This document shows positions 1 through 64,000 of a stretch of 64,000 nucleotides of DNA, piece after piece. Each line of letters starts with the position of its first letter. Positions within the stretch are counted from its first letter, which is position 1. Below the pieces are notes generated by a model that saw only the letters and a program-made list of their open reading frames with translations, was not told the DNA's origin and did not search any database. The DNA is from Alphaproteobacteria bacterium. GTDB taxonomy: Bacteria; Pseudomonadota; Alphaproteobacteria; Rickettsiales; 21-14-0-20-44-7. Made by a program: the position numbers and the translations under genes. Location of the stretch: contig JAYVPI010000016.1 of NCBI GenBank assembly GCA_043757405.1, positions 143,623-207,622 of the forward strand, written 5' to 3'.

Positions 1-539
1 TTGCCGAGAACGCGATGAACTGCGGCGACTAAATCCATCGTCGTGGCGAGCGGACGCGAGCTGACAATTTCTTTTGCAATTTTGCGCGAAAATTTTTCTT
101 CGCCGTATTTATAAATTACATCGGCGATAAATTTTTCATCTGCGGAATTCAAAAATTCGGCGGCGGTTTGGTCGCGGGAACTCATGCGCATATCAAGCGG
201 TCCGTCTTTCATAAACGAGAAACCGCGCTCGGCATTATCAATCTGCATCGACGAAACTCCGATATCGAAAACAATGCCGTCAACTTTTTCGGAAACTAAA
301 TTTTCCAGCTCCCCAAAATTTCCTTCGATGAATTGGAAATCACCAGAAATTTTTTCGGCATATGCTTTTACCGATGGATCCTGGTCAATTGCGATCACGC
401 GACATTTCGCCGCTGCCAAAATCGCGCGTGTATATCCGCCGCCGCCGAAAGTTGCATCTATATATGTCTCACCATCTTTGGGCGCGAGGTAGTGCAAAAC
501 TTCGTCAATCATCACCGGCTTATGCATCGAATTATTCAT
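1..539 (-). CDS. rsmH: 16S rRNA (cytosine1402-N4)-methyltransferase RsmH, N-terminal part; the 3' end runs off the left window edge
   Basis: Not in the ORF track because there is no stop in the window. My minus-strand translation from the ATG at 539 reads MNNSMHKPVMIDEVLHYLAPKDGETYIDATFGGGGYTRAIL..., the RsmH SAM-binding N-terminus. The start overlaps the mraZ stop (ATGAATAA), giving the canonical mraZ-rsmH order. Confidence 0.85.
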   Translation of the reverse strand, partial: MNNSMHKPVMIDEVLHYLAPKDGETYIDATFGGGGYTRAILAAAKCRVIAIDQDPSVKAYAEKISGDFQFIEGNFGELENLVSEKVDGIVFDIGVSSMQIDNAERGFSFMKDGPLDMRMSSRDQTAAEFLNSADEKFIADVIYKYGEEKFSRKIAKEIVSSRPLATTMDLVAAVHRVLG

Positions 540-990
540 TTTTGCCTCCGAGTCTCAGCTGCCCGCGTTTTTCCAAGGCCATTTTGCGGGCTTTTTCGGA
601 ATAAATTGTGAAGGCTTTTGGTTCCCAAATTTCAAAAGTTGGGCCTTTGCCCACGAAAACTACGTCTTCGTCAATTTTTGCTGCTGCGGTTAGTTCCGGC
701 GGCAAAGTGACACGGCCTTCGGAATCGAATTGCAGCTGGAATGAACCGCCGAGCACTGCCGTAGCAAACGCATCGCGCTCGTCGGAGAACGGGTCGAGGT
801 TGTCGATTCCATTGGATAATTTTTCGATCCGGCTCATGCTGGCCGCTTCGATACAGGAGTTGATGAAGGAGCTGTATACGACGATGCCGCCGAATGATTC
901 TTCGGTGAGGGAGGCACGGAACTGGGCTGGGACGGAGACTCTTCCCTTCTTGTCTATCTTCTTGGCAAAGGTTGATAGAAATAACGCCAT
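532..990 (-). CDS. mraZ: Transcriptional regulator MraZ
   Basis: ORF track 532..1017, trimmed to the internal ATG (MALFLSTFAKKIDKKGRVSVPAQFR...). It shows the duplicated SpoVT/AbrB-like MraZ pattern and sits directly upstream of rsmH. Confidence 0.9.
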   Translation of the reverse strand: MALFLSTFAKKIDKKGRVSVPAQFRASLTEESFGGIVVYSSFINSCIEAASMSRIEKLSNGIDNLDPFSDERDAFATAVLGGSFQLQFDSEGRVTLPPELTAAAKIDEDVVFVGKGPTFEIWEPKAFTIYSEKARKMALEKRGQLRLGGKNE

Positions 991-1060
991 ATACTTTCGA
1001 GTATCCTTTATTAACAAATAGATACCCGTTATCCTTAAAGCGAGTCTTTAAGAACTTATA

Positions 1061-1163
1061 TCCCAGAGAGTCTGGGAAAACTCTCTGGGAAAAGTTGGGA
1101 TAATATGGGTAACAATGGGAATATACGCTCATCGACTGGGCGCGTCAAGGGGTTTTTATGGGA
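1061..1163. promoter_or_regulatory. Putative MraZ operator: phased array of TGGG[A/T/C] boxes upstream of mraZ
   Basis: The + strand has boxes starting at 1073, 1086, 1096, 1106, 1116, 1137 and 1159, with spacings of 13, 10, 10, 10, 21 and 22 nt. The palindrome TCCCAGAGAGTCTGGGA lies at 1061-1077. The array is 70-175 nt upstream of the mraZ ATG and resembles the TGGGN direct-repeat operator known for E. coli MraZ. Confidence 0.45.
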
Positions 1164-1318
1164 ATTTTATATTTTTAGTTCGGATACATCTGATTTTCTT
1201 GGGCTTTTAATTCAAAATTAAGAAAAACCTGGCAGATTCCGCGGCTTTCAAAAGCCTGTGTCAAAAATGGCATAACATAGAAGAAATTAAAATATTCAAT
1301 TATATTGGAGAGTTAGTC

Positions 1319-1921
1319 TTATCGACGAGAGGTCTCGGGTTTGCCGAGAGAAGTTTCTATCCTAGTAAGTGTGGTTCTTGTTTTTTCGTGCAGAGACTGC
1401 ATCTCGGTCAGGGTTATACGGCCTCGTTCGCGTTCTTGTAGTATCAAGCCTAGATTTGTGTCTAATCTTTTATCAATTGTCCTAAGTACCCATGAATCTC
1501 CGCGAATTTGCCGTCTGGTGGCATCTTCTTGAATTTTGAAGTCTACAATTTCTTTCAATCGACTGCCTCTGGTAAGTAATGTTCTAGATAATTCGGAATC
1601 GGTTTCGCTTACTCGCGCAGAAACATAAAATTTTTCTTTGCGTTTTTGGGTGGGAGCTTGCCCCCGAGGATTATGAGTAAAGGTGCGAAGAGCAGCAAAT
1701 TGAATGCCGGTCATATTTGTTAGTGTTCTGGTTAAATCTTTAGCTATATGAAAATCTGAGAAACCCCTATCTATCTTAAAATGTAAGCCAACAGTATTTT
1801 TTGAAGAGCGAGAAGAGCCAGAATCTCCAATCTTTTCTCTGATGAGTTCGGCCTTAAAATACTCAATGCCCAGTTTGTTAAATTGGTCGCGAAGTTCTGT
1901 AAAATTATGCTGTTTAGCCAT
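1319..1921 (-). CDS. Hypothetical protein, Arg/Thr-rich, no family recognised
   Basis: ORF track 1319..1936, trimmed to the ATG at 1921 (MAKQHNFTELRDQFNKLGIEYF...). It is a long uninterrupted ORF, AT-richer by eye than the flanking mraZ and EamA genes. Confidence 0.55.
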   Translation of the reverse strand: MAKQHNFTELRDQFNKLGIEYFKAELIREKIGDSGSSRSSKNTVGLHFKIDRGFSDFHIAKDLTRTLTNMTGIQFAALRTFTHNPRGQAPTQKRKEKFYVSARVSETDSELSRTLLTRGSRLKEIVDFKIQEDATRRQIRGDSWVLRTIDKRLDTNLGLILQERERGRITLTEMQSLHEKTRTTLTRIETSLGKPETSRR

Positions 1922-1985
1922 AAGTATAAATAGCATTTCTATATTACACCCTTGTTACATAAGCTCAAAAACGCTATAAAAACAT

Positions 1986-2888
1986 ATGCCTAAATATTCA
2001 AAAGAAACCCTGGGGATTGCCTGGACGCTGGTGTTTTGTGTTAGTTTTCCGATACTTACAGCAATTGTCAGGCATTTGACAGATTTGGGGGTTGGGTCGG
2101 CGCAGTTGGTTTTTATCCGGAATATGGTGGCGATTGGTATCTTGGTTCCGTTTGTTTTCCTGCGCAAAGAAAAAATGGATTTGAAAATTCGCAACCGCTC
2201 GCTTTACTTCATGCGCATCATTTTCGGGCTGACTTCGATGACTTTGTGGTTTTATGGGTTGGGGCGGTTGCCGCTGGCAACGGCGACGGCGCTTAGTTTC
2301 TCGACGCCGATTTTTGCGGCGTTTGCGGCGGTGATATTTCTCAAAGAGAAAATGGGCGTGCGGAGGTGGGCTGCCGTTATTATTGGTTTCCTCGGCACAC
2401 TGATAATTTTGCGGCCGGGGATGGCGGAAGTTAGTTTGCCGGCACTTGCGGTTTTGGGTGGATGTTTTTTTATGTCGATTGCGTTAGTCATCGTCAAAAA
2501 ACTCACCAATACTGAAACGCCCTTCAACATGATGTTTCATATGCATTTATGGATGGGCGTGTTTTCGATTCCGCTTGCTTTCACTCATTGGCACCTGCTT
2601 AATATGAGCATGTTCATCTGGTCCGTGGCGCTGGCGGTTTGTTCCATCATCGGCCATTATTCCCTGGCGCGGGCATATATGCTGGTGGATGTGACGCTGA
2701 CTTTGCCGTTTGATTTCACGCGGTTGATTATCGCCAGCGTGATTGCTTATTTCGCATTCGGGGAAGTACCGGATGTTTATGCATATCTCGGTGCGGGAAT
2801 TATTACCGCCAGCGCCATATTTATCGCGCACCGGGAGGCGAAATTGCGGCGAATTTTGCGGGAGCGGACGGAAGTTGAGCAGATATAA
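1986..2888 (+). CDS. EamA/DMT-family transporter
   Basis: A 300-aa ORF with about ten hydrophobic helices and the duplicated EamA pattern (GLGRLPLATATALSFSTPIFAAF..., YSLARAYMLVDVTLTLPFDF). Confidence 0.8.
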   Translation: MPKYSKETLGIAWTLVFCVSFPILTAIVRHLTDLGVGSAQLVFIRNMVAIGILVPFVFLRKEKMDLKIRNRSLYFMRIIFGLTSMTLWFYGLGRLPLATATALSFSTPIFAAFAAVIFLKEKMGVRRWAAVIIGFLGTLIILRPGMAEVSLPALAVLGGCFFMSIALVIVKKLTNTETPFNMMFHMHLWMGVFSIPLAFTHWHLLNMSMFIWSVALAVCSIIGHYSLARAYMLVDVTLTLPFDFTRLIIASVIAYFAFGEVPDVYAYLGAGIITASAIFIAHREAKLRRILRERTEVEQI

Positions 2889-3020
2889 TTAATTGCCGTC
2901 GCGGCGCGATCTTATCCAGTCGAAGATCAGCATGATCAGGATGGCGAACAAGCTGCCTGCTAAAAAGCCGAAGGCGAAGACGCGGAAGGAGGAGACCGGG
3001 TCGGCGGCTAAATTTTCCAT
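2889..3020 (-). CDS. Possible 43-aa single-pass membrane peptide downstream of ctaB
   Basis: Below the ORF-track cutoff. Hand translation gives MENLAADPVSSFRVFAFGFLAGSLFAILIMLIFDWIRSRRDGN, with one clear TM helix. The ATG at 3020 overlaps the ctaB 3' end (stop at 3008-3010). No family recognised. Confidence 0.3.
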   Translation of the reverse strand: MENLAADPVSSFRVFAFGFLAGSLFAILIMLIFDWIRSRRDGN

Positions 3021-3910
3021 AACAGGAATTTATCAGCTACCAGTGAGCCATAAAGCAAAAACAGGTATGATATTGAATAAAGAAAGGTTTTTTTGGCCTC
3101 TGTATTAGTTTTGTATCGGTAGAGGCGCAATGATTTCCAGATGAAAATTGCGTTTAATATGACAGCGGAGACTGCGTAGACATAGCCGGAATAGCCAAGG
3201 ATAACCGGCGTGGCGCAGAAGGCGGCTAGGATGAAAGTATAGACCAGGACGTTGAGGCGGGTGAATTCTTCGCCCTTGACTACCGGGAGCATTGGGACTT
3301 TGGCGTTTTTGTATTCGTCTTTGATTAATAGTGACAGGGCCCAGAAATGTGGTGGGGTCCAGAGGAAGATTATGGCGAATAAAATTATTGGCATTGTGGT
3401 GACATCGCCGGTGACGGCGGCCCAGCCGATCATGGGCGGGAAGGAACCGGCAGCACCGCCGATTACGATATTTTGTGGCGTGGAGCGTTTTAGCCAGATT
3501 GTGTAGATGAAAACATAAAATAATATTGCGGCGGTGAGAACCACAGCCGCGACAGGGTTGGTGGCGAGGCCCATGATGACGACAGAGGCGATGGCCATGG
3601 CGATGCCGAAGCCTAGCGCCTCGTCAGGATTGACGCGGCCACCGGGGATAGGGCGGTTTTGCGTGCGTTTCATCACGGCGTCGATATCGCGGTCATACCA
3701 CATATTGATAGCGCCGGAAGCGCCGGAGCCGAGGGCAATGCAGAGGATGGCGATTAATGCGATGATTGGGTGGATATGGCCGGGAGCGAGGAGAAGGCCG
3801 CAACCGCCGGTGAAAACGACCAGCGACATTACGCGGGGTTTGAGCAGCGAGTAGTAATCCCGGACTGTGGATTCAGAAGTTTGGGCGGGGATTAAACTAG
3901 CGAAGCTCAT
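3008..3910 (-). CDS. ctaB: Protoheme IX farnesyltransferase (heme O synthase)
   Basis: A 300-aa UbiA-fold ORF: DYYSLLKPRVMSLVVFT..., NMWYDRDIDAVMKRTQNRP, WTPPHFWALS. Confidence 0.9.
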   Translation of the reverse strand: MSFASLIPAQTSESTVRDYYSLLKPRVMSLVVFTGGCGLLLAPGHIHPIIALIAILCIALGSGASGAINMWYDRDIDAVMKRTQNRPIPGGRVNPDEALGFGIAMAIASVVIMGLATNPVAAVVLTAAILFYVFIYTIWLKRSTPQNIVIGGAAGSFPPMIGWAAVTGDVTTMPIILFAIIFLWTPPHFWALSLLIKDEYKNAKVPMLPVVKGEEFTRLNVLVYTFILAAFCATPVILGYSGYVYAVSAVILNAIFIWKSLRLYRYKTNTEAKKTFLYSISYLFLLYGSLVADKFLLWKI

Positions 3911-3920
3911 AATTTATACT

Positions 3921-4009
3921 CCGTCATCCTGAGCAACGCGAAGGATCTTTCGCTTGCGCCGTCAAGTTTTGAGTATGCGAAAGATCCTTCGCGTTGCTCA
4001 GGATGACGG
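3921..4009. repeat. MITE-like palindromic element, CGTCAT-terminus family
   Basis: Perfect 33-bp inverted repeat, verified base by base: CCGTCATCCTGAGCAACGCGAAGGATCTTTCGC (3921-3953) pairs with GCGAAAGATCCTTCGCGTTGCTCAGGATGACGG (3977-4009). The loop is 23 nt. It lies between sspB and ctaB. Confidence 0.85.
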
Positions 4010-4034
4010 CTAGATTGAGTGTTTGGGGCGAAAA

Positions 4035-4574
4035 TCATTTCTTGCGGAAGCTGTCGATGGAGATGATTTTGGAGGAAGGGTCGGCTTTCTTCTCACCTTT
4101 TTTTGGTTTTTTGCCGCTGTTGGTGTTGGCATTGGCTTCGTCATCGAGGTTCAATAGGCTTTGCAAGATTTCTTCATCGATTTCTTCATCGCCGTCTTCT
4201 GGCGAGATTAATTCATCGTCGTTGTTGAATTGGAGGCCGAAGCGGGCTGATGGGTCGGCGAAGGAAATCAATGCGTCATATGGGATTTCCAGTTTTTCGC
4301 GGACGCCGTTGAAGCTGAGGACGATGCTGAATTTTTCGTCCTGGACATCCAAATCCCAAAACTGGTGCTGCATGACGATAGTCATTTGGTCATTATGCAT
4401 TTTGGACAGGTTTTTGGAGATTTTGACGCCAGCGAAGTTGATGTCAAAAGTGATATAGAAATGATGGTTACCAGGCAGTTTTCCGCCTTTTTTCTCCACG
4501 AATTTCAGGCACTTTTTGACAATGCCGCGCATCGATTGATCGATGATTTTGTTGTAATCTAAGAATTGAGCCAT
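4035..4574 (-). CDS. sspB: ClpXP adaptor SspB (alphaproteobacterial type)
   Basis: HHFYITFDINFAGVKIS..., MTIVMQHQFWDLDV and FSIVLSFNGVREKLEIPYDALISFADPS match the SspB fold signature. An acidic linker and a C-terminal IISIDSFRKK ClpX-binding-like tail follow. Confidence 0.8.
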   Translation of the reverse strand: MAQFLDYNKIIDQSMRGIVKKCLKFVEKKGGKLPGNHHFYITFDINFAGVKISKNLSKMHNDQMTIVMQHQFWDLDVQDEKFSIVLSFNGVREKLEIPYDALISFADPSARFGLQFNNDDELISPEDGDEEIDEEILQSLLNLDDEANANTNSGKKPKKGEKKADPSSKIISIDSFRKK

Positions 4575-4597
4575 ATGCGAAAATACTGCATTACTTC

Positions 4598-4742
4598 GAA
4601 CATCCCGTCAATTACTAACTATGATGGCCTGCAAATATTAGTTTTGCTGCGCTCCGGTGCTCACGTATGAAAAATACGCTCCGCTCCAGTGCTCGCAAAA
4701 CTAATATTTTCGGCTCATCCTAGCGTAATTTACGGGATGTTC
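4598..4742. repeat. Palindromic repeat, family 2 (CTGCGCT..TGCTCACGTA core), copy 1
   Basis: Outer inverted arms are GAACATCCCGTCAATTAC and GTAATTTACGGGATGTTC; inner arms are AAATATTAGTTTTGC and GCAAAACTAATATTT. The core TGCGCTCCGGTGCTCACGTA...TACGCTCCGCTCCAGTGCTCG recurs at 19021-19150. Confidence 0.8.
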
Positions 4743-4842
4743 TTGAAATTAGATTCAATATTTATTCAATACCCATGCATGATTAAGCCTTTTTTAATCA
4801 TTCCTTAAGTGCCCGCGTGGTAAATTGGGATTGGGAGATAAT

Positions 4843-5037
4843 ATGGGTAATAGCGAGGATCGTGAGCTGCATAAGCACCCTGATTTGGCGACGCGGGAGC
4901 GTCACTTGAGTGAGCTGATTAATACTTTAAGATCGGCGGGAGTGGTGAGTAAAGATAGCTATCATGCAGGTTATACTTCATATAACCCAAGCTCACATTT
5001 CGCGCCCGGAAAGGGCGGCGGGCTTATCCTCGGTTAA
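4843..5037 (+). CDS. Hypothetical small protein (64 aa)
   Basis: The ORF track starts at a TTG (4825). An ATG at 4843 is preceded by GGGAGA at a suitable SD distance (MGNSEDRELHKHPDLATRERHLSELINTLR...). No family recognised. The ORF is sandwiched between two repeat elements. Confidence 0.35.
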   Translation: MGNSEDRELHKHPDLATRERHLSELINTLRSAGVVSKDSYHAGYTSYNPSSHFAPGKGGGLILG

Positions 5038-5047
5038 GTATCTGTTG

Positions 5048-5277
5048 CCGTCATAGTGAGCGCAGTGCGCATTGTTGTATGTTTAAGATTCCGTAACAGA
5101 AATAAGACTGTCATCCTCGAACCGAAGGTTCGGGGATCCAGGGCTACAGCCACCGGCGGAGTGTTTGATCCTGGATCCCCGCCCAAGCGGGCGAGGATGA
5201 CGGTGTCTGTTATTGGTAATCAAATATCAATAACTTACCGAGCCATGCAACAATGCCTACTATGCTCGCAATGACGG
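5048..5277. repeat. Composite/nested palindromic element of the CGTCAT family
   Basis: The outer termini CCGTCATAGTGAGCGCAGTGCGCATTGTTGTATG (5048-) and CATGCAACAATGCCTACTATGCTCGCAATGACGG (-5277) match at 27/34 positions as inverted repeats by hand alignment. The inner element at 5108-5203 reads CTGTCATCCTCG...GGGGATCCAGG...CCTGGATCCCC...CGAGGATGACGG. The composite abuts the thrB stop codon. Confidence 0.8.
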
Positions 5278-6201
5278 TTATTGGAGGTTTAAGGATTTTA
5301 GTTTTTCAACATATTCCATTGGGTTTTTTCGCTTTACCTGGGCGCCGGCTGGGGTGTTGAACCAGTCATAAGTTCTGGTCAGCAAAAAGCGCAAGGCGGC
5401 GCCGCGTAATAATATTGGCAGGGCGGATTTTTCTTCCGGCTCCAGAGGGCGGATGGCTTCATAGCTATTTAAGAAAATATTTTGCTGTGCTGGGTTATTA
5501 TGGATATTCCAGGCATTGAAAACTATGGCGATGTCATAGGCGAAATAATCAGTACAGGCGAAATAGAAATCGATGATGCCGGTGATTTTTTCACCTTCAA
5601 AAAATACGTTGTCAGGGAAGATGTCGGTGTGGACGATGCCTCCAGGTAAACCGAAAGGCCAGTTAGCGGCGAGGAAGTAGATTTCATCGGCAATGGTTTG
5701 GGTGAGGCCGGGGGAGATTTCATCGGCGCATGGGCCGATTTGTTCCAGGAGTTTGGTCCATTTGCTCAAACCGAAATCGTTTTTGCGGGACAGATGCAAA
5801 TCACCAACGGCCAAATGCATTCGTGCGACTTGTGAGCCTAGTTCGCTTAAATGGTAATCTTCGATTTTGGTTACGCCTTTGCCATTCAGGAATGAGATCA
5901 GGCAGGCTTTTTTGCCGTTCAGGTTTTGGATTTGCACGCCGCTTTTATCTTTCAATGTTACCGGGCAATTGATGCCCTTGTTGCGCAGATGGTCGGTGAG
6001 GGCGATGAAGAAGGGGAGGTCTTTTGTATCTACATATGTCTCATATATAGTCTGGATGAATTTGCCCTTGCTGGCTTCAATGAGGTAATTTGTGTTCTGA
6101 ATGCCTTCTTCAATGCCGGAAAAGTTTTTCAAATCCCCGATATCATAGCGGGCGACAAATTCTTCTACATCTTTCCGGTTTAATTTTGTATAAACTGCCA
6201 T
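5278..6201 (-). CDS. thrB: Homoserine kinase, type II (APH/protein-kinase fold)
   Basis: ORF track 5278..6210, trimmed to MAVYTKLNRKDVEEFVARYDIGDL..., the typical ThrB-II N-terminus. The kinase motifs GIVHTDIFPDNVFF and GIIDFYFA are present. Confidence 0.85.
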   Translation of the reverse strand: MAVYTKLNRKDVEEFVARYDIGDLKNFSGIEEGIQNTNYLIEASKGKFIQTIYETYVDTKDLPFFIALTDHLRNKGINCPVTLKDKSGVQIQNLNGKKACLISFLNGKGVTKIEDYHLSELGSQVARMHLAVGDLHLSRKNDFGLSKWTKLLEQIGPCADEISPGLTQTIADEIYFLAANWPFGLPGGIVHTDIFPDNVFFEGEKITGIIDFYFACTDYFAYDIAIVFNAWNIHNNPAQQNIFLNSYEAIRPLEPEEKSALPILLRGAALRFLLTRTYDWFNTPAGAQVKRKNPMEYVEKLKSLNLQ

Positions 6202-6216
6202 CTGAGGCATATTGAT

Positions 6217-6465
6217 ATGGAATTACCGCGTATTTGTCAAAGATCACCTTATGCAAAGGAGTTGCAGCCCGGTGTTCAATATTCATGGTGCACTTGCGGG
6301 CTTTCAAAAGAAGACCCGTTTTGCGATGGCAGCCATAAGAACCCGGAGCCGACGGGATTTAAGTCCCTGAAATTCTTTGTTAGTGAGGCTGCAAGCTATG
6401 AATTATGTGGGTGTAAGCGCACTCAAAATGCCCCCTATTGTGATGGTAGCCACTGCAGCTTATAA
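6217..6465 (+). CDS. CDGSH iron-sulfur domain protein
   Basis: Two CDGSH-type motifs are present: CTCGLSKEDPFCDGSH and CGCKRTQNAPYCDGSH. Confidence 0.85.
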   Translation: MELPRICQRSPYAKELQPGVQYSWCTCGLSKEDPFCDGSHKNPEPTGFKSLKFFVSEAASYELCGCKRTQNAPYCDGSHCSL

Positions 6466-6655
6466 TTTGCGCTCAAGCGCCGCGCAAGAGAGCTTCCCGG
6501 CCTCAAGAATTAGAATTATGGCCTTGCCCTCCCGATGGTCGCGATACAGAGACTGGTTTAAGAAAAGTGATGCTATGGAATCCGAGCGCCGCGAAGGCAA
6601 GCTCATTGAGGGCGAGAAGCTTGAGCGAAGCGATGCGCGGCGCTTGAGCGCAATT
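6464..6655. repeat. Long palindromic repeat, family 3 (AATTTGCGCTCAAGCGCCGCGC termini), full-length copy
   Basis: The termini AATTTGCGCTCAAGCGCCGCGCA and TGCGCGGCGCTTGAGCGCAATT are inverted repeats, with further internal complementary blocks. Half-length relatives lie at 7106-7175 and 58288-58379. Confidence 0.8.
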
Positions 6656-6723
6656 AATAAAGATTTTACTTTACAGGCGTAAAATTTCCCCTTAAAGGCA
6701 CGATATAAATAGGGACATTAAAA

Positions 6724-7101
6724 ATGGGAATCGGCACTAAAAGAATTTGTCAGGCATGCGCGGCGAAATTTTATGACCTGGAGAAAGATCCGATAAAATG
6801 CCCGAAATGCGCAACAGTATTTAATCCTGAAAGCATTGCCAAACCAAAACGCGGCCGCAAAAAAGCCGGTGCGAAAGAACAGCCTGAGGAAGAAATTGAA
6901 ATTGTGTTGGATGACGAGGTCATTGAAGAATTGGATGACGAAGCGGCAGTTGAAGAACTGGATGACGAAATCCGCGATGAGATGGAACCGGAAGACAGTC
7001 CTGAGCGCCATAAGGGCGAGGATAAGGTTTTGGTGGATCTGGAAGAAGATAACAGTGACATCATCGAATCGGATGATGGGCATATTTCAGATAAGGAATA
7101 G
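6724..7101 (+). CDS. TIGR02300-family zinc-ribbon protein (FYDLN_acid)
   Basis: The N-terminus GTKRICQACAAKFYDLEKDPIKCPKCATVF is followed by a long acidic tail, which is diagnostic of this alphaproteobacterial family. Confidence 0.85.
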   Translation: MGIGTKRICQACAAKFYDLEKDPIKCPKCATVFNPESIAKPKRGRKKAGAKEQPEEEIEIVLDDEVIEELDDEAAVEELDDEIRDEMEPEDSPERHKGEDKVLVDLEEDNSDIIESDDGHISDKE

Positions 7102-7105
7102 TTTT

Positions 7106-7175
7106 AATTTGCGCTCAAGCGCCGCGCATTTTCGCTATGCTCAAGCTGTCGCCCTCAATGGGCTCGCTCGGTCGG
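7106..7175. repeat. Family 3 repeat, half element
   Basis: AATTTGCGCTCAAGCGCCGCGCATTTTCGCTATGCTCAAGCTGTCGCCCTCAATGGGC aligns with the reverse complement of the right half of the 6464-6655 element. Confidence 0.7.
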
Positions 7176-7200
7176 GTCTAGTGCCCTTCCTCGGATGGTG

Positions 7201-7833
7201 TTAATTAAACAGCAAATTTTGCACAAAGTTTTCCATGCCTGGATATCGGGTGCGTTTCAGGCGTTCGGCTTGGACGATTTTTTCTACGTCGGCCATGGCT
7301 TGTTCCAGGTTTTCGTTGACGATTACATAATCATATTCGTTCCAGTGGGAGATTTCTCGGCTGGCTTTTTTCATGCGTTTTTGCACGACTTCCTCAGCGT
7401 CCTGGGCGCGGGTGCGGAGGCGTTTTTCCAGTTCTTCCATTGAGGGGGGGAGAATGAAAATGCTGACTAATTGCTTTTCCAGTTTGCTGCGTAATTGTTG
7501 TGTGCCTTGCCAGTCGATATCAAAAACCACGTCCTTGCTTTCGTTTAAGCGTGCGTCGACGAAGCTTTTTGGGGTGCCATAGAAATGGCCGAAGACTTCG
7601 GCGTGTTCCAGGAAATCGCCTTTGTTGATCATCTCTTTGAATTTATCTTTGCTGACGAAATAATAATCTTCGCCGTCAACTTCGCCATTGCGTGGCGGGC
7701 GGGTGGTGCAGGAGACGGACATTTCGACTTCCCTGTCGCTCTCCAAAAGTTTGCGGCTGATTGTGGTTTTGCCCGCACCCGAAGGTGAAGATAATACCAC
7801 GCATATTCCTTGCCTATTGCCAACCCGTAACAT
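7201..7833 (-). CDS. gmk: Guanylate kinase
   Basis: P-loop SSPSGAGKTT, then TTRPPRNGEVDGEDYYFV and FLEHAEVFGHFYGT. Confidence 0.9.
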   Translation of the reverse strand: MLRVGNRQGICVVLSSPSGAGKTTISRKLLESDREVEMSVSCTTRPPRNGEVDGEDYYFVSKDKFKEMINKGDFLEHAEVFGHFYGTPKSFVDARLNESKDVVFDIDWQGTQQLRSKLEKQLVSIFILPPSMEELEKRLRTRAQDAEEVVQKRMKKASREISHWNEYDYVIVNENLEQAMADVEKIVQAERLKRTRYPGMENFVQNLLFN

Positions 7834-7949
7834 GCGCGTATATTAGTCATATATTTTAAATAGGCAAAAAATAAATGCGTGGGCAATTTTACGTAGTCAC
7901 CAGGAAGATTAGTTACAATATCGGTAAGCTGTTTGCCGCGATAGCAAAG

Positions 7950-8735
7950 ATGCAGGCGAAGCGTAAGGAAGTGGTTTCTCCGCGGTCGATTTTGATTACT
8001 GGGGCTTCCAGCGGATTGGGGGCGGAGCTGGCGCGGCAATATGCGGGGCCGGGAGTGTTTTTATATTTGAACGGACGCAGCCAGCAGAAATTGGCGGATG
8101 TGGCTGCGGAGTGTATGGCTAAAGGCGCAAGGGTGGAAACCAAGGCGCTGGATGTTTGTGACGATGTGGCGATGGATAAGTGGATCAAGGATTTGCCGCG
8201 GATTGATTTGGTAATTGCCAATGCCGGGATTTCCGGTGGCATGGCGGAAGGTGTAGATAATGACGCGGTGCGCGAGATTTTCTCGGTGAATATCGGCGGC
8301 GTGTTGAACACAGTTTTGCCGATGGTGGATAAGGCGCGGAACCAGAACACTGTTGACGGATATCGCGGGCATATTGCGGTGATGGCGTCATTGGCGGGTT
8401 TGCGGGCTTTGCCTAGTGCGCCGGCATATTCGGCGAGTAAGGCTTGCGCTACTGCTTATGCGGATGCGTTGCGCGGGGTGTTACGGAAAGATAAGGTTTT
8501 GGTGACTACAATTGGGCCGGGATATATCAAGACGCCGCTGACGGCGATTAATAATTTTCGCATGCCAATGTTGATGGAAGTGGCGGATGCGGCGCATGTT
8601 ATCCGCTATGGATTGTGGAAGCGGCATAGGCGGATTTATTTCCCGAAGCGGATGTATTATCTCATACGCTTTGTGAATATGTTGCCATTATGGCTGACTG
8701 ACCCGATTTTTCGGAGTTTGCCGAAGAAAGGATGA
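7950..8735 (+). CDS. SDR-family oxidoreductase
   Basis: ORF track 7875.., trimmed to the ATG at 7950 so that the Rossmann motif ILITGASSGLG lies near the N-terminus. NAG and YSASK active-site motifs are present. Confidence 0.8.
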   Translation: MQAKRKEVVSPRSILITGASSGLGAELARQYAGPGVFLYLNGRSQQKLADVAAECMAKGARVETKALDVCDDVAMDKWIKDLPRIDLVIANAGISGGMAEGVDNDAVREIFSVNIGGVLNTVLPMVDKARNQNTVDGYRGHIAVMASLAGLRALPSAPAYSASKACATAYADALRGVLRKDKVLVTTIGPGYIKTPLTAINNFRMPMLMEVADAAHVIRYGLWKRHRRIYFPKRMYYLIRFVNMLPLWLTDPIFRSLPKKG

Positions 8736-8747
8736 ATCCTATACCAA

Positions 8748-8827
8748 CTGTCATCCCGCACTTGTTGCGGGACCTATTGCAAGATTCGGTATATGTAAAT
8801 AGACCCCTCAATAAGTGCGGGGCGACG
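8748..8827. repeat. MITE-like element, CGTCA(C/T)CCCGCACTTGTTGCGGG subfamily
   Basis: CTGTCATCCCGCACTTGTTGCGGGA ... CCCCTCAATAAGTGCGGGGCGACG are imperfect inverted arms. The same arm sequence occurs at 13306 and 27371. Confidence 0.75.
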
Positions 8828-8844
8828 TTCCTGAGGGCTATGCC

Positions 8845-9435
8845 ATGATTGATACAGGTGATAAGATTTATGCGGTTGTGTGGAGCGCGATTATTATTTC
8901 GGCGCTGTTGAGCCGTGGGCGCGGGCAATTTAAGCGAGGGGCGAAAATGGCGCTTGGCTGGCTGGTGATTATCGCGGTGGTTTTTGGCGGCGTGGTTTAT
9001 TGGCCGGAGCTTAAGAACAGCAAATTTTATAATTCACTGGTGGCGGGTAGCGCGGCGGTTAATGAGGATGGCAGCATGGAATTCTCACGCGCGGATGACG
9101 GGCATTTTCATATCAATGCGTTAGTAAATGGAGTGAGTGTGGAATTTATGGTGGATACCGGCGCGGCGGATATTGTGCTGACGCGGGAGGATGCAAAGCG
9201 GGTGGGGTTTTATGAGAGTGAGCTGGTGTTCAACAAGATTTTTACCACAGCGAACGGCCGCACGCGCGCGGCTTCGGTGAAGCTGAAGAATCTGGAGATC
9301 GGGAAATATCAGAGTGGGGAAATCTATGCTTCCGTCAACGAGGGCGAGTTGGATGTTTCGCTGCTGGGGATGAGCTTTTTGGATCGGATGCGGAGTTTTA
9401 GGGTTGAGGGGGATTGGCTGATTCTAACTCCATAA
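8845..9435 (+). CDS. Retropepsin-like (clan AA) aspartic protease, TIGR02281 family
   Basis: The track ORF begins at a GTG inside the repeat and is trimmed to the ATG at 8845. Two N-terminal TM helices are followed by FMVDTGAADIVL (DTG catalytic motif) and LLGMSFL. Confidence 0.75.
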   Translation: MIDTGDKIYAVVWSAIIISALLSRGRGQFKRGAKMALGWLVIIAVVFGGVVYWPELKNSKFYNSLVAGSAAVNEDGSMEFSRADDGHFHINALVNGVSVEFMVDTGAADIVLTREDAKRVGFYESELVFNKIFTTANGRTRAASVKLKNLEIGKYQSGEIYASVNEGELDVSLLGMSFLDRMRSFRVEGDWLILTP

Positions 9436-9437
9436 AC

Positions 9438-9520
9438 TGTCATTCCCGCGCAGGCGGGGATTTTTGCCGGTGTCGATTGTGAAACCATCTGCCAAGATTC
9501 CCGCCTGCGCGGGAATGACA
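9438..9520. repeat. MITE-like element with ATTCCC-N8-GGGAAT type arms
   Basis: TGTCATTCCCGCGCAGGCGGGGA ... TCCCGCCTGCGCGGGAATGACA are near-perfect inverted arms. Each arm is itself a small hairpin. The element lies between the aspartic protease gene and sdhB. Confidence 0.8.
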
Positions 9521-9540
9521 TTATTGGTTTACACTGGATT

Positions 9541-10320
9541 TTAAACCTTCCGCGCCACGATCATCTTCTTCGTCTCCGCAATCGCCCGTGCCGGGTTCAA
9601 GCCTTTCGGGCAGGCTTTGGCGCAGTTCATGATGGTGTGGCAGCGGTAGAGTTTGAAAGGGTCTTCTAGGTCGTTTAGGCGCTCTCCCGTGGCTTCGTCG
9701 CGGCTGTCGACCAGCCAGCGATAGGCTTGGAGGAGGACGGCGGGGCCGAGGTAGCGATCGCTGTTCCACCAATAGCTGGGGCAAGAGGTCTGGCAGCAGA
9801 AACAAAGGATGCATTCATATAAGCCGTCTAATTTTGCGCGGTCTTCCGGGCTTTGCAGGCGCTCGGTTGCAGGAGCCGTGGAATCGGCTTTTAGCCAGGG
9901 TTGGATGGATTCTAATTGGGCATAGGCGTGGGTTAGGTCGGGGACTAAATCTTTGACAACGTCCATATGCGGGAGGGGATAAATTTTGGCGTCGCCTTTG
10001 ATTTCGTCGATGGATTTGGTGCAGGCCAGCGTGTTGGTGCCGTCGATGTTCATGGCGCACGACCCGCAGATTCCCTCGCGGCACGAGCGGCGGAAGGTGA
10101 GGGTGGAATCCATTTCGTTTTTGATTTTGATGATGGCGTCCAGCACCATCGGCCCGCATTTGTCGAGATCGACTTCATATGTATCGAGCTGCGGATTGGA
10201 TTCGCCTTCCGGGTTCCAGCGATAGACCTGGAATTTTTTGATGCGCTTGGCATCGGCGGCTTTATAGGTTTTGCCACCTTTTACGACGCGCGAGTTTTTG
10301 GGGAGTACGAATTCAACCAT
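9541..10320 (-). CDS. sdhB: Succinate dehydrogenase iron-sulfur subunit
   Basis: 259 aa with three Fe-S cysteine clusters: [44 protein letters not shown]. Confidence 0.95.
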
Positions 10321-10325
10321 AACTA

Positions 10326-10649
10326 TTATTCCATCTCATCTAGAATTTTCTTAACCGTATTTTTTAACTCATCCAAATCATTGTCAACTACAAAGCGAAC
10401 AGAGTCCATTTCTACATCCAAATATTGATGGATAAGGATGTTTCTGAAAGCGACAATTTCTGCCCAGGGTATATTGTCATATTTAGATTGGATGTCTTTG
10501 CTTAACCTGTTAACAGCCTCTCCGATCTTGATAAGCTCATAAATAATTGCCCGCTCAGCGGTGCGCGGATCGTGGTTTTTCTGGTGATGCCGGATTTCTT
10601 CAATCGCATCCAATATGGAAAGAAGATATTCCCTTTCCTTTCTTTTCAT
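10326..10649 (-). CDS. hepT: HepT-like (DUF86/HEPN) toxin
   Basis: The HEPN Rx4H motif is present ([10 protein letters not shown]). The gene overlaps the upstream nucleotidyltransferase gene by 4 nt. Confidence 0.8.
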
Positions 10650-10930
10650 AGCGGTACCGCTTCAGCTAATATATGGGGGCGAAGGCGGTCTTTAAGTGCC
10701 TTTTCGGTAACTACATCAACTTTCGTTTTCAAGAGTTCAGAAAGGGCCATTATATATCCTGCATAAGCAAACCCTAGCGGCCTGGTGAAACTCACCAGGA
10801 AATCCACATCGGAATTTTGCGTCGCTTCCCCGCGTGCTACGGAGCCGAAAACGCGTATGTCGGAAATGCCATAATTTTTCGACACGGCAAGGATTTGCGG
10901 CTTATATTCGCGGAGCTGATCGAGGTTCAT
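10646..10930 (-). CDS. mntA: MntA-like nucleotidyltransferase antitoxin
   Basis: The minimal NTase motif FGSVARGEATQNSDVDFLV is present. The gene is paired with the HEPN gene. Confidence 0.8.
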   Translation of the reverse strand: MNLDQLREYKPQILAVSKNYGISDIRVFGSVARGEATQNSDVDFLVSFTRPLGFAYAGYIMALSELLKTKVDVVTEKALKDRLRPHILAEAVPL

Positions 10931-10995
10931 AAAGTGGATTATAGGGGGGCGGAATTAAGAATAAATGAAATTATGCAAATAGAGGCTGTTCTCAA

Positions 10996-11397
10996 TCATT
11001 TTGTCCGGCTTTCTACCACAGGTTCCCGCTTTTGGGATGCATAAGTTTCGATTTGCTTTTTTACGGCAAGTATAAAATCCACTACCGGTTCATAAAGACC
11101 TGCTTTAGCATGGGTTAAATCACTGTCTGTTTCAGTCGGTGGTGCGGTATAAATTGTAGCTTCAGCCCATATTAAGTTGCATAAATCTATTGATAATTCG
11201 TAGCTGCGGTCCATTCTTAAACAAATAGTTTGTAGCCTTGTACCTAATTCATGTAGCGCGGAATTTATTGATCGGGCGTCATTAGGAGATTTATCAATTA
11301 AATTCGCGGTTAGTTCTCTTAATCGGACATGATAAAAATCAAATACCAATTTTTCAATTGATTCTAGTTCTTGAGGCAATGGCTTTAATTTCTGCAT
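10996..11397 (-). CDS. Hypothetical helical protein between sdhA and the TA pair
   Basis: A 133-aa ORF, AT-richer by eye, with no family recognised. It runs in the same direction as sdhA and sdhB. Confidence 0.5.
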   Translation of the reverse strand: MQKLKPLPQELESIEKLVFDFYHVRLRELTANLIDKSPNDARSINSALHELGTRLQTICLRMDRSYELSIDLCNLIWAEATIYTAPPTETDSDLTHAKAGLYEPVVDFILAVKKQIETYASQKREPVVESRTK

Positions 11398-11430
11398 AAT
11401 TGTTGATTATGCCAGAATCTTTAATGTAAA

Positions 11431-13287
11431 TCAATAAGTCCGCTTCTTCGCCGGAACCACCTCACACTCATCAGTCAGCGTATACATATGCACCGGCCGG
11501 TAATCGATTTTATGGCTGCCCTTGTCGTCCAGCCAGCAGATTGAGTGTTTTTGCCAGTTTTTGTCGTCGCGTTCCGGGTAGTCTTCGTGGGCGTGGGCGC
11601 CGCGGGATTCGTGGCGGTTTTCGGCGCAGACGATTGTTACCAGGGCTTGGTCGCGCAAGTTGTCCAGTTCCAGCGCTTCCATCAGGTCGCTGTTCCAGAT
11701 CATGCCGCGATCGGTGGTTTTGATGTCGCTGAAAGCGCTGTGGATTTTTTGCATTTTGGCGACGCCTTCTTTTAAACTTTCAGCAGTGCGGAAAACGGCG
11801 GCGTGTTGTTGCATGGTTTTTTGCATGCTTAAACGCAAATCTGCGGTTGGCACTGCGCCGTTGGCGTGGCGGATTTTATCGAATCTTGCCATGGCTTTGT
11901 CACTGCAATTTTTCGGGAGATCGCGATTTTTTTGGCCAGGTTTGATGATTTCCTTGGCGCGGATGGCGGCGGCGCGGCCAAAGACTACCAGGTCGAGGAG
12001 GGAATTGGAGCCGAGGCGGTTGGCACCGTGGACAGAGACGCAGGCGGCTTCACCGATGGCCATCAGGCCCGGGACTATTTCACCGTCGGATGACCCGCCC
12101 CCGGCCCCTCCCTGAGGGAGGGGGGAAGATAAGCCTCCTCCATCAGGGAGGAGGTTGGAGGAGGGTTTTTTGGTCATGACTTCGCCGTGGACATTAGTGG
12201 GGACGCCGCCCATGTTGTAATGTACGGTGGGGAGAACTGGGATTGGTTGTTTGGTGACGTCTACTCCGGCAAAGATTTTGGCGGATTCAGAAATTCCGGG
12301 GAGGCGTTCGTGCAGGATTGCCGGGTCGAGATGGTCGAGGTGTAAGAAGATATGGTCTTTATGTTCGCCGACGCCACGGCCTTCGCGGATTTCCATGGTC
12401 ATCGAGCGGGAGACGACATCGCGTGAGGCTAAATCTTTGGCGTTTGGCGCGTAGCGTTCCATGAAGCGTTCGCCGTTCGAGTTCACTAAATATCCGCCTT
12501 CGCCGCGCGCGCCTTCGGTGATTAAGCAGCCAGCGCCATAAATTCCGGTGGGGTGGAACTGGACGAATTCCATATCTTGTAATGGCAGCCCAGCGCGAAG
12601 GGCCATACCGCCGCCGTCGCCGGTGCAGGTGTGGGCGGAAGTTGCGGAGAAATAGGCGCGGCCATAGCCGCCGGTAGCATTGACGACCATTTTGGCGTTG
12701 AAGCGGTGGATGGAGCCATCATCAAGGCACCAGGCGATGACGCCGACGCATTCGCCTTCGTCATTCATGATGTAATCAAGTGCGAAATATTCGATGAAGA
12801 ATTTGGCTTTGTGTTTTAAGGATTGTTGGTAAAGCGTGTGCAAGATTGCGTGGCCGGTTCTGTCAGCCGCGGCGCAAGTGCGCTGGGCGGTGCCTTTGCC
12901 GTAATCAGTGGTCATACCGCCGAATGGGCGCTGGTAGATTTTGCCTTCCGGAGTGCGGGAGAATGGGACGCCATAATGTTCCAGCTCGATGATCGCGGCG
13001 GGGGCGCTTTGCACCATATATTGGATTGCATCCTGGTCGCCAAGCCAGTCGGAGCCTTTGACGGTGTCGTACATGTGGAAGCGCCAGTCATCCGCGCCCA
13101 TATTGCCAAGCGCGGCAGAAATTCCGCCTTGCGCGGCGACGGTGTGGGAGCGGGTGGGGAAAAGTTTGGTGATGCACGCGGTGCGGAGGCCAGCTTGCGC
13201 CATGCCGAACGTGGCACGAAGCCCAGCGCCACCGGCACCGACTACTACGACGTCATATTCGTGATCGATGATGTTATATGCGGTCAT
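11431..13287 (-). CDS. sdhA: Succinate dehydrogenase flavoprotein subunit, with a 24-aa in-frame repeat-derived insertion
   Basis: Trimmed to [23 protein letters not shown]. The FAD-attachment motif [10 protein letters not shown] and the motif [27 protein letters not shown] are present. The track ORF starts 8 codons further upstream. Confidence 0.95.
12094..12165. repeat. In-frame palindromic insertion inside sdhA (RPE-like)
   Basis: 72 nt encode [24 protein letters not shown]. The DNA contains the hairpins CCCCTCCCTGAGGGAGGGG and CCTCCTCCATCAGGGAGGAGG, related to the element inside murA. Confidence 0.7.
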
Positions 13288-13305
13288 TCTTTCTTCATTC
13301 CTACA

Positions 13306-13425
13306 CGTCACCCCGCACTTGTTGCGGGGTCTGGTTCAAGTGGCACCGGCTTACATGCTGCGCTAATCATCCTTCGCCAAGGCTTCGGATGGCAGGCCGG
13401 ATCGCGCAACAAGTGCGCGATGACG
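13306..13425. repeat. MITE-like element, same subfamily as 27282-27371 in opposite orientation
   Basis: CGTCACCCCGCACTTGTTGCGGGGTCTGGTTCAAGTGGCACCG... ends with ...CCGGATCGCGCAACAAGTGCGCGATGACG. The reverse complement of 27282-27371 aligns along most of its length. This copy carries about 29 extra bp. Confidence 0.8.
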
Positions 13426-13491
13426 AATATTATTCATGTAATATTAAATGTGAAGTGATTTTATGCGAATGGTGTTGAATTGAGTTTTTAA

Positions 13492-13746
13492 TTATTTCTT
13501 TGAGACTAATTTTATCTTTGCAGGTTTTGAGAGGGATTTTATTTTGGCTTCGCGGGTTTGGGCGAGGCTGCGGGTTTTAAAGGATTCGGTGTGGAGGAGT
13601 TTGAAGGGGGCTTTGCCGCGCAGGTATTTTGCGCCTTTGCCGGATTCGTGTTCGGCCAGGCGGCGGGTGAGGTCGAGCGTTATGCCGGTGTAATAGGCGC
13701 CGTTATTGCATTCCAAAATATAGAGTTTCCATTTACCACCTGCCAC
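13492..13746 (-). CDS. GIY-YIG nuclease-family protein (YhbQ/UPF0213-like)
   Basis: WKLYILECNNGAYYTGITLDLTRRLAEHESGKGAKYLRGK is the GIY-YIG core. I prefer the GTG start at 13746, because the Ala-rich extension to 13812 overlaps the upstream TPM gene. Confidence 0.7.
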   Translation of the reverse strand: MAGGKWKLYILECNNGAYYTGITLDLTRRLAEHESGKGAKYLRGKAPFKLLHTESFKTRSLAQTREAKIKSLSKPAKIKLVSKK

Positions 13747-14410
13747 TTGCGCCGCCGCCTCCGGAGCTGCCGCCACCACCGCTGAAGCCGCCGCCGCGCC
13801 AGCCGCCGCCACTGGGGATTAGCCAAACGCCAAAGATTATGCGGAAAAGGATGATGATTATGAATATGCCAACAATTAGCCAGGGTGGAATGCCGTCGCT
13901 GTTTTGGGAAATTTCCGGTGGAGCGGTGACGATTTGGCCGCCGCCGAGGACGGTGAGGATAGCTTGGGTGCCGTCGAGAGTGCCGCGTTCGAGTTCGTTG
14001 GTTTTGAATTTGGGGAGGATGAATCTTTGGATTATCTGGCTGCTGATGGCGTCGGTTAATATGCCTTCCAAACCGTAGCCGACTTCGATGCGGACTCGAT
14101 GTTCGGCGGGGGCGACTAATAATAATACGCCGTTGTTTTTATCTTTTTGGCCTAATTGCCAATGGCGGAAAAGTCCGTTGGCATATGGCTCGATTTCGTT
14201 TCCGTCGAGGCTGGGGACGGTGGCGACGACGATTTGTTCCGTAGTGCTGGATTCGTGCGCGGCGAGTTGTTGGGTGAGATCGGATTCGGCTTGGGGCGAT
14301 AATATATGGGCGTTATCGACAACGCGGCCGGTTAGAGTGGGGAATTTTATGGCCGCCAGCGCTGCTCCGGAGATTAGGAACAGTAATAATGCGGTAGTAA
14401 AATATCTCAT
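13733..14410 (-). CDS. TPM-domain (YgcG-like) protein
   Basis: A signal peptide is followed by the TPM pattern (LTGRVVDNAHILSP..., TTEQIVVATVPSL, NGVLLLVAPAEHRVRIEVGYGLEG), a C-terminal TM helix and a Gly-rich tail. Confidence 0.8.
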   Translation of the reverse strand: MRYFTTALLLFLISGAALAAIKFPTLTGRVVDNAHILSPQAESDLTQQLAAHESSTTEQIVVATVPSLDGNEIEPYANGLFRHWQLGQKDKNNGVLLLVAPAEHRVRIEVGYGLEGILTDAISSQIIQRFILPKFKTNELERGTLDGTQAILTVLGGGQIVTAPPEISQNSDGIPPWLIVGIFIIIILFRIIFGVWLIPSGGGWRGGGFSGGGGSSGGGGASGRW

Positions 14411-14986
14411 CTAGAATTGGACTTTTGGCGCGGTTTCGGCTTCAGGGGAGGTGGCGCTGAAGTTGGCTTTTGGTTTGGCGCCATAGATTTTGGCCCAGAT
14501 CAGGCCGGGAAAGGTGCGGATGGTGGTGTTATATTCCTGCACGGTGGTGATGTAATCCTGGCGGGCGACGGTGATGCGGTTTTCGGTGCCTTCGAGCTGA
14601 GATTGCAGAGCGATAAAGTTATCATTGGCTTTCAGGTTGGGGTAATTTTCGGAAACGGCGAGAAGGCGGGAAAGTGCGGAGCTTAATTGGCCTTGCGCGG
14701 CTTCAAACTTTTTGATGGCTTCCGGATCATTTAATTGATCGGCGTTGATAGTGACTTTGGTGGCATTGGCGCGGGCTTGGACTACGGCTTCGAGCGTGGA
14801 GCTTTCATGTTTGGCATAGCCTTTGACGGTGGAAACCAGGTTGGGGATTAAATCAGCGCGGCGCTGATATTGGTTTTGCACTTGCGCCCAGGAGGCGGTG
14901 ACTTTTTCTTCCAATGTTGGAATTTTATTGATGCCGGTGACGGCGAAAATTGCGATGACGGCGGCGATGATCAGGAGCCATTTCAT
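14411..14986 (-). CDS. lemA: LemA-family protein
   Basis: An N-terminal TM helix is followed by QYQRRADLIPNLV, ENYPNLKANDNF and the LemA pattern. The gene abuts the TPM gene, a common pairing. Confidence 0.85.
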   Translation of the reverse strand: MKWLLIIAAVIAIFAVTGINKIPTLEEKVTASWAQVQNQYQRRADLIPNLVSTVKGYAKHESSTLEAVVQARANATKVTINADQLNDPEAIKKFEAAQGQLSSALSRLLAVSENYPNLKANDNFIALQSQLEGTENRITVARQDYITTVQEYNTTIRTFPGLIWAKIYGAKPKANFSATSPEAETAPKVQF

Positions 14987-15041
14987 GAGAAACCTCTTTA
15001 AACGTTTATTTTATAAGTTATATATAAGGCAATAAAGGTAA

Positions 15042-16415
15042 ATGACAATGTTCCAGAATCTATCGGATAAACTTGGCGGCGTTTTTGAGAGGTTGCGCGG
15101 CAAAGCTGCACTTTCGGAGGCGGATATTGATGATGCAATGCGCGAAGTGCGCGTGGCGCTGCTTGAGGCGGATGTGGCGCTTGCCGTGGTGCGGGAGTTT
15201 ATTGCGGTTACTAAGGAGAAGATTACCGGCGCGGAAATTGTGAAATCGATTTCACCGGTGCAGATGGTGATTAAGCTGGTACAGGACCAGTTGACGACGA
15301 TGCTTGGCGGGGAAAATCAGGAGCTGGATTTGAACGCGGCACCGCCGGTTGTGATTATGATGGTGGGGTTGCAGGGGTCGGGAAAAACTACTTCATCGGC
15401 TAAGTTAGCTAATCGGCTTAAAACGCGGAAGAATAAAAAAGTTTTGCTGGCGTCGTTGGATATTTATCGACCGGCTGCGCAGGAGCAGTTGGAGATTCTT
15501 GGCAAGCAGATTGGCGTGGATTCGCTGGAGATTGTAAAGGGGGAAACGCCGCAGCAAATTACCAAACGCGCGATGAAAAAGGCCGAGCATTATGATGTGC
15601 TGATTTTGGATACTGCCGGGCGGACGCATGTTGATGATGAGTTGATGCGTGAGGTCAAGGAGATCGAATCGATTGCCAAGCCGCGTGAGACTTTACTGGT
15701 GGCGGATTCGCTGACGGGGCAGGATGCGGTGAATATTGCGAAGTCGTTTAATGATTTGCTGGGGTTGACGGGGATTATTTTGACGCGGATCGATGGCGAT
15801 GGGCGCGGCGGGGCGGCGCTTTCGATGAAATCGATTACCGGCAAGCCGATTAAGTTTGTTGGGGTTGGGGAGAAGATTGAAGAATTTGAGGAGTTTTATC
15901 CTGAGCGTATCGCCGGTCGAATTCTTGATAAAGGTGATATCGTTTCGCTGGTGGAGAAGGCGGCGGAGCATATTGACGAGGAGGAGACTAAGCGCATTGA
16001 GGCGCGGATGAAGAAGGGGGAGTTTGATTTGGATGATCTGGCGAAGCAGTTTGATATGATGAACAAAATGGGCGGGATAGGCTCGCTGATGGGGATGATT
16101 CCGGGACTGGGGAAAATCAAGGCGCAGATTAATGAGAAACTGGAAGATGAAGCGACGCAGAAATCAATGAAGCAAATGCGTGCGATTATGTCGAGCATGA
16201 CTTCGTGGGAGAGGAAAAACCCGAAAATGTTCAATGGCTCGCGCAAGGTGCGAGTGGCCAAAGGCGCGGGAGTGCAGGTAGCGGAGGTGAACAAGCTACT
16301 GAAGCAACACCGGAATATGGCGGATATGATGAAGAAGTTCGGGAAGATGGATAAAAAGGCGCTGATGCGGAGCGGGCTGGGGAATATGCTGGGTGGCGGC
16401 GGGTTTCCTTCTTAA
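15042..16415 (+). CDS. ffh: Signal recognition particle protein Ffh
   Basis: The N, G and M domains are recognisable: GLQGSGKTTSSAKLA, DTAGR, TRIDGDGRGGAALS, and a Met-rich M domain. The start could also be the ATG at 15048. Confidence 0.95.
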   Translation: MTMFQNLSDKLGGVFERLRGKAALSEADIDDAMREVRVALLEADVALAVVREFIAVTKEKITGAEIVKSISPVQMVIKLVQDQLTTMLGGENQELDLNAAPPVVIMMVGLQGSGKTTSSAKLANRLKTRKNKKVLLASLDIYRPAAQEQLEILGKQIGVDSLEIVKGETPQQITKRAMKKAEHYDVLILDTAGRTHVDDELMREVKEIESIAKPRETLLVADSLTGQDAVNIAKSFNDLLGLTGIILTRIDGDGRGGAALSMKSITGKPIKFVGVGEKIEEFEEFYPERIAGRILDKGDIVSLVEKAAEHIDEEETKRIEARMKKGEFDLDDLAKQFDMMNKMGGIGSLMGMIPGLGKIKAQINEKLEDEATQKSMKQMRAIMSSMTSWERKNPKMFNGSRKVRVAKGAGVQVAEVNKLLKQHRNMADMMKKFGKMDKKALMRSGLGNMLGGGGFPS

Positions 16416-16502
16416 ACCATAGTTAATATAACTTTACTTATCCATTTTGTCCTGTAAATTCAAGTTGTGGGACATATAAACATACAGGGTCATGCTTCAT
16501 CT

Positions 16503-17141
16503 ATGATGGGCCTTATGCAAGAAGGCGAAGAAAAGGCGGCGTGGGAAAAAATCGCGCAAAGGCCTTTTCCAAAATTGATTGGCGGCTATATCAGCGCTTG
16601 TGAAGTTACGAGAGTGTACATGAATTGCGGTATTACGCAGAAATTTGGTTTAGTTGCTGCATGGCAGTGGCTGGAAGAAATTGGTGCCGATGATCCAGAT
16701 ACGCCGATGCCGGGGCGGTATTATACACATGTTACTTTTCCTTATAGTGAGCCATGGGAGGATAAAAGTGAAGAGCTTTATCGCATGCAGGCAGATCTGA
16801 ATAAGCTGGGTTGTCATGCTGTGTTTTGTAGTCGTAATATTATGACTGATGAGGATGTCTGGTCGAGTCAGTTCGGATTATTTTTACCCCATATGACATT
16901 ACCAAAAACGCCGGATGGGTTGTTGCGCTGCGATATCGAAGGCGCGGCGATCATGCTGGCATATTTGCTGGATAAAGGTTTGGTAAAAAAGGATGAAATT
17001 CCGAAAGATGATGTTGATGTGCATGGGCGGGCGTTGAAGAATCTCGCGTTCGGGCCGGTGATTTTGATGATGGCGCAAACTCCACAGATACAGGCGAAGA
17101 TTCGTTCTCTTGGTGATGAGCCAGCAGTGATAAGGGAATAA
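16503..17141 (+). CDS. Hypothetical protein
   Basis: The track ORF begins at a GTG (16467); the first in-frame ATG is at 16503. No family recognised. It occupies the position after ffh where rpsP usually follows. Confidence 0.5.
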   Translation: MMGLMQEGEEKAAWEKIAQRPFPKLIGGYISACEVTRVYMNCGITQKFGLVAAWQWLEEIGADDPDTPMPGRYYTHVTFPYSEPWEDKSEELYRMQADLNKLGCHAVFCSRNIMTDEDVWSSQFGLFLPHMTLPKTPDGLLRCDIEGAAIMLAYLLDKGLVKKDEIPKDDVDVHGRALKNLAFGPVILMMAQTPQIQAKIRSLGDEPAVIRE

Positions 17142-17807
17142 TCACTTAATACATCCCATTATAGAATAATTGGCGCGGCTCTTGATTATATCAGCATAAT
17201 AAACCACATACCCTAAAGGGCGGGCGGCGTTGCGTTTTTCGGGGTTGGGGAGAACGGAGGCTAGTTGGGCGGCTTCTTGTGGTGTGAGATTCGCGGCGGG
17301 TTTGCCGAAATAGGCTCTGGCAGCGGCTTCGGCGCCGTAGATTCCGTCGCCGAATTGGGCGATGTTCATGTAGATTTCGATCATGCGTTGTTTGCTCCAG
17401 ATGAAGTCCATCCACATTGCCAGCGGAATTTCCAAGGGTTTGCGGATTATATCTGGGAGGGGCCAGAGGAAAAGGTTTTTGGCGGTTTGCATGGGGATGG
17501 TAGAGGCGCCGCGGGTTAGTTTACCGGAATGTGCGGCTTTGCCGGCGACTTTTTCTACGGCGGGCCAATCAACACCATTATGCTCGCAGAATCTTGCATC
17601 TTCGGCGGCGATTATGGCGCGGCTTAAGTTGGGGGAAATATTTGAATGTGATCGCCAGCGCCAGTGGACATCTTCAAAGCTCAAGGTTTGTTCGATGATC
17701 GGGATGGAAACGGGTGGGATGACGGAATAAACCAGCGTCAACACAAAGGCCAGCAGGAACGGGGCGAGGAATATCAGCAGCAGCACTTCTATAAGTTTTT
17801 TTGCCAT
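17142..17807 (-). CDS. mtgA: Monofunctional peptidoglycan glycosyltransferase
   Basis: The GT51 motifs AEDARFCEHNGVD, GASTIPMQTAKNLFL and RMIEIYMNIAQFGDGIYG are present. Confidence 0.9.
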   Translation of the reverse strand: MAKKLIEVLLLIFLAPFLLAFVLTLVYSVIPPVSIPIIEQTLSFEDVHWRWRSHSNISPNLSRAIIAAEDARFCEHNGVDWPAVEKVAGKAAHSGKLTRGASTIPMQTAKNLFLWPLPDIIRKPLEIPLAMWMDFIWSKQRMIEIYMNIAQFGDGIYGAEAAARAYFGKPAANLTPQEAAQLASVLPNPEKRNAARPLGYVVYYADIIKSRANYSIMGCIK

Positions 17808-17882
17808 CAGTAGAGAGTTAATACACTTATCGAAAGCTTTCCATTGCTTTTTTTATCAATTCTTGTTAGTGCTTCTCACCTT

Positions 17883-18113
17883 ATGGAAGCTAAAGAACTA
17901 TCATTTGAACAGGCGGTCAAGGAGCTTGAGGAGATTGTCCGCAAGCTGGAATCGGGGCAGGTGGATTTGGAATCTGCGATAAAGGATTATGAGCGCGGGA
18001 ATGCGTTGCGCGCGATTTGCGAGGCGAAGTTGAACGATGCCAAATTGAAAGTTGAGAATATTATCAAGAACCAGGATGGTTCCATCACCACCAAGGAAAC
18101 AAAATATGCCTAA
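17883..18113 (+). CDS. xseB: Exodeoxyribonuclease VII small subunit
   Basis: Trimmed to MEAKELSFEQAVKELEEIVRKLESGQVDLESAIKDYERG, the typical XseB sequence. Confidence 0.85.
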   Translation: MEAKELSFEQAVKELEEIVRKLESGQVDLESAIKDYERGNALRAICEAKLNDAKLKVENIIKNQDGSITTKETKYA

Positions 18114-19011
18114 TTACCAGACTGACTTACAAAAAGCGATTGACCTTGTGGTTGGTGATTTACAGGAAAAGATGGACCGTTTGTTGCCGGATGTGGCGCG
18201 TTGCGGTGAGGCGAAAGTTGTTGAGGCGATGAGATATTCTTCGTTGGCTCCGGCGGGTAAAAAATTACGTCCGTTTTTGGTGGCGGCATCTGCGGGGTTG
18301 TTTGGCGTTGGGCGCAGTACTTCGATACAGACGGCGGCGGCTTTGGAATTTATCCATGTGTATTCACTGATTCATGATGATTTGCCGGCGATGGATGATG
18401 ATGATACGCGGCGCGGGCAACCGGCTTGCCACGTTAAATTCGGCGAAGCGGCGGCGATTTTGGCGGGGGATGGATTGCTGACATTGGCGTTTGAGATTTT
18501 GTCGGATGAATCCACGCATCAAAGCGCCCAGGTGCGTTGTGAATTGATTAAGGAAATCGCCAAAGCTTCCGGCCATGCGGGAATGGTCGGCGGGCAGATG
18601 ATGGATTTGGATGCGGAACATGAAAAATTGACGGTGGATGAAATTATCCATTTGCAGCGGATGAAAACCGGAGCGTTGTTCATGGTTTCATGCGAAGCGG
18701 GGGCAATTCTTGGCAAGGCGGCGCCGAAGTTGCGGGTGGCTTTGCGGGGATATGCTAATGCGGTTGGGCTGGCGTTCCAGATTACGGATGATTTGCTGGA
18801 TGTGGAAAGTTCGGCGAAAGTTGCGGGGAAGCCGGTGCGCCAGGATAAGACCAAGGGCAAGGCGACGCTGGTTTCGGCACTGGGAGTTGACCGCGCGCGC
18901 AACCAGGCGCAGATGTTGGTGCAACAGGCGAAAACACATTTGGAGCCATTTGATGAGCGGGCGAATGTGCTGCGTATGCTCGCGGATTATGTTGTGACGA
19001 GGAAGATGTAA
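18106..19011 (+). CDS. ispA: Polyprenyl (farnesyl/geranylgeranyl) diphosphate synthase
   Basis: Trimmed to the ATG at 18106, which overlaps the xseB stop (ATGCCTAA). The FARM motif LIHDDLPAMDDDDTRRG and the SARM motif QITDDLLD are present. xseB-ispA is a conserved pair. Confidence 0.85.
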   Translation: MPNYQTDLQKAIDLVVGDLQEKMDRLLPDVARCGEAKVVEAMRYSSLAPAGKKLRPFLVAASAGLFGVGRSTSIQTAAALEFIHVYSLIHDDLPAMDDDDTRRGQPACHVKFGEAAAILAGDGLLTLAFEILSDESTHQSAQVRCELIKEIAKASGHAGMVGGQMMDLDAEHEKLTVDEIIHLQRMKTGALFMVSCEAGAILGKAAPKLRVALRGYANAVGLAFQITDDLLDVESSAKVAGKPVRQDKTKGKATLVSALGVDRARNQAQMLVQQAKTHLEPFDERANVLRMLADYVVTRKM

Positions 19012-19020
19012 TGCGGCGCT

Positions 19021-19150
19021 ATTGTCAAAGTCTACTAGTCCTTGCTGCAAATAGACTTTTTCTGCGCTTCGCTGCTCACGTACAAGTTGTACGCTCCGCT
19101 GCAATGCTCGAAAAAATCTATTTTCGCCGTGGCCTAGCGACTTTTACAAT
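19021..19150. repeat. Palindromic repeat, family 2, copy 2
   Basis: ATTGTCAAAGTC...CTGCGCTTCGCTGCTCACGTACAAGTTGTACGCTCCGCTGCAATGCTCG...GACTTTTACAAT has the same core as 4598-4742 but different outer inverted arms. Confidence 0.8.
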
Positions 19151-19171
19151 AGCCCTGGGAGCAGAGAAAAT

Positions 19172-20017
19172 ATGGTAGGTAAGACTATCGACGTCAAGCC
19201 GATGAAAATTACGGTGAAAAGTCGCCATATAATTATATTGCGGCAATTTATATTTATGCTGGCCTTGTGCTTGGTTGGCGCGTTGGCGGCGAAATATTAT
19301 TTTCTTCCAAAGTATTTTCCTCATAAGCCGCAGGTAGTTCAAGAAACCACGTCGGCGCTTGTGCCGCAGGTGGAGGTTAAAGCAATTGTGCCGGTGGCGG
19401 AAGTTAAACCGGAAGCAAAGGTGGAAGAGAGTTCAGCATCGCAGATTGCCGAGATAAATAAGCGGTTGGATGGATTGACGGAGCAGAATAATGGGTTGCT
19501 GGCATATTTTGCGGCGCGGGATTTGAAGGAGTCTTTGGGGGATAATGCGGCGTTCAAGACGCAGTTGGAATTTGTGCGGGATGCTGTGGGGGATGATCCC
19601 AATATCAACGGCAGGCTGGATATGCTGGAGCAGGCTGCGAACGGAGTGGTGACGCGGGAGAAGCTGATCGCGGATTTGAAGATTTTGGAAAAGAATATGG
19701 CGGAAATTTCTGACGGTTCGTTAGGTGGGAGTATCAAGAACGCGCTGGGGAATTTGGTGCGGGTGACTAAGGTGCATGGCGATATTGGGGCGAATGATTA
19801 TAACTCGATATTGAAACGGGCGGAGCTGGTGCTGGCGAAAGATAAATTATCGGCGGCGGAGTTGCAGAAGGTGATTGATGAAGTTGCAAAGCTCGGCAAG
19901 CCCGCAGAGGGTTTTGTGCGCGAAGCGAATAATTATCAGCGCGTTTTGGAAGTTACGGATTTCCTGGTGACTTATACCAAAGCCAGGGCATTAGAGGCGA
20001 ATTCAGTCAATGATTAA
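19172..20017 (+). CDS. Membrane-anchored coiled-coil protein, candidate alphaproteobacterial Mic60/HemX-like
   Basis: An N-terminal TM helix (FIFMLALCLVGALAA) is followed by a coiled-coil middle and a conserved-looking C-terminus. It lies immediately upstream of, and overlaps, a HemY_N/TPR gene, the synteny reported for alpha-Mic60. Confidence 0.45.
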   Translation: MVGKTIDVKPMKITVKSRHIIILRQFIFMLALCLVGALAAKYYFLPKYFPHKPQVVQETTSALVPQVEVKAIVPVAEVKPEAKVEESSASQIAEINKRLDGLTEQNNGLLAYFAARDLKESLGDNAAFKTQLEFVRDAVGDDPNINGRLDMLEQAANGVVTREKLIADLKILEKNMAEISDGSLGGSIKNALGNLVRVTKVHGDIGANDYNSILKRAELVLAKDKLSAAELQKVIDEVAKLGKPAEGFVREANNYQRVLEVTDFLVTYTKARALEANSVND

Positions 20018-21326
20018 ACTATTGCTGACATTGATTTTGGTTTTTGCCATTGCCGGGATCGGCTTTTTTCTGCAGCGTTATGATTTTCCTATTACTGCGG
20101 AGATGCAAGGGTATTATATCGAGACCAGCTCGACGCGGCTGGTGATGGTTTTGGTATTTTTGTTCGCGATTACTTATGCGGTTTTGAAGTTATTTTTCTG
20201 GTTCAAAAATTCGCCGCGGCGGTTGCTCAGCAAAATGCGCAAGGAACATGAGAGCCAGGGGTATCGGAATATTATGCGTGGATTTTCGGCTTTGGCGGCG
20301 GGTGATGCCGGACGGGCGCGGAAGTTTGCGGGGAAGTCGGGAAAGGCTTTGCCGCATGAGCCATTGGTAAAATTATTGCAGGCGCAGATTGCGGTGAACG
20401 CGGGTGAGAAGGAAGCGGCGGCGGGGTTTTATCGGGAATTGACGCTGAGCGAAGATGGGAAGTTTGCGGGATTTCGCGGGCTGGTTTCACAATCGATGCA
20501 AGCGAATGAGCCGGAGAAGGCGCTGGCGATTGCAGGGGAGTTGTTGCGCGATAATCCGAAAAGTTCATGGTTGAACGAGGCATTGATCGATTTGGCGTTC
20601 CGGATTCCGGATTGGGACAAACTGGAGAGATATTTGAAGAAGGCGGAGGCAAACCGGTCGCTGGGGAAAGTTTTGCTGAATGAGAAATTCGCGATTTATT
20701 ATCACGTAAAGGCGAAAATTGCTTTATCGGAAGGGCGTGTTGAGGATGCAAAATGGTTGGGGGAAAGAAGCTTGAAATATAAAGGTGATTTTTTGCCGCC
20801 GGCGATTTTGCTTTCCGGGGTTTATAATGATGAAGGGAATTATAAAAAGACGCGAAAATTGGTGGCGAAGTTTTGGGGCGTGGCACCACATCCGATTTTG
20901 GCGAGGAATTATGAGCATGCATTGCTGAATAGCGGGATTCGGGAGAAGGCGGGGAAGGTGAAGCGGTTATATGAGAAGAACCCTGATGATATTGAGAGTA
21001 TCGAATTTTATGCACGGGTTTTGATTGATGAGAAGCAGGCGGATGTAGCGCGGGATATATTGCAAAAGGGTTTGCGGATTCGCGAGACACGGGGATTGTG
21101 TATATTAATGGCGCGGATTGATGACAAGGTGGCTTGGGAAAGCCGGGGTGTGGGGGCGCTGGAAGACAAGTGCTGGCATTGCAGGGTTACCGGGGCGCGA
21201 TATGCGGAGTGGCAGGTATATTCGGATAGCGGTGAGATCAACACTATTGAATGGGGTTTTGCGGAAATGCGGCTGGCGCTGACAAAATCTGCTTTGGCTC
21301 ACAGTGATTTTCTGTCAATAAGATAA
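20010..21326 (+). CDS. HemY_N-domain TPR protein (hemY-like)
   Basis: Two N-terminal TM helices are followed by SPRRLLSKMRKEHESQGYRNIMRGFSALAAGDAGRARKFA and then TPR-like repeats, the typical HemY N-terminal architecture. Confidence 0.7.
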   Translation: MIKLLLTLILVFAIAGIGFFLQRYDFPITAEMQGYYIETSSTRLVMVLVFLFAITYAVLKLFFWFKNSPRRLLSKMRKEHESQGYRNIMRGFSALAAGDAGRARKFAGKSGKALPHEPLVKLLQAQIAVNAGEKEAAAGFYRELTLSEDGKFAGFRGLVSQSMQANEPEKALAIAGELLRDNPKSSWLNEALIDLAFRIPDWDKLERYLKKAEANRSLGKVLLNEKFAIYYHVKAKIALSEGRVEDAKWLGERSLKYKGDFLPPAILLSGVYNDEGNYKKTRKLVAKFWGVAPHPILARNYEHALLNSGIREKAGKVKRLYEKNPDDIESIEFYARVLIDEKQADVARDILQKGLRIRETRGLCILMARIDDKVAWESRGVGALEDKCWHCRVTGARYAEWQVYSDSGEINTIEWGFAEMRLALTKSALAHSDFLSIR

Positions 21327-21327
21327 T

Positions 21328-21984
21328 ATGAGCAACCAGCGCAAGCATATGATCAACAGCCAGATTTACACCAATAAGGTGGAAAATGAATTTGTGCTGG
21401 CGGCGTTAGCGGCGGTGCCGCGCGAAGACTTCGTGCCTGAGAAGTTGCGCGGTGTGGCTTATGTGGATGAAGATTTGGATTTGGGCGAGGGGCGGTTTTT
21501 GATGGAGCCGATGATTTTTGCACGGCTGCTGCAATTGGCGGAAATTAAAGATAGCGAGAAAGTTTTGGTGGTGGGTTCAAGCACCGGATATACGGTGGCG
21601 GTGATTGCGGCGCTTTGCAAGCAGGTGATTGGGCTGGAGAATAATATTAATTTTATTTCCATGGCGCAGAATTCGTTAAAGAAATTGGGCGTGGCAAATT
21701 CGGCGTTTGTGAAGGCGGAATTGGATAAAGGTGCGGAAAGGCACAAGATGTTTGATTTGATTTTTATCAATGGCGCGGTGGAGAATGTACCGGCGAAATT
21801 ATATGCGCAGTTGAATGATGGCGGGCGGATTGTGGCGGTGAAGGCTGGTGAGCATAATGCGCCGGGGCCTTATGAGGCAGTGCTGTATCACAAGAATGGA
21901 GATATGATTTCCGAAACGCATGGGTTTCAGGCATTTGTACCGAAGCTGAAGGAATTTGACAGCAAGCCGGAATTCCGGTTTTAG
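21328..21984 (+). CDS. pcm: Protein-L-isoaspartate O-methyltransferase family protein
   Basis: The SAM motif VLVVGSSTGYTVAVIA is present, and FLMEPMIFARLLQ and DLIFINGAV fit the PCMT-like pattern. Confidence 0.75.
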   Translation: MSNQRKHMINSQIYTNKVENEFVLAALAAVPREDFVPEKLRGVAYVDEDLDLGEGRFLMEPMIFARLLQLAEIKDSEKVLVVGSSTGYTVAVIAALCKQVIGLENNINFISMAQNSLKKLGVANSAFVKAELDKGAERHKMFDLIFINGAVENVPAKLYAQLNDGGRIVAVKAGEHNAPGPYEAVLYHKNGDMISETHGFQAFVPKLKEFDSKPEFRF

Positions 21985-23918
21985 CTTTTTGAATCGGCCA
22001 CGGTTTTTGGCTCTTCGTCCAACTCGATTGGTTCGTTCATGATCGGAATATGTTCATCAAGTTCGGTGACATATTGTAGCGCATCGCCAATTTGTTCGTT
22101 GGTGAGGTATTGCGAGATTTGCTGGACGTTTTCCTGGGCGCGGTTTTTCTTGGCGTTACCACGTGGCAGGCGGCCGGCAGCCATATTATACCAGGCATAG
22201 GCGAGTTCAAGGTTTTGGTTGGTGCCTTCGCCGGCTTTATAGATTGAGGCAAGGTTTAGCATGCCGTTGACGCTGCCCTGGCTGGCGGCGCGTTCGAACC
22301 AGCGGATAGCTTCCGGAAGGTCTTTAGGGGCGCCGTTGAGGGCGCGGCGATACATCACGCCGAGATTATTTTGGGCTTGCGCGTTGCCGGTATTAGCTTG
22401 GTTAATATACCATTGTAGTGCGTGTTGCGGTTTTGGTGGTGTTATTGCAACGGGTTTTTCTATTTGCGGAATTGGTATGGCCGGGGTGTTGGCGACCAGA
22501 TATGCGGTTGCTTCGGCCATGGCGAGGTTTGGTTGTAAATTTGCGGCTGGCGGCGCGGCGGCGATTACTGGAGTGGTTGGTATTGGAGTTATGATTTCGT
22601 CTGCTTGCGGGACGGGGTGAGTGGTGATGGTGACATCTTCGGCAACCGGTTTTTGCGGTATTGATAATGTTTCAAGTTTTTTTTGCGGCTCAGGTTTTTT
22701 GATTGGTTCCGGTGTTTTTTCTTTGACTAGCAAAGATGAAAATTCGCGTTCGCATTTTGGATCGGGGTTACCGCGTTGGGCGGCAATCAGGCAATATTTG
22801 GATTCTTCCGGAGAGACCGGGCTTTTCTCGGTGGCGACTTGTTTTGGCGGTTCTGGTTTTATCGGGTGCGGTTTAGCTTTGGCTTCGGTTTTTGTTTTTG
22901 GTTTTTCCTTTTCTTTAACCGCAACTGGTTTTGGTGAGGTTGGCGCGACTGGCGCGACGGGTGGGCGGAAGAATTGTTGAGCGGGCGGGCGGGGTGCATC
23001 TGCTATTGGTTTTGGCGCGGCTTGGAGATGGAGTTCTGCGGGCAGGGGGTGAGTTACTACGGCAACAACCGGCGCGGGTTGTATGGGCTCTTGTTGTAAT
23101 TGCGGGCGTGGCGGGGGCAGGGTCAGGACTGCCTCATTCTCTTTTTCAATTTCAGGTTGGAAATCTGGGGGCATTGGTGGTTGTGGAAGAACTGGCGGAG
23201 TTGGCGGCGGCAAGATGGTTTTTGCGGGAGATTTCGCGGCGGCTTTGATGGCGGCTGGTTTTTGCAGTGGTTGAGCGTTCAAGATAGGTTGGGCATCGGC
23301 AACTGCCGGCGCGGGTGCCTGCTGTGGCGCAGGAGCGGGGAATAAAGTGGTGGCTTGCGGCTGGTTGGGGGCAACATCGACTACCGGTGGTTGATTGACG
23401 GCGGCGGCGCGAGCAGGTTTGGCGTTGCTGCGGATATTAGACATATTGGTGGCTGCGTTATGCACGAGGTCGAGATTTTGTTTTTGGCTTTGCGGGGTGC
23501 TGGCGACTTGGATTTGTTTCAAGTTATATCTTGCATCAGTGTGGCCACGTGCGGCGGCGGCGGTATACCAGCGGACAGATTCGTTGAAGTCTTGGCCGAT
23601 ACCTTCCCCTTTTTGATACATCACGGCGAGGTTATACATGGCTTCGACATGGCCTTTTTCGGCGGCGATGTGGCAGAAGCGGGCGGCTTCGGAATCATTT
23701 TTTGGGACGCCCTGGCCAAGATAATACATGCCACACATACGGAAAGCGGCTTCGGCGTTACCGTCATTGCCGAGAGGTTGGAGATTGGCGATTGCAGTGT
23801 TGTAATCATGGGCGCCGAGCGCGTCGAGGCCCGTGGCAAGATCAGCATCAGCTAGCGCTGAGGTTGAAAATTGCAGGAAGAAAAAGGCGGTTAGGGCGAG
23901 GGATAATTTCTTCATCAA
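21981..23918 (-). CDS. Secreted Sel1-repeat protein with a long Pro-rich central spacer
   Basis: A signal peptide is present. Sel1 repeats occur at both ends (AEAAFRMCGMYYLGQGVPKNDSEAARF..., GNAQAQNNLGVMYRR..., GSVNGMLNLASIYKAGEG). They are separated by roughly 350 aa of P/A/Q/K-rich low complexity. Confidence 0.8.
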   Translation of the reverse strand: MMKKLSLALTAFFFLQFSTSALADADLATGLDALGAHDYNTAIANLQPLGNDGNAEAAFRMCGMYYLGQGVPKNDSEAARFCHIAAEKGHVEAMYNLAVMYQKGEGIGQDFNESVRWYTAAAARGHTDARYNLKQIQVASTPQSQKQNLDLVHNAATNMSNIRSNAKPARAAAVNQPPVVDVAPNQPQATTLFPAPAPQQAPAPAVADAQPILNAQPLQKPAAIKAAAKSPAKTILPPPTPPVLPQPPMPPDFQPEIEKENEAVLTLPPPRPQLQQEPIQPAPVVAVVTHPLPAELHLQAAPKPIADAPRPPAQQFFRPPVAPVAPTSPKPVAVKEKEKPKTKTEAKAKPHPIKPEPPKQVATEKSPVSPEESKYCLIAAQRGNPDPKCEREFSSLLVKEKTPEPIKKPEPQKKLETLSIPQKPVAEDVTITTHPVPQADEIITPIPTTPVIAAAPPAANLQPNLAMAEATAYLVANTPAIPIPQIEKPVAITPPKPQHALQWYINQANTGNAQAQNNLGVMYRRALNGAPKDLPEAIRWFERAASQGSVNGMLNLASIYKAGEGTNQNLELAYAWYNMAAGRLPRGNAKKNRAQENVQQISQYLTNEQIGDALQYVTELDEHIPIMNEPIELDEEPKTVADSKS

Positions 23919-23934
23919 AAGAAATTAACACATC

Positions 23935-24453
23935 TTAAAAGCGTTTTGCAAGCCAGATAGAGAGTTTGGCACCGGTTTTTATGACTTTGTTGAAGGTTTT
24001 GTAGCCAAACAGGCTTTCAGCGTTGTGTTCCAGGCCGGTATCGCGGTGTTGGAGCTCTTCAGCGCGGAAGTTGCTGACAATTTCCTTAAGTTCCTGATTA
24101 TCAAGGATTTTCTCTTGTTCGCGGTAATGTTCGTCGATGGCTTCTTCGACCGCTACGGTGGCGGCCATGGCGGCTTTTTCACCTAATAGGGCTGAGCCGA
24201 TACCCAGAGCCAGGCCGGCGATGTGCCATAAGGGCATTAGGACTGATGGGCGGACTTTGTTATCTACGATAAGCTCGTTGAACTTTTTCAAGTGTTCCTG
24301 CTCTTGGGAGAGCATGTGTTTTAAGACCGGCGCGATTTTAGATTTGCCCAGGATCATTAGCTGGCCTTCATAGATCCTGTTTGCGCCATATTCCCCGGCG
24401 TGATCGACGCGGATCATTTGTTCCAGTGTTTCGCTATTCGGGTTTGGTTTCAT
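23935..24453 (-). CDS. coq7: Demethoxyubiquinone hydroxylase Coq7
   Basis: The di-iron carboxylate motifs RVDHAGEYGA, EEQEHL-like (SQEQEHL), VEEAIDEHY and AEELQH are present. Confidence 0.85.
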   Translation of the reverse strand: MKPNPNSETLEQMIRVDHAGEYGANRIYEGQLMILGKSKIAPVLKHMLSQEQEHLKKFNELIVDNKVRPSVLMPLWHIAGLALGIGSALLGEKAAMAATVAVEEAIDEHYREQEKILDNQELKEIVSNFRAEELQHRDTGLEHNAESLFGYKTFNKVIKTGAKLSIWLAKRF

Positions 24454-24562
24454 GTTTGGATTTGCGCTTGTAGATTTTTTTGCTGTTGATTTTTTTCGGC
24501 TTCAGGTGCGGGCTTTTCAGCGAGTTGGCGATCGGGTTGCGGTTTTTCGGCCTTTTCTTCAT
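24434..24562 (-). CDS. ArfA-like small basic ORF (42 aa), candidate alternative ribosome-rescue factor
   Basis: Below the track cutoff. Hand translation gives MKKRPKNRNPIANSLKSPHLKPKKINSKKIYKRKSKHETKPE. The NPIxxxLxxPxLKxK...KKxYKRKxKH pattern parallels the E. coli ArfA core ([32 protein letters not shown], from memory). The ATG overlaps the hydrolase stop (ATGA) and the 3' end overlaps the coq7 start. Confidence 0.45.
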   Translation of the reverse strand: MKKRPKNRNPIANSLKSPHLKPKKINSKKIYKRKSKHETKPE

Positions 24563-25287
24563 TTGTCAATTATAGCCATAAGCGTGCTTTTCAACAACTC
24601 CAGATTTTCTGGTTCGCTCATGCGGTGGGTGGCGCCTTCGACTAGGGTGATTTCGACGTCATTTGATTTCAGCCTTTCTTTGATTTGGCTCGCAGTTTGG
24701 TACGGGACATCTTCGTCTTTCATACCTTGTAACAAACGGACGGGGCAAGTGATGTCGATTGGGGATTTTAGCAAAAGATGGTTGCGCGCTTCTTCGATTA
24801 AGTTTTTGGTGATGGGATATGGCGCGTTGCCGTAACAATCTGCGATCATGACTTTGCCTGTGGTTTTCAATTCAGCGCGTTGTTCTTTGTCGAGCGCGTT
24901 CCACATCAAATCTTCGGTGAAGTCGGGGGCGGCAGCGATGCCGATTAATGCTTTGATACGCTCAGGGCGGGCAAGTGCGGCAAGGAGCATTATCCAACCG
25001 CCCATGCTGGAGCCGATGAGGATGAGCGGGCCTTCCGTGAGTTCATCGATGATTTTAAGCGCATCATTTTTCCATTGGCCGATTGTACCGTCCTCGAATT
25101 TGCCTTCGGATTTGCCGTGGCCGGAATAATCGAAGCGGATGAAAGCGTGGCCAATTTCGCGGCAGACGGATTCAAGAAACAAGGCTTTGGCGCCTTCCAT
25201 ATCGGATTTGAAACCGGAGAGGAAAACCACGGTAGGGGATTTCCCAGGGAGGCAGTTGTAGGCGAGGTGGTTAAGATAATTTACCAT
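24559..25287 (-). CDS. Alpha/beta hydrolase
   Basis: The nucleophile elbow GSSMGG and an HG oxyanion region (FLSGF, YSGHGKSEG) are present. The size of 242 aa is typical. Confidence 0.8.
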   Translation of the reverse strand: MVNYLNHLAYNCLPGKSPTVVFLSGFKSDMEGAKALFLESVCREIGHAFIRFDYSGHGKSEGKFEDGTIGQWKNDALKIIDELTEGPLILIGSSMGGWIMLLAALARPERIKALIGIAAAPDFTEDLMWNALDKEQRAELKTTGKVMIADCYGNAPYPITKNLIEEARNHLLLKSPIDITCPVRLLQGMKDEDVPYQTASQIKERLKSNDVEITLVEGATHRMSEPENLELLKSTLMAIIDK

Positions 25288-25667
25288 ATCACCGGTATTG
25301 GGTATTTTGCGAACTCGGCATCATTGGTCAGAACCGTAAAATTATATTGCAGGCTCTGGCAGATGAGCATTTTATCGAAAGGATCTTTGTGCAGCGGCGG
25401 CAGCGTCAAAAGTTTTGTTGCGGCTATTTCCAAAAAAGGCAGTTCATTTATTCTATAGATAGCCCTGGCCTGAGGGATAAGCAATTCTGGCGATTTGGCC
25501 AGCGTCAATTTCCCCAGCTTGAATTTATAGACAATTTCCCAGGCTGAAATCGAGCTTAAATATAAATTATTCGCTTCATCAAAAATAATCGCCGAGGCTT
25601 TGGCAGATAATTTTTGTTCATCGGCAACAAGGTACAAAAATGTACATGTGTCGAGTAAAACTTCCAC
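25281..25667 (-). CDS. vapC: PIN-domain toxin (VapC-like)
   Basis: MEVLLDTCTFLYL (first acidic residue) and C-terminal LTNDAEF are present. It is preceded by a small antitoxin-like ORF. Confidence 0.75.
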   Translation of the reverse strand: MEVLLDTCTFLYLVADEQKLSAKASAIIFDEANNLYLSSISAWEIVYKFKLGKLTLAKSPELLIPQARAIYRINELPFLEIAATKLLTLPPLHKDPFDKMLICQSLQYNFTVLTNDAEFAKYPIPVIW

Positions 25668-25670
25668 CCC

Positions 25671-25895
25671 CTATCCTTTTGGGAAAATATCGTTTTCCCA
25701 AAGCGAAATTTCCTGCGCGTCCATCGGCGCAAAAAACTCCGGCAGGATTTTTATATCATCTTTGAAAAGACCCGCTTTCGGACGGGGATTATGCTGTCCG
25801 CCATTATTTTTAAGCAGCACATCCTCACCCTTGCATAACAGGGAGATAAAATGTGTGTAGTTGTTTATAAATTCCTGCGGGGTTGTCTGGATCAT
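25671..25895 (-). CDS. Type II antitoxin (Phd/YefM-like N-terminus)
   Basis: A 74-aa ORF lying 3 nt upstream of the PIN gene. The family call rests mostly on position and size. Confidence 0.55.
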   Translation of the reverse strand: MIQTTPQEFINNYTHFISLLCKGEDVLLKNNGGQHNPRPKAGLFKDDIKILPEFFAPMDAQEISLWENDIFPKG

Positions 25896-25930
25896 CGGTT
25901 TAGTATATATAAACCAGTTTAAAAAGTCAA

Positions 25931-27271
25931 TTATACCTTCACTCTAACAATATCCGCACCCAACCCCTGCAAGCGGCGGGCGATTTTTTCGTAGCCGCGG
26001 TCGATGTGGTAGACGCGGGTGATTTTGGTTTCGCCTTCGGCGGCGAGGGCGGCGATTACGAGGGAGAAGGAGGCGCGGAGGTCGGTGGCCATTACCTCGG
26101 CGGCGTTTAGTTTTTCGATGCCGGTGACGATTGCGGTGTTGCCGGTGACTTTGATTTTTGCGCCCATTCTTGAGAGTTCGGGAACGTGCATGAAGCGGTT
26201 TTCGAAGATGGTTTCCTCAATTTTGCTAATCCCGGTGGCCAGTGTCATCAAAGTCATGAATTGTGCCTGCATATCGGTGGGGAATCCGGGATATGGTTCG
26301 GTGATAATGTTAATTGATTTTATTTCTTTGGGTTTTTTTACGCGCAAGCCATGCGCGGTTTTTTCGACATAAACTCCGGCTTCTTCGAATTTGTGGAGGA
26401 CGGCGCCTAAGTGGTCGGCGTTGGCGTTTATAAGTTCGATTTCGCCGCCGGTGATGGCGGATGCGGCGATGAAGCTGCCGGTTTCGATACGGTCGGCGAC
26501 GGTGGTGTGTTCGGCCCCGTTCAAAGTTTCGACGCCTTGGATGGTGATGCGGTTAGTGCCGATGCCGGTGATTTTGGCGCCCATCTTTATCAAACATTCG
26601 CATAAGTCGGTGATTTCTGGCTCTTGCGCGGCGTTATTTAAAACAGTTTCGCCTTTTGCCAAAGTTGCGGCCATCAATATATTTTCAGTGGCGCCGACGG
26701 AAACTTTTTCAAAAAATATTTCAGCAGCTTTCAGTTTTTTGCATTTGGCGATGACATAGCCGTCGGTAATTTCGATTTCTGCGCCCATTTTTTCCAGTGC
26801 TTTCAAATGTAGATCAACCGGCCGGGAGCCGATGGCGCAGCCGCCGGGGAGGGAGACTTTGGCCTGGCCGAAACGCGCAAGCAATGGGCCGAGGACGATA
26901 ATGGAGGCGCGCATTAGTTTCACCAATTCATATGGCGCGGTAAGGTCGGTGATGTTGTCGGCTTGGAGGCGCAATGAATTCTCCTCTCCCTCAGGGAGAG
27001 GTTGGGAGAGGGTTGGTTGTTGTGAGCTGAGAGTTTCCAACCCTCCGCCCAACCTCCTCCCTGAGGGAGGAGGGGAAGAAATTTTTACGCCGTGATGGAC
27101 AAGCAAGCGCGACATGGTGGTGATATCGGCGAGTTGTGGGATGTTGTGCAGAATGAGAGGTTTATCAGTGAGCAGCGCGGCACACATAAGTTTCAGCGCG
27201 GAGTTTTTAGCGCCGCCGATTTTGACCCGTCCTTTTAGTGGAGTGCCGCCTTTGATAATTAGGGAGTCCAT
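25931..27271 (-). CDS. murA: UDP-N-acetylglucosamine 1-carboxyvinyltransferase, with a 33-aa in-frame repeat-derived insertion
   Basis: The MurA sequence is recognisable (GGAKNSALKLMCAALL, KLMRASIIVLGPLLARFG, GGCAIGSRPVDLHLKALE) but is interrupted by [33 protein letters not shown]. Confidence 0.95.
   Translation of the reverse strand: MDSLIIKGGTPLKGRVKIGGAKNSALKLMCAALLTDKPLILHNIPQLADITTMSRLLVHHGVKISSPPPSGRRLGGGLETLSSQQPTLSQPLPEGEENSLRLQADNITDLTAPYELVKLMRASIIVLGPLLARFGQAKVSLPGGCAIGSRPVDLHLKALEKMGAEIEITDGYVIAKCKKLKAAEIFFEKVSVGATENILMAATLAKGETVLNNAAQEPEITDLCECLIKMGAKITGIGTNRITIQGVETLNGAEHTTVADRIETGSFIAASAITGGEIELINANADHLGAVLHKFEEAGVYVEKTAHGLRVKKPKEIKSINIITEPYPGFPTDMQAQFMTLMTLATGISKIEETIFENRFMHVPELSRMGAKIKVTGNTAIVTGIEKLNAAEVMATDLRASFSLVIAALAAEGETKITRVYHIDRGYEKIARRLQGLGADIVRVKV
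26981..27079. repeat. In-frame palindromic insertion inside murA (RPE-like)
   Basis: A 99-nt imperfect palindrome reads CCTCTCCCTCAGGGAGAGG TTGGGAGAGGGTTGG ... CCAACCCTCCGCCCAA CCTCCTCCCTGAGGGAGGAGG. There is no stop in the murA frame, and the element is related to 12094-12165. Confidence 0.75.
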
Positions 27272-27281
27272 TTTAAATCCT

Positions 27282-27371
27282 CGTCATCGCGGACTTGTTC
27301 CGCGATCTGGTTAGCGAAGCATGAAAGACGGTGCCACTTGAACCAGACCCCGTGACAAGCACGGGGTGACG
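27282..27371. repeat. MITE-like element between pheA and murA
   Basis: CGTCATCGCGGACTTGTTCCGCGATCTGG ... CCAGACCCCGTGACAAGCACGGGGTGACG. This is the reverse-orientation relative of 13306-13425. Confidence 0.8.
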
Positions 27372-27388
27372 TTGTGAGGGTGTGGACA

Positions 27389-28228
27389 TTATTTCTTAAA
27401 CCGCTCCGGATCCGCAGCATAAACGCCTAACAACTTTACCTTTTTGGTAAAGAAGCCGAGTTCCTCTAATGCATATTGCACATTTCGCTGTTTCGGGTGG
27501 CCCTGGAAGCTGATGAAGAAATCGGCGTTGTCGGATTTGCCGCCTGGAATATAGCTTTCGAGTTTTACCAGGTTGACGTTGTTGGTGGCGAAGCCGCCTA
27601 AGGATTTGTAGAGGGCGGCGGGCATGTTGCGGATGGTTACCAGCAAGGTGGTGATGGTGGTTTGTTCGTCTTTTGGCTCGACTGGTTCTTTGCCGATTAC
27701 GATGAATACGGTCATGTTGGTTTGGGCGTCTTCGAAGTTGCGTTTGAGAATATCCAAACCATAGATTTCGGCGGCGAGTTCGGAGCCGATTGCGGCGCGG
27801 GCGGGGTTTTTCTCAGTGCCAATGGTCTGGGCGGCCAGCGCCGTGTTTTCGGCGTTTTTAGCCACTAACCCCAATTTCTGGATGTTTTTCTTGCATTGCA
27901 TCAGGGCCATTGGATGCGAGAGAACTTCTTTAACAGCTTCAATTTTGGCGCCTTTGGGGGCCATCAGGAAATGCTCGACGCGCTGGAAATGCTCGGCGAC
28001 GATGTGGAGGTTGGTTTCCACTAATATATTATGTACTTCCGCGACCCGGCCGGCATAAGAGTTTTCGATCGGAATCATCCCAAGTTCGGCGTGTCCGCTT
28101 TCCACGGCCTCGAAAACCTCGTCGAAAGTCGGGCAGGCGAGGGTGTCCATATATGGGTATGCCTTGCGGCAGGCCAAATCGGAATGTGCGCCTTGTGCGC
28201 CTTGGAAAGCTATAATGTTCTTAGTCAT
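27389..28228 (-). CDS. pheA: Prephenate dehydratase
   Basis: The PDT domain (IAFQGAQGAHSDLA, IPIENSYAGRV) is followed by a C-terminal ACT domain (TTLLVTIRNMPAALYKSLGGFA, LVKLESYIPGG). Confidence 0.9.
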   Translation of the reverse strand: MTKNIIAFQGAQGAHSDLACRKAYPYMDTLACPTFDEVFEAVESGHAELGMIPIENSYAGRVAEVHNILVETNLHIVAEHFQRVEHFLMAPKGAKIEAVKEVLSHPMALMQCKKNIQKLGLVAKNAENTALAAQTIGTEKNPARAAIGSELAAEIYGLDILKRNFEDAQTNMTVFIVIGKEPVEPKDEQTTITTLLVTIRNMPAALYKSLGGFATNNVNLVKLESYIPGGKSDNADFFISFQGHPKQRNVQYALEELGFFTKKVKLLGVYAADPERFKK

Positions 28229-28321
28229 TAGTCATTAGTCATAAGTCATTAGGAAATTGTTTTCAACTCAACAGTTATAATTTATAGTATCTAATGACCA
28301 ATGACTAATGACTAATAACTA
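28222..28321. repeat. Inverted pair of 4x tandem heptamers (ATGACTA) bracketing the pheA/nadK divergent region
   Basis: The left arm at 28222-28252 is TAGTCAT x3 + AAGTCAT + TAG. The right arm at 28291-28321 is CTA + ATGACCA ATGACTA ATGACTA ATAACTA. The arms match 28/31 as inverted repeats, with a 38-nt AT-rich spacer. The pheA ATG is part of the outermost heptamer. Confidence 0.8.
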
Positions 28322-28323
28322 AG

Positions 28324-29103
28324 ATGAAATACAAAAAAATCGCCATAATCGCCGATGATTCGCCCAAAGCGCAGGAAACTGCGGCTCGGCTGAAGTATCT
28401 TTATGACTTTTTGAACCGCGATATCAAGCCGGAAAAAGCGGATTGCGTGGTGGTTTTGGGTGGGGACGGGTTCATGCTGCACTCACTGCACCGGCTGATG
28501 GATTATGATATTCCGGTGTTTGGGATGAATGCGGGGACGATCGGGTTTTTGCTCAATAGTTATAATGAGAAGGATTTGCTGGAACGCATTGAAACCGCGG
28601 AAGAGGCGACTTTGCATCCGCTGGAGATGATCGCGACTTGCGTCGATGGGACGAAGCATTTGAAGCTGGCGGTGAACGAAATTTCATTGCTAAGGGAAAC
28701 TGCTCAAGCCGCCAAAATCCGCGTTAGCGTGGATAATAAAGTGCAGTTGGAAGAGATGATTTGCGACGGGGTGATTGTTTCGACTCCGGCGGGCAGCACA
28801 GCATATAATTTTTCGGCGAACGGGCCGGTGGTGCCTTTGAACTCCAATTTGCTGGCGCTGACGCCAATCAGCGTTTTCCGGCCACGGCGCTGGCGGGGGG
28901 CGTTGTTGCCATCAAATAAGGTAATATCGCTGGATATACTGGAAGTGGCGAAACGGCCGGTTTCGGCAGTGGCGGATTTCTACGAGATTCGTGACGTGGT
29001 CGAGGTGCATATCCGCGAGGAACGCAAGAAAACCATGCGGATTCTCTTCGATTCCCACAATTCGTTGCACGAGCGGATTATTAAGGAGCAATTTATTCTT
29101 TGA
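28324..29103 (+). CDS. nadK: NAD kinase
   Basis: The motifs VVVLGGDGFMLH, NEISL and DGVIVSTPAGSTAYNFSANGP are present. Confidence 0.9.
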   Translation: MKYKKIAIIADDSPKAQETAARLKYLYDFLNRDIKPEKADCVVVLGGDGFMLHSLHRLMDYDIPVFGMNAGTIGFLLNSYNEKDLLERIETAEEATLHPLEMIATCVDGTKHLKLAVNEISLLRETAQAAKIRVSVDNKVQLEEMICDGVIVSTPAGSTAYNFSANGPVVPLNSNLLALTPISVFRPRRWRGALLPSNKVISLDILEVAKRPVSAVADFYEIRDVVEVHIREERKKTMRILFDSHNSLHERIIKEQFIL

Positions 29104-29126
29104 TATCAATTAGTTACATAAAGAGC

Positions 29127-29156
29127 TGGACAATCGAGCTTTCAAGGCTGTATAAT
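29127..29156 (+). promoter_or_regulatory. Candidate sigma70-type promoter giving a leaderless or near-leaderless transcript for the ATPase gene
   Basis: TGGACA (29127-29132), an 18-nt spacer, then TATAAT (29151-29156). The ATG lies 7 nt after the -10 hexamer. Confidence 0.35.
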
Positions 29157-29163
29157 CTGGCTT

Positions 29164-30348
29164 ATGTGGATTGATCGGAATATTACTCATAAGATTCAGA
29201 CCCTTGCAAATAAATTTCCGGTTATAGTTTTAACGGGCGCAAGGCAGGTGGGCAAAACTGCTTTAGTGCGGGAGATTTGGAAAAATACTTCCTATGTTTC
29301 ATTGGATTTGCCGTCAGTTGCGGAAAAAGCCGAAAATGACGGATTGGAGTTTTTAAAAAGTTATTCCGCGCCGCTGATTATTGACGAAGTGCAATACGCG
29401 CCGCAACTTTTCCGCTATTTGAAACATAAGATTGATGAAAAGCGCGAAGAAAATGGGCGGTTTATTCTTACCGGCTCGCAAAAATTCGTATTGATGAAAG
29501 CAGTTTCGGAAAGCCTGGCCGGGCGCTGTGCAATAATTGAATTAAACACGCTTTCGGCCAGTGAAATAATGGGTTCGGGCGGCGGTTATAGCGCGGAGGA
29601 AATGTTATGGCGCGGCGGCTTTCCGGCATTATATAATAAGTCCATTGCACTGGCGCCGCAGGAATTTTTTCCGTCCTATATTGCTACATATCTGGAAAGG
29701 GATATAAGGCAAATAATGCAGGTTTCCGATTTAAGGAATTTCGAGAGGTTCCTGCGGGCCTGCGCATTACGCGCCGGGCATCTTGTGAATTATGCCGATT
29801 TAGCGCGCGATGTTGGAATTGCGCCGACAACCGCCAAGGACTGGCTGGGTGTCATGCAGGCTTCAAACCAAATTATTCTTCTGGAACCGTATTTCGGGAA
29901 TCACTCAAAGCGAATTGCCAAATCACCAAAACTTTATTTTAGCGATACCGGGCTTTTATGTTTCCTGCTTAACATAAACTCTCCAGAAAATATGGCGGCT
30001 TCGCCGTTTATAGGCCAGTTATGGGAAAATTTCGTTCTCTTGCAAATTATATGTTCACGCAATGCGGCAGCTGATAAAAAATCTAATATTTGGTTTTGGC
30101 GCGATGCCAATGGTTTGGAAGCGGATTTTATAATCGAGAAAGATAACCGGCTACAAATTGTTGAGGCAAAATGGAGTGAGGAATATTCAGGAGGGAAAAC
30201 AATAACTAAAATCGAAAAAATAAAAGCTAAAATCGGTGAAGAGGCTGAGACAAATCATATTATTGCGACAAGAACTGCTGATGAGCGCCGCCTGGGGCAG
30301 CATGATATATGGGTGATTAACGCCATAAATCATTTAAATTGGTTATAG
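29164..30348 (+). CDS. AAA-family ATPase with DUF4143-like C-terminal domain
   Basis: Walker A (TGARQVGKT) and Walker B-like (LIIDEVQ) motifs are present. The C-terminal PD-(D/E)xK-like region contains EADFIIE...IVEAKWS. The gene looks AT-richer by eye. Confidence 0.75.
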   Translation: MWIDRNITHKIQTLANKFPVIVLTGARQVGKTALVREIWKNTSYVSLDLPSVAEKAENDGLEFLKSYSAPLIIDEVQYAPQLFRYLKHKIDEKREENGRFILTGSQKFVLMKAVSESLAGRCAIIELNTLSASEIMGSGGGYSAEEMLWRGGFPALYNKSIALAPQEFFPSYIATYLERDIRQIMQVSDLRNFERFLRACALRAGHLVNYADLARDVGIAPTTAKDWLGVMQASNQIILLEPYFGNHSKRIAKSPKLYFSDTGLLCFLLNINSPENMAASPFIGQLWENFVLLQIICSRNAAADKKSNIWFWRDANGLEADFIIEKDNRLQIVEAKWSEEYSGGKTITKIEKIKAKIGEEAETNHIIATRTADERRLGQHDIWVINAINHLNWL

Positions 30349-30427
30349 TTTTTGTAATTATCTATAATTTTATTGATTAAGCGCTAGGCAAAGTAATATT
30401 CTATATAATTATTACAGGTAGTTCCTT

Positions 30428-32638
30428 ATGTATCGCCATCCGGTAATCGACTTTTTTCATGATAAGTTTATGAAAATAACTGCGCTCGCTTTGGCGGTGG
30501 GGGCGGTGGTGGTTTTGTTTACGATAATTACTCATTCCGGCCACGATCCTTCGTGGAACAATGCGACTGATAACCATCCATCGAATTTATTTGGATATTT
30601 CGGGGCGTGGCTTTCGGACATGTTGCTACAGATGTTTGGGCTGGCCGGTGTCATCACTTCGGTGCTGATGCTGATGTGGGCGTTTCGGTTTTATCAGGGG
30701 CGAATGGTCAGCAAGCTTTGGCTGAGGTTGTTATATTCAATTATGGCGCTGGGTTCGGCGGCGGCGGTGTTTGAGGCGCAAGTTGGTTATGGCGGATTGT
30801 TTGGCGGGTTTTTGAAAAACCAGCTTTATTTGGATTTGACGGCGCCAATTTATAATACGCTGTTTATTTTTTCGTTCATTGTGCTGACACATCTGGCATC
30901 AGGCTTGAAATTCCGTGAGCAGCGGGAATTGCTGGAGCGGTTGAAACGGCCGGTGAGGAAAGTTGAGGGGATTGTGAAAAAGGAAAAGGCGCAGAGTGCC
31001 AAGCGGGCGCGAATCCGGCAGGAGCCGGCGATGGGGGAATATATTGATAAAATTGCCAAGCCGCGGATTGTAGCGCCGGCGAAGAAAATGGCGGTGGCGA
31101 AACAGGCGAGTTTATTATTGAATTCGGATGATGACTATGAACTGCCTCCGGTGGAGCTTTTGAAGGAAGTGCCGACGCGGATCATGAATGCGCGGATGAG
31201 TGAGACGGCGCTGTCGCAGAATGCGAAGATTTTGGAAGGGGTGCTGGGGGATTTTAGTATCAAAGGCGATATTACTAAAATTAGTCCTGGGCCGGTTGTC
31301 ACATTATATGAGTTCCAACCGGCGGCAGGGACTAAATCCAGCCGGGTAATTGGGTTGTCAGATGATATTGCGCGTTCGATGTCTTCGGTTTCGGCGCGGA
31401 TTTCGACAGTGCCGGGACAGAATGTTTTAGGGATCGAGTTGCCGAATTCCAAGCGTGAAACAGTGATGTTCCGCGAAATGCTTGAGTCGGGGGAATATCG
31501 TGAATCTACGGCCAAATTACCGCTGGCGCTGGGTAAGGATATTGGCGGGGCGCCGGTGGTGGTGGATCTGGCGAAAATGCCGCATTTGCTGGTGGCGGGT
31601 ACTACTGGGTCGGGTAAATCGGTGGCGATTAATACGATGATTGTTTCGCTGCTTTATAAGCTTTCGCCCAGCCAGTGTAAGTTCATCATGATCGATCCGA
31701 AGATGTTGGAGCTTTCAGTATATGATGGCATTCCGCATTTGCTGGCGCCGGTGGTGACAGAGCCGGGCAAGGCGATTGTAGCGCTGAAATGGGTAGTGCG
31801 GGAAATGGAGAATCGCTACCGGTTGATGTCCACTCTTGGTGTGCGGAATCTGGATGGGTATAATACGCGGGTTGAAGAAGCGGCGAATCGCGGTGAGGAA
31901 TTGACGCGCAATATCCAGACGGGATTCGACCCGGAGACGGGCAAGCCGATTATCGAATCGATCCCGATTGGGAAGGATAAGTTCCCATATATCGTGGTGA
32001 TTGTTGATGAAATGGCGGATTTAATGCTGGTGGCGGGGAAGGATATTGAGACTTCTATCCAGCGGCTGGCGCAGATGGCGCGGGCGGCCGGTATACATAT
32101 TATCATGGCGACGCAGCGGCCCTCGGTTGATGTTATCACCGGCGTTATCAAGGCGAATTTCCCGACGCGGATTTCGTTCCAGGTTACATCGAAAATTGAC
32201 AGCCGCACGATTCTTGGTGAGCAGGGGGCGGAACAATTGTTGGGTATGGGTGATATGCTTTACATGGCGGGCGGCGGGCGGATCAGCCGCGTGCACGGGC
32301 CATATGTTGAAGATCGGGAAGTTGAGAAGGTTGTTGGTTTCTTGAAGAAGCAAGGAGCGCCAGCCTATATCGAGGATATTACGCGTGAGGAAGAGCCGCT
32401 TGATGATGACGGTATGATTGAAGGTGGCGAAGGCGGGGATGATGCTTCGTTATATAACCAGGCGGTGCAGATTGTGATCCGCGACAAAAAAGCATCCACC
32501 AGCTATGTACAGCGGCGCTTGCGGATTGGTTATAACCGCGCAGCGCTGTTGATTGAGCAGATGGAAGAAGAGGGCGTTATCTCGGCCCCAAACCATGCGG
32601 GGAAGCGGGAAATTCTAGTTGACCATCGGGCGGCGTAA
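30428..32638 (+). CDS. ftsK: DNA translocase FtsK
   Basis: Four N-terminal TM helices and a linker are followed by the motor domain (AGTTGSGKSVAINTMI, VVIVDEMADLM, IMATQRPSVDVITG) and a gamma-domain winged helix at the C-terminus. Confidence 0.95.
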   Translation: MYRHPVIDFFHDKFMKITALALAVGAVVVLFTIITHSGHDPSWNNATDNHPSNLFGYFGAWLSDMLLQMFGLAGVITSVLMLMWAFRFYQGRMVSKLWLRLLYSIMALGSAAAVFEAQVGYGGLFGGFLKNQLYLDLTAPIYNTLFIFSFIVLTHLASGLKFREQRELLERLKRPVRKVEGIVKKEKAQSAKRARIRQEPAMGEYIDKIAKPRIVAPAKKMAVAKQASLLLNSDDDYELPPVELLKEVPTRIMNARMSETALSQNAKILEGVLGDFSIKGDITKISPGPVVTLYEFQPAAGTKSSRVIGLSDDIARSMSSVSARISTVPGQNVLGIELPNSKRETVMFREMLESGEYRESTAKLPLALGKDIGGAPVVVDLAKMPHLLVAGTTGSGKSVAINTMIVSLLYKLSPSQCKFIMIDPKMLELSVYDGIPHLLAPVVTEPGKAIVALKWVVREMENRYRLMSTLGVRNLDGYNTRVEEAANRGEELTRNIQTGFDPETGKPIIESIPIGKDKFPYIVVIVDEMADLMLVAGKDIETSIQRLAQMARAAGIHIIMATQRPSVDVITGVIKANFPTRISFQVTSKIDSRTILGEQGAEQLLGMGDMLYMAGGGRISRVHGPYVEDREVEKVVGFLKKQGAPAYIEDITREEEPLDDDGMIEGGEGGDDASLYNQAVQIVIRDKKASTSYVQRRLRIGYNRAALLIEQMEEEGVISAPNHAGKREILVDHRAA

Positions 32639-32644
32639 GATTTT

Positions 32645-34156
32645 TTAGACGCTTTTGCCTTTTTTCTGGGGTTTCGTTGCGGGTTTTGTAGCCGCAGGTT
32701 TTGCTGAAGGTTTTTTCTCAGCTACTTTTTCTTGAGTAGCGGGCAGTGTTTCTACATTTTCATCCTCATCTCTTTCTTCACCGGCTGCGCCATCATTGGA
32801 GCCATCTTTGACCTCATCCTCTATCAACTGCGCCAAATCGTTGCGGGTGGGGGCGTTGGATAATGCGGTGGTGATTGATTTTTTGAGGTCGAGGAATTTT
32901 TTGAGTTCCGCGCCGGCGAGTTTGCTGACCATTGGGAGTTTGGCGGAAACGGGGTTGATTTGTGTGCCGTGGTCGCGGACTTCGTAATGCAAGTGCGGGC
33001 CTGTGGCGTGGCCGGTCATGCCGACATAAGCGATGATCTGGCCCTGCTTGACGTGGACGCCGGGTTTGATACCGGGGCCGAAGCGGCTGGCGTGGCCATA
33101 GGCGGTGGAATAAAATGTGCCGTCATGTTTGAGAAGGACGAAGTTGCCATAGCCGCTGACCCATCCGGCTTCCTGGATTGTGCCATCGCCAGCGGCGAAG
33201 ATGGGAGTGCCTTGCGGAGCGCCGAAGTCTACGCCTTTATGCATGCGGGTATAGCCGAGAATTGGGTGGAAGCGCATGCCGAAGCTGGAGGTGATTTTGG
33301 CGCCGTCGATAGGGGTGCGGAGCAGGGCTTTTTTGGCGTTGGCGGCATCGGCGTGGAAATAGCCGAGCGTGCCATCAGCTTTGGCGACTATGAAAAGTTC
33401 GGCGGTGGCTTTTTTCATTTGTAATCTGACATAGAGCGGGCGGCTGGATTTGATGAATTCGCCATCAGGGCCGGTGTAGCCTTCATATAAAATTGCGAAT
33501 TTATTGCCGGGTTGGATGTCGCGTTGGAAATCGACATCATAGGAAAGGGCGGAGATTAATTGGGTGATAACGGCTGGGGTGACGCCGGCGTGGAGGGTGG
33601 ATTCGTAGAAGCTGCCGCTGATTTCGCCGGTGGCTTTGAGGATTACTTTTTGTAGTTTGATCTCCTCGGACTTGACTTCAAAGCCACCTTTTTTATCTAT
33701 AGTGAGGTTAACAGTTTTGGTGAGTGAGGGTTTGAAATTGATTTCTTTGATATGTTCGCCGGATTTATCGTCGAAGAGTTCGATATATACGATATCACCG
33801 GCGCGCATTTCATTTAGCGGGAAATGTTTTTGTAGCGCGGCGGTTGCTGCGGCAGTTTCGTCTTTGCTGACGCCATAATTTTGGAGGATACCGGCGAGGG
33901 TTTGGCCTGGGCGGATGGTGTGGTTGTGTTTGTTATTGACGGGCTTTGGCGGTTTTGGTGCGGCGATTATGGTTTCATTATCGAGCGATTTTGATTGCGG
34001 AAGTTCTTTGGAAATGTTTTCCAAGTTGGGGTTTAACATCACCATCTTGGATTCCTGATATGCAGGCGGCAGGCTGGCAAGCCCGGCGGTGACGAGAGAG
34101 AGGCCGATGATGAACGACAGGAGTAGTGTCGTGAAAATAGTTTTTCGGTTTCGCAT
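32645..34156 (-). CDS. M23-family peptidoglycan metallopeptidase with an OapA/LysM-like N-terminal region
   Basis: The M23 motifs HKGVDFGAPQGTPIFAAGDG and GHATGPHLHYEV are present, with an N-terminal TM anchor. The C-terminal tail is acidic and then Lys/Pro-rich. Confidence 0.85.
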   Translation of the reverse strand: MRNRKTIFTTLLLSFIIGLSLVTAGLASLPPAYQESKMVMLNPNLENISKELPQSKSLDNETIIAAPKPPKPVNNKHNHTIRPGQTLAGILQNYGVSKDETAAATAALQKHFPLNEMRAGDIVYIELFDDKSGEHIKEINFKPSLTKTVNLTIDKKGGFEVKSEEIKLQKVILKATGEISGSFYESTLHAGVTPAVITQLISALSYDVDFQRDIQPGNKFAILYEGYTGPDGEFIKSSRPLYVRLQMKKATAELFIVAKADGTLGYFHADAANAKKALLRTPIDGAKITSSFGMRFHPILGYTRMHKGVDFGAPQGTPIFAAGDGTIQEAGWVSGYGNFVLLKHDGTFYSTAYGHASRFGPGIKPGVHVKQGQIIAYVGMTGHATGPHLHYEVRDHGTQINPVSAKLPMVSKLAGAELKKFLDLKKSITTALSNAPTRNDLAQLIEDEVKDGSNDGAAGEERDEDENVETLPATQEKVAEKKPSAKPAATKPATKPQKKGKSV

Positions 34157-34207
34157 TATGTTGCGGAAACTATAGGAAAATTTTTTTATGTCTATAGTTT
34201 TTGGATT

Positions 34208-52361: not shown

Positions 52362-52778
52362 TCAAAAAGCCTGCCAGAGCATTGCGCCGAGGATGTGGGT
52401 GATTTTGTTATCGCCTAGGGGTAACAATATTTTGCGGAATTTTATGTCGGTGTTGTCGAAGTTGATGAAGGCGCCGTCATAGGTTAGAGGTTCGCTGGTG
52501 TTCATCACTTCGAGGAGTTTGTGGGTGAATTCCGGGCTTTCGGGATAGAGTATATCTTCGATAATTGCGGTGCTGTGCAGGTCTTTGGCATAAGCTTCAG
52601 CCAGTGAATCACCGAAATGGGTGTAGACGAATTTGCCGTTTGTGGCTTCGATCAGGAAGCAGCTCAGCCAGATTTGTTCGACATCATCGCCATTGATGGA
52701 ATCCGGCAGGGGGAATTTTTCGTCACCTTTTTGGTTCTGCCAATAGGCTTTGATAACTTCGATAGCGCGGTCGTTCAT
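52362..52778 (-). CDS. PAS-fold (PAS_5-like) small protein
   Basis: Trimmed to the ATG at 52778, which overlaps the folC stop (ATGA). VIKAYWQNQKGDEKFPLPDSINGDDVEQIWLSCFLIEA...FVYTHFGDSL fits the alphaproteobacterial stand-alone PAS family. Confidence 0.6.
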   Translation of the reverse strand: MNDRAIEVIKAYWQNQKGDEKFPLPDSINGDDVEQIWLSCFLIEATNGKFVYTHFGDSLAEAYAKDLHSTAIIEDILYPESPEFTHKLLEVMNTSEPLTYDGAFINFDNTDIKFRKILLPLGDNKITHILGAMLWQAF

Positions 52779-53953
52779 GAGTTGCTCTTCAATATGTGAC
52801 CAGCAAGATATAATGAACCGCATATAAAAATGCTAGCGGGCGATGATTGGTTCTTTAAAATATCTTTGATGGCGGATGCGGCGTCGGGCATGGCAATTCC
52901 GGCGGTGGCGGCAATATCGCTGGCTGCGTCAGGGATGGGGATGGTGTAAATGGCTTTGACGGCGGGTTTTAAGATGGTTAGGTAGGTTTTGATATCTTTG
53001 TTATTTAGCATGCCGACTATTAAATATACCGGCTTATCGAATTTTTTGATTTCAGCGGCGAGGGTTTCGGCGCCTGCGATATTGTGGGCGCCGTCCAGCC
53101 ATAACTCGTAGTTTTTGGGGAGGAGGTTTACCAGGTCGCCGCGCTTTAATTGCTGTAGTCTTGCGTTCCATTTAGCTTGGCTGAGGCCTCTGGTTATGGC
53201 GGATTTGCTTAATCCCAAGGTTCTGGCAGCGAAGATAGCGGCGGCGGCGTTGGTTTTTTGGTGGTCGCCTTTTAAGGAAAGTTTTGGGAGGTCATTGGGG
53301 ATTTCAGCAAAAGTGATTTTACCGGCGGCGGTGAGAATTTTTTTGACTTCATCGGTTTGTGAGGCGGAAATGCAGGGCACGCTGGCTCTGATTATTCCGG
53401 CTTTTTCATTGGCGATTTTTTCTATTGTATCGCCGAGGAATTCGGTATGGTCGATGGAAATGGGGGTAATGATGGTAAGGATTTTTTCGGTGACGTTGGT
53501 AGCATCATAACGGCCGCCCATGCCGGTTTCGAGGAGAGTGAAAGCGGCGGGGAATTTGGCGAAGGCGATGAAGGCGGCTATGGTGGTTAGCTCGAAAAAT
53601 GTCAGTTCGATTTGGTGTTTGGTGTGTTCAAGGTCTAGGTATTGGAGGATTTTGAGCAGGGATTCATCGTCGATATCTTTGCCGTTTATGGCGATACGTT
53701 CGTTGAAACGGACTAAATGTGGTGAAGTATAGACATGGCAAGATTGGCCGTCAGCTTCGATTATCGCTTTGAGAAACGCAATTGTGGAGCCTTTGCCGTT
53801 GGTACCGGCGAAGTGGATTACGGGTGGGATTTTTAAATGCGGGTTGCCGATTTTTCCCAGGAATTCGCGCAGGCGGTCTAATGATAAATCGATCTTGCCC
53901 TGCTTCTGCCCGAATTTGTCGAGCAGGGCGTTGATTTTGGCAGCAGTGGTCAT
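52775..53953 (-). CDS. folC: Bifunctional folylpolyglutamate synthase / dihydrofolate synthase
   Basis: The P-loop FAGTNGKGST and the motifs TSPHLVRFNERI, LETGMGGRYDATN and DGAHN are present. Confidence 0.9.
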   Translation of the reverse strand: MTTAAKINALLDKFGQKQGKIDLSLDRLREFLGKIGNPHLKIPPVIHFAGTNGKGSTIAFLKAIIEADGQSCHVYTSPHLVRFNERIAINGKDIDDESLLKILQYLDLEHTKHQIELTFFELTTIAAFIAFAKFPAAFTLLETGMGGRYDATNVTEKILTIITPISIDHTEFLGDTIEKIANEKAGIIRASVPCISASQTDEVKKILTAAGKITFAEIPNDLPKLSLKGDHQKTNAAAAIFAARTLGLSKSAITRGLSQAKWNARLQQLKRGDLVNLLPKNYELWLDGAHNIAGAETLAAEIKKFDKPVYLIVGMLNNKDIKTYLTILKPAVKAIYTIPIPDAASDIAATAGIAMPDAASAIKDILKNQSSPASIFICGSLYLAGHILKSNS

Positions 53954-54447
53954 GATCTGATTATGATTTTAGTATGGGTATCGGCGTTGCTTAAAACTTC
54001 CAGCAGATCTGGCAATTTTAGCGCCACGCAACCCTCGGTGCCCTCATATCCAGGGCGGGCGACATGGAGGAAAATGGCGCTGCCTTTGCCTGGGGTGATG
54101 GGGGAATCATTATAGCCGATGATGACAATGACGTCATAAATATCGTCATCGCGCCAGAGTTTTTCGTGGCTGGCACTATAGGGGAGTTTGACCTTGCGGT
54201 TATAGTCGGGATCGGTGGGGGCGTCGCACCAGCCGTAATCGTGGTTGATTGGCTGTAATGGTAATTTGGTGCGCAGTTTGGGGATTTTATCGGCGCGGTA
54301 AAGGATTTCGCGCAAGGGGAAATTGCCGAGGGGAGTGCAGTTGTCGCCCTCGAGTTTGTTTCGGGCAAAACCTTTTTTGCCGATGGCGCAATCATAGGTT
54401 TTGCCGTTGAATTCCAGTTTATTGCCGGTGACGGTGATGTCGCTCAT
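53950..54447 (-). CDS. L,D-transpeptidase-fold (YkuD) protein
   Basis: The catalytic motif GSAIFLHVARPGYEGTEGCVAL (His...Cys) is present. Confidence 0.8.
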   Translation of the reverse strand: MSDITVTGNKLEFNGKTYDCAIGKKGFARNKLEGDNCTPLGNFPLREILYRADKIPKLRTKLPLQPINHDYGWCDAPTDPDYNRKVKLPYSASHEKLWRDDDIYDVIVIIGYNDSPITPGKGSAIFLHVARPGYEGTEGCVALKLPDLLEVLSNADTHTKIIIRS

Positions 54448-54806
54448 GCCCGGCTCCTGGCGACTACTTGTTTACGGGCTGCTTGGAGTTTGGCAAGGTG
54501 GGTGCTGCGGGATTTGCTCAAGCTCTTTTGGCGTTTGCGCAGTTTATCCATGGCTTTGCCGCCGGCTTGGATGGCTTTATCAACGCCCATTGATACTTTG
54601 ATACCGAGATCGTCATCTTCCATGCTCGCAACGCTGGTAAAACCGCCCTGGGAGAGGGTTTCGGCGGCTTTTTTCTTGTTTTTTAAATGCTTTTTGCGGG
54701 CTTCGATGATGATATGCGTGCGGCGGAAGAATTCTTCGCGCTGTTTCTTTTTCAGCCTTTTGCGTTTGCGGCGCTTTTTGGCTTTGTTGCTGGAAAAGAA
54801 GAGCAT
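54444..54806 (-). CDS. Hypothetical highly basic protein
   Basis: 120 aa, Lys/Arg-rich. It is tightly packed, with a 4-nt overlap to the downstream gene and direct contact with the upstream small ORF. No family recognised. Confidence 0.45.
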   Translation of the reverse strand: MLFFSSNKAKKRRKRKRLKKKQREEFFRRTHIIIEARKKHLKNKKKAAETLSQGGFTSVASMEDDDLGIKVSMGVDKAIQAGGKAMDKLRKRQKSLSKSRSTHLAKLQAARKQVVARSRA

Positions 54807-54929
54807 TTATTTTTTCTCATTCAAATTTGAACTTTTGCGCCTTTGCAAATTGGCTTTTAGCGCTTGCTCCAGCTTTTGGCGTTTTATTTCCTGCGCGGTT
54901 TTTTTAGCGACAACTGCATTTTCTGCCAT
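54807..54929 (-). CDS. Small basic conserved-looking ORF (40 aa)
   Basis: Below the track cutoff. Hand translation gives MAENAVVAKKTAQEIKRQKLEQALKANLQRRKSSNLNEKK. It fills the gap exactly, starting 2 nt after the apaG stop with its stop abutting the next ATG. The LxxALxxNLxRRK motif recalls a small alphaproteobacterial protein family known to me only as hypothetical. Confidence 0.45.
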   Translation of the reverse strand: MAENAVVAKKTAQEIKRQKLEQALKANLQRRKSSNLNEKK

Positions 54930-54931
54930 AT

Positions 54932-55324
54932 TTAGTGTACTACGACGTTGGAATATGGGGAGTCCAGCGAAAAGGCGGGGATGCCGGCTTCGAATGAATC
55001 GCCGTTTAGAAATTGCATTTGGTACTTGCCTTCCATGATTCCGGATTCTGTGCGCAGGTTGGTGCCGCTGGTATATTCATAGAATTCGCCGGGGCGGATG
55101 ACGGGTTGTTCGCCGATAACGCCGGGGCCGCGGACTTCCTGGATGTTGCCGAGATTGTCGGTGATGCGCCAATAGCGGCTGATGAGCTGGACAATTTCTG
55201 TGCCTTGGTTTTCGATGACGATGTGATAGGCCCAGACATATTGGTTTTGGGCGACGGAGGATTGCTCGTCGATATAAATGGGCGTGGCGGTGATTTTTAT
55301 GTCATGCGTAATTTTGGAATACAT
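54932..55324 (-). CDS. apaG: ApaG (DUF525) protein
   Basis: ITATPIYIDEQSSVAQNQYVWAYHIVIENQG...YWRITDNLGNIQEVRGPGVIGEQPVIRPGEFYEYTSG is the ApaG signature. Confidence 0.9.
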   Translation of the reverse strand: MYSKITHDIKITATPIYIDEQSSVAQNQYVWAYHIVIENQGTEIVQLISRYWRITDNLGNIQEVRGPGVIGEQPVIRPGEFYEYTSGTNLRTESGIMEGKYQMQFLNGDSFEAGIPAFSLDSPYSNVVVH

Positions 55325-55371
55325 ATTTGGAGAATATGTATTTCCGGTGGAAAATGCAATCTATAACTGGG

Positions 55372-55881
55372 TTATAATCCGAGAGAATAAGTCAGCATCA
55401 GATCTTCTTTGCCGGGATTTGGGCTGGTGATTCCGGCGCTGGACATATGCGTGAAGGCAACTCCGAGGCGGGAATTGACGTCTAAGCTGTAATCCAGTTG
55501 GATTGTATCGTGGAATTGAAACCAACCGCCCAAGTCTTTGCCAGCGCCGTGGCTATATACGCCAGCGGCGACATTTGGCACTAAGTGCCAGCGGTCATAG
55601 AAGTTCCAATCATATAATAAACCGGCATAGCCGTATAATGCACCTTGGGTGTCGGCTTCAAAGCCAACTAGGGGAGAAATGTTTTTTATTCCCCACAGAT
55701 TTTCAAATTGCTTGCCGCGCCATTCGATACGGCCTTCTGCTGCCTGCCAATTATTGTTATCGCTATTGCTGTCGCGCAAATTATCGACGCCGATGCCGAA
55801 CATCAGGTTGTTCTTGTCATAGCTTTGTGCGGGCGAGGCAAGGGTTGCTATTGCAAACGCGGCGATGATTAGTTTTTTCAT
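55372..55881 (-). CDS. Acyloxyacyl hydrolase / PagL-like outer-membrane lipid A deacylase
   Basis: A signal peptide and a small beta-barrel pattern are present. The C-terminal FTHMSSAGITSPNPGKEDLMLTYSL carries the His/Ser region typical of the PagL family. Confidence 0.65.
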   Translation of the reverse strand: MKKLIIAAFAIATLASPAQSYDKNNLMFGIGVDNLRDSNSDNNNWQAAEGRIEWRGKQFENLWGIKNISPLVGFEADTQGALYGYAGLLYDWNFYDRWHLVPNVAAGVYSHGAGKDLGGWFQFHDTIQLDYSLDVNSRLGVAFTHMSSAGITSPNPGKEDLMLTYSLGL

Positions 55882-56384
55882 GATTTTTTCCCTGGCTTAT
55901 TATTCGGATTGATTAATGGGTTGAAGCTGGTGAACATGTCCAAGGTTTTAGTGAACAATTCCTGCTGGCCGCCCCACATGGAGCGATAAATATCTTCTAC
56001 CGGTTTGAACGGGTTGGTGGCGTTGCCGCCGAGCATGGTTTTTTTCATCTCATCTTGTTTGTTGATGAAGGCTTGCATAACTGAATTTAAATATACCGGA
56101 ACGACATTTTTTAAGGAGTCGTCATAAAAAGCTATTATGTTTTTCAGGAATTCAGCCGGAAGGAGGTTTTCGCCTTTATTTTCCTGTTCAAAAATGATTT
56201 GGGCGAGAATGTTTTTGGTGATGTCTTCATTGCTTTTGGCGTCGCGGACGATGAAATCTTCACCCTTTTTGACCATGGTGCAGAGGTCGTCAAGCGTTAC
56301 ATAGCTTGAGATCTGGGTGTTATACAGCCGGCGATTGGCGTATTTACGGATTATTACGGGTTGTTTTTTATTATCAGACGTCAT
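55878..56384 (-). CDS. phaR: Polyhydroxyalkanoate synthesis repressor PhaR
   Basis: IIRKYANRRLYNTQISSYVTLDDLCTMVKKGEDFIVRDAKSNEDIT is the diagnostic PhaR N-terminus. Confidence 0.9.
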   Translation of the reverse strand: MTSDNKKQPVIIRKYANRRLYNTQISSYVTLDDLCTMVKKGEDFIVRDAKSNEDITKNILAQIIFEQENKGENLLPAEFLKNIIAFYDDSLKNVVPVYLNSVMQAFINKQDEMKKTMLGGNATNPFKPVEDIYRSMWGGQQELFTKTLDMFTSFNPLINPNNKPGKKS

Positions 56385-56396
56385 AAACTATTAAAG

Positions 56397-56714
56397 ATGA
56401 AAGACGACGAGCTGGACGCATTTGCCAACAAGTTCATCAATTTGTGGCAGGAAAATTTTCATAAAGCAATAGCTGATGGGAAAATTATCGAATATATGAT
56501 GCAGAGTGCAGCAAACATGCAGCAATTTTATGACAATAAAATCCACAATAAATCCTTGGCCACAGCCTTTCCCAATCCATTTGATGCTTGGAATGTGCAG
56601 CATGTTGGGGGCAACGTCGATGGCAGGATTGATAGCCTCGAGCGCAGAATCGCCGCTCTCGAAAAAAGAAACGGAAAAGCTGGCGCAAAAGATAAGCGAA
56701 GCAGCAAGAAATAA
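56397..56714 (+). CDS. Hypothetical coiled-coil protein between phaR and the phaC-like gene
   Basis: Trimmed to MKDDELDAFANKFINLWQENF...; the C-terminus is RIDSLERRIAALEKRNG. Its 3' end overlaps the phaC-like ORF by at least about 95 nt in another frame. Confidence 0.45.
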   Translation: MKDDELDAFANKFINLWQENFHKAIADGKIIEYMMQSAANMQQFYDNKIHNKSLATAFPNPFDAWNVQHVGGNVDGRIDSLERRIAALEKRNGKAGAKDKRSSKK

Positions 56715-57633
56715 ATTCCTCGGGTTTTTGGCAGGGGTTAATTCATATGCGATCGCGGAAATTCCGGTTTGGAAACCTGAGGCAAAAGTCATCTGGAGCG
56801 AGGGTAATACGCGCATTTTGGATTATGGCGGCCAGGATAATAAAAAATTGGGGAAGAAGATTTTGTTCATCTCACCGCTCATCAACCGCGCGAATATTTT
56901 GGATTTGCAGGGTAATAAGAGCTTGATGAAGTTTTTGAAAACGGCTGGGTATAATCCGTTATTGGTCGATTGGGGGAATCCTGGGGAGAGTGAGCAAGAG
57001 TTTGCTTCGGATGATTATATTGCGCGATTGGCAAAATTTGCCGGCATGCAAAAGGATTTGATTATTGGCGGCTATTGCATGGGTGGAATGCTGGCGTTGA
57101 AGTTGGCTAAGTTTTGTAAGCCCAAAGCGCTAATTTTGCTGGCGACGCCGTGGAATTTTCATGCGCCGGATGTTAAGCGTGTGGAGATGAAGGAGAAGGC
57201 GATGGAGAAGTTTTTGGATTCGCTGGAAATGGTGCCGCCGGAGTTTATCCAGAGTTTGTTCATTACGGCGGATCCGTGGCGGGTTTATGATAAATATTCT
57301 TGCCCGGATGGTAATGATGCGAGGCTGGAAGTGGAACATTGGGTGAATTCCGGCGTGGCGATGTCAGTGCCGATGGCGAAGGAATGCATTATTGGCTGGT
57401 CGATTAATAATACGCCAGGAAAGGGGCAGTGGCTGGATGTTTCGGATTTGGAGATGCCGGTTTATCTGGGCTGCCCGATGAATGATAAGATTGTGCCGAT
57501 TGGGTGTTCAATACCGTTGGCGGGATTGTTGGGAAACGCGCAGCTGGAGAAGTTTCCGGTGGGGCATATCGGCATGTTGACGAAAAGATTGTGCTTTAAA
57601 CCTTTGGCCGAATGGCTTAAAAGACTAACTTAA
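56620..57633 (+). CDS. Class III-like PHA synthase / alpha-beta hydrolase
   Basis: The lipase-box-like GGYCMGG with a catalytic Cys, VIWSEGNTRILDYG, LLVDWGNPG and C-terminal GHIGM are present. It is divergent from phaR. The start is uncertain: in-frame ATGs lie at 56506-56620 and I list the most downstream one. Confidence 0.7.
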   Translation: MAGLIASSAESPLSKKETEKLAQKISEAARNKFLGFLAGVNSYAIAEIPVWKPEAKVIWSEGNTRILDYGGQDNKKLGKKILFISPLINRANILDLQGNKSLMKFLKTAGYNPLLVDWGNPGESEQEFASDDYIARLAKFAGMQKDLIIGGYCMGGMLALKLAKFCKPKALILLATPWNFHAPDVKRVEMKEKAMEKFLDSLEMVPPEFIQSLFITADPWRVYDKYSCPDGNDARLEVEHWVNSGVAMSVPMAKECIIGWSINNTPGKGQWLDVSDLEMPVYLGCPMNDKIVPIGCSIPLAGLLGNAQLEKFPVGHIGMLTKRLCFKPLAEWLKRLT

Positions 57634-57637
57634 TTAA

Positions 57638-57667
57638 CCGTCATTGCGGGCTTGACCCGCAATGACA
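57638..57667 (+). terminator. Hairpin (single-arm CGTCAT-family unit) followed by a T-run, candidate intrinsic terminator
   Basis: The 11-bp stem of GTCATTGCGGG-CTTG-ACCCGCAATGAC is followed by AATATTTTTTATTT, 5 nt after the phaC-like stop. Confidence 0.5.
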
Positions 57668-57680
57668 ATATTTTTTATTT

Positions 57681-58286
57681 ATGAAAATAATAATATATTC
57701 GTTGCTGATTATACTTTTTAGCTGCCCGGTTTTTGCTGCCAGCGATGTAGAACTAACGCAAAAGGCGGAGAAATATTTGAATAGTTTGAGCACGTTCTCT
57801 GCAGATTTTACACAGGTTGATTCCGAAGGCGCAACTAGTGGCGGCAAGTTTTTATTGAAGCGGCCAGGGAAGTTCAAATGGGAATATGATGCGCGGCAGC
57901 CCATTTTGATTGTGTCGGATGGTTTGCAGCTGGTTTATTATGACAAGAAGTTGAAAGAAGCTAGCTATGTCAGCGCCGATAGCTCACTAGCGAGTTTTTT
58001 GGCGCGGAAGAATATCAGGCTTTCAGGCGATATTAACCTGGTGTCGATTATCGCAAAAGATATGACTATTCGGGCTAAAGTAGTGCAGAAAGGTAAGCCG
58101 GACCAGGGTTCGTTGGTGATGATTTTTAATAATACGGCGACTGGGATTTTGGGTTTGGAAGTTCAGGGTATAAATGGGTTTATCACTAAAATCACATTCA
58201 GTAACCAGCGTGCGGGTATGGAAATTGGGAATAAAGAATTTAATTTCCATGATCCGAAGAATTCCAAGAATGCCTGGGAAAAATAA
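57681..58286 (+). CDS. lolA: Outer-membrane lipoprotein carrier LolA-like
   Basis: A signal peptide is followed by YLNSLSTFSADFTQVDSEGATSGGKFLLKRPGKFKWEY...ILIVSDGLQLVYYD, the LolA pattern. Confidence 0.8.
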   Translation: MKIIIYSLLIILFSCPVFAASDVELTQKAEKYLNSLSTFSADFTQVDSEGATSGGKFLLKRPGKFKWEYDARQPILIVSDGLQLVYYDKKLKEASYVSADSSLASFLARKNIRLSGDINLVSIIAKDMTIRAKVVQKGKPDQGSLVMIFNNTATGILGLEVQGINGFITKITFSNQRAGMEIGNKEFNFHDPKNSKNAWEK

Positions 58287-58287
58287 T

Positions 58288-58379
58288 AATCGCGCTCAAG
58301 CGCCGCGCCAAGAAAGCTTTTCGGCCTCAATGGCCTTGCCTTCGCGCTTTGCGCTTGGATCCATAGCATCAGGCTTGAG
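58288..58379. repeat. Family 3 repeat, half element
   Basis: AATCGCGCTCAAGCGCCGCGCC...CCTCAATGGCCTTGCCTTCGCG...GGATCCATAGCATC aligns with the reverse complement of the right half of 6464-6655. Confidence 0.7.
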
Positions 58380-58408
58380 AATTGAAGGAAATAATGTAAA
58401 CAGTCTTT

Positions 58409-59383
58409 ATGGCAGTTGAGGAATTAAGCGCTTTGGTGGGTGAGGAGCTGGAACAAGTGAACCAGCGCATTATCGAAGCGGCGGCGAATCATGTGGAGTT
58501 GATTCCGACGGTGGCGAAACATGTGATTGCGGCGGGCGGGAAGAGGATTCGGCCGATATTTACTTTGGCGGCGGCGGAGTTGTGCGGGTATCGCGGCGGG
58601 CGGCATATCAATTTGGCGGCGGCGGTGGAGTTTATGCATACGGCGACTTTGTTGCATGATGATGTGGTTGATGAATCGCATCTGCGGCGCGGGCGGGATA
58701 CGGCGAATCATATTTGGGGGAATAAATCCAGTGTTCTGGTGGGGGATTATCTGCTGGGAAAAGCGTTCCAGATGATGGTGGCGGATGGATCACTACCGGT
58801 GTTGAAGATTCTCTCGGATGCGGCGGCGAAGATTGCGGAAGGGGAGGTGTTGCAGCTTTCAATTACTAATAATATCGAGACTACGCTGGCGCAATATATT
58901 GAAGTGGTGGAGGCGAAGACGGCGGCGTTGTTTGCGGCGGCTTGTGAAGTGGGCGGGGCTTTGCTCGAGGATGATGCGAAACGGGCGGCGCTGAAAAGTT
59001 TCGGGACGAATTTCGGGATTGCGTTTCAGATTATTGATGATGCGCTGGATTATTCTGCCGAGCCGGAGAAGTTCGGGAAAACTATTGGGGATGATTTTCG
59101 TGAAGGGAAGGTGACGTTGCCGGTGATATATGCTTATGCGAAAGGTGGCGCGGGCGATAAAGAGTTTTGGCGCAAGGTTTTGGCGGCTGGATATCAGGCG
59201 AATGAAGGTGAGTTGGCGGCGGCGCGGGAGAGAATTTTGAAAAGCGGGGCGCTTGATGCAACGGTCAAATTGGCCAGAAATCATGCGCGGATGGCGAGAT
59301 TATCCCTTGACATATTCCCCGATTCTGTAATAAGAAGCGCCCTAATTGCTGTTGTCGATTCCAGCATAGACCGTGAATTTTAA
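58409..59383 (+). CDS. ispB: Long-chain polyprenyl diphosphate synthase (octaprenyl-type)
   Basis: The motifs LLHDDVVDESHLRRG and QIIDDALDY are present, and the size of 324 aa is typical of IspB. Confidence 0.85.
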   Translation: MAVEELSALVGEELEQVNQRIIEAAANHVELIPTVAKHVIAAGGKRIRPIFTLAAAELCGYRGGRHINLAAAVEFMHTATLLHDDVVDESHLRRGRDTANHIWGNKSSVLVGDYLLGKAFQMMVADGSLPVLKILSDAAAKIAEGEVLQLSITNNIETTLAQYIEVVEAKTAALFAAACEVGGALLEDDAKRAALKSFGTNFGIAFQIIDDALDYSAEPEKFGKTIGDDFREGKVTLPVIYAYAKGGAGDKEFWRKVLAAGYQANEGELAAARERILKSGALDATVKLARNHARMARLSLDIFPDSVIRSALIAVVDSSIDREF

Positions 59384-59572
59384 AACCAGTGGTTGTACTG
59401 CATACAATTTACAAGGTATTTTATTAAAATTTTAGCAGCATTTGTGCAACATTTGAATAAAATTTGATGCAAATTGCAAGCATATAGTGTAATAATTCTT
59501 TTATCTGATATATTAAGAATGAGTTAATATTCACAACCGCAAGTTGAATCAAATACAGTAGAGGGTTTTTAC

Positions 59573-60328
59573 ATGGTGACTTTTAATCCGGCAATTACAG
59601 AAAGATTGAATGCTCTTGAGAGCGGTGTCCTCAACGGACATTATATATTTAGCCGCGATTTTGAAGATACGATGGTGCGCCGGTTTTCGCAGCCGGATAA
59701 GTTTGCGCATAATATTAGCTATGAATTCACCAATAATCCGGAGATGCTGCAGCAATATTATAATATCCGGGAATATGCCTATAAGGAAACATTGGGCTTA
59801 CAGCATTTTTCGGGGCAGGAAGATGAGTTTGATATACATAGCCATATTTTGATTGTTAAAGCCGGTGGTAATGTTGTTGGTGGGGCCAGATTGATAGTGT
59901 CTACGCCGCAAAATCCGCAAATGATTCCTTTGGAAGAAGACGGATTGGATGTGAAATCTAAATTTCCACAATTGGATTTCTCCCAAATAAACTATTGCGA
60001 AATGTCCCGACTGGCTCTGCTGCCTGAATTCAGGAATAAGGAAATTGCTGAGGAGATTCACCGCAAGTTTATCGATATATGTGCAAGAGACAATATAGAT
60101 GTCGGTTTTGCAAGGACTACTCCTCTTCAGCAAAGAAGGACAAAAACTATATTCAATAATCTTGGATATGAAATGATTGTCCGTAGAGATATAGACGTTA
60201 ATTATGGTGATTTGCCGATGTTGTTTTCATGCGTTGATTTTACTCCTAACCGGGAATATACGGTGTTATTGAAGCAAGTTATTAATTCAGAAATGGCTGA
60301 AATTGCAGAACATTTAGAATTTGCATAA
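59573..60328 (+). CDS. GNAT-fold N-acyltransferase, N-acyl amino acid synthase / OlsB / LuxI-like superfamily
   Basis: The pattern matches acyl-amino-acid synthases: YYNIREYAYKETLGL, DEFDIHSHILIVKAGGNVVGGARLIV, YCEMSRLALLPEFRNKEI. It looks AT-rich and is preceded by a 189-bp AT-rich leader. The subfamily is not resolvable by eye. Confidence 0.6.
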   Translation: MVTFNPAITERLNALESGVLNGHYIFSRDFEDTMVRRFSQPDKFAHNISYEFTNNPEMLQQYYNIREYAYKETLGLQHFSGQEDEFDIHSHILIVKAGGNVVGGARLIVSTPQNPQMIPLEEDGLDVKSKFPQLDFSQINYCEMSRLALLPEFRNKEIAEEIHRKFIDICARDNIDVGFARTTPLQQRRTKTIFNNLGYEMIVRRDIDVNYGDLPMLFSCVDFTPNREYTVLLKQVINSEMAEIAEHLEFA

Positions 60329-60403
60329 AATTTTAGCTAAATTAACTGTCGCTTAACCTCTTGATGCTAAAAATTAATCCATATATATCAATTTGGATTG
60401 GTT

Positions 60404-64000: not shown

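Follow-up and report, generated by a model that had tools for sequence, protein, structure and literature searches.

A 72-nt in-frame insertion in an alphaproteobacterial sdhA gene resembles an inverted doublet of BoxC/PIT/TMECO triplex motifs

The BoxC / PIT / triplex-motif repeats of bacteria have been known since the 1990s and show nearly base-for-base conservation between phyla. To our knowledge, neither a function nor a mobilisation mechanism has been found for BoxC / PIT, and we know of no parent IS or RAYT-type transposase. A description of BoxC / PIT / TMECO intrastrand triplex motifs from bacteria including E. coli was given by Holder et al. (2015, Nucleic Acids Res, PMC4666352), who also refer to the earlier BoxC and PIT work. 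All 23 TMECO copies of E. coli are intergenic ('always located intergenically') and are 'not associated with transposons, phages or plasmids'; inverted pairs always consist of a type A (TTA) and a type B (CCG) unit (PMC4666352). Single strands of the family form a triplex in vitro, as determined by CD and NMR; for TMECO, no triplex was detected in vivo (PMC4666352). Purine-motif triplexes do not form in RNA.

Rickettsia palindromic elements (RPEs) are about 100-150 bp long and AT-rich, are not known outside Rickettsia, and encode family-specific conserved peptides. In the summary of PMC10969869, they are palindromic repeats of a non-coding type that lie in frame in unrelated housekeeping genes (Ogata et al. 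2000, 2002). MITEs and REP/REPIN doublets are small and dispersed, possess terminal inverted repeats and form a long hairpin; occasional copies (for example of ERIC and BOX) are found in frame within genes (PMC2229807, PMC10969869).

The window analysed here is a 64-kb stretch of alphaproteobacterial DNA. It contains sdhA on the minus strand (11431-13287), which codes for 618 residues starting with MTAYN; the translation from 13287 was checked and is 100% identical to P0001 (618 aa). The mechanically called ORF (11431-13311) reaches upstream to a GTG at 13311. The encoded protein matches solved SdhA structures with E = 8e-263. At 12094-12165 (minus strand) the gene carries an in-frame insertion of 72 nt, corresponding to 24 residues and made up of two triplex-motif units in inverted orientation. 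Along the insert come CCCCTCCCTGAGGGAGGGG (12105-12123), CCTCCTCCATCAGGGAGGAGG (12134-12154) and then TTGGAGGAGGG. Inspection of sequence and translation agreed with the original prediction, which had described two hairpins, this adjoining stretch and 24 in-frame residues. The picture of two separate hairpins needs refinement: in the fold prediction they also pair with each other, and the whole insert is therefore one long imperfect palindrome. Watson-Crick folding alone yielded -25.7 kcal/mol (z -4.5) for the DNA and -48.7 kcal/mol (z -3.5) for the mRNA. The GC content of the insert is 0.71, compared to 0.56 for the remainder of sdhA. In the minus-strand reading, the residues directly N-terminal of the insert are GEVMTKK. 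Within the FAD-binding region, the insert occupies a turn that connects two β-strands, and a conserved 15-residue SdhA block lies about 10 residues further on. The final GGG codon could be a native Gly, which makes the exact boundary of the insert ambiguous by about 3 nt.

None of the ten closest SdhA homologues, which have 594-596 aa and 81-87% identity, carries the insert. When the DNA is aligned with that of the nearest homologue (L001), a clean gap of 69-72 nt appears at this site. Likewise, the alignment with solved SdhA structures has a gap of 22 residues at the insert point, where the loop length is fixed at 22 residues in 106 of 114 homologues. The segment is therefore not a normal variable loop, the alternative that had been raised with the original prediction; it is a true insertion. 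The 24-residue peptide is conserved in no other SdhA examined, and in the databases searched the insertion is carried by one genome only. These databases held no strain nearer than 87% SdhA identity, and the best named relatives, 'Rickettsiales / Alphaproteobacteria bacterium' MAGs, reach only about 75%. The sdhA gene would thus have acquired the doublet after the divergence of this lineage from the closest relatives for which sequences exist.

A sister element was found in murA (25931-27271, minus strand; 446 aa, P0121). It is also in frame and not present in the nearest MurA orthologues, so that the nearest orthologues of both genes lack the insert. Its fold has z values of -7.2 and -7.4. 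The best local alignment of the sdhA insert elsewhere in the window is to this element (score 49; next best 22), and a score of 49 was reached by none of 2000 dinucleotide shuffles (mean 21.7, sd 3.4, max 39). The DNA similarity that the original prediction had claimed is thus significant.

Class II triplex motifs were identified with an ITxF-like scan, a re-implementation of the published rule that demands consecutive pyrimidine, purine and purine stems and C.G*G and T.A*A/T triads. Stems of 6-15 nt, loops of 1-6 nt and at most one mismatched triad were allowed. Exactly four G/C-rich motifs were found in the window, all in sdhA or murA, with stems of 9-10 nt and one mismatch each; 60 dinucleotide-shuffled windows contained none. 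The core motif occurs eight times in the window, compared to 0.78 expected occurrences. Each unit has three arms, namely a pyrimidine stem, a purine stem and a mirrored purine arm, and this arrangement would suit a class II purine-motif intrastrand triplex in single-stranded DNA.

Unit sdhA-1 (12093-12123, minus strand) reads CCCCTCCC(T)-C-(A)GGGAGGGG-CCG-GGGGCGGG(T) on the minus strand; it is type-B-like, with a CCG second loop and one mismatched triad. Unit sdhA-2 (12134-12166, plus strand) reads CCTCCTCC-ATCA-GGGAGGAGG-TT-GGAGGAGG-GT and is type-A-like, with a TTG second loop. The 10 nt in between (12124-12133, GGAAGATAAG) form the loop of the long palindrome. In murA, unit murA-1 (26982-27013, plus strand), which reads (T)CCTCTCCC-TCA-GGGAGAGG-TTG-GGAGAGGG-T, and unit murA-2 (27040-27073, minus strand), which reads CCTCCTCCC-TCA-GGGAGGAGG-TTG-GGCGGAGGG-T, are separated by a spacer (27014-27039) that is the loop of a long palindrome as well. 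Units sdhA-2 and murA-2 are identical at 31 of 33 positions. The architectures are not alike: in sdhA, a minus-strand and a plus-strand unit are 10 nt apart and the third arms are outside, whereas in murA a plus-strand and a minus-strand unit are 26 nt apart and the hairpins are outside. The second loops are TTG and CCG in the sdhA pair, and TTG in both units of the murA pair.

The relationship to the published family was assessed with a covariance model (R1) of 18 units, which were taken only from E. coli TMECO (PMC4666352 Table 1) and from other phyla. R1 matched murA-2 (46.2 bits, E = 2.1e-12), murA-1 (36.1 bits, E = 2.7e-9) and sdhA-2 (28.4 bits, E = 5.8e-7) over the full length; for sdhA-1 (E = 8.5e-6) only the hairpin part was matched and the third arm was not. 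The only further matches in the window with E below 0.1 came from the opposite strands of these hairpins. That one model matches both genes agrees with the original prediction that the two segments are the same kind of element. In common with BoxC / PIT / TMECO, the window units consist of a C-rich stem, a loop of 3-4 nt, a G-rich stem, a loop of 2-3 nt, a mirrored G-rich arm and a trailing G/T, and they obey the class II triad rules of the family with at most one mismatch. Like the pairs of E. coli, the sdhA pair is inverted and joins units with different second loops, TTG in one and CCG in the other, at a distance of 10 nt. Both pair orientations exist in E. coli, where pairs 1+2 are arranged much as in murA and pair 17+18 much as in sdhA. 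In the wider family, the covariation of the three arms obeys the mirror (triplex) rule, as seen for CCTTCTCCC/GGGAGAAGG/GGATGAGGG in 14 loci and also for CCCCCTCCC/GGGAGGGGG/GGGGGAGGG. The family is present in many phyla among the genome-contig matches listed.

There are also differences to TMECO. A regular expression for the strict consensus 5'-CCCTCNCCC N3-6 GGGNGAGGG N3 GGGNGAGGG[GTC-]-3' had no match on either strand of the window. Instead of CCCTCNCCC, the window stems are CCTCCTCC, CCCCTCCC or CCTCTCCC, the core stems have 8-9 nt, and the spacer of the sdhA pair is only 10 nt long. Moreover, the sdhA and murA copies lie in frame inside intact, translated coding sequences, in contrast to the exclusively intergenic copies of E. 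coli. Judged by sequence and motif architecture, the window units are a variant of the published BoxC / PIT / TMECO family and not a new kind of element.

These data bear on the possibility that the insert arose locally, as a lineage-specific loop of low complexity that expanded through replication slippage or duplication inside the gene and resembles murA merely by its G/C-rich purine-pyrimidine composition. The insert is indeed of low complexity and high GC content, and the SdhA turn varies in a few other lineages. Yet composition-preserving shuffling never reproduced the observed similarity, and a model made from units of other organisms matches at E values of about 1e-6 to 1e-7. Furthermore, the flanking sdhA sequence has no resemblance to a unit, and the three-arm mirror architecture is specific. 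A local origin is therefore largely refuted and, in our estimate, very improbable.

Other known types of sequence were considered as well. An intein was ruled out, because no such domains are present and the insert has only 24 residues; a terminator was ruled out owing to the position inside a coding sequence, and a CRISPR or tandem repeat was rejected for the sdhA insert. Comparison with Rfam gave only sub-threshold, microRNA-like hairpin noise over both elements and no gathering-level match in the whole window, which also contains no tRNA or tmRNA.

With RPEs, the sdhA and murA inserts share a palindromic sequence, an in-frame location, an alphaproteobacterial host and the absence from orthologues. 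RPE peptides are found at positions that the protein fold can accommodate; the sdhA insert is a predicted low-confidence coil between confident strands, which would be consistent with a surface loop. Unlike RPEs as generally described, the elements of the window are 72-92 bp long, G/C-rich and composed of triplex motifs, and their family extends across many phyla. They are MITE-like in being small, in consisting of two inverted units, in forming one hairpin as a whole and in possessing no coding gene of their own. Unlike MITEs, they show no direct repeat at the junctions that would indicate a target-site duplication, as judged by comparing filled with empty sites for sdhA (window versus L001) and murA (window versus L129). 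In-frame copies in conserved genes are valuable in this respect, as they offer exact pairs of filled and empty sites that define the ends of the element.

It is likely that the 72-nt segment is an inverted BoxC/PIT/triplex-motif doublet, which was gained in the sdhA gene of this lineage and has been kept as a tolerated passenger loop. Its persistence would be due to a length that is a multiple of three, a stop-free frame and a loop that tolerates extra residues. As to its origin, we favour non-autonomous mobilisation or repair/recombination-mediated copying that may act on a hairpin- or triplex-forming single strand; selection would then leave survivors in a few permissive loops. Because TMECO is intergenic and lacks an association with mobile elements, mobility of the family has itself to be deduced. 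That relatives differ in the presence of copies leads us to infer movement of the family. Among 2.9 million viral contigs, none matched the consensus unit; a plasmid megablast was negative too, which is weak evidence as the low-complexity filter of BLAST may have masked the query. The notion of an actively spreading element was not borne out: the window has two loci, the nearest strain has 87% SdhA identity, and target-site duplications were not seen.

Tolerance of the element within coding sequences had also been proposed. Both copies are indeed in frame, but this state is largely the outcome of a survivorship filter, because genes of this kind can retain an insertion only if it has no stop and its length is divisible by three; the sdhA 72-mer is open in only three of six frames. 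Both hosts had further been called essential enzymes. This is correct for murA, whereas sdhA is a core respiratory gene that is not strictly essential in all bacteria.

Related insertions occur in other genes and lineages. Triplex-motif composites fill the same inter-strand turn of MurA in three lineages (window, L127, L128), and the MurA hairpin is read in three phases (PPPSGRR, PSPEGR, PPPLRGG). Each insert-bearing MurA lineage is nested among insert-less relatives. The different reading phases and this nesting make it plausible to assume that the MurA gains were independent. In two Geobacteraceae, a triplex-motif unit is in frame within the Mur_ligase_C domain of MurE, and a composite is in frame in an HI0933-like flavoprotein of L126. 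A metagenome scan with the window-specific variant detected only two loci. Most long ORFs that span triplex-motif units in other genomes were discarded as spurious, having no Pfam domain. The flanks of Dehalococcoidia copies are conserved for only about 110 nt and no conserved ORF is adjacent; these copies therefore provide no lead to a transposase.

As the source may be a metagenome-assembled genome and palindromic repeats are hard to assemble, a repeat misjoined into sdhA by assembly or binning was considered. However, the insert has exactly 72 nt, is stop-free and in frame, and interrupts a gene that is otherwise 87%-conserved. A second in-frame copy of the same family is present in murA, and the same phenomenon is seen in the independent assemblies L126, L127, L128, L036 and L050. 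An artefact is thus extremely unlikely.

The recurrence in MurA could also mean that doublets are directed to certain DNA contexts, such as A-rich runs ahead of a β-turn codon or replication/repair intermediates, instead of inserting at random and being filtered afterwards. We regard such homing as unlikely, and equally the related proposal that the recurrent MurA and SdhA loop insertions reflect an insertion mechanism with target preference. Occupation of one MurA turn in three lineages and three reading phases, by seemingly independent gains, would be in line with it. Moreover, of the very few triplex-motif copies in the 17 kb of L128 and the 64 kb of the window, one is in murA in each case; the SdhA turn was also hit by unrelated palindromic inserts (L003 clade, P0005), and A-rich left flanks are seen in this lineage (ACCAAAAAA, GTAAAAATTTCTT and ATCAAAATAA). 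However, such a pattern would be expected from a selection filter alone, as 25-30 additional residues are tolerated by few loops of MurA and SdhA; for RPEs, a filter of this kind is the explanation presented in PMC10969869. In addition, L127 and L128 lack A-rich flanks of this sort, neither a target-site duplication nor a conserved target motif was found, and the sample is tiny. If homing did take place, intragenic copies with clean empty sites would be the first handle on the movement of the 30-year-old BoxC/PIT family, which would then reshape core enzymes of different phyla in their surface loops (MurA, SdhA, MurE, HI0933).

At the protein level, the preferred reading of a passenger loop rests on a structure model of medium quality and on analogy. 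In the AlphaFold2 model of SdhA (pLDDT 73.5, pTM 0.83), residues 375-400 are a low-confidence coil (pLDDT ~25) that is flanked by confident β-strands (369-372 and 403-410). The 24 inserted residues probably form a Gly/Pro/Ser-rich, disordered surface loop. Conceivably, the loop was kept for a new property of SdhA, such as an interaction, regulation or stability, with the DNA repeat as raw material. The ORF is intact and its frame maintained, and the frame in use encodes a benign, flexible Gly/Pro/Ser-rich peptide and not one of the LREE/RGR-rich alternatives. Against this, the peptide is in no other SdhA and predicted to be disordered, peptides of the same family differ among MurA, MurE and HI0933, and the DNA palindrome fully explains the peptide sequence. 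An adaptive role is accordingly improbable; by analogy with RPEs, the insert is most likely a tolerated neutral passenger.

Gene calling, alignments and phylogenies based on markers such as sdhA and murA can be led astray by inserts of this type. As a side observation, the same SdhA turn holds unrelated inserts in other lineages, namely in the L003 clade, where the insert has three hairpins (z -4.2), and in P0005.

The segment at window positions 12094-12165 (CCCGCCCCCGGCCCCTCCCTGAGGGAGGGGGGAAGATAAGCCTCCTCCATCAGGGAGGAGGTTGGAGGAGGG) lies within an ORF at 11431-13311 on the minus strand (626 codons), which encodes SdhA (E = 8e-263 against solved complex II flavoproteins). Translation probably starts at MTAYN (13287), yielding a protein of 618 aa; the sequence read from this position is 100% identical to the database protein P0001. 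Read on the coding strand, the segment (72 nt) specifies 24 residues rich in Gly, Pro, Ser and Leu, which follow ...HGEVMTKK and precede a 28-residue stretch, where the original prediction had placed them. The feature is real and statistically solid. Three of the six frames of the 72-mer contain no stop codon, and its presence in frame is best understood as what survived a filter.

Four lines of evidence speak against a normal variable loop of SdhA and for an insertion, as originally claimed. Solved structures show a gap of 22 residues here when aligned. Among 5.8 billion proteins, the ten closest homologues (81-87% identical, 594-596 aa) all lack the segment. At the DNA level, the nearest relative (locus L001) has an empty site, at which ACC AAG AAA passes directly into GGC AGT GAA, whereas the window reads ACC AAA AAA, the 72 nt, and TCA TCC GAC. 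The boundary can be placed only to within about 3 nt, because the final GGG may be a native Gly codon. Finally, the spacing between the motifs HYNMGG and GLMA is exactly 22 residues in 106 of 114 homologues, and only five have long loops there: the window SdhA, three of one clade, whose insert is unrelated, and one further homologue.

An AlphaFold2 model of SdhA (120 homologues, pLDDT 73.5, pTM 0.83) represents residues 375-400 as a coil with a pLDDT of about 25, flanked by confident β-strands at 369-372 and 403-410. The insert is therefore predicted to lengthen a β-hairpin turn shortly ahead of a conserved 15-residue block. In the other clade (P0019 from locus L003, P0112 and P0100; about 75% identical), the identical β-turn carries a different insert of 15-22 aa. 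Its DNA (L003, 1322-1405) folds into three hairpins (z -4.2), one of them with a perfect 9-bp stem (GGATCTCGT...ACGAGATCC), and contains no triplex-motif unit. The SdhA P0005 (locus L002) has a 13-aa insert in that turn, with a fold that is not significant.

Elsewhere in the window, the sdhA insert aligns best locally with 27040-27073 in murA (score 49; runner-up 22). This score was reached in none of 2000 shuffles that kept the dinucleotide content of the insert (mean 21.7, sd 3.4, max 39), nor when both partners were shuffled. The similarity is thus significant, and the proposal that both genes carry the same kind of element holds. Each locus contains two units consisting of a pyrimidine stem, a loop of 3-4 nt, a purine stem, a loop of 2-3 nt, a second purine arm and a T, the third arm being the mirror of the second. 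In sdhA, these are sdhA-1 (12093-12123, minus strand; CCCCTCCC-TCA-GGGAGGGG-CCG-GGGGCGGG-T) and sdhA-2 (12134-12166, plus strand; CCTCCTCC-ATCA-GGGAGGAGG-TT-GGAGGAGG-GT). A scan with the published intrastrand-triplex rule (C.G*G and T.A*A/T triads, at most one mismatch) detected exactly four motifs in 128 kb, both strands, namely the two of sdhA and the two of murA; 60 shuffled windows yielded none.

Because its two units are mutually inverted, each element folds into one long hairpin (sdhA: DNA -25.7 kcal/mol, z -4.5, mRNA -48.7 kcal/mol, z -3.5; murA: DNA z -7.4, mRNA z -7.2). In sdhA, a minus-strand unit is followed after 10 nt by a plus-strand unit, with the third arms outermost. In contrast, murA has a plus-strand unit (murA-1, 26982-27013), 26 nt and a minus-strand unit (murA-2, 27040-27073), with the hairpins outermost. 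Of the 33 positions aligned between units sdhA-2 and murA-2, only 2 differ; a fairly recent source in common, or gene conversion, could account for this.

The sequence of the consensus unit corresponds to BoxC, PIT or "TMECO", an intrastrand triplex motif described by Holder et al. 2015 (PMC4666352). That survey counted 3610 copies in 262 genomes and reported them solely for Proteobacteria. The single strand forms a stable class II triplex in vitro (CD, NMR), none was detected in vivo, and neither promoter or terminator activity nor a link to known mobile elements was found (PMC4666352). E. coli MG1655 has 23 copies, "always intergenic", and in each of its five inverted pairs a type A unit (TTA loop) is joined to a type B unit (CCG loop) (PMC4666352). 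The sdhA doublet is a pair of this kind, made up of a TTG-loop unit and a CCG-loop unit. A covariance model trained only on units from E. coli and other phyla matched three window units with E = 2.1e-12, 2.7e-9 and 5.8e-7, and sdhA-1 with E = 8.5e-6 in its hairpin part only; there were no further matches in the window. Assignment to TMECO proper was rejected, as none of the window units matches its strict regular expression. Since they nevertheless match the family model, we file them as a variant subfamily within the triplex motifs.

In a scan that covered one genome per species, the pattern CCCTCAGGGAG-N2-3-GTTGG-N1-3-GAGGG matched at least 120 loci. The 126 matches listed (L004-L123) come from Dehalococcoidia, Gamma-, Alpha- and Deltaproteobacteria, Cyanobacteria, Bacteroidota, Planctomycetota and Methylomirabilis; 77 of them, from at least seven phyla, share the identical 33-mer CCCTCTCCCTCAGGGAGAGGGTTGGGGTGAGGG. 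Variant units co-vary in all three arms and obey the mirror rule (CCTTCTCCC/GGGAGAAGG/GGATGAGGG and CCCCCTCCC/GGGAGGGGG/GGGGGAGGG). In Dehalococcoidia, a repeat of about 110 nt carries the unit at its 3' end, and no conserved ORF adjoins it.

At 446 aa, the window MurA exceeds its closest relatives (418-421 aa, 73-77% identical) by about 26 residues. The empty site of the comparison locus L129 reads K-L-S-S-A-G-E-N, the filled site K-I-S-S-[30 aa]-E-N. The identical turn is occupied by triplex-motif composites in three alphaproteobacterial lineages: at 26982-27073 in the window, at 4584-4740 of L127 (P0128, GCA_964545245.1), where two full units and extra hairpins add about 50 residues, and at 8195-8300 of L128 (P0142, GCA_033763575.1). 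Each MurA with an insert falls within a group of relatives lacking one, and the reading phase of the hairpin differs in all three (PPPSGRR, PSPEGR, PPPLRGG), which argues for three independent gains. In MurE of two Geobacteraceae (a Geobacteraceae MAG and a Pelobacter MAG), a single unit (CCCTCGCCCTCAGGGAGAGGGTTGGGGTGAGGG, translated as LPPRPQGEGWGEG) lies in frame at the orthologous position within the Mur_ligase_C domain (L036, 816-852; L050, 6812-6848). These two are the only ones of the 126 matches listed that lie within genuine genes. A HI0933-like flavoprotein gene on a metagenome contig from soil or another environment (L126, 1551-2675, minus strand) carries a murA-type composite in frame at 2267-2358 (TPLPQGEDGRGFVLLSSHSLTLHPTSSLREEE). 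Intragenic copies are generally rare but recurrent.

The doublet would have entered sdhA after the split from the relatives with 87% SdhA identity. By its behaviour as an in-frame palindromic repeat it resembles the Rickettsia palindromic elements (RPEs), for which the role of a tolerated passenger has been proposed (PMC10969869), and it is most likely such a passenger itself. Less probably, the doublets are inserted in a target-directed manner, as the recurrent insertions at identical MurA and SdhA turns suggest. That the element is actively spreading, as the original prediction had it, is not established, because no target-site duplication is visible in the filled/empty comparisons (sdhA with L001, murA with L129) and the consensus unit had no match in 2.9 million viral contigs. 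The identity (BoxC/PIT/triplex-motif family) and the RPE-like behaviour are each already known; no description of their combination was found in the literature searched.

Within 9541-13311, sdhA and sdhB are held apart by three inserted genes, encoding a HepT toxin (10326-10649), an MNT nucleotidyltransferase antitoxin (10646-10930) and a 133-aa ORF without Pfam match (10996-11397). The cargo of this gap differs among relatives (a 646-aa ORF in L001, a 191-aa ORF and a methyltransferase in L002, MNT/HepT in L003), so that the junction looks like an insertion hot spot. Directly upstream of sdhA lies a 106-aa ORF with a GIY-YIG nuclease domain (13492-13812), whose Ala-rich N-terminus overlaps the Gly-rich C-terminus of the adjoining TPM-domain gene. 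Both genes carrying triplex motifs share an upstream repeat, as copies of a second, unrelated palindromic family (GTCAYCCCGCACTTGTTGCGGGRYC..., 65 nt, 88% complementary between copies; 13305-13369, 27308-27372, 8750-8783) directly precede sdhA and murA. Further intergenic palindromes and repeat families (for example CCGTCATCCTGAGCAACGCGAAGGATC... with perfect 33-nt arms, TGTCATTCCCGCGCAGGCGGG..., ATTGCGGGTCAAGCCCGCAATGACG) occur at 3921-4009, 9438-9520, 50075-50099/57639-57663 and 6460-7129; REP-like repeats abound in this genome. Just downstream of the prephenate dehydratase gene, which adjoins murA, an inverted repeat (28217-28324) has arms of (TTAGTCA)n heptamer arrays (34 nt, 91% complementary); a weak microRNA-like Rfam match there was dismissed as noise. 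No tRNA, tmRNA or RNA gene at Rfam gathering level was found across the 64-kb window. GC skew is positive throughout (1-64000) and the cumulative skew rises monotonically, which is consistent with a location within one replichore.

Follow-up and report, generated by a model that had tools for sequence, protein, structure and literature searches.

A palindromic repeat of BoxC/PIT-like architecture lies in frame within a probable permissive loop of alphaproteobacterial MurA

Results

An in-frame palindromic dimer lies within murA

The window, i.e. the whole 64,000-nt stretch of DNA that was analysed (GC = 0.48), carries an intact murA gene, which kept the catalytic Cys in its GGCAIG motif and whose product matched MurA entries of the PDB with E down to 1e-140. 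The initial annotation had placed a 99-nt palindrome inside this gene, and its sequence, coordinates and frame were found as claimed, with no stop in frame. The features of the locus are as follows.

25931-27271, minus strand: murA (UDP-N-acetylglucosamine 1-carboxyvinyltransferase), 446 aa (ORF list, matches to solved MurA, AF2 model, Foldseek)
26981-27079, minus strand: 99-nt segment, codons 65-97, with the whole palindromic dimer and a few flanking codons (sequence, ORF, fold)
26983-27016, plus strand: unit 1, self-complementary hairpin CCTCTCCCTCAGGGAGAGG (26983-27001) and G-rich tail TTGGGAGAGGGTTGG (27002-27016) (sequence; Watson-Crick 8/8, mirror 8/8)
27017-27036, no strand assigned: 20-nt spacer TTGTTGTGAGCTGAGAGTTT, the loop of the long hairpin (fold)
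27037-27073, minus strand: unit 2, inverted, tail complement CCAACCCTCCGCCCAA (27037-27052) and hairpin CCTCCTCCCTGAGGGAGGAGG (27053-27073) (sequence; Watson-Crick 9/9, mirror 8/9)
26990-27073, minus strand: net inserted DNA, best estimate 84 nt or 28 codons (codon-level comparison with insert-free L085 (P0002) and L086 (P0003))

The palindrome in murA was far above chance expectation. Its RNA fold reached -69.6 kcal/mol, compared with -37.9 ± 4.3 for shuffled sequences (z = -7.46; 0/200 shuffles as good), and the DNA fold gave z = -7.64. About 38 paired positions flank the 20-nt loop, and the GC content of the element was 0.61 vs 0.52 in the host gene. The element is a dimer of two inverted units; in each, a C-rich block is joined by two G-rich blocks, one complementary to it and the other a mirror. 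The spacer core TGTGAGCTGAGAG was found again in the L088 copy, in reversed orientation relative to the arms. A hairpin finder limited to ≤1 mismatch does not pick up the murA element. No Rfam family reached gathering score anywhere in the window, which ruled out a known structured RNA, and the element itself yielded only generic sub-threshold microRNA-hairpin matches.

The insert is absent from close orthologs and maps to a predicted disordered loop

None of the nine nearest MurA homologs, which are 418-423 aa long with an aligned identity of 82-70%, carried the insert. The closest insert-free orthologs, with 82-72% identity, lay at syntenic loci, and the L085 and L086 loci shared with the window the arrangement NAD kinase, PDT, murA ... 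COQ7, Sel1. Alignments to solved structures broke between query residues 65 and ~96-99, in agreement with the earlier view that the segment has no counterpart in E. coli MurA, and the span from VKIS to NSLRL was 32 residues in the window MurA vs 4 in P0002. Delimitation against orthologs, a step which the initial annotation had proposed, showed that its 33-aa insertion is real as an extra in-frame segment, but that the net gain over the nearest orthologs is 28 codons (84 nt). Since the palindrome continues into the flanking codons, the ends of the inserted DNA can be placed only to within several bases.

The site was then mapped on an AF2 model of the window MurA (mean pLDDT 92), in which residues 66-99 were coil between strands 63-65 and 100-103; pLDDT was <50 at residues 72-93 and >90 in the remainder of the fold. 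Foldseek superposed this model on 5u4h with TM 0.97 and rmsd 1.4 A. The insert is predicted to be a disordered surface loop at the beta-hairpin turn matching E. coli residues 65-68, with the MurA fold intact, as the proposal of a tolerated surface-loop insertion had implied. Among 117 insert-free homologs, the loop site varied by 0-17 extra residues (sd 4.4) and the next site by 0-4; no other internal site of MurA was strongly variable in length.

Further in-frame copies occur in sdhA and in unrelated genes of other organisms

A related in-frame element had also been claimed in sdhA, and it was found there with 23 added codons.

12093-12167, minus strand: second dimer, in frame in sdhA (11431-13311, minus strand) (sequence, ORF, ortholog comparison, block test)
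Order within this dimer: tail' 12093-12104; hairpin A 12105-12123; linker 12124-12133; hairpin B 12134-12154; tail 12155-12167

The units of this dimer are arranged the opposite way round from those in murA, and the net gain (69 nt, ~12097-12165) is missing from orthologs at up to 91% identity. Both elements pair, in inverted orientation, one CCTCTCCC/CCCCTCCC-type unit with one CCTCCTCCC-type unit. Three of the six frames were stop-free in each element, with the murA frame among them for the 99-nt segment. The core CCCTSAGGGAGRRGG, with ≤2 mismatches, occurred 8 times in the 64-kb window vs 0.27 expected; these occurrences are 4 hairpins seen on both strands, every one at the murA or sdhA site. 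The window holds two copies of the family, both intragenic, and zero intergenic copies.

Copies were also found in several unrelated housekeeping genes of related organisms. A related MAG, CAZJFC01, contained in-frame copies in murA, prmA, a class I aaRS (IleS-like, twice), bioB and bioF, beside many intergenic copies; tblastn showed that prmA, the IleS-like gene, bioB and bioF are absent from the window. The nearest public MAG carries the label 'uncultured Rickettsiales bacterium'. An HI0933-family gene on a metagenome contig held a copy identical to the murA element at 78/95 positions (82%), and a metagenome scan with a 25-mer returned only 2 loci. Genes of Gallionella, of a sphingomonad and of a further proteobacterium contained BoxC-like units in frame, and peptidase U32, GlyS and Lhr were among the genes in which translated-frame BoxC/PIT-type units were seen. 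All verified intragenic copies had a length of 3n and no stop, as expected if they are translated.

The pattern derived from the window units matched genomes of Enterobacter, Buttiauxella, cyanobacteria and others, and the sequences matched there agreed fully with the TM_ECO consensus. Searched with blastn, the element had no match among 5,426 E. coli genomes, a result to which the low-complexity filter may contribute, and none among PLSDB plasmids; a pattern scan of viral contigs gave 0 matches. With no plasmid, viral or E. coli match, there was no sign of phage or plasmid carriage.

These copies also bear on the idea that the element arose during assembly or sequencing, for instance from a chimeric or fold-back read built into the contig. 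Fold-back artefacts can create palindromes and the source is evidently a metagenome-type assembly, but an artefact would not be expected to keep the frame and avoid stops in two essential genes. Independent assemblies of other projects showed the same family in frame in other genes, each unit fits a known natural repeat architecture, and we regard an artefact as extremely improbable.

MurA gained inserts three times at one loop

Long loops at the same place of MurA were found in two other lineages. In a NJ tree of MurA with 200 replicates, the window MurA, P0002 and P0003 came together in 198/200, P0008 was grouped with P0006, P0007 and P0009 in 200/200, and the window MurA and P0008 were sisters in 0/200. 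This non-sister placement of insert-bearing MurAs indicated that the inserts are independent, and that MurA gained such inserts on three separate occasions at one loop. The three inserts differed in length and sequence and comprised 28-50 residues.

The segment might otherwise be a native MurA loop, ancestral or lineage-specific, that is palindromic by chance and was never inserted. The initial annotation had taken the same segment in MurA of distant taxa as the mark of such an ancestral loop; the same-site inserts of the two other lineages are independent events. Alphaproteobacterial MurA does vary here naturally, with 17-35 residues in the stretch examined around the loop, and the two further long loops lie at the same place, but the segment is absent from all nine nearest homologs and the three long loops are non-sister in the tree. 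It is moreover a near-perfect inverted repeat, 82% identical to a copy in an unrelated gene and sharing its units with sdhA. A native loop is already contradicted by these comparisons, and we give it hardly any credence.

All three inserts began directly after the Ser65 codon, which was TCT, preceded by (A/C)TT, in 3/3 insert-bearing murA genes and AGC in both empty orthologs. In the window, the insert flanks AATTTCTTCC ... GGAGAATTC lengthen the palindrome and are similar to GAAGAAAAT, which stands after hairpin A in intergenic MAG copies. One codon boundary hit thrice could reflect a DNA-level target preference and not protein-level tolerance alone: an enzyme, or template switching at the replication fork, would favour a DNA feature of the murA site, and the recurrence would be a matter of target choice. 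Against such targeted integration, the only length-variable site of MurA is enough to explain the recurrence, and the TCT codon may itself derive from the element. No target-site duplication or common target motif was shared across the murA, sdhA, prmA, aaRS and HI0933 sites. A tblastn search of the window and 88 loci (730 kb) with an E. coli RayT query gave no match in the window or the related MAG, which weighs little, the query sequence being approximate. Targeted integration is in our judgement unlikely. The sites examined showed neither a transposase nor a target-site duplication or target motif for the element, and its putative mobility is read from its distribution.

The units match the architecture of BoxC/PIT/TM repeats

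BoxC/PIT/TM_ECO are intrastrand-triplex repeats (Holder et al. 2015, PMC4666352, where the earlier accounts of BoxC and PIT are cited), and an ITxF is defined by pyrimidine, Watson-Crick purine and mirror purine blocks, with stems ≥8 nt, ≤1 mismatch and loops of 1-6 nt (PMC4666352). As in these repeats, a C-rich block, a short loop, a complementary G-rich block, a short loop and a mirror G-rich block follow each other in the units described here; inverted pairs of two slightly different unit types are frequent, and there is no associated transposase. In a block test on the four murA and sdhA units, Watson-Crick matches were 8/8, 9/9, 8/9 and 8/8 and mirror matches 8/8, 8/9, 9/9 and 6/8, with the three-block pattern found in 3/4 units. 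The units departed from the strict TM_ECO consensus CCCTCNCCC-N3-6-GGGNGAGGG-N3-GGGNGAGGG by 2-5 edits with relaxed loops and by 4-7 substitutions with strict loops. In E. coli K-12, 23/23 TM_ECO copies are intergenic (PMC4666352), unlike both window copies and many in relatives, which lie within genes and in frame. As read from sequence, the murA/sdhA family matches the BoxC/PIT/'TM' intrastrand-triplex repeat architecture; for TM_ECO, triplex formation was tested in vitro by CD/NMR.

Rickettsia palindromic elements (RPEs), reportedly described by Ogata et al. in 2000, are AT-rich. The behaviour of the murA element resembled theirs, as had been proposed: it is an in-frame, stop-free palindrome in a disordered surface loop with the fold kept intact, is missing from the closest orthologs, and has other in-frame copies. 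Both families occur in unrelated alphaproteobacterial housekeeping genes whose orthologs lack them, at fold-compatible surface-loop sites, and both have intergenic as well as intragenic copies. The proposal that the sequence family differs is probably right, the murA element having no CGTC tag. Unlike RPEs as described, the present family has C/G-rich CCCTSAGGG hairpins with G-rich tails, and the source is not a Rickettsia-like low-GC genome (window GC 0.48). The element is also shorter, ~70-100 nt vs the ~150 bp given in a review of RPEs (PMC10969869). RPE sequences of R. conorii bear a CGTC tag on one side (Di Nocera, De Gregorio, Rocco 2013, PMC3733652), and RPE-4 and RPE-6 are classed as CGTC repeats (PMC3733652), whereas neither CGTC nor GTAG is present at the termini of the murA element, the sdhA element or the MAG consensus.

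Where dimers of the GTAG/CGTC REP super-families fall within ORFs, they code for 20-30 amino acids, and there are genes with two such hits (PMC3733652). Like the elements described here, they are inverted dimers of short palindromic units that can form one long stem-loop; the present units differ in having neither tag and in carrying an extra mirror G-block. The window also holds separate CGTC-tagged REP dimers, all of which are intergenic.

REPINs, reportedly defined by Bertels and Rainey in 2011 as REP doublets that form hairpins and are mobilised by RAYT transposases, are to our knowledge essentially extragenic. They likewise consist of two inverted short palindromic units and a short spacer, forming a long hairpin without target-site duplication. 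Unlike REPINs, the units here have no GTAG (or CGTC) tag at their ends, and the approximate RayT query revealed no RAYT gene close to the copies examined; PMC3733652 discusses RAYTs. The arms are inverted repeats as in MITEs, but flanking duplications were absent at the murA, sdhA, prmA, aaRS and HI0933 sites and no related IS was seen.

Discussion

The murA segment is probably a copy of a dispersed, selfish or neutral BoxC/PIT-like palindromic repeat that is translated and tolerated in a permissive loop. A non-coding-type dimer of inverted BoxC/PIT-like units, each a hairpin with a G-rich mirror tail, would have inserted into the codons of a solvent-exposed beta-hairpin turn. The 84 nt contain no stop in the murA frame, so the ribosome would read straight through, and MurA would thereby gain ~28 residues, with Pro, Gly and Ser abundant, as an additional disordered loop. 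We infer translation of the insert peptide from the open frame; ribosomal bypassing or RNA-level removal is an unnecessary assumption, every verified intragenic copy being 3n and stop-free. The element probably persists through a survivorship filter, with an essential gene retaining only multiple-of-three, stop-free insertions in a permissive loop. The element is most likely without function for MurA and presumably neutral or slightly deleterious. As to its spread, our guess is that copies insert by way of hairpin or single-strand DNA, or arise through template switching, leaving no target-site duplication and perhaps relying on catalysis in trans.

The very stable mRNA hairpin might affect murA expression, and the element could have been exapted, to regulate how stable the murA mRNA is or how it is translated (as an RNase III-type site or through pausing of the ribosome), as a recombination or replication-pause site, or as a functional loop. 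Such a role would fit the extreme stability of the structure (-69.6 kcal/mol), the threefold occupation of the MurA site and the association of TM/BoxC loci with genomic instability in E. coli (PMC4666352). It is at odds with the presence of the same element in unrelated genes and intergenic clusters without common context, and with its absence from the closest relatives. A promoter/terminator scan gave no signal at the murA element, and PIT elements had no promoter or terminator activity in earlier tests (PMC4666352). The peptide is predicted to be disordered and the three MurA inserts are unlike in length and sequence. We hold exaptation to be very unlikely.

A dispersed repeat tolerated in a loop is a known phenomenon, seen in RPEs and intragenic REP dimers, and its occurrence in a different, widespread repeat family is a new example, not a new principle. 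The BoxC/PIT/TM class would thereby join Rickettsia RPEs and tagged REPs as 'selfish DNA inside protein-coding genes'. Members of this class occur widely among Proteobacteria and cyanobacteria, and the papers found describe them at intergenic sites only. A bolder proposal, which we find doubtful, is that BoxC/PIT-type repeats are an actively spreading class that writes translated loops into essential enzymes across Proteobacteria, a DNA or structural target, instead of chance plus selection, directing where they insert. If true, BoxC/PIT-type repeats would be a general source of protein indels that had escaped notice. How repeats spread could be approached through in-frame copies for which orthologs still show the empty site. 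For annotators and structure predictors there is a caution, as a low-confidence loop rich in Pro, Gly and Ser, seen in a conserved enzyme of an uncultured alphaproteobacterium, can stem from a repeat. The locus is also a natural experiment, in which one permissive hairpin turn of the antibiotic target MurA has taken three unrelated inserts, and this turn is a candidate site for loop engineering or tagging.

Coding palindromes of Nematomorpha mitochondria offer a distant parallel. They belong to a eukaryotic organelle (PMC6649704) and are much longer, perfect repeats of unrelated sequence; as in murA and sdhA, they are inverted repeats that lie in frame in essential genes and are apparently translated.

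Insertion of a palindromic repeat into MurA

Our results show that a dispersed palindromic repeat lies in the reading frame of murA, where it was inserted into the codons of a permissive, disordered loop. The host ORF was identified as MurA by phmmer against the PDB (E = 1e-140), and all PDB MurA alignments were interrupted from query residue 65 to about 96-99. The initial annotation had placed an in-frame palindrome here, and codons 65-97 were found to be as it had read them. The element and its host are as follows.

25931-27271, minus strand: host ORF of the element, 446 aa
26983-27073, read on the plus strand, five parts in order:
hairpin 1, CCTCTCCCTCAGGGAGAGG
tail, TTGGGAGAGGGTTGG
spacer, 20 nt
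tail complement, CCAACCCTCCGCCCAA
hairpin 2, CCTCCTCCCTGAGGGAGGAGG

The RNA fold of the 121-nt region reached -69.6 kcal/mol vs -37.9 +/- 4.3 in 200 dinucleotide shuffles (z = -7.46; 0/200 as good), and the DNA fold gave z = -7.64. The hairpin core CCCTSAGGGAGRRGG was matched 8 times in the window with at most two mismatches, against 0.27 expected, these matches being four hairpins, two each from murA and sdhA, counted once per strand. The murA palindrome is real, and a chance origin is ruled out. Its GC content was 0.61, compared with 0.52 in the rest of murA and 0.48 in the window. The murA and sdhA elements are each open in only three of the six reading frames. No Rfam family corresponded to the murA element, and no promoter-like or terminator-like signal coincided with it in the window scan.

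The 446-aa protein is itself represented in the public protein collection (P0001, on an NCBI contig of 226,897 bp). The segment was missing from the next nine homologs (P0002-P0007, P0009, P0010 and P0016; 82-70% aligned identity, 418-423 aa), which bears out the insertion proposed earlier, and two insert-free homologs lie in syntenic loci (NAD kinase, prephenate dehydratase, murA, COQ7, Sel1 protein). The proposed size of 33 aa did not stand. In the codon-level comparison, the stretch from VKIS to NSLRL held 32 residues in the window vs SAGE in P0002 and ESGE in P0003, so that the net gain is 28 codons, or 84 nt. The ends of the inserted DNA are blurred because the palindrome runs a few bases into its flanks (AATTTCTTCC ... 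GGAGAATTC).

Position of the insert and its recurrence at one loop

An AlphaFold2 model of MurA was built on a 120-sequence alignment (pTM 0.91, mean pLDDT 92) and agreed with solved structures (5u4h: TM 0.97, rmsd 1.4 A). In this model residues 66-99 form a coil between strands 63-65 and 100-103, with residues 72-93 at pLDDT <50. PDB alignments showed that the insert takes the place of the turn equivalent to E. coli MurA residues 65-68, which in the enterobacterial enzyme is the Asn67-Gly68 hairpin turn, exposed to solvent. This loop alone among internal sites differed widely in natural length across 117 insert-free homologs, by 0-17 extra residues (sd 4.4); the second most variable site ranged from 0 to 4.

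Inserts directly after the same Ser65 codon were found in two further MurA proteins, P0008 (471 aa), from the related MAG CAZJFC01 at a locus syntenic with the window, and P0022 (461 aa), from a different alphaproteobacterial MAG. Both inserts consist of the same kind of units and differ in sequence and length. The loci of these two genes, whose inserts differ from that of the window and occupy the identical codon position, are:

L083, 4386-5801: insert of about 50 aa, with two extra hairpin modules appended
L084, 8001-9386: insert of about 30 aa

In a neighbour-joining tree (414 gap-free columns, 200 bootstraps), the window MurA grouped with insert-free P0002 and P0003 (198/200), P0008 grouped with insert-free P0006, P0007 and P0009 (200/200), and P0022 fell in a separate clade; the window and P0008 proteins were never sisters (0/200). 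The MurA inserts are three independent acquisitions or, alternatively, many independent losses. A DNA-level target preference could also have brought the repeat back to this loop, as the Ser codon before the insert is TCT in all three filled sites vs AGC in both readable empty sites, and we consider this the less probable reading; the unique indel tolerance of the loop within MurA suffices to explain the three-fold recurrence. That a single loop of an antibiotic target was occupied three times is notable.

Unit architecture and the BoxC/PIT/TM class

Each unit consists of three blocks, a pyrimidine block, its Watson-Crick complementary purine block and a mirror purine block, joined by loops of 2-3 nt. 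In the four window units the Watson-Crick match was 8/8, 9/9, 8/9 and 8/8, and the mirror match 8/8, 8/9, 9/9 and 6/8. Judged by its base order, this putative triplex architecture is that of the G/C-rich intrastrand-triplex motif named BoxC, later PIT and TM_ECO. The published TM_ECO consensus is CCCTCNCCC-N3-6-GGGNGAGGG-N3-GGGNGAGGG, with 3610 copies across 262 proteobacterial genomes, abundance in cyanobacteria, an association with local genome rearrangement and no connection with transposons, phages or plasmids (Holder et al. 2015, PMC4666352). All 23 copies in E. coli K-12 are intergenic, five occurring as inverted pairs of two unit types, and the word "intragenic" is nowhere used in that report (PMC4666352). 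The window units were 2-5 edits away from the strict consensus and the murA element had no blastn match in E. coli genomes, so the units are assigned a BoxC-like architecture and kept apart from TM_ECO proper.

A window-derived unit pattern, CTCCCTSAGGGAG-N3-4-TTGG-N4-5-GGGTT, was scanned against a species-representative genome collection and matched 82 loci. Exact fits to TM_ECO among them came from Enterobacter, Buttiauxella, Microcoleus, Dehalococcoidia, Gallionella, Bradyrhizobium and others; one of these matches sits in the malE-malF spacer of Enterobacter, MalF being assigned by its N-terminal sequence. About two dozen matching contigs belong to one MAG, CAZJFC01 ("uncultured Rickettsiales bacterium"), whose dimers show both architectures present in the window, that of the murA copy and that of the sdhA copy. 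Closely similar sequences of the pattern (~30 nt) were also seen in Planctomycetota (Phycisphaerales), Dehalococcoidia, Bacteroidetes and cyanobacteria, besides Proteobacteria:

L005-L009, L013, L014, L020, L024, L037-L039 and others: cross-phylum pattern matches in the scanned genomes

In-frame copies in other genes

The related element that the initial annotation had seen in sdhA was recovered as a second dimer, with its units the opposite way round from the murA copy (tail'-hairpin ... hairpin-tail).

12093-12167, minus strand: second dimer, in sdhA (11431-13311), +23 codons

Neither solved SdhA structures nor orthologs with as much as 91% identity have a counterpart of these 23 codons. Two SdhA lineages, P0125 and P0140, have unrelated-looking extra residues in the same loop.

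The CAZJFC01 loci held 28 element clusters, six of them in frame in Pfam-supported genes (PrmA, class I aminoacyl-tRNA synthetase at two sites, BioB, a BioF-like aminotransferase and MurA) and the remainder intergenic or ambiguous. A copy on metagenome contig L088, identical to the murA element at 78/95 positions, lies in frame in an HI0933-family flavoprotein, where the alignment with PDB 3v76 is gapped. Outside the window lineage, single BoxC/TM-type units were in frame in Pfam-supported genes, namely peptidase U32 (two Gallionella genomes), GlyS beta (an Allosphingosinicella) and Lhr helicase (an unclassified proteobacterium).

L016 2117-3664, L019 471-1934, L011 3256-4734 and L040 1519-6258: single in-frame units, other taxa

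All verified intragenic copies kept the frame and contained no stops. Among the palindromes in the window that were compared with long open frames, only the BoxC-like family provided in-frame inserts in identified genes.

Between L088 2266-2360 and window 26981-27073, the arms match best in one relative orientation and the spacer cores (TGTGAGCTGAGAG and TGTGAACTGAGAAG) in the opposite one, so the loop is inverted relative to the arms between the copies. A hairpin intermediate, or recombination of one arm with the other, would be expected to produce such a "flip-flop".

Proposed mechanism and relation to known systems

The MurA insert is probably translated by ribosome read-through, as implied by a stop-free insert of 3n length in an essential gene, a constraint that bypass or excision would make needless. 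It may be near-neutral, with a survivorship filter selecting frame and site, and the repeat would spread without target-site duplication. No such duplication was visible at the murA, sdhA, prmA, aaRS and HI0933 sites. No transposase was identified; tblastn with an approximate E. coli RayT sequence, a limited probe, gave no match in the window or the CAZJFC01 loci, and no phage or plasmid copies were found in PLSDB plasmids (blastn) or viral contigs (pattern scan).

The behaviour of the murA element matches that of Rickettsia palindromic elements (RPE; review PMC10969869) and of intragenic REP dimers encoding 20-30 residues, known from Opitutus terrae, R. conorii and Thauera (PMC3733652). Nematomorpha mitochondrial coding palindromes (PMC6649704) offer a conceptual match. 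By sequence architecture, the murA element groups with the BoxC/PIT/TM repeats, and neither the GTAG nor the CGTC tag that marks the REP super-families is present in it. The earlier reading, RPE-like behaviour in a different sequence family, agrees with the in-frame copies elsewhere and with this architecture; the observation is confirmed and its interpretation supported, with refinements. No report of in-frame, translated copies of the BoxC/PIT/TM class was found in the literature searched. The murA element is a clear and instructive example of a known phenomenon and introduces no new principle.

Other repeats in the window

Further palindrome types occur beside the BoxC-like units, so that more than one family of palindromic repeats, in fact several, is represented in the window.

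27276-27372: element of ~100 nt directly upstream of murA, two CGTC-bordered hairpins
13305-13431: element of ~100 nt directly upstream of sdhA, two CGTC-bordered hairpins
3920-4010: intergenic palindrome, two perfectly complementary 33-nt arms (CCGTCATCCTGAGCAACGCGAAGGATCTTTCGC), 23-nt spacer
9438-9520, 50075-50099, 57639-57667, 8750-8828: short intergenic palindromes of GTCATTCCCGCGCAGGCGGG and CGTCATTGCGGGCTTGACCCGCAATGACG type
28217-28324: inverted repeat of TAGTCAT/ATGACTA-type heptamer runs, 34-nt arms, 91% complementary, 38 nt apart

The short GTCATTCCCGCGCAGGCGGG/CGTCATTGCGGGCTTGACCCGCAATGACG-type palindromes resemble Neisseria dRS3 / CGTC-1 repeats. The hairpins of the two upstream elements start or end with CGTC (CGTCATCGCG..CGCGAT and ACCCCG..CGGGGTGACG), and the two copies match at 86-88% over paired stretches. 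Relative to the genes they precede, the copies point in opposite directions. Each has the appearance of two CGTC-tagged REP super-family units (PMC3733652) joined as a head-to-head dimer. The palindrome at 3920-4010 is another CGTC-type, REPIN-like element, and a similar motif, GATCCTTCGC..CTCAGGATGACG, flanks a BoxC-like unit in the Bacteroidetes MAG locus L014. No Rfam family reached the gathering score in the whole 64 kb. GC skew was strongly positive throughout 1-64000, its cumulative value climbing monotonically to +3.1. The prephenate dehydratase and NAD kinase genes diverge from a spacer that contains the heptamer-run repeat at 28217-28324.
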